DNA of 40,000 nt from Clostridiales bacterium UBA1738 (GCA_002315735.1 DCIA01000004.1:44362-84361), one strand, 5' to 3'; positions 1 through 40,000 are shown, counted from the first letter of the stretch. Notes: generated from the letters alone by a model not told the origin. Numbers and translations are program-made.

Positions 1-1500
1 TGTTAGTGCGTATGGAAGTTGAGTCGAAACGTGATTGATATGGTTTGATTGTGCACCTGCTGATGACATAATAGTTGTATCAGAAATTGGTGAACAGTGG
101 TCACCACATACAGCACCTGCCATACAAGCAGAAATTGCAACGATTGTGATATCACCTTTGTCAAATCCGAATACAGCGATAACGATTGGAATTAAAATAC
201 CAAATGTTCCCCATGATGTACCTGTCGCAAAAGACATACCAACTGCAATTAAGAAGATTATAGCAGGAAGCAAGTTCATAAATGAATTTGCAGATGATGA
301 AACAACGCCATCAATGAATTCTTTAGCACCAAGGCTATCTGTCATTCCTTTTAAAGTCCAAGCACAGATAAGAATCATAATTGCAGGAACCATTGCCTTA
401 AAACCTTCCGGAATTGCTTCCATACAGTCCTTGAATGATAAAACTCTTCTTAACATAAAGAATGCAACTGTTAAAATTAATGTAATAAATGAACCAAATA
501 CCAACCCAACTGATGCATCTGAATTTGAGAATGCTTCAATGAAGTTGTGATATGCATCTTCACCGGCGGTAAAGAACCCACCTGAATAAATCATACCAAT
601 AACACAAGCGATGATAAGTACAATAACAGGTAATACAAGGTCAATAACTTTACCTTTTGCATTTGCATAAGTTTCCGAAACTGCATCTTTAAATTCTTCG
701 GCATGAGAAGTAAACAAATCACCATTTTTAGCATTTTCTTCATGCTTTTTCATAGGGCCGAAATCGAATTTCATAAGTGTGATTGTAACCATCATTACTA
801 TTGTCAAAAGTGCGTAGAAGTTATATGGAATTGCACTTAAAAATAGTTGGAAACCGTTCATTCCTGAGCCTTTTGCAAAACCACTTACAGCAGCTGCCCA
901 AGAAGAAATAGGAGCAATAATACAAACAGGAGCAGCAGTTGCATCGATTAGGTATGCAAGCTTTGCTCGTGATATATTTTGCTTATCTGTAACCGGTCTC
1001 ATAACCGAGCCAACTGTTAGACAGTTAAAATAGTCATCAATGAAGATAAGTACGCCAAGCGCAACTGTTGCAAGTTGTGCGCCGACTCTTGAATGAATCT
1101 TTTCTGATGCCCAACGTCCGAAAGCAGCACTTCCGCCGGCTTTATTCATCATAGCAACCATTGCACCAAGAACAACCAGGAATATCAATATTCCGACATT
1201 GTATGAGTCTGCAACGCTACCGATGAAGCCGTCTTGAAATACGTGCACAATTGTCATTTCAGGATTAAAGTTAGCATACAAAAGTCCGCCAACAACAATG
1301 CCTGCAAATAGTGATGAATATACCTCTTTTGTGATTAGAGCAAGTCCAATAGCTATAACTGATGGAAGCAAAGCCCACAAAGTGCCATTGAAATTACTAA
1401 CATACTCTTCGTCTCCTTCTGCAAATGCGCATACAGTCATTGCCAACATGAAAACAAAGGTAAGTACGGTCATGACCGTAATTTTTTTCTTTGAAAACAT
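1..1500 (-). CDS. NhaC-family Na+/H+ antiporter-like membrane transporter; the C-terminus runs off the window start. Candidate lysine-regulated transporter.
   Basis: Absent from the ORF track because it hits the window edge. The reverse strand reads ATG at 1498-1500, preceded by GGGGGA 7 nt upstream. It translates MFSKKKITVMTVLTFVFMLAMTVCAFAEGDEEYVSNFNGTLWALLPSVIAIGLALITKEVYSSLFAGI... and stays open and highly hydrophobic to position 1. The pattern is typical of NhaC-type antiporters. The + strand ORF 35..550 is its antisense shadow. Confidence 0.85.
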   Translation of the reverse strand, partial: MFSKKKITVMTVLTFVFMLAMTVCAFAEGDEEYVSNFNGTLWALLPSVIAIGLALITKEVYSSLFAGIVVGGLLYANFNPEMTIVHVFQDGFIGSVADSYNVGILIFLVVLGAMVAMMNKAGGSAAFGRWASEKIHSRVGAQLATVALGVLIFIDDYFNCLTVGSVMRPVTDKQNISRAKLAYLIDATAAPVCIIAPISSWAAAVSGFAKGSGMNGFQLFLSAIPYNFYALLTIVMMVTITLMKFDFGPMKKHEENAKNGDLFTSHAEEFKDAVSETYANAKGKVIDLVLPVIVLIIACVIGMIYSGGFFTAGEDAYHNFIEAFSNSDASVGLVFGSFITLILTVAFFMLRRVLSFKDCMEAIPEGFKAMVPAIMILICAWTLKGMTDSLGAKEFIDGVVSSSANSFMNLLPAIIFLIAVGMSFATGTSWGTFGILIPIVIAVFGFDKGDITIVAISACMAGAVCGDHCSPISDTTIMSSAGAQSNHINHVSTQLPYALT

Positions 1501-1520
1501 AACTATGTTCCCCCTTAAAT

Positions 1521-1552
1521 AAAAAAATGTGATTGCGAAAACGCAAATCACA
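1521..1552 (-). terminator. Rho-independent terminator acting as the expression platform of the lysine riboswitch
   Basis: The minus strand reads TGTGATTTGCG-TTTT-CGCAATCACA followed by TTTTTTT. It lies between the riboswitch aptamer and the transporter RBS. Confidence 0.75.
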
Positions 1553-1574
1553 ACAAAAAAACTTTAAATAATTG

Positions 1575-1742
1575 TCATGATAGCGCTCCACGATTTCGTG
1601 ACAGTACGATATATGTTTTATATCGTCCCAGTAGTATGTTTTCGGCAAAAAACATACCCTTCGGCAATAATTCCTTTCACCGTTTTCGCATCGCCGTGCT
1701 ATAAAAAACGGATACTAATAATTACTGCACCTCTATACACAA
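1575..1742 (-). promoter_or_regulatory. Lysine riboswitch (L-box) aptamer
   Basis: The minus strand contains the conserved L-box blocks in the correct order: ATAGAGGTGCAGTA ... GAAAACGGTGAAAGG ... TTGCCGAAGGG ... CTGGGA ... CTGTCAC ... GTGGAGCGCTATC. A terminator and then the transporter start codon follow. Confidence 0.85.
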
Positions 1743-1747
1743 CTAGA

Positions 1748-1776
1748 ATAATACCACAAATTATAACAAAATGCAA
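1748..1776 (-). promoter_or_regulatory. Sigma-A type promoter for the riboswitch-transporter transcript
   Basis: Minus strand: TTGCAT, 17-nt spacer, TATTAT, just upstream of the aptamer. Confidence 0.5.
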
Positions 1777-1821
1777 GTATTTTTTCTCTTTTTATTCTTT
1801 GTAAAGTAAATATAATATTTT

Positions 1822-2544
1822 TTAAACAAATTCTGTTTCTCTTATCCTTTGGATTGCTTTTTTCTCTATTCTTGACACTTGCACTTGTGACACACCTACT
1901 ATTTTAGAGATTTCATCTTGAGTTTTTCCTTTATAATATCTTAAAAGCAAAATTTGTTGCTCCCTAAAAGAGAGAGACTTTAAAATACCGCTGATAAAAA
2001 TCTTATCTACTATTTTATCTTCTGAATAATTGTCCTGCAATTTCATTTCCAATTCTTCTTTTGAGTCATCAAAAACTTCCTTATTTAGCGAGTCAGGCTC
2101 ACGAACCGCATCAAAAGCACAGGTTAAATCTTCTACAGAAATCTTGCTTTCCTCAGAAATTTCCTTAATAGTTGGTTCTCTCATTAGTTTTTTCTCTAAT
2201 CTCTCACGAGCCGAAAAACCCTTAAACGCTATCTGTTTTAAACTTCTGCTTACCTTTATAATTCCATCATCTCTGAGAAATCTTTTAATCTCACCCAAAA
2301 TCATCGGCACGGCATATGTAGAAAACTGCACATTCTGTTCCAAATCAAAATTATCTATTGCTTTTATAAGTCCTATTGTTCCTATCTGCATAAGATCTTC
2401 ATTTAGTTCGCCGTTTTTTGAAAAACTAAAAACGATTTTTCTGACAAGCCCAAGATTTTCTTCACACAAAGAATCTCGTGCCGATAAATCCCCACTCTTT
2501 AAAATTTCAAATAATTCATAATTTCTGGTTTTAAAATCTTCCAT
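1822..2544 (-). CDS. sigF: Sporulation sigma factor SigF
   Basis: 240-aa sigma-70 family protein (GLVRKIV..., IGTIGLIKAIDNFD, FSTYAVPMILGEIKRFLRD, C-terminal HTH ISKIVGVSQVQVSRIEKKA). It sits directly downstream of spoIIAA-spoIIAB. Confidence 0.9.
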   Translation of the reverse strand: MEDFKTRNYELFEILKSGDLSARDSLCEENLGLVRKIVFSFSKNGELNEDLMQIGTIGLIKAIDNFDLEQNVQFSTYAVPMILGEIKRFLRDDGIIKVSRSLKQIAFKGFSARERLEKKLMREPTIKEISEESKISVEDLTCAFDAVREPDSLNKEVFDDSKEELEMKLQDNYSEDKIVDKIFISGILKSLSFREQQILLLRYYKGKTQDEISKIVGVSQVQVSRIEKKAIQRIRETEFV

Positions 2545-2547
2545 ACT

Positions 2548-2967
2548 CTATATCTCAATCGTCTTTTTCATTTTAATCGTCGTTCCACTTCCTAATATAC
2601 TTGTAACTTCAACTTCGTCCATAAAACTTTCCATTATGGAAAATCCTAAACCTGACCTTTCAAGCTCAGGTCTTCCTGTATATAAAGGAGTTCTTGCCTT
2701 TTCTATATTTTCAATTCCGCACCCTTCATCAATCACTAAAAATTCAACAGTATTATTATGAATTTTTCCTTCCATTTTTACGATGCCTTTTGTATTTTCA
2801 TAGCCGTGAATAATCGCATTGGTAACAGCCTCCGAAACAGCAGTTTTTACCTCTGCCATTTCTGCTGCTGTCGGATTTAACGGTGTTATAAAAGCTGCGG
2901 CTGCAACACGTGCAAAACTTTCGTTTTCCGATAAATTTAAAAATTCTATTTTCATTGTATTATCCAT
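2548..2967 (-). CDS. spoIIAB: Anti-sigma F factor / serine kinase SpoIIAB
   Basis: HATPase-type kinase motifs ([25 protein letters not shown]). Start chosen at ATG 2965-2967 (MDNTMKIEF...) because AAGGAGG lies 8 nt upstream. The track ORF begins 7 codons earlier. It overlaps the spoIIAA stop. Confidence 0.9.
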
Positions 2968-3319
2968 TGTGTATTTCCTCCTTATCAATTAAGTAAATTG
3001 CTTTTTCTAAATTTGAAGTAAGTTTAATTACTTTATCCATTCCTGACATTTTTATAATCCTTAAAGTATCGGAATTAACACCATAAGCGATTGTTTTTCC
3101 GCCTAATGCTCTTGATTTTTTATAGCGTCCCATTATCGTTCCTATTCCCGAAGAATCCATAAATGTCATTTCAGAAAAATCAAAAATAACATTTATCGCA
3201 TTTGTTGTTAACATTAGTTTATCTGCCTCTTCTTTAATTTTTGTCGCAATATGGTGATCAAGTTCGCCTGTTATTTTAATTAATAGTGTCTTTTTTTCAC
3301 CAATTAGTTTCATTTCCAC
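2960..3319 (-). CDS. spoIIAA: Anti-anti-sigma factor SpoIIAA (STAS domain)
   Basis: 119-aa STAS protein with the phosphorylatable motif region [11 protein letters not shown] start with AAAGGAGGA 8 nt upstream. First gene of the spoIIA operon. Confidence 0.9.
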
Positions 3320-3349
3320 TTTAAAAATCCTCCTTTTGTATTTATAAAT

Positions 3350-3967
3350 TTATACCATTTCCATTCTGTTTACCGATACTTCATAAGCCGTTTTCTCAAT
3401 AACCTCATCTTCCGAAATATGTTTTTGATAAACTCTTGACTGTATTCTTCCCCAAACCTTTACATTATCTCCGACATTGATATTTTTGCAATATCTTGCA
3501 TTTCTGCCCCATGCAATTACAGGAATATAGTCAGATTTGTTATAGCTTCTGTTTACTGCTAATAATAAATCAGTTATCTCTCTTCCGAAAGGTGTGGTTC
3601 TGTAAACAGGCTCTTTGCATATATATCCGTTTAAAAATAATAGGTTAGGATTTTTTTCTGCATCTTCTTCCGCTAATTTTAAATCCTTCGCAAATACCGT
3701 AAGCACTAATCTATTATCACCGTTTTCATAACTGTTATATGATCTGAATTGTCCATCAACTTCTACTACATCCCCTATTTTAAGGTCTTGATCAGTTAAA
3801 AGTCTATCTGATACCATAACTCTTACATTGTCGCTTGTTCCGGACAGTCTTGGAATTTCTAATGTAAATACATAAAACTTTTCGCCATAAATTTCATGAC
3901 TAATCTTTGGTTCATCACTGACAATTCCAATAACTTCTGCATGATTATTAAGTGCATAATTTTCCAT
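3350..3967 (-). CDS. Tandem OB-fold, single-stranded-DNA-binding-like protein
   Basis: Start moved to MENYALNN (ATG 3965-3967, AGAGGAG upstream). There are two successive OB-like halves (…VRVMVSDRLL…VEVDGQFRSY… and …IPVIAWGRNARYC…VKVWGRIQSRVY…). The family call is from pattern only. Confidence 0.6.
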   Translation of the reverse strand: MENYALNNHAEVIGIVSDEPKISHEIYGEKFYVFTLEIPRLSGTSDNVRVMVSDRLLTDQDLKIGDVVEVDGQFRSYNSYENGDNRLVLTVFAKDLKLAEEDAEKNPNLLFLNGYICKEPVYRTTPFGREITDLLLAVNRSYNKSDYIPVIAWGRNARYCKNINVGDNVKVWGRIQSRVYQKHISEDEVIEKTAYEVSVNRMEMV

Positions 3968-4067
3968 AATAAAATCTCCTCTTTCTTGTAGTAAAAAATA
4001 ATATTCCAAATGTTTTTTGCTTATAAATATATTTATTCATAACTTTTCTAAAATATTCGTCTTTTCC

Positions 4068-4096
4068 TTGACAAATTCAAAAAAAAATGAGATAAT
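4068..4096 (+). promoter_or_regulatory. Sigma-A type promoter of valS
   Basis: TTGACA (4068-4073), 17-nt spacer, GATAAT (4091-4096). Confidence 0.5.
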
Positions 4097-4133
4097 ATAC
4101 TTTGTATTTTTGTATTTTTAAATGGAGGAAATT

Positions 4134-6776
4134 ATGGAAGATAATAAAAACATTGCAAAAAATTATAACCCATCTGAATTTGAAGATAAACTTTATAATA
4201 CTTGGGTAGAAAAGGGATACTTCCATGCAGAAGTGGATTCTAAAAAAGAACCATTTACAATCGTTATCCCGCCACCAAATGTAACAGGGCAATTACATAT
4301 GGGACACGCCCTAGACGAAACATTGCAAGATATTTTAATTAGATATAAAAGAATGCAGGGCTATAATGCCCTTTGGATTCCGGGAACTGACCACGCCGGC
4401 ATCGCAACTCAAATCAAAGTTGAAGAAAGCCTTCGTGTAAATGAAGGACTTACTCGTTATGACCTTGGTTATGATGCTTTCCTTGAAAGAGTTTGGGATT
4501 GGAAAAAACACTTTGGCGGTAGAATTATTAATCAATTAAAGAAAATCGGTTCTTCGTGTGACTGGGACAGAGAGCGTTTTACAATGGACGAAGGCTGTTC
4601 AAAAGCCGTTCGTGAAGTGTTTGTAAATCTATACAATAAAGGCTTGATTTATCAAGGTTCCAGAATTATTAACTGGTGTCCTCATTGTGTGACTGCACTT
4701 TCTGATGCAGAAGTTGAGCACGAAGAACAAGCAGGACATTTTTGGCACATTAAATATCCTATCAAGGATAGTGATGACTTTGTAATTATTGCAACTACAA
4801 GGCCTGAAACACTTTTCGGCGATACTGCTGTTGCTGTAAATCCTGACGATGACAGATATAAGCATCTTATTGGAAAAATGCTTATTTTACCTCTTGTCGG
4901 TCGTGAAATCCCTGTAATTGCTGACGAATATGTTGATAAAGAATTTGGTACAGGCTGTGTTAAAATTACTCCTGCTCACGACCCTAACGACTTTGAAGTT
5001 GGACAGCGTCATAACTTAGAGCAAATTAGAGTTTTAAATGACGATGCTACAATGAACGAATATGCCGGAAAATATCAAGGTATGGATCGTTATGAATGCA
5101 GAAAAACAATGATTGAAGACCTTGACAAACTTGGACTTTTGGTTAAGATTGAAGAACACACTCATAATGTTGGTGTATGTTATCGTTGCGGAACATCTGT
5201 TGAGCCTATCATTTCAAAACAATGGTTTGTAAAGATGAAACCACTTGCAAAGCCTGCTATTGAAGCTGTTAAAAATGGTGATGTTAAATTTGTCCCTGAA
5301 CGTTTTTCAAAAACATATATGAATTGGATGGAAAATGTTTTAGATTGGTGTATTTCTCGTCAACTTTGGTGGGGACATAGAATTCCTGCTTTTTACTGTG
5401 ACGAATGCGGAAAAACAACCGTTTCAAAAGAAGATATAACTGTATGCCCACATTGTGGTGGAAAGGTTCATCAAGACGAAAACGTATTAGATACTTGGTT
5501 TTCTTCTGCCCTTTGGCCGTTTTCAACACTTGGTTGGCCGGAAAAAACCCCTGAACTTGATTATTTCTATCCTACAAGCGTTTTGGTTACAGGTTATGAT
5601 ATTATTTTCTTCTGGGTATCAAGAATGATTTTCTCTGCGTTAGAACATACAGGAAAGTCACCATTTAAGCACGTATTTATTCACGGTCTTGTTCGTGACT
5701 CACAAGGAAGAAAAATGTCAAAATCTCTTGGAAATGGTATCGACCCACTTGAAATTATTGATAAATATGGTGCTGATGCGCTAAGGTTTACACTTGTTAC
5801 CGGAAACGCACCGGGTAACGATATGAGATTCTATATGGAAAGAGTTGAAGCAAGCCGTAACTTTGCAAATAAAATTTGGAACGCTTCAAGATTTACTCTT
5901 ATGAATCTTGATATTACAGAGAACAAACTTCCTGATATAAAAGATTTACAATTAGAGGATAAATGGATTCTTTCAAAATACAACACTGTTTGTAAAGAAG
6001 TAACAGAAAATCTTGATAAATTTGAACTGGGAGTTGCAGTCTCAAAACTATATGACTTTATTTGGGACAATTTCTGTGATTGGTATATTGAACTTGTAAA
6101 GCCTCGTTTGTTTGATAAAGAAAACCCATCAGCAAAAACTGCTCAATATGTTTTAACATATGTTTTATCTAATACGATGAAGTTATTGCACCCATTTATG
6201 CCATTCATAACAGAAGAAATTTGGCAACATCTTCCTCACGACGGCGAAAGTATCGTAATTAGCGATTATCCAAAATATAGTGACGAACTTTCCTTCCCAA
6301 AAGAAGAAAAAAATATGGAAATCATTATGGACGCAATTTCTGCAATTAGACTTCGCAGAAGTGATATGAATGTTCCACCTTCAAAGAAAGCAAAACTTAC
6401 AATAGTAACAAAGCGTGAGGACATATTTGGTCTGGGAAAAGCATTTTTTGAAAAACTTGCTTCGGCATCAGATACAATCATTACAAGTTCAAAAGATGGT
6501 ATCGAACAAAATGCAGTTAGTATTGTAGTTGATTCTGCCGAAATTTTCATTCCAATGGGCGAACTTGTTGATAAGGATGCAGAAGAAAAAAGACTTTTGG
6601 CTGAAAAGAAACGTTTGGAAAGCGAAATTGACAGAGTCAATAAAAAACTCTCAAACGAAGGATTTGTAGCAAAAGCACCTCAAAAAGTAATTGATGAAGA
6701 AAAAGAAAAAGGCGAAAAATACTCACAAATGCTTGAAAAAGTATTGGAAAGCATTGACGCACTAAATAATATTTGA
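4134..6776 (+). CDS. valS: Valine--tRNA ligase
   Basis: Class I aaRS signatures [14 protein letters not shown] and KMSKSLGN, a CP1 editing region and a C-terminal coiled coil. Start placed at the second ATG (MEDNKN) with GGAGG 5 nt upstream. Confidence 0.97.
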
Positions 6777-6782
6777 TTTTTG

Positions 6783-6808
6783 ACGGGACGGGTTTTTATC
6801 TGTCCCGT
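6783..6808 (+). other. Stem-loop between valS and folC (weak or partial terminator candidate)
   Basis: ACGGGAC - 12-nt loop - GTCCCGT, followed by only TT. No real U-tract. Confidence 0.3.
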
Positions 6809-6820
6809 TTGGTAGGTAAA

Positions 6821-7993
6821 ATGAATTATAATGAAGTTATAAACTATTACAACAATACTCCAAAATTTTCAAATATGGAATCGAAATGTAATCTTCAATT
6901 AAAAAAACTGCTTGAAGCTTTGGGTAATCCTCAAAAAGAATTAAAATACATTCATATTGCAGGAACAAACGGAAAAGGTTCTGTTTCTTGTATGTTATCT
7001 AATGCATTAATCGCTGAAGGTTTAAAAACAGGGCTCTATACTTCCCCACATTTAGAATCTTTTAACGAACGAATTAAAATCAACGGCAAAAATATACCTG
7101 ATAATGAATTGATTGATGTAACAGAAACCGTTAAATCAACTTCGGAAAAATTGAATTTGAATTTATCTTATTTTGAAAAGATTACAGCCGGTGCTTTTCT
7201 CTATTTTAGCAAGAAAAAATGCGATATTGTGGTTTTGGAAGCAGGCCTTGGTGGCAGACTTGACGCCACCAACATCATAACCCCAAAGATTTCTGTTATT
7301 ACAAAAATCAGTTTAGACCACACAGAAGTTTTAGGAAAAACAATTTCTAAAATTGCTTATGAAAAATGTGGAATTATTAAGCCTAATATTCCTGTTATAA
7401 CTACAAAACATCAACCGACTGATGCTTTGGAAGTAATAAAAAATGTTTCAAAAAAGAATAATTCAAAACTAATTTTAGGTGACACTTTTTCTGTTTTTGA
7501 CCTATCTCTAAAAGGAGAATATCAAAAAGAAAATGCCGAACTTTCTTATCTTGCCTTAAAGGAACTCAAAATTTCAGACGATTCTATAAAATACAGTTTA
7601 AAAAATTCATTTTGGCCTGCAAGATTCGAATTTATTAAACCAAATTTGTTACTTGATGGTGGGCATAATCCTGACGGAATATTAAGTTTACTTATTTCTT
7701 TAAAAGAGCTAAATAAACCGGTCAAATTTGTAATTGCTATGATGCAAGATAAAAATTATAAAGAATCTGCAAAATTGATTCGTGAATTTGGTGGCGACGT
7801 TATCGTCACAAATATTGACAATCCAAGGTGCTTACCTGCCGATATATTGGGAAAAGAATTTGTTGCACATGTCATAATTAACAATCCAATTTCTGCTATA
7901 CAATATGCATTAAACTCAGCAAAAAATGATGAAATTGTTTGTGCTTTGGGTTCGTTATACTTCGTAGGTGAAGTCAGAAGAAAATTCCTGTAA
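6821..7993 (+). CDS. folC: Folylpolyglutamate synthase / dihydrofolate synthase
   Basis: Mur-ligase P-loop HIAGTNGKGS. valS-folC adjacency is conserved in Firmicutes. Start chosen at MNYNEVINYY (6821); the track ORF starts upstream inside the valS stop region. Confidence 0.9.
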   Translation: MNYNEVINYYNNTPKFSNMESKCNLQLKKLLEALGNPQKELKYIHIAGTNGKGSVSCMLSNALIAEGLKTGLYTSPHLESFNERIKINGKNIPDNELIDVTETVKSTSEKLNLNLSYFEKITAGAFLYFSKKKCDIVVLEAGLGGRLDATNIITPKISVITKISLDHTEVLGKTISKIAYEKCGIIKPNIPVITTKHQPTDALEVIKNVSKKNNSKLILGDTFSVFDLSLKGEYQKENAELSYLALKELKISDDSIKYSLKNSFWPARFEFIKPNLLLDGGHNPDGILSLLISLKELNKPVKFVIAMMQDKNYKESAKLIREFGGDVIVTNIDNPRCLPADILGKEFVAHVIINNPISAIQYALNSAKNDEIVCALGSLYFVGEVRRKFL

Positions 7994-8059
7994 CTTTATT
8001 TACAAAAAAATCAAACTGTGCTAAAATAATTTTAAAAATACTATTAGAGGGCAAAAGCA

Positions 8060-9883
8060 ATGCTTAAAAATATTAACTCACCGGAAGATATAAAAAATTT
8101 ATCAATATCCGAATTAAACAGATTGGCATTTGAAATTCGCAAATTTCTTGTTGAATCTGTTTCTAGAACAGGTGGTCACCTTGCATCAAATTTAGGTGTG
8201 GTAGAGCTCACACTTGCACTTCATTCTGTGTTTGATTTTAAAACAGACAGACTGATTTGGGATGTCGGCCACCAATCATATGTACATAAAATACTTACCG
8301 GGAGAGCCGATGGATTTAAAAATTTACGCAAATTTGGTGGTATGAGCGGATTTCCTAAATCTCAAGAGAGTATCTATGATGCATTTGACACCGGTCATTC
8401 GTCTACTTCTTGTTCTGCTGCAATGGGAATTGCAAGAGCAAGAGATTTAAAGGGCGATAAGTTTGATGTGGTTTCTGTTTTTGGAGATGGTGCACTTACC
8501 GGTGGAATGATATTTGAGGCTTTAAACGATGCCGGACATTCTAATTCAAAAGTTATCTTTATTTTAAATGATAATAATATGAGTATATCTCAAAATGTGG
8601 GTGCGATTTCAAGATATTTACAAAAATTACGCCAAAAACCCGAATATTATAAATCAAAGGACTTTATAGAAGAATTGCTTTCAAAACTACCTATCGGTTC
8701 GGATTTTGCAACAAACACTGCAAAAAAAGCAAAAGGTGCTATTAGAAATAAAGTTATTCCACAAACTCTTTTTGATAATTTAGGTTTAAACTATATAGGC
8801 CCTGTTGACGGTCACAATATTGAGGCTCTTAAAATTGTTCTTGAAAGAGCGAAAAACTCTGATAAATCTTCCTTTATTCATATTAGAACAATAAAAGGAA
8901 AAGGTTACAAACCTGCAGAAAAGAATCCATCACAATACCATGGAGTTTCTGCAAGTATATCAAATAAAACAGACTATGCTAAGTTTTTTGGTAAAAAATT
9001 AGTAGAAATTGCAAGAGAAAATAACAAGGTTGTAGCAATAACGGGTGCAATGCCTATTAATACAGGTCTTGTTCCCTTTATGAACGAATTTGAAAATCGC
9101 TATTTTGATGTAGGCATTGCCGAAGAACACGCAGTGACAATGGCTTCAGGCTTTGCAAAATCAGGTTTTACTCCGGTAGTGCCGATTTATTCAACTTTTT
9201 TTCAGCGTGCTTATGACCAAATTTTACACGATGTAGCCTTGCAAAACTTGCATGTTGTACTTTGCGTTGACCATGCAGGAATTGTTGGTCCTGATGGCGA
9301 AACTCATCAGGGAATGTACGATATTGCATACCTTTCACATATACCTAATATGACAATTTTATCACCATCTTCCTTTGAAGAGTTTGGCGATATGTTAGAA
9401 TATGCAATTAACACTCATAATGGGCCGATTGCAGTTAGATATCCAAAAGGTTCTCCTGAAGTTATTACAGCAAATTTTGAATTCGGAAAAGCTCAAATTC
9501 TAAAATCAAGCGGAGATATCTTAGTGATTTCAACAGGACGAATGATGGCTACTGCTTCATCTGTATCAGAACACTTTGACTCTGCCCTACTTGCAGTTCC
9601 AACAATAAAACCACTAGATGAAGATACAATTTTAAATATTGCAAACAACAAAAAATTGATAGTTACTATAGAAGATGCTACAAAAATTTCCGGACTTGGC
9701 TCACTTGTGGCTACTACCTTAGCCGAGAACGGAGTTTCTTCTCCTCTACTTATCTGTGCTTTTCCTGATACACCAATAGTTTCAGGAAGTACAGAAGATT
9801 TAGACAAACACTATTCTATGGATGTTGATTCAATAATACGCAGAATTGAGGAAAAACTAGATGACACAAAAGCAAAGAATTGA
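8060..9883 (+). CDS. dxs: 1-deoxy-D-xylulose-5-phosphate synthase
   Basis: 607 aa. The N-terminal GGHLASNLGVVELTLALH and WDVGHQSYVHKILTGR are diagnostic Dxs TPP-enzyme motifs. Confidence 0.95.
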   Translation: MLKNINSPEDIKNLSISELNRLAFEIRKFLVESVSRTGGHLASNLGVVELTLALHSVFDFKTDRLIWDVGHQSYVHKILTGRADGFKNLRKFGGMSGFPKSQESIYDAFDTGHSSTSCSAAMGIARARDLKGDKFDVVSVFGDGALTGGMIFEALNDAGHSNSKVIFILNDNNMSISQNVGAISRYLQKLRQKPEYYKSKDFIEELLSKLPIGSDFATNTAKKAKGAIRNKVIPQTLFDNLGLNYIGPVDGHNIEALKIVLERAKNSDKSSFIHIRTIKGKGYKPAEKNPSQYHGVSASISNKTDYAKFFGKKLVEIARENNKVVAITGAMPINTGLVPFMNEFENRYFDVGIAEEHAVTMASGFAKSGFTPVVPIYSTFFQRAYDQILHDVALQNLHVVLCVDHAGIVGPDGETHQGMYDIAYLSHIPNMTILSPSSFEEFGDMLEYAINTHNGPIAVRYPKGSPEVITANFEFGKAQILKSSGDILVISTGRMMATASSVSEHFDSALLAVPTIKPLDEDTILNIANNKKLIVTIEDATKISGLGSLVATTLAENGVSSPLLICAFPDTPIVSGSTEDLDKHYSMDVDSIIRRIEEKLDDTKAKN

Positions 9884-10664
9884 TGTATTATTAGTTGAAA
9901 AAGGTCTTTGTGAGAGTCGTGAAAAAGCAAAGGCTCTTATTATGGCAGGTCAGGTTTATATTGATGGGACAAAATGTGATAAAGCAGGCGAAACTTTTGA
10001 TGTTTCAAAGACTCCTGAAATACGTGGTGAGCAACTAAAATATGTAAGCCGTGGCGGTTTAAAATTAGAAAAAGCAATGAAGGAATTTCCTATAAATTTA
10101 ACTGATAAAATTTGTATGGATATTGGTGCTTCTACGGGTGGTTTTACCGACTGTATGCTACAAAATGGAGCAAAAAAAGTTTTTTCTGTCGATGTCGGAT
10201 ATGGTCAATTTGCTTGGAAACTTCGTAATGACGATCGAGTTGTTAATATGGAAAGAACAAATATTAGATATGTAACCCAAAAGGACATAGGAACTTTATT
10301 GGATTTTGCATCTATTGATGTATCTTTCATCTCTCTTAAACTTGTTTTGCCGGTAGCGTATGAATTGCTTTCCGAAAACGGCGAACTTGTCGCTTTAATA
10401 AAACCTCAATTTGAAGCCGGTCGTGAACAGGTCGGAAAAAAAGGCGTTGTTCGTGATATAAATGTGCATCTTGATGTGGTCAAAAACATAGTTGAATTTG
10501 CAAAAGAATTGAATTTTTCCGTTTCCGGTCTTTCCTTCTCACCTATAAAAGGACCTGAGGGAAATATAGAATACCTAGTACACTTAAAAAAATCTTTAGA
10601 AAAAAGTTATGTTGATTTAGAACTAATAAAAAATGTTGTTACCGAATCTCATTCTACATTATAG
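9861..10664 (+). CDS. tlyA: TlyA-family rRNA 2'-O-methyltransferase (hemolysin A-like)
   Basis: N-terminal S4 domain (RIDVLLVEKGL...), FtsJ-like SAM motif DIGASTGGFTD, and dxs-tlyA synteny. The 23-nt overlap with dxs is seen directly. Confidence 0.9.
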   Translation: MTQKQRIDVLLVEKGLCESREKAKALIMAGQVYIDGTKCDKAGETFDVSKTPEIRGEQLKYVSRGGLKLEKAMKEFPINLTDKICMDIGASTGGFTDCMLQNGAKKVFSVDVGYGQFAWKLRNDDRVVNMERTNIRYVTQKDIGTLLDFASIDVSFISLKLVLPVAYELLSENGELVALIKPQFEAGREQVGKKGVVRDINVHLDVVKNIVEFAKELNFSVSGLSFSPIKGPEGNIEYLVHLKKSLEKSYVDLELIKNVVTESHSTL

Positions 10665-10673
10665 GAGAAAAAT

Positions 10674-11558
10674 ATGAATCTTAATAATGATATTATTATT
10701 ACAGGAAATCGTGCTATCGCAAAGTCATACGCAAAAGTAAATTTAACATTAGACGTATTAGGTCGACTGGAAAACGGATATCACGAAGTTGAAATGATTA
10801 TGCAGTCATTAACATTATTTGATTTAATTATAATAGACAAGCGTTCTCACGAAATTCATATATCAACAAATATTAAGTCGCTACCAAACAACGATAATAA
10901 CATAGCGTATAAGGCAGCAAAACTGTTTTTTGAAACAACTAATGTTTCCGGTGGGGCTAAAATACTAATACATAAAAACATTCCAATCGCTGCCGGTCTT
11001 GCCGGAGGCAGTGGAAATGCAGCAGCTGTTTTGTGTGGATTAAATCTCTTGTATAACACAAATTTATCACACGACGAACTTCTTAGTATGGCTTTAAAAC
11101 TAGGTGCAGATGTGCCTTATTGTATTATAGGCGGAACTTGTTTGGCAAAAGGTATTGGAGAAAACTTAACACCTCTTTCCCCCATTCCAACGTTTCCAGT
11201 TGTATTAGTAAAACCTGACTTAAATATTTCAACAAAACTAATTTATGATAAAATAGATTCTTTAAAAAATCCCGTTCATCCAAATAACAAATCAGCAATA
11301 GAAGCAATATCTAATGCTGATACAAAACGATTATTCGACAATATGGATAATCTTATGGAAGATGTTACATCAGATATATGTCCTGAAATAAAAGAAATAG
11401 AATCAACAATGTATAAATTTGGCGCAGAAAAAGCAATGATGAGTGGTTCCGGCCCGTCTGTTTTTGGTTTATTTTCTAATGATACTTCTGCAAAAAAGGC
11501 ATTTGATGAACTTTCAAAAAAATACTCACAAACATTTTTAACCCATACATTTAATTAA
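10674..11558 (+). CDS. ispE: 4-diphosphocytidyl-2-C-methyl-D-erythritol kinase
   Basis: GHMP kinase motif PIAAGLAGGSGNAAAVL and N-terminal AKVNLTLDV. Confidence 0.92.
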   Translation: MNLNNDIIITGNRAIAKSYAKVNLTLDVLGRLENGYHEVEMIMQSLTLFDLIIIDKRSHEIHISTNIKSLPNNDNNIAYKAAKLFFETTNVSGGAKILIHKNIPIAAGLAGGSGNAAAVLCGLNLLYNTNLSHDELLSMALKLGADVPYCIIGGTCLAKGIGENLTPLSPIPTFPVVLVKPDLNISTKLIYDKIDSLKNPVHPNNKSAIEAISNADTKRLFDNMDNLMEDVTSDICPEIKEIESTMYKFGAEKAMMSGSGPSVFGLFSNDTSAKKAFDELSKKYSQTFLTHTFN

Positions 11559-11576
11559 ATTTTTACAAAAAAATCC

Positions 11577-11605
11577 TTGACAAATATTGATTTTTATTGT
11601 ATAAT
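11577..11605 (+). promoter_or_regulatory. Sigma-A type promoter of tRNA-Leu
   Basis: TTGACA (11577-11582), 17-nt spacer, TATAAT (11600-11605), about 20 nt upstream of the tRNA 5' end. Confidence 0.55.
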
Positions 11606-11625
11606 AAATTCTGTTGTTAAGCAAC

Positions 11626-11714
11626 GCCCAAGTGGCGGAATTGGCAGACGCCCAGGACTTAAAATCCTGTGGGAAGAGATTCCCGTGCCGGTTCGACCCC
11701 GGCCTTGGGCACCA
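11626..11714 (+). tRNA. tRNA-Leu (anticodon UAA), CCA encoded
   Basis: Manual cloverleaf. Acceptor GCCCAAG/CTTGGGC. Anticodon stem CAGGA/TCCTG with loop CTTAAAA. Long variable arm. T-arm GCCGG-TTCGACC-CCGGC. Discriminator A plus CCA. Confidence 0.9.
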
Positions 11715-11755
11715 AATAAGAGTGAATAGTTTCACTCTTATTTTTTATTTTTTTT
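11715..11755 (+). terminator. Rho-independent terminator after tRNA-Leu
   Basis: AATAAGAGTGAA-TAGT-TTCACTCTTATT followed by a long T-run. Confidence 0.8.
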
Positions 11756-11756
11756 A

Positions 11757-11795
11757 AGAAAAATTAAGAGCACTTATGTTGAAGATAAGTGCTCT
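11757..11795 (-). terminator. Terminator of the deacetylase/GH30 transcription unit
   Basis: Stem AGAGCACTTAT / ATAAGTGCTCT with a 7-nt loop. On the minus strand it is followed by TTAATTTTTCTTAAAAAAAA. Confidence 0.6.
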
Positions 11796-11822
11796 GTTTA
11801 TTTAATATAAAACTGTCCGTTT

Positions 11823-12671
11823 TTATTCTATTGTAATCGTTTTTCCTGATTCAATACTATATAGTTTTTCATCAATGTCAAACCATATTTTTTTCAATGT
11901 AGGGTTATATATCTTCTTTCCGTTAGCGCTGTATATTAGTGAGTTATAGGCATTAACATATTCACAAATTTCCATATTTGTTGCATACCAGATATCATCT
12001 TTTCTTGAAATCTTTTCACAAATATTTTCTAACAAATCCCAGTTATTCTCCCTATCAAATTCGTAGGAATGACCCCAAAGATAGAATAACCTTGAATCTC
12101 TACTGGCGCTATAATCTTTTATAGGGAAATCAGGATTTGTAAACTTTTCAATATACTGCATCAAATTTGGATTTTTGTGATGTGCCGTAGGTACCCAAGC
12201 ATAAAAATCTTCAGGAATATTAAAATTATCATTATCAGCACCCAATGTTCTTGCATATGCGATATCAAGATTCTTTAAATACTCCCTAATTTGTTCATAA
12301 CTAACACCCGGTAGCATTTTAGTTATTCCACTATCGGGGTATGCCATACCTCTTATTATTATGTCAAATCTTTCTTCTAAGTCAAGTCTACAATTTAACA
12401 CTTCTTTTATTCCTTCGATAGGTCGTACTTTCCCTAATGCACGATGCAGTTCACCATGTACTGCTATTTCGTGATTATTTTCTAACACATTTTTTTTAAT
12501 TTCATCGACAGAAAAATTCTGATTGATTTGTGAATTTAAGTTAAATGTGCATTTTAGTCCATATTTATTTATTGTTTCTATAAACCTTCTATCTGCTTCA
12601 GGTGCATCGTCATAACTTAGAGTGAACGCTTTTGCTTTTCCATCAGGAAATCTCATTAATTGGTATCTCAT
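11823..12671 (-). CDS. Polysaccharide deacetylase family protein (NodB/CE4-like)
   Basis: 282 aa. FTLSYDDAP (catalytic Asp pair context) and VHGELH metal-binding-type motif. Confidence 0.75.
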   Translation of the reverse strand: MRYQLMRFPDGKAKAFTLSYDDAPEADRRFIETINKYGLKCTFNLNSQINQNFSVDEIKKNVLENNHEIAVHGELHRALGKVRPIEGIKEVLNCRLDLEERFDIIIRGMAYPDSGITKMLPGVSYEQIREYLKNLDIAYARTLGADNDNFNIPEDFYAWVPTAHHKNPNLMQYIEKFTNPDFPIKDYSASRDSRLFYLWGHSYEFDRENNWDLLENICEKISRKDDIWYATNMEICEYVNAYNSLIYSANGKKIYNPTLKKIWFDIDEKLYSIESGKTITIE

Positions 12672-12697
12672 ATTTTCCTCCCTGTAACAGTTATTAT

Positions 12698-14017
12698 CTA
12701 TTCAAAAATATATGTAGCAATAGAGTGCGCTTCTGCTTTTGTATTTAATATTTCACCATTTATTGAAATATTAAATTCAGTATCGTTATCTGTCATATTA
12801 AGCACAACTGTTACTATCGTTCCATCAGGATTTTTGAAAGAAACAGTGTCTATAATAGGAGACCATTTGCTGCTTCCTATTCTTTTTGCACCCTTTTGTA
12901 CATATTTGCTGAAATGTCCGATGTAATAATATGAATCATGAATAAATACTTTGTCATTAACAGTATCCGCCATTATCGGAGCATCACAGAAATTGCCAAC
13001 ATGATTTGGCCCGCCTTTTTCATCTAGCAGCAAATTCCAATCGCAGAATATATTACAATAATTATTGAAATTTCCAATAATATCATGTGCATATCTTTCT
13101 CCGATTTTAACGGTATCTGTTTGTCCTAAACTATACTCATAACACCCTTCCGAAAAAACGATATCTTTATCAGGATATAGTTTATTAAACATATTTAATT
13201 GTTCAAAATGGTCACCACTGTACCAGTGGAACGCTATTCCGGAAATGTATTTATTTGCATCGTCATCAGTCAAAACAACATTTGATCTACTGATTATTCT
13301 TTCCTTGTTATGATCCCAGAATAAGATTTTAACTCCGCAGTCATACATTTTTTTGCCAAGATAATTCTTAACAAAATCTCTTTCCTCTTCTGCTGTATAG
13401 ACGCAGGAGTCCCATGTTTGTGCTGCTTTTGGTTCATTTTGAACAGACACAACACCAATGTTTATTCCTTTTTCTTTGTAGGCTTCTATAAATTTTACAA
13501 AATATTCTGACCAAGCATCAAAATACTCTTCTTTTAGTTTTCCACCCTCATTCATCATACCATTTGTTTTCATAAATGCCGGTGGGCTCCAAGGTGATAC
13601 AAAAAAATCTATATCATTATATTCCAATGCATCTTTTATCATAGGTATTAGGGATTTTTCATCTCTTTTAATATTAAAAGTTTTTAATTCAGCGTCACCC
13701 TCTTCTACACAAGTGTAGTTTCCAAGAGAGAAATCACAACTATTCATATGTATGCGACCAAAATTATATCCAATGCCTTCTTTTTTATCAAAATACATTT
13801 TTAATATTTTTTCTCTGTTTTTTTCACTAAGTTTATCAAGAGTTGTTGATGCAGCTTCGGTAAAAGCACCTCCAAACCCCTTTATTTCTTGATATTCTAT
13901 CTCCGGAAATACACATACAAGTTGACCTTCTAAATTTGTATTTTTAATGCTCGAAAAATCTTCGCAAACACTCATGGGTTCTTTGCCTTTAACTGTTTTG
14001 ATTACTTTGGTCTTCAT
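12698..14017 (-). CDS. Glycoside hydrolase family 30 (glucosylceramidase-like)
   Basis: 439 aa. GFGGAFTEAAS, SPWSPPAFMKTNG and VSVQNEP (acid/base Glu context) are GH30 hallmarks. Only 26 nt separate it from the downstream deacetylase. Confidence 0.85.
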   Translation of the reverse strand: MKTKVIKTVKGKEPMSVCEDFSSIKNTNLEGQLVCVFPEIEYQEIKGFGGAFTEAASTTLDKLSEKNREKILKMYFDKKEGIGYNFGRIHMNSCDFSLGNYTCVEEGDAELKTFNIKRDEKSLIPMIKDALEYNDIDFFVSPWSPPAFMKTNGMMNEGGKLKEEYFDAWSEYFVKFIEAYKEKGINIGVVSVQNEPKAAQTWDSCVYTAEEERDFVKNYLGKKMYDCGVKILFWDHNKERIISRSNVVLTDDDANKYISGIAFHWYSGDHFEQLNMFNKLYPDKDIVFSEGCYEYSLGQTDTVKIGERYAHDIIGNFNNYCNIFCDWNLLLDEKGGPNHVGNFCDAPIMADTVNDKVFIHDSYYYIGHFSKYVQKGAKRIGSSKWSPIIDTVSFKNPDGTIVTVVLNMTDNDTEFNISINGEILNTKAEAHSIATYIFE

Positions 14018-14134
14018 GACTTATTGCTCCTTTTGCTTAATCTATTAAGTTATTATATATTATCATATCCAATTTACCAATGTCAACACATAAGAAAAAG
14101 AATATTACATTTTTTTACATTTTAAATTATACTA

Positions 14135-14162
14135 TTGACACAGAACTATATATTGCTATAAT
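14135..14162 (+). promoter_or_regulatory. Sigma-A type promoter
   Basis: TTGACA (14135-14140), 16-nt spacer, TATAAT (14157-14162). Confidence 0.5.
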
Positions 14163-14196
14163 GTTGAATATATATTATTGTTTTAAGGAGGCAGGT

Positions 14197-14577
14197 ATGT
14201 TTACTAAAAAAGTTAATCTTAAAAGATTTTCTAAATGGTTGTTACCTCTTTGCATTTTTATTTTATATTTTATTAGCAGTATGGTTTTTTTTACAAACGG
14301 AGTTATTGACAAATTCTTTCCAATAAGTATTAATTTTCAGTTTTCAATACCTATTTCCTTTATTTTTGCAGGACTATTTTGTGCTATATTTATTTTACTA
14401 ACAAAAAATCAAATTTCAGATACTGTTTTTATATATAGGCCGCAAAACAAACTATCAATGTATGATTATCTAATTTGTGCCATACTCGCATTTTTTACTT
14501 CAGCGATTTTTTCGTTATTTCCGCATAGCATACTTATTCCAAAAAACTACCGGAAATTTATGAAGAGGCAAATCTGA
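14197..14577 (+). CDS. Hypothetical small membrane protein (about 3 predicted TM segments)
   Basis: Start moved to MFTKKVNLKRF (AAGGAGG 5 nt upstream). Very hydrophobic. No recognisable family. Confidence 0.5.
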   Translation: MFTKKVNLKRFSKWLLPLCIFILYFISSMVFFTNGVIDKFFPISINFQFSIPISFIFAGLFCAIFILLTKNQISDTVFIYRPQNKLSMYDYLICAILAFFTSAIFSLFPHSILIPKNYRKFMKRQI

Positions 14578-14633
14578 TTAACCAATATTTGTTAAAGCAA
14601 ACTAAATCAAACAATTATTTGCTTATAGAATTT

Positions 14634-14677
14634 GACAATTACTATCTATATGAACCCTCAAATAAATAGTAATTGTC
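14634..14677. repeat. Perfect 11-bp inverted repeat with a 22-nt loop between convergent genes
   Basis: GACAATTACTA (14634-14644) / TAGTAATTGTC (14667-14677). No flanking U-tract on either strand. Confidence 0.4.
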
Positions 14678-14700
14678 TCAACTATAAAGAAAACAGAACT

Positions 14701-15495
14701 TTACCATTTTTCACCGGCGTTATGAAATTCTTTTCCGACAAACGCTGTTTGCTTAAAATCTTCCATGTTATGTCTTATAATATAATCGATATAAGATTCT
14801 ATCATATGTGCAGTCAAAAGATAGCCGGAAGCATTTAAATGACCGCCTAAATAAAAATTCTTTTTAAAATCAGAATCATACTTTGGAGCATATTTTCTAA
14901 AATCTAATACATATGTATTTTCAAAGATATCTGATATTTGATAAATTATAGATTGGTGCTTTGTAAACTCACTTTCGTTTTCTTTATCCAAATCATCAGG
15001 AACCGTCATTAAGAAAAATTTTGCTTTCGGTTGAATTTCTTTTAGTCTTTGAATGATTTGACCATAATAACCGGCAAATGTCTTTTTATTATTATGCCAA
15101 TCATTTACATCTATATCATTTACAGAGCCAAGTTCTTTCTTTTGATTAACTTCATTAACTCCAAGCGCTATTATATATGCTTGACATTCAAATTTAGGTG
15201 ACCAAAAATTATTTGCTTTTGCAAAAGTTTCGCAGTATTCTTCCCCTGTCATTCCGCCTCTTGAAAAGTTATATACCTTTGCGCCGATATTTCTCGCAAT
15301 AAATTGTCCCCATGAATATTCATAATAGTCATGATATCCTTTTTCGTTATTTTCATCAAGCGATTCCATTTCACCTGACGAAAGGCTATCACCAACACAG
15401 CCTATTGTTCTAAAAATTCCGCAGAATCCACCATCTGTGATATATTTATCAAGTGGTTTTTCATTTTTGCTAAAAAACAATTCATTAATATTCAT
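14701..15495 (-). CDS. SGNH/GDSL-family hydrolase (esterase/lipase-like)
   Basis: Block I GCVGDSLSSGE. Later blocks include ALGVNE and GGHLNASG. Confidence 0.8.
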   Translation of the reverse strand: MNINELFFSKNEKPLDKYITDGGFCGIFRTIGCVGDSLSSGEMESLDENNEKGYHDYYEYSWGQFIARNIGAKVYNFSRGGMTGEEYCETFAKANNFWSPKFECQAYIIALGVNEVNQKKELGSVNDIDVNDWHNNKKTFAGYYGQIIQRLKEIQPKAKFFLMTVPDDLDKENESEFTKHQSIIYQISDIFENTYVLDFRKYAPKYDSDFKKNFYLGGHLNASGYLLTAHMIESYIDYIIRHNMEDFKQTAFVGKEFHNAGEKW

Positions 15496-15548
15496 TTTAA
15501 ATTCCCCTTAAAATTCTTGAATTTTTTAAATCTACATTATAATAAGTT

Positions 15549-16346
15549 CTATAACTTAGACAGTTTCTCAAATATTCCGACTGCTTTATCTGCACAATAT
15601 TCTTCGCAAATAAGTGGCACATCAACTTTGTACTCATTTATAAGACTAAATAAGTAAGCAAAGTCTAATTCTCCCTCAAAAGGAATTTCGGCTTTTTTAT
15701 TACCGTCTATTATTGAAAAATCCTTAATATGTATAGCACAAATTTTATCTGAAAATAGTTCAAATGACTTTTTTAAAATCTCTCTTTGCTTATCATAATT
15801 GTTAATATCAATATAATTTACAGGGTCTAAAATAACCTTTACATTGTCAGAATTCAAATCATCTAAAAGCCTTTTCATCTTTTCCGGTGTGTTTATTACA
15901 AAACAATGCACGCCTTCAATTCCTATGCACACATCATACTTTTCAGCTTCTGAAACAATTTCTTTTAAATTTGACAATAAATACTCATAAGCTTCTTCGG
16001 TATCAGTCATATTATCTTTGTACATTCCCGTTTCAGTGCCTACAACAATAGGTTTTAAAACACTAGCATACTTGATTTTCTCTTTAAATCTTTCAATATC
16101 AAATCTCAATTCATCATAATTTGGATTTGTAGGGTTTATATAACTTCCTAAAACAGAAATCTTTATTTCACCAAGTTGCTCTTTTATTGAATTGGCATAT
16201 TCTTCTGTAAAATCACCAAATTTAAAGCCATCAACAGTTTTTTCTAAAACCAATTGAAGATATGATATATCATTTCTTTTACACCAATTACAAATATTAA
16301 TAAGTCCGTTTACAGGTGCATCGTGACCTCTTATACCTTTTTTCAT
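15549..16346 (-). CDS. Sugar phosphate isomerase/epimerase (xylose-isomerase-like TIM barrel)
   Basis: 265 aa. The general pattern (…IGIEGVH…, …AIHIKD…) fits AP-endonuclease 2 / xylose isomerase-like TIM-barrel proteins. Assigned by pattern only. Confidence 0.65.
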   Translation of the reverse strand: MKKGIRGHDAPVNGLINICNWCKRNDISYLQLVLEKTVDGFKFGDFTEEYANSIKEQLGEIKISVLGSYINPTNPNYDELRFDIERFKEKIKYASVLKPIVVGTETGMYKDNMTDTEEAYEYLLSNLKEIVSEAEKYDVCIGIEGVHCFVINTPEKMKRLLDDLNSDNVKVILDPVNYIDINNYDKQREILKKSFELFSDKICAIHIKDFSIIDGNKKAEIPFEGELDFAYLFSLINEYKVDVPLICEEYCADKAVGIFEKLSKL

Positions 16347-16419
16347 TATATCCCCCCGATAAGTAACTAAATTTTCTTCATTATACCATATTATTTAATA
16401 TTTTTCAATAAGTTATAAA

Positions 16420-16459
16420 AACCAGAAAACAAAAAAGCGACCAATATTTGATCGCTTTT
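16420..16459 (-). terminator. Rho-independent terminator
   Basis: Minus strand AAAAGCGA-loop-TCGCTTTT followed by TTTTGTTTTC. The stem overlaps the stop codon of the membrane-protein gene. Confidence 0.6.
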
Positions 16460-17006
16460 AGTTATTATGCTTATTTTGACGTTTAATTTTGTGTTCTAAT
16501 TTTTTCTCTTCTCTTTTCATATTATTAATAGTTCTTGCCCTATGGCCTTGTCCTATTCTTGCAAAAGTCATCACAATAAAGTAGAATAAAAACGTAACCG
16601 GTATAGAAACAAATTTAGAAGTAAACCCTAAAATGTAAGATGTTTTTGCCGCACAAAAGAAGAAAGTATATATTGGCTCCGGCACAAAAAAATAACCGAC
16701 AATATTGATTGCAAACAGCAACAAAATTACTATTGTATTCACCTTAAAATATGTTAAATCCCCTCGAATATGTCTTCTATGTTTTCTCATAAAAAAGAAC
16801 TCAACTGTAAGGATTACCAAAAAAGTCAATAAAACAAACATTTTGCTAAATCTTATAGTGGTACTAACATTAATTTGTGTATAGAAGAGTACCATTAAAA
16901 AATTACCTACAAACCAAACGATAAACGCTTGAAATAAACGAATATTAATATATGTGAGTCCTTTAACTTGATTTGCATATAATTTATTTTGATTTTTATA
17001 ACTCAT
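16458..17006 (-). CDS. Hypothetical multi-pass membrane protein with a basic C-terminal tail
   Basis: Start placed at MSYKNQNK with GGAGGG upstream; the track ORF starts at an upstream GTG overlapping the preceding gene. No recognisable family. Confidence 0.5.
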   Translation of the reverse strand: MSYKNQNKLYANQVKGLTYINIRLFQAFIVWFVGNFLMVLFYTQINVSTTIRFSKMFVLLTFLVILTVEFFFMRKHRRHIRGDLTYFKVNTIVILLLFAINIVGYFFVPEPIYTFFFCAAKTSYILGFTSKFVSIPVTFLFYFIVMTFARIGQGHRARTINNMKREEKKLEHKIKRQNKHNN

Positions 17007-17101
17007 AATACCCTCCAAATTATGTTTTAGTAAAAAAACGGAACAGCAATTTTTCACTTGTCCCGAGATTGTAAAAGCCGACCAATAAAGATATCCGATT
17101 A

Positions 17102-17800
17102 TCACCAGGGTTTACCTGTTACATAACCTTTTTTATACCAATAGTTATCATCAACCTCTGCCATTTTTCTGCCCTTATGAAACAAACGATAAATATAAAA
17201 TATAGTCTTTACCCTAATTGATGGTGTTACATTGTCACTTGATTTTTTTATTTTTATAACTGTCCTGTCTACTTTTTTATATATTCTTCTCATAAAGTGT
17301 TCCGGCATATTATTCCAATCGTATCCCCATACACCCTGTTTAATATAGTGCGTTCTTCCAACTCCCCAATAATTCATACTGTCCTTAATATCTTTAACTG
17401 TGGATTTCATACCCCCGCCCGCAGCACTTGTAACAATGAGTGCTTGTTTTTTCATAAAAGATAAATCAGGACTGTGAACAATCCAACGATATCCGAAATG
17501 GTCGAGAAGTGTTTTAATTTGTCCGGGAGTATGATAAACATATGATGGTGAACAAAATATAATAAGCTTCGATTTTTCCATTGCATCAATTATCTTTTTT
17601 ATATATTCATATCCACCGCATTTTTCGGGATGACCTCCGAAACAAGCATAACACCCAACACACATATGAGGCATATCTTGAGGAAGATAAAATTCATATA
17701 ATTCATCGCCGCAACGAAGCTTGTCAATCACTAAATGTGCAATTCCGAAAGTAACCGATTTTGTTTTTCTTTTGTTGGGATAAAATATTGTTATATTCAT
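17102..17800 (-). CDS. Flavodoxin-like fold NAD(P)H-dependent oxidoreductase / iron-sulfur flavoprotein-like
   Basis: Start at MNITIFYPN (GGGGTGGA upstream). Cys cluster CVGCYACFGG…C and a flavodoxin-like layout (…IIFCSPSYVYHTPGQ…). Confidence 0.65.
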   Translation of the reverse strand: MNITIFYPNKRKTKSVTFGIAHLVIDKLRCGDELYEFYLPQDMPHMCVGCYACFGGHPEKCGGYEYIKKIIDAMEKSKLIIFCSPSYVYHTPGQIKTLLDHFGYRWIVHSPDLSFMKKQALIVTSAAGGGMKSTVKDIKDSMNYWGVGRTHYIKQGVWGYDWNNMPEHFMRRIYKKVDRTVIKIKKSSDNVTPSIRVKTIFYIYRLFHKGRKMAEVDDNYWYKKGYVTGKPW

Positions 17801-17869
17801 AATTTCCACCCCTTATTATTATCATTTAAAGAAATCTACGCTCCATCGCTATGCATCGGCATAAATAGC

Positions 17870-18266
17870 TTACAACAAATCCTCTAAAGTCTTATTATCA
17901 AAAAACTGAACAATTAATTTGTGGAGTTCATCCCACATTTTTATAGTGTGGCAAATATTTTTTTTAGGACATTCATTTGTCGCTGTAGACAAACATGAAA
18001 CAGGCGCTAAATTTCCTTCTGTAAGTTTTAGTATATCTCCAATTATATAATCTTTTGGTTGTTTTGTTAAACGATATCCGCCACCATTTCCATGGACACC
18101 CTCAATCAAATTGTTTTTTTGTTAATACAGGCAAAATTCTTTCTAAATATTTAAGTGATATACCTTGTCTTTCGGCCACTTCCTTCATAGGGATATACTT
18201 TTCTTTTCCGTTTTGAGCTAAGTCAATCATGACTCTTATTGCATATCTGCCCCTTGTAGAAATCAT
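17870..18266 (-). pseudogene. Rrf2-family (IscR/CymR-like) transcriptional regulator, interrupted by a +1 frameshift in an A7 run
   Basis: N-terminal frame from ATG 18264-18266: MISTRGRYAIRVMIDLAQNGKEKYIPMKEVAERQGISLKYLERILPVLTKKQFD*. The C-terminal frame (track ORF 17870..18109) continues …IEGVHGNGGGYRLTK…C-x7-C-x5-C. Removing one A from the run at 18114-18120 gives …LTKNNLIEGVHG… in one frame. Confidence 0.85.
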
Positions 18267-18268
18267 AA

Positions 18269-19346
18269 TCATTCTCCTTCTATTATTGTTCCGCCGCCTA
18301 AGACTGTGTCATTATCATATAACACACAAGCCTGACCGGGCGTTATTGCCCTTTGCTTCTCTTCAAAAACGATGCGAATAGTTTTATCGTCTATTATATT
18401 CACGGTACAATTCTGTTCTTCTTGTCTATATCTAATTTTTGCTTTGCATCGAAATTCATTCTGTGGCACTTCACCGCTTACCCAATTAAAATCCGATACA
18501 ACTGCTTCATATGATAACAAATCACTTTTATCGCCTAAAACAACATTTCCGGAATCAGGACAAATTTTACAAACATAATATGGTTTATCCGATGATATTC
18601 CCAATCCTTTTCTTTGCCCGATTGTATAATTAATTATACCATTATTTTTTCCTATAATCAACCCATCCTTTGTTACGAAATTCCCCTTTATTAAATCTTT
18701 ATTTGTGTTTTTTTTAATCACGCTTGCATAATCACCATTTGGGGCAAAGCAAATATCCTGGCTGTCAGGCTTATTTGCATTTACAAAATCATTGTCATTT
18801 GCTATCTTCCTAACTTCACTTTTTTTCAAACAACCAAGCGGAAATTTCAAATGTGCAAGTTGCTCTTGGGTTAAAGAGTACAAAACATAACTTTGGTCTT
18901 TTGTACTGTCCACCGCTTTTTTTAAAACAAATTTTCCATTTTCAACTTCAATTCTCGCATAGTGGCCTGTTACAATATATTCACAGTCTAAAACCCTTGC
19001 TCTATCAAAAAGCTTATCAATTTTCATATACCGATTACAGTCAATACAAGGATTTGGTGTTATTCCCTTTTCATAACTCGCAACAATTTTTTTTAATTAT
19101 CTTTTCGTAAAAATCTTCTGTAAAATTAAATACATAATAATTCATTCCAAGATTAAAGGCAACACTTCTTGCGTCTTCAATATCTTCAAGCGAACAACAA
19201 GTATGTTCTTTTTTTATCCCTATATCTTCATTTTGAAATAGTTTCATAGTGCATCCGATACACTCATATCCACTATCAACCATTATTTTTGCAGCAATCG
19301 ACGAATCCACTCCACCACTCATGGCTATTAACGCTTTTTTATTCAT
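18269..19346 (-). pseudogene. mnmA: tRNA 2-thiouridine(34) synthase MnmA, interrupted by a +1 frameshift in an A8 run
   Basis: Track ORFs 19071..19346 (PP-loop AMSGGVDSS) and 18269..19027 (…VTGHYAR…) are the two halves. With one A fewer at 19087-19094 the reading frame gives …FYEKIIKKIVASYEKGITPNPCIDCNRYMKIDKLF…, restoring the conserved TPNPC..CN motif. Confidence 0.9.
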
Positions 19347-19391
19347 AGGAGTATCTCTTTTCTTAATTTATATGAAAAATATCACGTACAA

Positions 19392-19425
19392 ATATCCGAC
19401 ACTTATAATTTGTGATGTCGGATAT
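19392..19425 (-). terminator. Hairpin between cysK and mnmA (weak terminator or processing candidate)
   Basis: 10-bp stem ATATCCGACA / TGTCGGATAT with a 14-nt loop, starting 6 nt after the cysK stop. Only a poor U-tract follows. Confidence 0.4.
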
Positions 19426-19430
19426 CTTCT

Positions 19431-20363
19431 TTATTCTGTGAATAATGGTGTAGATAAATATCTATCACCGGTATCAGGAAGTAAAACCACAATCGTCTTA
19501 CCTTCGTTTTCAGGACGTTTTGCAAGTTCAATTGCCGCATAAGTTGCAGCACCTGATGAAATGCCAACCAAAACTCCTTCTTTTTTACCGATTAGTTTGC
19601 CTGTTGCGAATGCATCCTCATTTGAAACAGGGATTATTTCATCATATACCTTTGTATTTAACACATCAGGCACAAAGCCTGCACCTATTCCCTGTATTTT
19701 ATGAGTTCCTGCAACACCTGTTGAAAGAACTGCTGATGTTTCAGGCTCAACTGCAACAACTTTTACTCCATCTTTTTTTGACTTTAAGTATTCTCCGACA
19801 CCTGTTATTGTTCCGCCCGTTCCCACGCCTGCAACAAATATGTCTACATTTCCATCTGTGTCCTCAAAGATTTCAGGTCCTGTTGTTTCTCTGTGTGCTG
19901 TTGGGTTTGCCGGATTTACAAATTGACCCGGGATAAAACTATTTGGAATTTCCTTTGCAAGCTCCTCCGCTTTTGCAATAGCACCCTTCATTCCCTTTGT
20001 GCCTTCGGTCAATACTATTTCTGCACCGTAAGCTTTTATTAACTGTCTTCTCTCTACAGACATAGTTTCAGGCATAGTTAATATAATTTTATAACCTCTT
20101 GCCGTTGCAACGGATGCAAGTCCTATTCCAGTGTTACCGCTTGTTGGTTCTATAATTACCGAATCAGGAGTTAACTTGCCTGATTTTTCTGCATCATCAA
20201 TCATTGCTTTTGCAATTCTGTCTTTAACTGAACCTGCCGGGTTAAAATATTCAAGCTTTGCAAGTATTTTTGCTTTTAATCCTAATTCCTTTTCTATATT
20301 TGTTAGCTCCAAAAGAGGAGTTTTTCCTATAATTTGAACTGCTGATTTATATATTTTTGACAC
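19431..20363 (-). CDS. cysK: Cysteine synthase A (O-acetylserine sulfhydrylase)
   Basis: PLP-lysine motif [11 protein letters not shown] and [10 protein letters not shown]. 310 aa. GTG start. Confidence 0.93.
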
Positions 20364-20457
20364 AATATTATATTCCTTTCATTTTACAGTATATTGTTTA
20401 GTTAAATCCAATAAAACACAACATCGAAAAATCACTAATTCATTCATATAATCTACC

Positions 20458-20801
20458 TCACTTTATAGCATTAAAGCCTTCTTCTAAGTCGGCAATAATA
20501 TCATCTATATGTTCTGTTCCGATTGAAAGTCTTACTGTTGTGGGTGTAATTCCCGATGACGGCAATTCTTCCTCACTCAATTGACTATGTGTTGTAGATG
20601 CCGGATGTATAACCAACGATTTAACATCTGCAACATTTGCAAGAAGTGAAAAAAGTTTTAAGCTTTCTGTAAACTTCTTTGCATCTTCCGATGTACCGTT
20701 AATTTCAAAGGTAAAGATTGAAGCAGCACCGTTTTTAAAATACTTATCATGCATCCGAATCTATAATTATTTCTCACTAATAAGTTAATTGACTTTTGCA
20801 T
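20458..20801 (-). pseudogene. O-acetylhomoserine/O-acetylserine sulfhydrylase (MetY-type) remnant; most of the gene is missing
   Basis: Track ORF 20458..20754 matches only the C-terminal end of Cys/Met-metabolism PLP enzymes (…LANVADVKSLVIHPASTTHSQL…RLSIGTEHIDDIIADLE…). A promoter, an RBS and ATG 20799-20801 give MQKSINLLVRNNYRFG…, which is N-terminus-like, in another frame. The two parts are joined at about 20746-20757. Confidence 0.8.
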
Positions 20802-20837
20802 AGTATTTTCTCCTACCTACTTATTTGGTATGTTGTT

Positions 20838-20866
20838 ATTATATCACAACTTACCTACCTTGTTAA
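20838..20866 (-). promoter_or_regulatory. Sigma-A type promoter upstream of the metY remnant
   Basis: Minus strand TTAACA, 17-nt spacer, TATAAT with an upstream TGTGA. Flanked by TACCTA/TAGGTA repeats. Confidence 0.5.
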
Positions 20867-20961
20867 TAGGTAAAAAGAAATTTATCCAACTTTTAACTTT
20901 TATTTTTATCCATAATGAAACATGGCCACTACCCTATATGAAATTAAAACTATATTAAAGA

Positions 20962-20997
20962 TAAAAAATTTGCATTTAAATAATTAAAATGCAAATT
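20962..20997 (-). terminator. Rho-independent terminator after dapL
   Basis: 11-bp stem AATTTGCATTT / AAATGCAAATT, followed on the minus strand by TTTTTTAT. Confidence 0.7.
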
Positions 20998-21011
20998 ATC
21001 TACATAATTTT

Positions 21012-22199
21012 CTATTTTAGCAACAAACTTTTCAATAGTATTGCCGCTTTTTTTGTATCCTCTAAATCGCCAAATGTCGAAAACCTAAAATAACCTTCTC
21101 CGCATTTACCAAATCCTTCCCCGGGTGTTCCCACAACCTGTATTTCGTTTAATAAATAGTCGAAGAATTCCCAACTTGTCATATTGTTTGGACACTTAAC
21201 CCAAATATACGGAGCATTCTTACCACCGCAATACCAAATTCCAAGTTCATCAAATGTCTTCATTAGAGCTTTTGCATTTTCTTTATAGACTGCAATGTTT
21301 TGATGTATTTCCTTTTGACCTTCTTTAGTAAAAACAGCTTTTGCACCTTCTTGAATAATATAAGACACACCGTTTGTCTTTGTTGTTCGATTTCTAACCC
21401 ACATAGTGTTAAAAGACATACCATCTCTTTCTAAATCCTTCGGAATTACTGTATAACCAAGCCTTGTTCCTGTAAAGCCCGCAGTTTTAGAAAGGGAACA
21501 AATTTCGATTGCACAAGTTTTTGCACCTTCGATTTCAAATATGCTATGTGGTAAATTTTCACCTTCAATAAAAGCTTCATAAGCCGCATCAAACAAGATG
21601 ACAGCTCCGTTTCCATTTGCAAAGTCTACCCATTTTTTTAGGAGTTCCTTTGTAAAAACCGCTCCCGTAGGATTATTGGGAGAGCAAATATAGATAATAT
21701 CTGCATTACAATCATTATTTGGTGTTGGCAAAAATCCATTATCCTTTCCTGAATCTAAATGTATTATCTTTCTGCCTGCCATAATGTTAGCATCAACATA
21801 CGCCGGATATACCGGTTCTATAACTAAAGCTTTACTTGATTTATCAAACAAATCTAAAATATCGCCAAGTTCATCACTTGCGCCACTCGATACGAACACT
21901 TCTTCAACATCAAGTGAAATTCCATTCTTTTTATAATACTCTGCTATCAAACTGCGAAGTTCTGCATCGCCACATTCAGGCATATATCCATGAAATGTTT
22001 CTTTATTTCCTTGGTTTTCTACTGCTTTATGAAGTGCATCAATAACAGATTTACACAAAGGAAGAGAAACATCACCAATCCCCATTTTATATAGATGTTT
22101 GTCGGGATTTTTTTCCTGATATGCTTTAACTTTTTGTGCGATGTTGTAAAAAAGATATGAATCTTTAAGATTGTTATAATTTTTATTTGGAACTATCAT
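21012..22199 (-). CDS. dapL: LL-diaminopimelate aminotransferase
   Basis: 395-aa class I aminotransferase. N-terminal …LKDSYLFYNIAQKVKAY…KMGIGDVSLPL and the PLP-lysine region CSLSKTAGFTGTRLGY fit DapL. Its start overlaps the dapF stop (ATGA). Confidence 0.85.
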   Translation of the reverse strand: MIVPNKNYNNLKDSYLFYNIAQKVKAYQEKNPDKHLYKMGIGDVSLPLCKSVIDALHKAVENQGNKETFHGYMPECGDAELRSLIAEYYKKNGISLDVEEVFVSSGASDELGDILDLFDKSSKALVIEPVYPAYVDANIMAGRKIIHLDSGKDNGFLPTPNNDCNADIIYICSPNNPTGAVFTKELLKKWVDFANGNGAVILFDAAYEAFIEGENLPHSIFEIEGAKTCAIEICSLSKTAGFTGTRLGYTVIPKDLERDGMSFNTMWVRNRTTKTNGVSYIIQEGAKAVFTKEGQKEIHQNIAVYKENAKALMKTFDELGIWYCGGKNAPYIWVKCPNNMTSWEFFDYLLNEIQVVGTPGEGFGKCGEGYFRFSTFGDLEDTKKAAILLKSLLLK

Positions 22200-22714
22200 T
22201 TTACCTCTCCTTCATAAACCGTTTCACATGGACCTGTCATATTAATTTCATTGTTTTTATTAATTTTAATTTTTAATATTCCACCGTCTAATATTACTGA
22301 AATTTCTTCATCATACTTACAATATCCGTTTTTGATTGACGCAAGAGTCGATGCACATGCTCCTGTTCCGCAAGCCATAGTAATTCCACTCCCTCTTTCC
22401 CACACTCGCATACGAATTGTTTTTTCATCTATAACTTCGACAAATTCAACATTAACTCCGTCTTTAAAATATGAATTCTTTTCAATGCATGGACCAAGTG
22501 TATCTATCGGTGCATTATCAATATTTTCAACAAATGTAACTGCATGTGGATTACCAACAGAAACAGGAGTAAATTGTGTATTTTTAAGTGTAATTTTATC
22601 TTCTGCAATTCCTTTTCCCATATCAACAGACACTTCTTTGACTTTGCCACTTCTAATATATAGCTTCAATTTTTTAATTCCGGATAATGTTTCAATTTCA
22701 AGTGTTGTTTTATC
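22196..22714 (-). pseudogene. dapF: Diaminopimelate epimerase, 3' fragment only (N-terminal roughly one third missing)
   Basis: …VSVGNPHAVTFVENI… and the second catalytic Cys region WERGSGITMACGTGACAS are present. The first-domain motifs (N-terminal GNDF, first catalytic Cys) are absent. DapF-like sequence begins abruptly at about 22714, joined to pyrG sequence. Confidence 0.85.
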
Positions 22715-23355
22715 TGCATACCAAGGCAAATCCCAAAATAGGGCACATGATTTTCTCTTGCATACTTTGCAGACAAAATCATTCCTTCAACTCCCCTGTC
22801 GCCAAATCCTCCCGGAACGATAATACCATCCACTCTTGAAAGCACTTCTTCATAAGTATCATCTGTCAATTCTTCAGAATTAATCCATGATATTGCCACA
22901 TCGGTATTAAAGCAATATCCTGCATGTCGAAGTGCTTCGGCAACAGATAAATACGCGTCATGTAGTTCAACATACTTTCCGACAAGTCCGATTTTTACAG
23001 TCTTATTTCTCGTATGAATTCTATCTACAAGCTTGGTCCATTCTGTCAAGTCAGGCATTGGTGCATTTACGCCAAGCTCTCTTAACACTATTGATGAGAA
23101 GTTTGACTTCTCAAGCATAAGGGGGGCTTCGTAAAGATTCGGAAGTGTTATATTTTCGATTACGCAATCATTTTTTACATTACAAAACATAGAAATCTTT
23201 TTAAATATCGAATCCTCAAGCGGTTCGTCACATCGAAGAACAATGATATTTGGGTTAATACCCATCCCCTGAAGTTCTTTTACCGAGTGCTGAGTTGGTT
23301 TTGACTTGTGCTCGTCACTTCCTCTTAAAAAAGGAACTAAGGTTACATGAATATC
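22714..23355 (-). pseudogene. pyrG: CTP synthase, internal fragment only (both ends missing)
   Basis: Reads …DIHVTLVPFLRGSDEHKSKPTQHSVKELQGMGINPNIIVLRCDEPL… through to …VPYFGICLGMQ. It then switches out of frame into dapF sequence. No N-terminal synthetase P-loop region and no distal GATase region occur anywhere nearby. Confidence 0.88.
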
Positions 23356-23831
23356 ATTTCTTTTAATTCATAAATATTGATATTCTTATCTGCACTTACA
23401 TATATTTCGTTTTGGGTTTGCTTCGGAATTTTGGGCAGTAAATCGCATTTATTATAAGCTACAATATACGGAATATTTTTGTTTTCAAATTCTTTTGTTA
23501 AATTCTTATCCGTTTCATTCAATCCTTTTTGGGCATCGACAACCAAAATTGCAATATCTGTTTCGGAAAGAATATCCATTGCTCGTTTTACACGCATTTT
23601 TCCGAGTGTTCCTTCATCATCAATCCCCGGTGTGTCAATTATTACAACAGCTCCGATAGGCAAAATTTCCATTGCTTTTTTGACCGGGTCTGTTGTAGTT
23701 CCCAAAATGTTTGAAACTAATGATAGATTTTGACCTGTAACAGCATTTACAAGGGAGGATTTACCGACATTTCTAAGTCCGAAAAAGCTTATGTGTTTTC
23801 TTTCTCCCGAAGGAGTATCATTTAAACTCAT
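23343..23831 (-). pseudogene. hydF: [FeFe]-hydrogenase maturation GTPase HydF, G-domain only (dimerisation and Fe-S domains missing)
   Basis: MSLNDTPSGERKHISFFGLRNVGKSSLVNAVTGQ…TTTDPV…IDTPGIDD…YNKCDL. The ORF stops 2 codons after the join to pyrG sequence at about 23350-23357. Good RBS (GGGGAGGA). Confidence 0.8.
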
Positions 23832-23848
23832 AATAGTATTCCTCCCCT

Positions 23849-23960
23849 TTAAAATCTGAAATCTCGTCTGTTTGAATTTCTTATATCGTTAACATTATTT
23901 TTTGCTATTTCTTTAACCTTTTCATTTGGTATTTTTTCAATCTCGGTTGCAATCATTTTG
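23849..23960 (-). pseudogene. hydG: Probable HydG C-terminal remnant (about 36 codons)
   Basis: A frame distinct from hydE reads KMIATEIEKIPNEKVKEIAKNNVNDIRNSNRRDFRF*. It ends 17 nt before the hydF start, as in a native hydG-hydF junction. The C-terminal …RD..F resembles HydG ends as I recall them. Weak evidence. Confidence 0.5.
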
Positions 23961-24272
23961 TACAAATGTGCGAAAGCCAATCTCATATCCATTTTTGCAA
24001 CATTCTAAAATTTGTGATTTACTTAAAATATATCTTGAACAATTACTGTTAGATTTTCTGATTCCGCAATACAAGCAATCATTTTTACAAGCATTGCTAA
24101 CCTCAATCAAGCCACGAATGAAAACTTGGTTTCCGTAGTATTGTTTTCTTAATTTATCAGCTATCATAACAGCTTCTTTCTCAAACAAACACCTGTTTGA
24201 AATCAAAAACTCGTATTCTTCTAATGATAAGCTATGCTCACTTACTAATTTTTCTAAAACATTATTCATCAA
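23937..24272 (-). pseudogene. hydE: [FeFe]-hydrogenase maturase HydE (radical SAM), 5' fragment only
   Basis: N-terminal about 105 residues, including the radical-SAM CKNDCLYCG motif and …GYEIGFRTFV. Homology then stops at about 23960 and the frame terminates (…QNDCNRD*). Confidence 0.85.
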
Positions 24273-24519
24273 ATATCACGCTCGAAAATGCAGTTTTGAC
24301 ACTAATACCATTAATGTTGCCTATTTTACCTGCTAATGCTGAAATAATATCCTGAGGAGCATCTAACGCGATAGAAATAACATTTATTTTCCTTTTTTTG
24401 TAAGGAATTCCCATTCTGCCGATGATATACTCACCATAAGCATGTAGGCATTCATTTAGTTTACCTACCGATTCTTCATTTTCAACTATTATAGCCATAA
24501 CGGCCACCTTGCTTTGCAT
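24262..24519 (-). CDS. TM1266-family ACT-like protein (putative iron-only hydrogenase system regulator)
   Basis: Start at MQSKVAVMAIIVENEE (AAAGGAGG upstream). …ISALAGKIGNINGISVKTA… resembles the TM1266 family usually found next to hydE/G/F. Confidence 0.75.
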   Translation of the reverse strand: MQSKVAVMAIIVENEESVGKLNECLHAYGEYIIGRMGIPYKKRKINVISIALDAPQDIISALAGKIGNINGISVKTAFSSVIFDE

Positions 24520-24548
24520 AGCAAAACCTCCTTTTAAATTAATTTTAC

Positions 24549-24583
24549 CAAACAAAAAAGTTGTACCACAAAAAGGGTACAAC
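24549..24583 (-). terminator. Rho-independent terminator inside the 5' leader of the TM1266-like/hyd operon (attenuator candidate)
   Basis: Minus strand GTTGTACC-CTTTTTGT-GGTACAAC followed by TTTTTTGTTTGG. It lies about 30 nt upstream of the start codon and downstream of a good promoter. Confidence 0.7.
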
Positions 24584-24651
24584 TCACCATTCACAGATAT
24601 AATTGTCTCCCTTTCACTCAGAAATACTTCTTTATGTTAGGTAACACCGGT

Positions 24652-24680
24652 ATTATATCATAACTAATCATATTTTACAA
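24652..24680 (-). promoter_or_regulatory. Sigma-A type promoter of the hyd leader
   Basis: Minus strand TTGTAA (24675-24680), 17-nt spacer, TATAAT (24652-24657) preceded by TGA (extended -10 like). Confidence 0.55.
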
Positions 24681-24790
24681 TATTTTTCTAATAAATTTGT
24701 CGAAATGCCAAATTCCAAAAACAGTTTTTCTGTATTTTTATTCTAATCAACTTCATTTTTTGAAATTATCCTCTAAATCTATCTATTTAG

Positions 24791-24960
24791 TTGTCGTTGG
24801 TTCAAACCTCCTAAAAAGGTAAGAATATCTTTTTAATATTCCATGTAATTCGAGTATCTCTGTTGATGCTGTTTCAATTCATTTTTCCTTGCTAAATCAT
24901 CAATTTTTCTTGCTCGTTGGTTCGTATCCTATAAATCTCAGGTGGATATCCTTGATTTTA
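24791..24960. repeat. Imperfect direct repeat pair (about 47-50 nt each, about 120 bp apart) in a non-coding region
   Basis: Copy A is 24791-24837 and copy B is 24910-24960. They share the exact core TCGTTGGTTC, then a gapped similarity: CCT.TAAA…GGT..G.ATATC.TT..TTTTA. Confidence 0.4.
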
Positions 24961-24963
24961 GTG

Positions 24964-24997
24964 TAAAAAAAGGATTTGCGAAAATCTCCGCAAACCC
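24964..24997 (-). terminator. Rho-independent terminator after tRNA-Arg
   Basis: Minus strand GGGTTTGCG-GAGATTTT-CGCAAATCC (one G-U pair) followed by TTTTTTT. Confidence 0.75.
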
Positions 24998-25045
24998 TTG
25001 ATTTCACTGAGAAAAAAGACATGATATCTTTTTTCTATTTCTTTG

Positions 25046-25120
25046 TGGCACCCCCGACCGGAGTCGAACCGATGACTAACCCTTAGGAGGGGTTTGTTAT
25101 ATCCACTTAACTACGAGGGC
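25046..25120 (-). tRNA. tRNA-Arg (anticodon CCU), CCA encoded
   Basis: Manual cloverleaf. Acceptor GCCCTCG/CGGGGGT (G1-U72 and U5-G68 wobbles). D-arm GTTA-AGTGGATA-TAAC. Anticodon arm AACCC-CTCCTAA-GGGTT. T-arm ATCGG-TTCGACT-CCGGT. Then G-CCA. Confidence 0.85.
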
Positions 25121-25199
25121 AAATATTTAATTAATTTTAATCACAAAAACTATAATGTAACATATTATACAGTATTAGTATTTTTAAGAGGTGATATGT

Positions 25200-25352
25200 A
25201 TGCTTCATCTTGGTACAAAAGCAATGGGGCTTGCCGCACTTACATTCTGTATCGGAATGATATGTGGGCTGATTTTCCCGATATATGTCGTTACTATTGT
25301 GGAAACGGTAATGTTACTTATGATTGCTTATTGTTGTTTGTTTAGATGTTGA
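25200..25352 (+). CDS. Unlisted 50-aa hydrophobic peptide (two predicted TM helices, Cys-rich C-terminus)
   Basis: AGAGGTGA 5 nt upstream of ATG 25200. Translation: MLHLGTKAMGLAALTFCIGMICGLIFPIYVVTIVETVMLLMIAYCCLFRC*. It is in a different frame from the track ORF 25094..25345, which overlaps the tRNA. Confidence 0.45.
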   Translation: MLHLGTKAMGLAALTFCIGMICGLIFPIYVVTIVETVMLLMIAYCCLFRC

Positions 25353-25364
25353 AAGGAGAAAAAT

Positions 25365-25436
25365 ATGAAAATTGTTGTATTTAAACTTCCAAAATTCATT
25401 TCCGGAATTGTAAAATCAGTCTTAAAAATCGAATAG
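25365..25436 (+). CDS. spoVM: SpoVM-like stage V sporulation peptide (23 aa)
   Basis: GAAAGGAGA 5 nt upstream of the ATG. MKIVVFKLPKFISGIVKSVLKIE* aligns with B. subtilis SpoVM (MKFYTIKLPKFLGGIVRAML…). A strong terminator follows. Confidence 0.7.
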   Translation: MKIVVFKLPKFISGIVKSVLKIE

Positions 25437-25444
25437 AAAAACTC

Positions 25445-25475
25445 CCGAAGGCATTTGCCTTCGGCTGTTATTTTT
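25445..25475. terminator. Bidirectional terminator between spoVM and rpiB
   Basis: CCGAAGGCA-TT-TGCCTTCGG, with a T-run downstream on the + strand and an A-rich run upstream. Confidence 0.75.
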
Positions 25476-25902
25476 CTAAATTTGATATCTTATCAATTCT
25501 ATTTTGGTGTCTGCCACCTAAAAATTCATTTTCAATCCAAGCATCTATAATCATAAACGCCAGTTCTCTTCCTGTTATTCTGCCTCCCAAACAAATAATA
25601 TTAGAATTATTATGTTGTTTTGTCATAGTCGCAGAATATACATCTGTTACATGTGCTGCTCTTATACCTTTAAATTTGTTTGCAGCAATAGACATTCCAA
25701 TACCTGTTCCACAAACTAGTATTCCTCTATCAGTTTCGCCTGTTAATATACTGTTACACACCTTTTTCGCAATATCAGGATAGTCAACACTATTCTCATC
25801 AAAGCATCCAAAGTCCTTAATCTCAATCCCTTTTTCTTCTAAATGTTTAATGATGTGGCACTTTAATTCGTATCCACCATGATCACATCCAATAGAAATC
25901 AT
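25468..25902 (-). CDS. rpiB: Ribose-5-phosphate isomerase B
   Basis: 144 aa. MISIGCDHGGYELK…GILVCGTGIGMSIAANK is the typical RpiB/LacAB pattern. Confidence 0.92.
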   Translation of the reverse strand: MISIGCDHGGYELKCHIIKHLEEKGIEIKDFGCFDENSVDYPDIAKKVCNSILTGETDRGILVCGTGIGMSIAANKFKGIRAAHVTDVYSATMTKQHNNSNIICLGGRITGRELAFMIIDAWIENEFLGGRHQNRIDKISNLEK

Positions 25903-25908
25903 AATACC

Positions 25909-26592
25909 CTATCGCTCCTCTAACTCTCTTTCAGCTTGTGATTTTCTCAAATATTCCGGAACAAGTTCAAAATATTTAAGTTTATCCTTGCTTTTAGCAG
26001 CCTCGGCAACACTTGACGCTCTTTGTTCATTAGCGTTTTGAGGTGCAAAAACTGCTAAATCTCCTAATTTTTCTATAATAACATCTTTAAAAACCGGTAC
26101 ACCATCACCCAAAAATACAACCTTTTCATTTTTCGATAAAAGTTCTTCTAAAACATTAACAAGTGGAAGTGCTCTTGGTGCAACAACCTCATTTAAAATA
26201 TCATCATTAAACTTATAAATTGCATTATAGACTTCCCCACGCCTTGCGTCCATTATCGGACAAATAATGTATGGACAATATGGCAAATTATATGCAAGTG
26301 CCAAAAGGGTATTAACCCCAACAATATCCTTTTTACAAGCGTGCGCTAAACCTTTTACTGTTGTAACACCAATTCTAAGACCTGTAAATGAACCCGGTCC
26401 ATTTGAAACAGCAAACAAATCAATATCAGCAGGTGTTAATTCACTTTTATCAAACACCCTTTTTATCATAGGCATAAGTGTTTCAGAATGTGTGAGTTTA
26501 TTATTCAGCACTTCTTCACATATTAGTTTATCTCCGTCAACTATCGCAGCAGATGCTACTTTTGAAGATGTATCCACAGCCAATATTTTCAT
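25909..26592 (-). CDS. tsaB: tRNA t6A biosynthesis protein TsaB
   Basis: MKILAVDTSS…GPGSFTGLRIG. Located downstream of tsaE. Confidence 0.9.
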   Translation of the reverse strand: MKILAVDTSSKVASAAIVDGDKLICEEVLNNKLTHSETLMPMIKRVFDKSELTPADIDLFAVSNGPGSFTGLRIGVTTVKGLAHACKKDIVGVNTLLALAYNLPYCPYIICPIMDARRGEVYNAIYKFNDDILNEVVAPRALPLVNVLEELLSKNEKVVFLGDGVPVFKDVIIEKLGDLAVFAPQNANEQRASSVAEAAKSKDKLKYFELVPEYLRKSQAERELEER

Positions 26593-26596
26593 TATT

Positions 26597-27019
26597 TCAC
26601 CGCTTTTCAATTTCTATTTCTCGAAAATCTTCGTGTATTTCAAGATTTTTCTTTATCTTTATGTCATATCGCTCGTCAGGTAAAATGTCGTCAATAATAT
26701 TTGCCCATTCAATAACGCAAATTCCGTCGCCTTGTATGTATTCGTCAAAACCTATATCAAACATTTCGTCACTATCGGAAATCCTATATACATCAAAATG
26801 ATATAGTGGAAGATATCCATCATAACAATTTACAATAGTAAAAGTAGGACTTGAAATATACTCACTAACACCAAGACCTTTTGCTAAACCCTTCACAAAA
26901 GCAGTTTTTCCAACGCCCAAATCTCCGTCAAGGCACAAAACATCACCCTTTTTTAGAGTTTTTGCAAATGATTTTGCAATATTTTCTGTTTCTTTTGATG
27001 AATTAGACTTATAAATCAT
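26597..27019 (-). CDS. tsaE: tRNA t6A biosynthesis ATPase TsaE
   Basis: P-loop LDGDLGVGKTAFVKG and …SPTFTIVN…YHFDVYR. Confidence 0.9.
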   Translation of the reverse strand: MIYKSNSSKETENIAKSFAKTLKKGDVLCLDGDLGVGKTAFVKGLAKGLGVSEYISSPTFTIVNCYDGYLPLYHFDVYRISDSDEMFDIGFDEYIQGDGICVIEWANIIDDILPDERYDIKIKKNLEIHEDFREIEIEKR

Positions 27020-27087
27020 ATTAGAAAAATCCCTTACACACTAAACAAGACTATACCAAAAGGCATAGCCTTGATTTATTAATACAA

Positions 27088-27531
27088 TTATTTATTTTCA
27101 AAATAAGCTCTGTCGTCATGAACTTTCTTTGATAGCATATCAAGGCGCTTTTCAAGATCATTCAAAATATCATCAGCATATTGATCACAGTCAGTTTTGA
27201 TTTCCATTGCTTTTTGTTGAGCGTCGTTTACCATTTGGTTTGCTTGTTCAACAGCTTCCTTCGTAACTTCGTGTTCGTCAATCATTTGAATAACTTTTTC
27301 TTCAGCATTTTTGATAAGTTCATTGCTTCTTGATTGAGCTTCTGCTAAAATTCTTTCTCTTTCTTCCTTTACCCATTTTGCTTCCTTAACTTCATCAGGA
27401 AAAACAAGACGCATTTCTTGAATATAGTCCAAAATGTCTTCTTTATCAACAAGCACTTTTCCGCTTAGTGGAACAGTAGGTGCCTTGTCAATAGTTTCTT
27501 CCATCATATCGATGATTTCCATGATTTCCAT
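27088..27531 (-). CDS. Hypothetical acidic coiled-coil protein
   Basis: Start at ATG 27529-27531 (AAGGAG 8 nt upstream). Heptad-rich and E/K-rich. Sits in a conserved position downstream of coaD. No function can be assigned. Confidence 0.5.
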   Translation of the reverse strand: MEIMEIIDMMEETIDKAPTVPLSGKVLVDKEDILDYIQEMRLVFPDEVKEAKWVKEERERILAEAQSRSNELIKNAEEKVIQMIDEHEVTKEAVEQANQMVNDAQQKAMEIKTDCDQYADDILNDLEKRLDMLSKKVHDDRAYFENK

Positions 27532-27552
27532 AATCAAAACTCCTTTTGTAAA

Positions 27553-28029
27553 TTAATGTATTTTATCTTTTATTTTAATGATAACTTCTTGTGGAACTAA
27601 TCCTTCAAGTTCGCCATCATATTTAGCAACTTCTTTCACCATACTTGAACTTATATATGAATACTTAGAGTCTGTCATCATAAACATGGTTTCATAGTCG
27701 GAATTAAGTGATTTATTAAGCAGTGCCATTTGAAATTCATATTCGAAATCTGCAACCGTTCTAAGACCTTTTACAATGACTGATGCACCATTTTGTTTTG
27801 CAAAGTCAACCAAGAGTCCACTAAATACATCACAACTAACATTAGGCAAATCTTTAATTTGCTCATCTATCATTGATTTTCGTTCTAAACTCGTAAACAT
27901 TGGGCTTTTACTGCTATTATCTAAAACACCAACAATTAATCTATCATATAGTTTTGATGCTCTTTTTATTATGTCCAAATGTCCGTTTGTAATTGGGTCA
28001 AAACTGCCCGGATAAACGGCTATTCTCAT
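27553..28029 (-). CDS. coaD: Phosphopantetheine adenylyltransferase
   Basis: [21 protein letters not shown] (HxGH-type nucleotidyltransferase motif). Start moved to this Met (GAGGGTGA upstream). Confidence 0.93.
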
Positions 28030-28033
28030 CTTT

Positions 28034-28570
28034 TCACCCTCTTTGGTAAATTGTAACATAAGTTCTACCGTACTTTTTCTCTTTTATGATATTAAGACCA
28101 TCTATTTCCCCATGGTCATCAGAAAAATCGCTTTCAAGAACAATAATTCCGTATTCTGTCAAAACATCTTGTTTGACAATTTCAGTTAGTATAGGCAAGA
28201 TATACCCTTTGTTATATGGTGGGTCAAGAAAAACTAATGAATATCGCTTATTTTGAGTCTTTAAAAATTCCATTGCTTCAGAATTTTTAATTATTAGGTT
28301 ATCAAATTTTAGTACAGCTTGATTTTTTTTAATCAAGTTTATGGAGCGAATATCTCGATCAACACAAGTAGCTTCTTCTGCTCCACGGCTTAATGCCTCA
28401 AAAGACAATGCACCACTACCACCAAATAAATCAAGCACGATACTTCCTGAGACATATTCTTGAATTAGATTAAAAATCGACTCTTTCACCCTGTCAGTAG
28501 TTGGGCGAATATCCATTCCGTCAAATTCAAATAGTTTATGTCCTTTACGGCTACCCGCAATAATTCTCAT
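28034..28570 (-). CDS. rsmD: 16S rRNA (guanine966-N2)-methyltransferase RsmD
   Basis: [10 protein letters not shown]…[18 protein letters not shown]…FLDPPY. Start at ATG 28568-28570 (GGAGGA upstream). Confidence 0.9.
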
Positions 28571-28665
28571 ATAATCCTCCAAAGGTATATACATATATTC
28601 TACAATATTATTTTGAAATCGTCAATATTTTTTTAGATATTTTTGAAAAAGATATCCTAAAACCA

Positions 28666-30690
28666 CTAATTTAAAATTATACTGTCAGGTATTGCCTTTT
28701 CAGCATAGCCAAAAAGTATCTTTTCTTCTTCTAATGTGAGATTTTCTTTTTTTGTGGCAATATCTTCTGCAACTTTATCTGCCAAAGCCAAAATATCTCT
28801 ATCGGAAAATAAATTTGCAATCTTCATTTCAGGAAGACCATGCTGACGAGTACCGAAAAAATCCCCCGGTCCACGAAGTTTTAAATCCTCTTCCGAAATA
28901 TAAAATCCGTCATTAGATTTGCATAGTGTTTCCATTCGTTTTTTAGTGATTTCGTTGTCAGAATTACAAAACATAATACAGTATGACTGCTCACATCCTC
29001 TACCAACCCTGCCACGCAGTTGGTGAAGAGTAGCAAGCCCAAAACGTTCTGCATTTTCAATAATCATAATATTACTGTTAGGAACATTTACTCCAACTTC
29101 AATAACTGTTGTTGAAACTAAAATATCTATATTTTTATCCAAGAATTCTTGCATAACTGTATCTTTTTCGTCTGCTTTCATCTTTCCGTGGATTAAACCT
29201 ATGTTAAAGTTTGGGAAAAGGTTTTTTAATGTTTTACACACGCTTTCTGCATTTGCAAGGTCTTCCGTTTCACTTTCTTCAATAAGCGGGCAAACAACAT
29301 ATCCTTGCATACCTGCCTTAACATTTTTTTCAAGAAATGCATACACCCTTTTTCGCATTTTTTCATCAACTGCAAAAGTCTGTGCAGGCTTTCTTCCGGG
29401 CGGCAACTCATCAATTATCGAAATGTCTAAATCTCCATAAAGAATAAGTGACAAAGTTCTAGGTATAGGTGTTGCGGTCATAATAATTGTATTTGGATTA
29501 TCTCCCTTTTCATTTAATTTAGCCCTTTGTGACACGCCAAATCTATGTTGTTCATCTGTAATTGTAAGACCTAAATTGTTATACAAAACTTTATCCTGAA
29601 TTACTGCATTTGTACCAACGATTATTTGGTACTCTCCATTTTTTATTTGTTCTAATACTTTTTGTTTGTTTTTTGTACTTTTTGTTAAAAGTGCAATTTT
29701 TAAATCTGTATTTTCAAAAAGTTTATTAAAAGTTTCAAAGTGCTGATTTGCTAAAATTTCTGTTGGTGCCATTATTACCGATTGATATCCGTTTTTCACT
29801 GCAACATACATAGCCGCTGCCGCTACAACAGTTTTACCTGAACCCACATCTCCCTCAATCAGTCGATTCATAGGCACTCTTTTTTTTACATCTTCCATTA
29901 TTTCATCAACAACTCTTTTTTGTGCATTTGTCAAGGAAAATGGTAAAGAATCTATAAAACTTTTAACGCAATCAATATTTTCAAATGGCATTCTTTCCTT
30001 TTTCGTATTCGATTCACGCCTTGATAAAAGGGCTAATCTTAAAAATAAGAGTTCTTCAAACACAAAGCGCTTTCTTGCAAAATTATAATCTTCAATTTTA
30101 GAGGGAAAATGAATGTTTTTCATCGCAAAATTTATATCGGCAATACCATATTTTTGCAAAATAGTCTTTGGCATATATTCAGAAATTGTTCCGACTTTTT
30201 CTAATGCTTCTTCCATAAGCGTTGCAATTATTTTTTGCGACAAATTTCCGGAAAGCGGATAAATAGGGACAATTCTACCTATAAAATGTTGTTTTTTAGG
30301 TTTTTCATAGATTGGATTTTGCAAAACTTTTTTACTTCCGCTAAGCGTCACCTTTCCAAACAAAAGTACATTCTCGCCTGTCAAGAATGCACCTTTTAGA
30401 AATCTATTATTATACCACACAACATTCATCGAACCGGACTCGTCAAAAACTGTCATTTGATATAATGTCAAGTTCTTTCTGATTCTGGATTCTCGTATTG
30501 GCGAGTAAACTGTGACTGAAAAGCACACAAATTCCCCCACGACAGACTCTTTTATATCAGTAAAATGAGTCCTGTCCTCGTGAGTTCTCGGAAAATAATA
30601 TAATAGGTCATTAACTGTTTTAATTCCCTTTTTTTCAAAGACTTTTGCTCTTTCCGGGCCAACGCCGTGCAAGGTTTTTATGCTTTCCAT
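28666..30690 (-). CDS. recG: ATP-dependent DNA helicase RecG
   Basis: 674 aa. Wedge domain followed by helicase motifs GDVGSGKT, DEQHRFG and QLRGRVGRG. Confidence 0.95.
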   Translation of the reverse strand: MESIKTLHGVGPERAKVFEKKGIKTVNDLLYYFPRTHEDRTHFTDIKESVVGEFVCFSVTVYSPIRESRIRKNLTLYQMTVFDESGSMNVVWYNNRFLKGAFLTGENVLLFGKVTLSGSKKVLQNPIYEKPKKQHFIGRIVPIYPLSGNLSQKIIATLMEEALEKVGTISEYMPKTILQKYGIADINFAMKNIHFPSKIEDYNFARKRFVFEELLFLRLALLSRRESNTKKERMPFENIDCVKSFIDSLPFSLTNAQKRVVDEIMEDVKKRVPMNRLIEGDVGSGKTVVAAAAMYVAVKNGYQSVIMAPTEILANQHFETFNKLFENTDLKIALLTKSTKNKQKVLEQIKNGEYQIIVGTNAVIQDKVLYNNLGLTITDEQHRFGVSQRAKLNEKGDNPNTIIMTATPIPRTLSLILYGDLDISIIDELPPGRKPAQTFAVDEKMRKRVYAFLEKNVKAGMQGYVVCPLIEESETEDLANAESVCKTLKNLFPNFNIGLIHGKMKADEKDTVMQEFLDKNIDILVSTTVIEVGVNVPNSNIMIIENAERFGLATLHQLRGRVGRGCEQSYCIMFCNSDNEITKKRMETLCKSNDGFYISEEDLKLRGPGDFFGTRQHGLPEMKIANLFSDRDILALADKVAEDIATKKENLTLEEEKILFGYAEKAIPDSIILN

Positions 30691-30692
30691 AA

Positions 30693-32306
30693 CTATTCAA
30701 CAGAAATTATATAGTAATATAACGGCTGACCACCGTATTTTACTGAAACTTCTATATCCTCATACATATTTTCAAGTTCATCTGCAACGCTTTCGGCATC
30801 TTCCTTTGTGATTTCTTCGCCATAATACAGTGTTACAAACTCGCTATCATCGTCAATCAGTTCTTTTGAAAGTTCAAATAAAGCACTTGTTACATCTTTA
30901 TTCACAGAAGTGATTTTGCTTCCGATAATTCCTAAAATGTCGCCCTTTTCAATCTTTTTATCATCTGCCTCAGTATCTCTTACAGCATATGTTATTTGTC
31001 CGACCGAAACGCTTTCGCTCGCTTTATTCATTAGTTTTTCGTTTGTTTCTTTGTCGTTTGTTTCTTTATACTTCATCATTGCGGCAACACATTGCGGAAT
31101 TGATTTTGTAGGAATTACAACAATATTTTTTGTTGATATTTCTTTCGCCTGATTTGCTGCTAAAATTATATTTTTATTATTTGGGAAAACAAATATCGTT
31201 TCTGCATTTATGTCATTTACTGCATTTAAAATATCGTCCGTGCTGGGATTCATTGTTTGACCGCCCTCAATGACAACATCAATTCCGAGATTTTTAAAGA
31301 TATTCGCAATACCTTCTCCTGCACAAATAGAAACAAAACCATATTTTTTAGGAGGCTCATCTTCCTTTTTTGTTTCTTCTACAATCAATGATTGATGCTG
31401 GTGTTTCATATTATCAATCTTTATATTAATCATTGCACCCATTCTAATTGCACTTTCCAAGACAAAGCCCGGATTATTTGTATGAATATGAACCTTTACG
31501 ATTTCGTCGTCATCAATTACCAACATACAATCGCCGATTTTCTCTATTGCTCGCTTAAAATTTAATACATTTACATTCTTATCTCTTTTTTCTACAATAA
31601 ATTCTGTACAGTACATAAATTTAATGTTTTGTGTGTCAATCTTTTGTTGTGCATCGCTCTTTTTCTCAGTAGTTTCAGTTGATATCTTAGCGTCGCACTC
31701 AACAATTTTGCCTGTTTCTAAAAATGTTAATGCTCCTTCTAAAACGAACATCCAACCCTGTCCACCGGCATCAACGACTCCTGCTTTTTTAAGTTGCGGC
31801 AGCATTTCAGGCGTTTTTGAAAGAGCGTCGTTTCCCGCTGTTACTGCTGCTTTTAGAACTTCTAAGATATCGTTATCAGCACTAATTGCAGCGGTCGCCG
31901 CTTCTCTTGCAACAGTCAAAATTGTGCCCTCAGTTGGATTCATAACAGCATTATAAGCAACATCAGAGCCTGCTTTTAGTGCAAGTGCAAAATCAGATGG
32001 CTCACATTCATTTTTTCCTTTTAGGTTCTTTGAAATGCCCCTAAAAAATTGCGACAAAATAACACCTGAGTTACCTCTTGCTCCTCTTAGTGTGGCAAAA
32101 GACATAACATCAGCAGTTTTTGTTATAGATTCGGACTTCATTTCAAGAAGTGATTTTGCCATATTTTGTGCCGTCATAGACATATTTGTACCTGTATCAC
32201 CGTCAGGTACAGGAAAAACATTAAGTTCGTCTACAATGTTTCTTTTATTATATAAATTATTTGCACCGGATAAAAACATTTGTGCAAGCAATTCTCCATT
32301 AATCAT
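30693..32306 (-). CDS. DAK2 domain fusion protein YloV-like
   Basis: DhaL-type motif VPDGDTGTNM and a long C-terminal YloV-type extension. Start at MINGELLAQMF (AAGGAG upstream). Confidence 0.88.
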   Translation of the reverse strand: MINGELLAQMFLSGANNLYNKRNIVDELNVFPVPDGDTGTNMSMTAQNMAKSLLEMKSESITKTADVMSFATLRGARGNSGVILSQFFRGISKNLKGKNECEPSDFALALKAGSDVAYNAVMNPTEGTILTVAREAATAAISADNDILEVLKAAVTAGNDALSKTPEMLPQLKKAGVVDAGGQGWMFVLEGALTFLETGKIVECDAKISTETTEKKSDAQQKIDTQNIKFMYCTEFIVEKRDKNVNVLNFKRAIEKIGDCMLVIDDDEIVKVHIHTNNPGFVLESAIRMGAMINIKIDNMKHQHQSLIVEETKKEDEPPKKYGFVSICAGEGIANIFKNLGIDVVIEGGQTMNPSTDDILNAVNDINAETIFVFPNNKNIILAANQAKEISTKNIVVIPTKSIPQCVAAMMKYKETNDKETNEKLMNKASESVSVGQITYAVRDTEADDKKIEKGDILGIIGSKITSVNKDVTSALFELSKELIDDDSEFVTLYYGEEITKEDAESVADELENMYEDIEVSVKYGGQPLYYYIISVE

Positions 32307-32310
32307 TTTT

Positions 32311-32667
32311 TTACTCCTTAACTCTGACTGATTCAACAATTACATTAACTTTTGTAACTTTAAGTCCTGTATTATGTTCTAATTGATATTGAACATTATG
32401 AACAATGCTATCACAAATAGCATTAATATTAACACCGTATTCAACAATTATATGCATATCAATAACAATACCGTTTTCCTCAACACGAACAACGATACCC
32501 CTTGACATATTATCCATTTTAAGAAGTCTAATAACTCCGTCTTTTTTATTTTTAGACGCCATTCCGACAACACCGTAACTATTTGTTGCAACATAGCCTG
32601 CAATAGATGCTATAGCATTATTATCAACCGAAACCTCGCCCAATTCACTATTAATTAAAATTGACAT
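32311..32667 (-). CDS. Asp23/Gls24-family envelope stress protein (YloU-like)
   Basis: 118 aa. …IAGYVATNSYGVVGM… Conserved pairing with the downstream DAK2 gene. Confidence 0.85.
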   Translation of the reverse strand: MSILINSELGEVSVDNNAIASIAGYVATNSYGVVGMASKNKKDGVIRLLKMDNMSRGIVVRVEENGIVIDMHIIVEYGVNINAICDSIVHNVQYQLEHNTGLKVTKVNVIVESVRVKE

Positions 32668-32826
32668 ATATTATCACCCTTTCATTCTGTAAATACAAAT
32701 TTACTTATATATTTTACTATATTATTGGAAAATAGTCCATAGTTTTATGAAAATATTATTACATTTTTTTAATTTTGTTGAAAATTACAAAGTTACAATA
32801 TATACTAACATAAAAGAGGTGATTTT

Positions 32827-33882
32827 GTGGCAAAGCAGCATTACTTACGAAACTATCTTAGTGAACTTCCTGATTTTGTGTTTAGTTACATAGAGGAATA
32901 CTACACAGGCGAAAGTATAAACACACAGCTTGGGTATAGTATTGATATTAAAATTTTTTTAAACTATTTAAGGTCGTATAAATATCCTAACATAAAATCA
33001 AACGAAGATTTCACATTAGAGCACATTGAAAAAGTTACTCCAAGCGATTTAATCAGATTTAAAGCCTATCTAAGAGAGTATGAAACAGAATATCTATCCC
33101 CTGCCGGAAGAAAAATAAAAAGAATTTGTAAGAATTCGCCTTATGGCATTAACAGAAAGTTATCAGCCGTTCGTGGTATGTTTATCTATCTATATAAAAC
33201 GGAGCAATTATCACAAAATATCACCGACAAAGTTGATTTTGCAAAAATACATCAAAAAATTAAAAAGCCACTTACCAGTCAAGAATCAATAAAATTAATT
33301 GATGTTATTTATAATGGCGAAAAATATTTTGAAGGCAGAACTCTTACCGAATACAAAAATAAAAAAGAACGGGATATTGCAATTTTTACAACATATTTAG
33401 GAACAGGAATTCGTGTAAGCGAGCTTGTGAATTTGCAGATACAAGACATTGATTTTGACACACAATCATTTATCGTCACAAGAAAAGGCGGCGACCAACA
33501 AGAAATTTTTATGCCTGTTCAGGTTAGCAATGCGATATACTCTTATCTTCACAAAGATGAAGATAATGTTCGTGATAAAGGTCCACTTTTTTTAGGTCGT
33601 GGTGGAAAACCTTTAACTACGGCATCGGTTGAAAAAACATTAAAAAACTACTGCTACGCTGTTGACATCACACACCCTGACAAAACAAGACCTCACGCAT
33701 TAAGACGAACCTTTGCTTGTAGATTATTAGAAGATGGCATTGACATTAAAATGGTTGCAGAACTTATGGGGCATAAAAATATTGAAGTTACACACCGATA
33801 TTATGCTCAATATTCATCGCAAAAGCGTCGTGAAGTTATGCAGAATCTTGATGTTTTAAAACTTCCCGAAGAGGATTTATAA
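32827..33882 (+). CDS. Tyrosine-type site-specific recombinase (XerC/XerD/phage-integrase family)
   Basis: GTG start with AGAGGTGA upstream. Catalytic region …GIRVSEL… (Arg), …HALRRTFA… (H-x-x-R), …LMGHKNIEVTHRYY (His, Tyr). Confidence 0.85.
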   Translation: MAKQHYLRNYLSELPDFVFSYIEEYYTGESINTQLGYSIDIKIFLNYLRSYKYPNIKSNEDFTLEHIEKVTPSDLIRFKAYLREYETEYLSPAGRKIKRICKNSPYGINRKLSAVRGMFIYLYKTEQLSQNITDKVDFAKIHQKIKKPLTSQESIKLIDVIYNGEKYFEGRTLTEYKNKKERDIAIFTTYLGTGIRVSELVNLQIQDIDFDTQSFIVTRKGGDQQEIFMPVQVSNAIYSYLHKDEDNVRDKGPLFLGRGGKPLTTASVEKTLKNYCYAVDITHPDKTRPHALRRTFACRLLEDGIDIKMVAELMGHKNIEVTHRYYAQYSSQKRREVMQNLDVLKLPEEDL

Positions 33883-33885
33883 CAC

Positions 33886-33920
33886 AAAAAAAGTGAAGAC
33901 GAAAGTCTTCACTTTTTATT
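33886..33920. terminator. Bidirectional terminator between the recombinase gene and rhaA
   Basis: AAAAAGTGAAGAC-GAAA-GTCTTCACTTTTT, with A- and T-runs on both sides. Confidence 0.8.
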
Positions 33921-35178
33921 ATCTTCTTGAAAGAACATCCTTTTCATATTTTTGAACATCCGAAAGCCAATCAAGACCAACTTTTTTGCCTGTCTTTTGA
34001 CAATAATAATCCCAAACAAGTGAGAATGGTGCAGCCTTAAATTCTTGTGTATATGCAAGTCTTGCAGAAACATCACCCGACGCTTCAATTTCTTTCATTT
34101 TTTCATTTGGTTGTAAAAGTGCATATAGCATAGCCTTTCTAACATTTCTAAGCCCGGTTACCCAAGCAGAAATTCTGTTGATTGATGCATCAAAGAAGTC
34201 TGTTGCAATATATGTATCTTTAAGTTTATCCATTCTTACAAGTTCTTCCATAATTGCCTTTGTTTCATCATCAAATGCAACAACATGGTCGCTGTCCCAT
34301 CTTACAGGACGCGAAACATGTAGCAAAACAGAATCCGAGAATGTAAATATAGATGATAGTTTTGCAGATACCATTTCAGTTGGGTGATAGTGACCTGTAT
34401 CAAGTGTCATAATGATATGGTCTTTTTTTGCATTCATAACATATCCCATACAGAATTCATGTGAGCCTACCGTATAACTTTCAACACCGATACCAAACAC
34501 CTTAGATTCAATACCGTCAACAACACCCTTTACAAGTTTTGTTGCCTTGAAAATTTTATCATAACTATCTTTTAGTCTTAATCTTGGTGAAAGTGTATCG
34601 ACCGGGAATTCCTTGTCGCCGTCAGGTGTCCAATGGTTAATAACACAAGGTTTTCCTGTTGTTTTATAGAAATATTGTCCGATTTTTCTACATCTGATTC
34701 CGTGCTCTATCCAAAACTTTCTTGTTTCCTCATCTGCTGCTGACAAAGTGCCTTTTTCACTCTTTGGGTGTGAGAAATATGTAGGGTTAAAATCAAGACC
34801 TATTCCCTTTGCCTTTGCCCAATTTGCCCAGTTTTCAAAATGTTTTGGTTCGATTTCATTTCTATCAACAAAAGTATCCGCTTCTTGATAATTTGCGTGA
34901 ATATTTAGTTTCAATTCGCCGGGGATAAATTCCATAGCTTTTTCAATATCGGCACGCAATTCTTCCGGATTTCTTGCTGCTCCCGGATAGTTTCCTGTTG
35001 CTTGGATACCACCTGATAATCCACCGTCCTTTTTTTCAAATCCGGCAACATCATCACCTTGCCAACAGTGCATTGAAATAGGTGTTTTATCGCAAATTTC
35101 TATTGCTTTATCAACATCGATTCCAAATTCTTTATAGTATTCTTTTGCAAATTCATAACCTTTTTGAACATCACGCAT
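33919..35178 (-). CDS. rhaA: L-rhamnose isomerase
   Basis: 419 aa. The N-terminal …PISMHCWQGDDVAGFE… matches the RhaA signature region. Length fits. Confidence 0.88.
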   Translation of the reverse strand: MRDVQKGYEFAKEYYKEFGIDVDKAIEICDKTPISMHCWQGDDVAGFEKKDGGLSGGIQATGNYPGAARNPEELRADIEKAMEFIPGELKLNIHANYQEADTFVDRNEIEPKHFENWANWAKAKGIGLDFNPTYFSHPKSEKGTLSAADEETRKFWIEHGIRCRKIGQYFYKTTGKPCVINHWTPDGDKEFPVDTLSPRLRLKDSYDKIFKATKLVKGVVDGIESKVFGIGVESYTVGSHEFCMGYVMNAKKDHIIMTLDTGHYHPTEMVSAKLSSIFTFSDSVLLHVSRPVRWDSDHVVAFDDETKAIMEELVRMDKLKDTYIATDFFDASINRISAWVTGLRNVRKAMLYALLQPNEKMKEIEASGDVSARLAYTQEFKAAPFSLVWDYYCQKTGKKVGLDWLSDVQKYEKDVLSRR

Positions 35179-35182
35179 TTTT

Positions 35183-35725
35183 TTATTCTCCTTTGTTTTT
35201 TAAATTATATGTTGTAAGAATTCCAACTTGTGTTTTTGAATCCTTAATCTCATTTGTTAGTACCATTTCAACCGCTTTTTCTAGCGGAACTTTTAAAACT
35301 TCCACAAATTCGCCGTCATCTAAATCTTGACCTACAAATTTTAGATTTTCGGCTAAATAAATATGTATTTTTTCATTTAAGTAACCGGGTGACGGATATG
35401 TCTCTGAAATTTTTGTGAACTTTTCTGCAATAAATCCCGTTTCTTCTCTTAATTCTCGTTTGCCTGCCAAAAACGGGTCTTCATTCTTTTCAAGTTTTCC
35501 TGCAGGAATTTCTAAAAGTTCACTGTCAAATGGTTTTCTATACTGTTTTACAAGCAAGACATTATTTTCATTATCGAGTGCAACAACACATGCTCCACCA
35601 TTATGCAAGACTAACTCTCTTTCTGCAATTGTCCCGTCCGGCAAACGCACTGTATCATTTTTTACCTTAATAATTCGACCGTCATATATCTCTTTTGTAG
35701 AAATAGTTGTTTCAGTAAAATCCAT
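35183..35725 (-). CDS. NUDIX hydrolase (ADP-ribose pyrophosphatase-like)
   Basis: Nudix box GKLEKNEDPFLAGKRELREETGF. Confidence 0.85.
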   Translation of the reverse strand: MDFTETTISTKEIYDGRIIKVKNDTVRLPDGTIAERELVLHNGGACVVALDNENNVLLVKQYRKPFDSELLEIPAGKLEKNEDPFLAGKRELREETGFIAEKFTKISETYPSPGYLNEKIHIYLAENLKFVGQDLDDGEFVEVLKVPLEKAVEMVLTNEIKDSKTQVGILTTYNLKNKGE

Positions 35726-35727
35726 TA

Positions 35728-36420
35728 CTATTCCTCCAAAATACCGACAAACTTCTTTATTACATTAGTAGAATTTCTTGCCGCAATTTTCGTAAATGTA
35801 GGGAAATCCATAGTTGCTCCGCCGTTTGCTTTGTCGCTCATGGCACGGATTACGGTAAATGGCACATTGTTTACATAGCAAACATGCCCTATACTTCCGC
35901 CTTCCATTTCACAAGCTTTTGCATCAAAGTTTGTTTTAATGTAATTCTTTTTATCATCACTTGCAACAAACTGGTCGCCTGAGGCAATAACACCCACCGA
36001 ATAATTAATTCCGACAGCCTTTACGGCCTCAATAAGTTTATTTTTCATTTCAACATTTGTAGGAATTTTTACGATATTAATATCTGATAACATACCAACC
36101 GGATCGCCGAGAGGAGATATATCCATATCATGCTGAACAACACTGTCTGCTATTACAACATCGCCAATATCAAGAGTTTCATCAAGACATCCGGCAACAC
36201 CAATATTAATAATCATATCAGGTTTATATTTTAAAATCATTGCTTCGGTGCAAATTGCCGAAAAAACCTTTCCTATACCACATTTTGCAACAACTGCTTT
36301 CTCGTTTCCTAAATCACCAACACAGAAATCTATACCACTAATACTTTCTTCTGTTTTGTTTGTGAGTAAAGCTTTTAGACTTTCGACTTCTATATCCATT
36401 GCTCCTATTATCCCAAGCAT
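35728..36420 (-). CDS. mtnN: 5'-methylthioadenosine/S-adenosylhomocysteine nucleosidase
   Basis: MLGIIGAMDIEVE…, …CEMEGGSIGHV…, …VIRAMSD. Confidence 0.9.
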   Translation of the reverse strand: MLGIIGAMDIEVESLKALLTNKTEESISGIDFCVGDLGNEKAVVAKCGIGKVFSAICTEAMILKYKPDMIINIGVAGCLDETLDIGDVVIADSVVQHDMDISPLGDPVGMLSDINIVKIPTNVEMKNKLIEAVKAVGINYSVGVIASGDQFVASDDKKNYIKTNFDAKACEMEGGSIGHVCYVNNVPFTVIRAMSDKANGGATMDFPTFTKIAARNSTNVIKKFVGILEE

Positions 36421-36432
36421 AATAAAATCCTC

Positions 36433-36981
36433 CTATAATAATGGTAGAGGATGAACAAATACGATATCATCACGAATTGCAGCATCTCCCTCTGCAAAAA
36501 CAAATGCTTTTCCGTAAACATTCGCACCGACTTGATTTAAAATATTTTCAATAGCCGTAAGTGAAGAACCTGTTGAAACAACATCATCAACAATTAGAAC
36601 ATTTTTGCCTTTTAGTTTTGAGATTTGCCCGTTATCCAAGTGTAAATAATGTGGATTTTTTGTTGTGTATGTATCAACCATAGCCTTTGTTACATTTGGG
36701 TGATATATCTTTTGTTCTTTTCTTAAAATTGACATTTCAACACCTAAATATTCTGCAATTTGATATGCCAAAATAACACCTTTTGTTTCTGCCGATAATA
36801 CTGCATCAACCTTTGATAAATCAATATTTGATTTTTTTAGTGTTTCAAATAATTCTATACTTGCATCCTTTGCCAAATTTGAAGAAGAAAGCATATCGAA
36901 AACTGCGATTGAAAGACCCGGTTTGATTTCAACAATCGGTAGTCCGTATTCCTTTCCGTTTAATATTACCTTATGTTCCAT
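36433..36981 (-). CDS. Phosphoribosyltransferase family protein (purine PRT-like)
   Basis: PRPP-binding motif VLIVDDVVSTGSSL. Substrate not assignable. Confidence 0.7.
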   Translation of the reverse strand: MEHKVILNGKEYGLPIVEIKPGLSIAVFDMLSSSNLAKDASIELFETLKKSNIDLSKVDAVLSAETKGVILAYQIAEYLGVEMSILRKEQKIYHPNVTKAMVDTYTTKNPHYLHLDNGQISKLKGKNVLIVDDVVSTGSSLTAIENILNQVGANVYGKAFVFAEGDAAIRDDIVFVHPLPLL

Positions 36982-37058
36982 AAAATCATCTCCGAAATTT
37001 AATTATTACTTATGAATTATATCACATTAAATACATAATTACAACCTTTTTTTTACTA

Positions 37059-37087
37059 TTGACTATTTATTTCTAATGTGTTAAAAT
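37059..37087 (+). promoter_or_regulatory. Sigma-A type promoter of gdpP-rplI
   Basis: TTGACT (37059-37064), 17-nt spacer ending in TGTGT, TAAAAT (37082-37087). Confidence 0.5.
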
Positions 37088-37147
37088 GATAAAATAAGTA
37101 TATTATTGTTGAATTGGTAATAATTGTCTTAACTTAGAGGAGAAATT

Positions 37148-39151
37148 ATGATTAATCGTAAAGAAAATACTGCTCAATTTTGGGGTTTGATTCTATCCGA
37201 TTTTCTTTTAATCGGTGCGGGAATATTAAAGTTTTTTGATAAAGATTATTTTACTTTTATAATTTTCATTTTAACAGCTTTAATTTTGACTTGTTTTTCA
37301 GTTGTTTTTACATTGAAGAATAAGAGCGAATTTTCACATTATATCAAGATGATTACCGATACTCGTGAAGGTATGTCGGGGGACGCTATAAGCAAATTTC
37401 CATTACCTATGGCAATTTTGCAAATAGACGGAAAAATTGCATGGTTTAACGATTTATTTTCTGAGATGTTATCTTCTTCTGACCTTTATGGCGTTGTTAT
37501 TAGTGATATTATGCCTGAACTTCGTTGGTCCGAAATCTTAAAATCAAAAGGAAGTATTTCAACCTACGGAACTTATAAAGGCAAAAAGTATAATGTCGTA
37601 GGCGATATTATAGAAAACGAAAATTCAACCTCAGATAAGCCAAACTATACGGTTTTATTATATTTTATTGATAAAACCGAAATTGAATCGTTAACAAAAA
37701 AATATGAAAACGAAAAAATTGATGTTGCCATAATTAACATTGATAACTATGACGAAATTTTTCAAAAAATGGAAGATGTCGAGGCTCAGCAAACTATGGC
37801 TAGCATAAACAAATATTTAATTGCTTGGGTTTCGGAAAGTTCAGGCGTTTTAAAAAAGACTGAAAGAGATAGATATCTTGTTCTTTTTGAACATCAATAT
37901 TTAAAAAACTATATTCAAAAGAAGTTTGATATTTTAGAAAATGTAAGAAAAGTCGGCGATAAATTAAAACTTCCAATTACTATCAGTATCGGTATCGGTG
38001 TTGGAGGCTCAATATCTGAAAATAACATAAATGCTCGTGCAGCAATTGATATGGCTCTTGGTCGTGGCGGTGACCAAACAGCCATTAAAGATATGTCACA
38101 ATACAATTTTTATGGTGGAATTGCAAAGGATTATGAAAAAAGCACAAGAGTTAAAACAAGAGCTTTTTCCGTTGCCTTTAAAGAGTTTATCCAAAATTCT
38201 GATAATGTAATATTTATGGCACATCAAAACCTTGATTATGATGCTTTTGGCGCTGCAATCGGTCTTCAAAGAGCAGTTAGACTTTTAAATAAGACACCAT
38301 ACATTGTAGTTGATAACTCCCCTGCTATTTCCAATCTTTATGATGAGGCTGAAAAAATCGAAGAATACAAAAACTTATTTGTGACTACTGAAAATGCAGA
38401 AGATGTTATAACCGAAAATTCATTGCTTGTAATTTTGGATACGCATAGGCCTTCACTGCTTCCAAATGAGAACTTACTTTCTAAAACAAATAACATTGTT
38501 CTTATTGACCATCACAGACGAAGCACCGATTTTATAAGCAATACTGCACTTGTTTACCACGAACCATATGCTTCATCTACTTGCGAAATTGCGACAGAAA
38601 TTTTGCAGTATATTGACACTGACAAAAAATTCCTACCATTTGAAGCAAAGGCATTATATGCAGGCATTTTGATGGATACAAAGAATTTTAGCATAAAAAC
38701 CGGTGTCAGAACTTTTGAATCTGCTTCATATTTGAGGCGCTATGGACTTAATACTACAGAAGTCAGACGACTCTTTAATTCGGACAAAGATGATTACATT
38801 CACCGTTCTGAAATTATTAAAAATTCAGAAGTTATTGCAGACAAAATGCTTGTTTCTGCTTGTAAAACCACCTACCCAAATATGCGTGTAATATCTTCTC
38901 AAGCAGCTGACGAAATGCTTAATCTATCAGGTATTACTGCGGCATTTGTTTTGTATCCAAGTGAAAATGAAATTTGTCTTTCAGCACGCTCTTTGGGTGA
39001 CATAAATGTTCAATTAATTGCCGAAAAACTTGGTGGTGGTGGTCACGCAACCATTGCAGGCGCACAATTTAAATCGAAAAACATCGACGAGGTTTTAACT
39101 TTGTTAAAAGATAGTATAAATGAATATATTAAAGACAGTGGAAAGGATTGA
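37148..39151 (+). CDS. gdpP: GdpP/YybT-type DHH-DHHA1 phosphodiesterase (c-di-AMP phosphodiesterase)
   Basis: Two N-terminal TM helices, a PAS-like region, a degenerate GGDEF region, then DHH (LIDHHRR) and DHHA1 (GGGGHATIAG). Conserved gdpP-rplI-dnaB order. Confidence 0.88.
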   Translation: MINRKENTAQFWGLILSDFLLIGAGILKFFDKDYFTFIIFILTALILTCFSVVFTLKNKSEFSHYIKMITDTREGMSGDAISKFPLPMAILQIDGKIAWFNDLFSEMLSSSDLYGVVISDIMPELRWSEILKSKGSISTYGTYKGKKYNVVGDIIENENSTSDKPNYTVLLYFIDKTEIESLTKKYENEKIDVAIINIDNYDEIFQKMEDVEAQQTMASINKYLIAWVSESSGVLKKTERDRYLVLFEHQYLKNYIQKKFDILENVRKVGDKLKLPITISIGIGVGGSISENNINARAAIDMALGRGGDQTAIKDMSQYNFYGGIAKDYEKSTRVKTRAFSVAFKEFIQNSDNVIFMAHQNLDYDAFGAAIGLQRAVRLLNKTPYIVVDNSPAISNLYDEAEKIEEYKNLFVTTENAEDVITENSLLVILDTHRPSLLPNENLLSKTNNIVLIDHHRRSTDFISNTALVYHEPYASSTCEIATEILQYIDTDKKFLPFEAKALYAGILMDTKNFSIKTGVRTFESASYLRRYGLNTTEVRRLFNSDKDDYIHRSEIIKNSEVIADKMLVSACKTTYPNMRVISSQAADEMLNLSGITAAFVLYPSENEICLSARSLGDINVQLIAEKLGGGGHATIAGAQFKSKNIDEVLTLLKDSINEYIKDSGKD

Positions 39152-39155
39152 TATT

Positions 39156-39602
39156 ATGAAAGTTATTTTAAATCAAGATGTAAAAGGACAAGGTAAAAAA
39201 GGACAACTTGTTGAAGTTTCTGATGGATTTGCGAGAAACTACTTATTACCAAGAAAGTTGGCTGTTGAGGCTAATAATTCAAATATTAATATATTAAATG
39301 GAAAGAATGATTCCGAAGCACATCGTAAACAAGTTGCACTAGATGAGGCAACAGCTCAAAAAGAGAAAATGGAGCAAATCGAAGTAAAACTTACTGCAAA
39401 AGCAGGCGAAAACGGTAAACTTTTCGGCTCTATAACATCAAAAGATGTTGCAGATGCATTAACTAATCAACATCACATAAAGCTTGATAAAAAGAAATTT
39501 GTTATGCCTGACGGCATCAAAGTTTTGGGTACAACAGTAGTTGAAGTCAAAATTCACCCAGGTGTTATCGGAAAACTAAAAGTAGTAGTAACTGAACAAT
39601 AA
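39156..39602 (+). CDS. rplI: 50S ribosomal protein L9
   Basis: MKVILNQDVKGQGKKGQLVEVSDGFARNYLLPRKLA. Start at 39156 (GGAAAGGA upstream), not the track start at 39120. Confidence 0.95.
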   Translation: MKVILNQDVKGQGKKGQLVEVSDGFARNYLLPRKLAVEANNSNINILNGKNDSEAHRKQVALDEATAQKEKMEQIEVKLTAKAGENGKLFGSITSKDVADALTNQHHIKLDKKKFVMPDGIKVLGTTVVEVKIHPGVIGKLKVVVTEQ

Positions 39603-39632
39603 TATTTGATTTTTTACAAAAGGAAAATAATT

Positions 39633-40000
39633 ATGGCAAACTCAAATAACATTCACGATTTGGAGCTTCCTAACAGTTTGGAGGCCGAAAAAGCTGTAAT
39701 CGGTTGTATTCTTCAAGACAAGACATCTCTTGCTTCTGCGCTTGAGATTCTTTCCTATACCGATTTTTATTATGATGCAAATCGAGAAATTTTTAAAATT
39801 GCCGTTGAACTTTTTAACGAGAATGTTCCTGTTGATATTGTCACAATTAGCGACAGATTAACAAGACATGATAAACTTGATGCGGTTGGTGGTATCACCT
39901 ATTTAGCTTCTATTGCTCAGAGCATTTCCACAACCGAAAATTTGATTTATTATGCGAATATTATTCAAGAAAAATCTGTTCTTCGCAAACTTTCAGATGC
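39633..40000 (+). CDS. dnaB: Replicative DNA helicase DnaB (DnaC in Bacillus nomenclature); N-terminal part, continues beyond the window
   Basis: Not in the track because it runs off the edge. MANSNNIHDLELPNSLEAEKAVIGCILQD…ANREIFKIAVELF…GGITYLASI is the DnaB N-terminal domain. AAGGAAA upstream. Confidence 0.93.
   Translation, partial: MANSNNIHDLELPNSLEAEKAVIGCILQDKTSLASALEILSYTDFYYDANREIFKIAVELFNENVPVDIVTISDRLTRHDKLDAVGGITYLASIAQSISTTENLIYYANIIQEKSVLRKLSD

Follow-up and report, generated by a model that had tools for sequence, protein, structure and literature searches.

A 6.4-kb block of four deletions and two frameshifts in a metagenome contig from an uncultured gut Clostridia member

Four clean deletions and two single-base frameshifts disable eight genes within 6.4 kb of the DNA analysed here, a 40-kb stretch that we refer to as the window. 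We consider it very probable that these lesions are real features of the strain's DNA. The contig originates from an uncultured, spore-forming member of the Clostridia (genome GC of 33%) in the faeces of a zoo Asian elephant, and the window lies within Velvet contig EMG_10000159, which was assembled from an Illumina 2x100 library (PMC4160196). The best explanation as a whole—real lesions, made up of deletions and slips, that arose within a short time and persisted in the gut—stands at roughly even chances, and the cause of the damage is left between a burst, which we prefer, and serial decay. The case adds another example to an already known kind of damage.

Layout of the block and its intact surroundings

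Lesions were mapped from the ORF layout, the coverage of NCBIfam profiles, and tblastn searches in which full-length homologues of related loci served as queries. All six lesions proposed in the initial annotation were recovered to within a few bases. The genes and remnants of the block are as follows.

24262..24519, minus strand: TM1266-family hydrogenase-system regulator, intact, 85 aa (112.5 bits, profile 1-75/76)
23961..24269, minus strand: hydE 5' fragment, aa 1-104/106 of ~345 (NCBIfam and tblastn)
23852..23962, minus strand: hydG 3' tail, aa 446-482 of 482, out of frame with hydE (tblastn)
23352..23831, minus strand: hydF 5' fragment, GTPase domain, aa 1-160 of ~400 (NCBIfam and tblastn)
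22711..23352, minus strand: pyrG middle fragment, aa 173-386 of ~530 (NCBIfam and tblastn)
22199..22720, minus strand: dapF 3' fragment, aa 85-258 of 258 (NCBIfam and tblastn)
21012..22199, minus strand: dapL, LL-diaminopimelate aminotransferase, intact, 395 aa (479.9 bits, cut-off 364.7)
20838..20866, minus strand: promoter-like site upstream of the metY remnant (TTAACA-17-TATAAT with TG)
20458..20801, minus strand: metY remnant, ~16 N-terminal codons and the last ~98 codons, out of frame (ORF layout, NCBIfam)
19431..20363, minus strand: cysK, intact, 310 aa (452.5 bits, profile 3-298/298)
18269..19346, minus strand: mnmA with a +1 insertion in the A8 run 19087-19094 (NCBIfam, one-base correction)
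17870..18272, minus strand: Rrf2-family regulator with a +1 insertion in the A7 run 18114-18120 (NCBIfam, one-base correction)

Relatives carry a full [FeFe]-hydrogenase maturation operon in the ancestral order TM1266-hydE-hydG-hydF, found in more than 30 related loci, whereas here TM1266 alone is intact and the other three genes are fragments. The hydE piece (profile 2-102/340) keeps its CxxxCxxC motif and meets the hydG tail at junction J1 (23961/23962), where ~2.1 kb is gone. At J2, the end of the hydF piece (profile 2-164/392) coincides with the start of pyrG aa 173 at base 23352, with a loss of at least 1.24 kb. The pyrG piece (profile 201-385/534) runs in turn into dapF (profile 91-268/270) at J3, which falls within a 10-nt overlap at 22711-22720 (TATGCAGATA) and has cost ~0.74 kb. 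This 10-nt stretch reads in both parental frames, and the sole dapF residue within it that departs from homologues (Thr to Ala) is the one encoded by the pyrG-derived bases. In metY, ~0.97 kb is missing at J4 (20748-20757), where ~7 nt are assignable to neither side; the N-terminal piece ends in NYRF, comparable to QYKFETLQ in the relative L169, and the C-terminal piece covers profile 326-417/418. The four junctions are collinear, lie within 3.2 kb, and together account for ~5 kb or more of missing DNA. Parental alignments, made with homologues in place of the ancestral sequence, share 2 nt at J1, 1 nt at J2, and 10 nt at J3; none of these three junctions contains filler DNA.

The remaining two lesions are repaired on paper by removal of a single A. 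Corrected in this way, mnmA encodes 358 aa (profile 2-345/345, 425.5 bits against a cut-off of 284), while the regulator, whose halves match profile 2-52/132 and 54-131/132, encodes 133 aa (profile 2-131/132, 127.5 bits against a cut-off of 73.3).

The gene order to be checked in relatives was seen in three segments: TM1266-hydE-hydG-hydF, pyrG-dapF-dapL (with pyrG adjoining dapF-dapL in L035, L040, L039, and L050), and metY-cysK (adjacent in L169 and L170). It was not borne out for hydF and pyrG, which are adjacent in none of ~160 related loci, and J2 may for this reason mark a far bigger deletion or a rearrangement.

By sequence criteria, the eight fragments are putative pseudogenes. Each resembles its family (NCBIfam E-values of 1e-13 to 1e-87), yet matches the family profile only in part and does not share a frame with its neighbour, and more than 100 related loci have full-length homologues. 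Naturally short family members had been named at the outset as what would overturn the claim, and on testing they fail to account for these partial profiles. It is accordingly very improbable that the genes are natural short or recoded forms, with programmed frameshifts in mnmA and rrf2 and stand-alone domains elsewhere. While A runs can permit transcriptional slippage, A7 and A8 are shorter than the runs known for efficient slippage; and while MetY C-terminal ORFs of 98-99 aa do recur in the database, these are pieces of broken full-length metY genes. Clustering at 90% adds nothing to the fragments but the fragments themselves, and we regard the short-form reading as largely refuted.

Damage of this kind is confined to the block, and the initial claim that the window holds no comparable lesion elsewhere stands: ~24 other genes match their NCBIfam profiles over the full length, and a gap that seems to follow a lysine riboswitch is an intact transporter gene leaving the window edge. 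Within the block, TM1266, dapL, and cysK are full length, the latter two as first described. Gene sizes and domain content stay normal for another 10 kb in either direction, such that genes over ~54 kb around the block are intact, among them the core genes valS, recG, tsaBE, dnaB, and ftsH and the biosynthetic genes dxs, ispE, folC, coaD, and rpiB. In simulation, six uniformly placed lesions fall inside 5,844 bp with P = 3.6e-4 over 40 kb and P = 3.5e-5 over 60 kb, in keeping with the earlier view that the clustering exceeds random expectation (P ~4e-4 to 4e-5 under uniform placement). Only 12 of 57 homopolymer runs of at least 7 bases lie inside the block, yet both frameshifts do. Neither remnants of mobile or IS elements in the block nor duplicated or inverted segments among the junctions were seen.

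Assembly, age, and redundancy

A metagenome of a very complex sample invites the suspicion of chimeric joins, of collapse, or of a minor deletion variant having been chosen over intact genes, and losses of pyrG and mnmA are biologically suspicious in themselves. As in chimeric contigs, non-adjacent gene segments are abruptly joined here. Nevertheless, we judge an assembly or consensus artefact improbable. An 87.8-kb Logan contig of SRR5323934 matches EMG_10000159 at 100% identity across all four junctions and both homopolymers, and a 4.2-kb Logan contig of SRR1221442 does so across the junctions only. Three assemblies from two different de Bruijn assemblers (Velvet and the Logan k-mer assembler) and at least two SRA runs thus agree, which makes the misassembled or collapsed region raised in the initial annotation unlikely, favours its alternative of real local decay or serial deletion, and speaks against an assembly chimera. 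Reads spanning the junctions would also be expected, because a de Bruijn join needs them and the shared bases amount to at most 10 nt, far below k = 31. Unlike typical chimeras, moreover, the joins are collinear within one locus. The long contigs cross them without the breaks expected from a coexisting intact allele, and a search of 5.8 billion public proteins yielded no such allele or near relative (after the fragments themselves, the best hydF has 71% identity and the best metY 88%), nor do the fragment clusters contain one. As for the frameshifts, Illumina consensus is seldom wrong at A7 and A8 runs, and 45 other runs of at least 7 bases in the window outside the block show no frameshift in the genes checked. 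One haplotype is known, from one animal, and the runs may share one DNA, so that it is the assembly that has been replicated and not the biology.

The fragments appear little aged. Across ~1,280 pseudogene codons there are no internal stops or extra frameshifts, catalytic motifs are retained, and deviations at columns conserved to at least 95% number 7/235 in the fragments compared with 3/178 in intact dapL and TM1266. On this evidence, the lesions look recent, with neutral divergence of roughly 2% or less; the bound is loose, and slow decay therefore still fits within it.

Working copies of hydEFG, pyrG, dapF, metY, mnmA, and rrf2 elsewhere in the genome, with the block as a decaying and neutral second copy, would account for the joint loss of so many different functions, and the survival of dapL and cysK is compatible with chance (a rough estimate of P ~0.1). 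Such second copies are also presupposed where the initial annotation speaks of lost pyrG and dapF "copies", a word to be taken as hypothetical. We nevertheless think redundancy of this kind quite improbable. The pyrG-dapF-dapL and metY-cysK segments are normal chromosomal arrangements in relatives, and the core-gene surroundings bear no sign of a mobile element. A recent intact duplicate is unlikely on the grounds of contig contiguity, because identical repeats would break k = 31 contigs at each junction, while an old one would show ageing, of which none is seen.

Burst or serial decay

How the six lesions came about is a separate matter from their reality, and here we lean tentatively, at somewhat below even chances, toward a burst over slow serial decay. 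The proposed ancestor would have carried TM1266-hydE-hydG-hydF, then, at some remove, pyrG-dapF-dapL, and then metY-cysK. Illegitimate recombination at zero to ~10 bases of microhomology would have produced four collinear, out-of-frame deletions, and two +1 slips in A runs would have broken mnmA and the Rrf2 regulator gene. All of this may have happened within a short time, in one error-prone episode of replication or repair, with template switches in the forward direction and synthesis of low fidelity close by, or else in a small number of closely linked events. The damaged strain could have persisted since cytidine, lysine/DAP, and methionine are available in a nutrient-rich gut and since it could do without hydrogenase maturation. 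Several points weigh against this explanation as a whole. Single-base gains in A runs are commonplace mutations, and none of the related loci has hydF beside pyrG. Both pyrG and mnmA are normally important, and a thriving population would not be expected to lose them unless it had other copies.

The alternative is that the population was restricted to a host and that six independent events accumulated in turn, through drift or under relaxed selection; this is possible but seems to us unlikely. Clustering would arise here as one dead gene frees its neighbours (hydE/G, hydF, the pyrG remnant, dapF), and the chain hydE-hydG, hydF-pyrG, pyrG-dapF would indeed make later deletions partly cost-free. 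The loose age bound and the deletion bias of bacterial genomes also favour it, as does metY, which is separately broken in related gut Clostridia—by a TGA in L169 and by frameshifts in L170/L171 and L172/L173, each frameshift found in two samples—and hence is probably often dispensable. Set against this are six functionally unrelated targets in 5.8 kb beside ~54 kb of untouched neighbours, and dead codons that have kept their frame and conserved columns at 33% GC.

Pseudogenes and deletion scars accumulate in host-restricted bacteria such as Mycobacterium leprae, Shigella with its "black holes", and insect endosymbionts. The block resembles these in having genes disabled by homopolymer frameshifts and by internal or multi-gene deletions, and in the loss of biosynthetic functions that a host can supply. 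It differs in that decay in those organisms is genome-wide, IS-driven, or locus-selected, whereas here the neighbouring genes are intact, IS remnants are absent, and the fragments look unaged. In endosymbionts, Tamas and colleagues reportedly found in 2008 that frameshifts in poly(A) tracts are partly rescued by transcriptional slippage. The +1 changes described here likewise sit in A runs of otherwise well-conserved genes, but A7 and A8 are shorter than the tracts of 9-10 or more As at which rescue is efficient.

Within the preferred burst, a narrower proposal traces all six lesions to a single accident of replication or repair, during which a fork or a broken end would have made four forward jumps; we consider this possible, though doubtful. 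Some 0.6, 0.6, and 2 kb would have been copied between jumps, and the survivor would then have spread in the host. Such an accident has a model in microhomology-mediated break-induced replication (MMBIR) and fork stalling and template switching (FoSTeS), which draws on human copy-number variants and amplification in laboratory E. coli (Hastings et al. 2009, PMC2621351). In common with that model, at least two breakpoints are clustered in cis (four collinear junctions in 3.2 kb; clustering P ≤4e-4), the junctions, as aligned with homologues, show little or no homology, and low-fidelity synthesis could account for the two homopolymer slips. Typical events, however, include duplications, inversions, and templated insertions, and none is seen here, filler being absent at J1-J3.

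Consequences and the hyd leader

From the fragments, HydE, HydG, HydF, CTP synthase, DapF, and MetY would be predicted to be lost, as would MnmA and Rrf2 unless rare transcriptional slippage at the A7 and A8 runs restores some product. If the lesions are real, this would be an abundant gut anaerobe without CTP synthase, DAP epimerase, direct sulfhydrylation, or hydrogenase maturation, and the pattern of loss would inform on cross-feeding in the hindgut. If they arose together, they would constitute a rare natural record, in a bacterium, of a mutational event with several breakpoints, a type documented chiefly in human genomes and in laboratory E. coli; a single accident would make it a bacterial counterpart of chromoanasynthesis. 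In practical terms, the block offers a well-documented case for telling assembly errors in metagenome contigs apart from genuine clusters of pseudogenes.

Upstream of the damage lies the leader of the hyd maturation operon.

24652..24680, minus strand: sigma-70-like promoter of the hyd maturation operon (TTGTAA-17-TATAAT with TG; consensus match only)
24603..24646, minus strand: conserved structured RNA motif of the hyd leader, intact in the window (37.5 bits, model R1)
24558..24585, minus strand: terminator-like hairpin and T run (attenuator), between the leader motif and TM1266

The RNA motif, which is absent from Rfam, is conserved in leaders of hyd maturation operons and comprises three stacked helices separated by two 2x2 purine loops. 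The initial annotation had noticed no strong terminator between the hyd promoter and dapL. This is true of the span from the leader hairpin to dapL, in which no other terminator-like site was found, but not of the leader itself, where the hairpin lies at 24585-24558. Because no later site of this kind precedes dapL, the gene may be read from the hyd promoter as suggested, but only by transcription that passes the attenuator. The damage, or incidentally a single accident, would thus have placed dapL inside a transcription unit that starts with the hyd promoter and the RNA element of its leader. Equivalent hairpins occur in relatives, again within an attenuator-like element.

Anatomy of a damaged block

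The initial annotation described six lesions packed on the minus strand between 17.9 and 24.3 kb of the window, and a minus-strand ORF map, NCBIfam profile coverage and tblastn with full-length homologues from related loci all bear it out. Four abrupt junctions (J1–J4) join segments of hydE and hydG, hydF and pyrG, pyrG and dapF, and the two ends of metY, while an Rrf2 regulator gene and mnmA carry +1 frameshifts in homopolymers. The remnants at the junctions cover only part of their NCBIfam profiles: positions 2–102 of 340 for HydE, 2–164 of 392 for HydF, 201–385 of 534 for PyrG, 91–268 of 270 for DapF and 326–417 of 418 for MetY. A 47-aa ORF matches the final 37 residues of HydG. That these might be naturally short family members, a reading the initial annotation had named as fatal to its claim, was rejected: profile coverage is partial, the 90% clusters hold the fragments alone, and similar short MetY ORFs are themselves pieces of broken genes.

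Deletion junctions J1–J4, all on the minus strand. Junctions were placed by tblastn; missing lengths are estimated from homologue coordinates.
23961/23962 (-): J1, hydE aa 1-104/106 to 23961, hydG aa 446-482 from 23962; ~2.1 kb missing
23352 (-): J2, hydF aa 1-160 to 23352, pyrG aa 173 from 23352; at least 1.24 kb missing
22711/22720 (-): J3, pyrG aa 386 to 22711, dapF aa 85 from 22720; ~0.74 kb missing
20748-20757 (-): J4, metY join within this interval, between '..NYRF' and 'HDKYF'; ~0.97 kb missing

None of the four joins keeps the reading frame. Parental overlap at J1 and J2 amounts to 1–2 nt, and filler DNA is absent from J1–J3; J4, whose counterparts in relatives read 'QYKFETLQ' and 'LYDKYF', has ~7 nt attributable to neither side. 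J3 fits a deletion at imperfect microhomology: its 10-nt stretch TATGCAGATA reads correctly either as pyrG (G-M-Q-I) or as dapF (Y-A-D-K), and the one dapF residue in it at odds with relatives, Ala in place of Thr, is the residue that bases of pyrG origin would specify. A search of the block found neither IS or mobile-element remnants nor a sequence motif shared by the junctions. Together with the short overlaps at J1 and J2 and the microhomology at J3, this points to illegitimate recombination as the source of the deletions. Exactly at J1, a 16-nt stretch (23949-23964, GCAATCATTTTGTACA) is repeated directly at 15/16 identity within the pyrG fragment (23164-23179, GCAATCATTTTTTACA). Such similarity is at chance level (~20 such pairs), and the repeat is probably fortuitous because in both copies the encoded residues are conserved within the respective family.

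Gene orders in relatives indicate that the fragments derive from normal full-length genes in normal places, and that the scars are simple collinear deletions. The order TM1266-hydE-hydG-hydF, headed by a regulator-family gene of the hydrogenase system, recurs with small spacers in over 30 related loci from metagenomes; pyrG directly adjoins dapF-dapL in L035, L040, L039 and L050 and lies a few kb upstream of the pair in many others; metY adjoins cysK in L169 and L170. By contrast, hydF and pyrG adjoin in 0 of ~160 loci, so the J2 deletion may be larger than its 1.24-kb minimum. In one distant relative (L148, 10001-12070) a dapF homologue (42% identity) directly follows hydF, so hyd genes occur near dapF outside the window as well.

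The frameshifts are simpler. As the sequence stands, Rrf2 falls into two pieces (NCBIfam profile positions 2–52 and 54–131 of 132), as does MnmA (2–79 and 100–345 of 345). Taking one A out of the A7 run at 18114-18120 yields an Rrf2 of 127.5 bits (cut-off 73.3) spanning profile positions 2–131 of 132; taking one A out of the A8 run at 19087-19094 yields a MnmA that spans 2–345 of 345 and scores 425.5 bits (cut-off 284). Since removal of a single base restores near-complete coverage, both lesions are pure +1 insertions, read here as slippage events. Homopolymer runs of at least 7 bases number 57 in the window, of which just 12 lie in the block, and both frameshifts fall inside the block.

Around this damage the chromosome is in good order. 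TM1266, dapL and cysK, all inside the block, are covered end to end by their profiles, as the initial annotation had stated for the latter two; ~24 window genes outside it have full NCBIfam coverage, and gene sizes and domain content are normal for a further 10 kb on either side. An ORF map and profile scan of other window genes revealed no further lesion. One candidate, the ORF-poor stretch 1-1572, was rejected on finding that it holds an intact transporter gene running off the window.

Features at the start of the window.
1-1520 (-): NhaC/Na+-H+ antiporter-family transporter gene, intact, extending past the window start (545 aa on the whole contig)
1573-1743 (-): lysine riboswitch, 104.9 bits, upstream of the transporter gene

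This riboswitch-linked NhaC-type transporter is likely a lysine importer, which would be relevant to a strain without dapF. Simulated uniform placement of six lesions puts all of them within 5.8 kb with P = 3.6e-4 (40 kb) or 3.5e-5 (60 kb), in keeping with the earlier argument that random errors would not cluster in this way.

Assembly support and age

Could the region instead be mis-assembled or collapsed? The window falls, by exact-protein match, on the 101-kb JGI contig 3300001598|EMG_10000159, a Velvet assembly of Illumina HiSeq 2x100 metagenome reads from the faeces of an Asian elephant six years old (PMC4160196). A 21-kb stretch with all six lesions is 100% identical between this contig and an 87.8-kb contig of run SRR5323934 in Logan, the k-mer assemblies of SRA runs; all four junctions recur in a 4.2-kb Logan contig of SRR1221442, and a fourth assembly contig, of 177 kb at NCBI, has the same fragment proteins. 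De Bruijn assembly links sequences by shared k-mers alone. The parental sequences share at most 10 nt at the junctions, so reads must span them, and the artefact raised by the initial annotation is unlikely. An identity of 100% points to a single animal, perhaps even a single DNA sample; what is reproduced is the assembly.

A co-existing intact allele or recent duplicate is also unlikely because the resulting branches would have broken the contigs. No intact version of the fragment genes occurs among 5.8 billion public proteins (next best HydF 71%, MetY 88%), and neither a GTDB scan with dapL (best match 80%) nor a metagenome scan with hydF (best 69% among the matches listed) disclosed an intact sister allele. 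GTDB, metagenome and protein searches with dapL, hydF and metY queries found no close relative of the strain, and a J2 41-mer is absent from IMG/VR, which was checked for viral or transduced contigs.

The block is unlikely to be a decaying redundant copy: its chromosomal context is conserved, and the assemblies are contiguous across it. The window and its flanks carry sigF-spoIIAB-spoIIAA, valS, dxs, recG, tsaBE, dnaB and ftsH; this gene set, a GC content of 33% and top matches to Clostridia MAGs from gut and rumen together point to core chromosome, from an uncultured Clostridia bacterium that forms spores. A solitary plus-strand gene among minus-strand core genes encodes an XerS/XerC-like tyrosine recombinase.

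Other features of the setting.
32827-33882 (+): XerS/XerC-like tyrosine recombinase gene, 351 aa
25049-25120 (-): tRNA gene, between rpiB and the hyd promoter
24999-24970 (-): strong terminator-like hairpin, just 3' of that tRNA gene
11626-11711 (+): tRNA gene, the second of two

The dead genes show no signs of ageing. Their ~1,280 codons contain no internal stop and no additional frameshift, and catalytic and other motifs are kept: CxxxCxxC in HydE; GKS, DTPG and NKxD in HydF; GICLGMQ in PyrG; ACGTGA in DapF; SGGVDSS in MnmA; and the Rrf2 cysteines. At columns at least 95% conserved among 20–80 homologues, the fragments deviate at 7/235 and intact dapL and TM1266 at 3/178, all conservatively. 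These features argue that the lesions are recent on the resolvable scale, at a rough estimate of no more than 2% neutral divergence. In sum, the lesions are very probably both real and recent.

Origin and consequences of the cluster

Because the lesions are spatially clustered, collinear and unaged, a short burst is the favoured reading, which we adopt tentatively, at a little under an even chance. One episode of template switching or error-prone repair, as in the MMBIR model (PMC2621351), could have produced it; against this, the block shows neither templated insertions nor duplications. The initial annotation's alternative of local decay or serial deletion stands as regards real damage, which the assemblies support, while the slow course, with lesions accumulating one after another, is somewhat less likely than a burst. 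In its favour, each deletion makes the next cheaper, and metY is apparently dispensable in related gut Clostridia, where it has been broken independently: by an in-frame TGA where homologues have Leu in L169 (1248-2534), and by frameshifts in L170/L171 (1038-2320; gene order Rrf2-metY-cysK in L170) and in L172/L173 (3007-4300), each of these two lineages appearing in two different samples.

Whether by burst or by decay, the strain would have lost [FeFe]-hydrogenase maturation, de novo CTP synthesis, conversion of LL-DAP to meso-DAP and direct sulfhydrylation to homocysteine, and, wholly or nearly so, tRNA s2U34 formation and the Rrf2 regulator.

Transcription signals of the hyd operon.
24680-24652 (-): promoter-like site, followed by a conserved leader RNA
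24585-24558 (-): terminator-like hairpin in the leader, after the RNA motif

The surviving dapL may now depend on the regulated hyd promoter because the deletions removed whatever stood upstream of pyrG. The initial annotation saw no strong terminator along this path; the leader hairpin qualifies that claim, which otherwise holds, as no other terminator-like site was found between the hairpin and dapL. Just 3' of the dapL stop and 5' of a promoter-like site for metY, an AT-rich near-perfect palindrome (20962-21002; TAAAAAATTTGCATTTAAAT / ATTAAAATGCAAATTATCTA) could serve as a weak terminator or operator. No Rfam family matched at E <=1 between 17.5 and 25.5 kb, where SAM and T-box elements were sought for metY, cysK and hyd.

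A leader RNA motif of hyd operons

The hyd leader contains a motif of ~45 nt, CCUGA-CAU-AA-[hairpin]-GA-GUG-AA-AGG (24603-24646, minus strand), which folds into a stack of three helices with two intervening 2x2 purine loops. Many relatives keep it upstream of TM1266, followed by a terminator. Among 11 seed sequences, pairing holds in 81% of cells, as against 30–46% with partners slid, and compensatory changes in 7/11 pairs support the three helices. A covariance model returned 38 matches in 0.98 Mb of hydF loci, as against a single weak one in control loci totalling 1.2 Mb. No Rfam family matches the motif at E <=1.

Motif copies in related metagenome loci.
7088-7133 and 8493-8534: L084
7088-7132: L089
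7016-7069 and 8482-8526: L136
7082-7123 and 8485-8526: L117
4260-4301: L139

A further copy sits in the spacer between hydE and hydG, and there the GAAAGG at its 3' end serves as the hydG ribosome-binding site; in the leader copy, on our own reading of the sequences, this hexamer could base-pair with the 5' arm of the terminator that follows. The motif appears to be a cis-regulator of hydrogenase maturation operons, hitherto unreported, and is a candidate for a new riboswitch or protein-binding regulator. In the window, the J1 deletion took the spacer copy and left the one in the leader.
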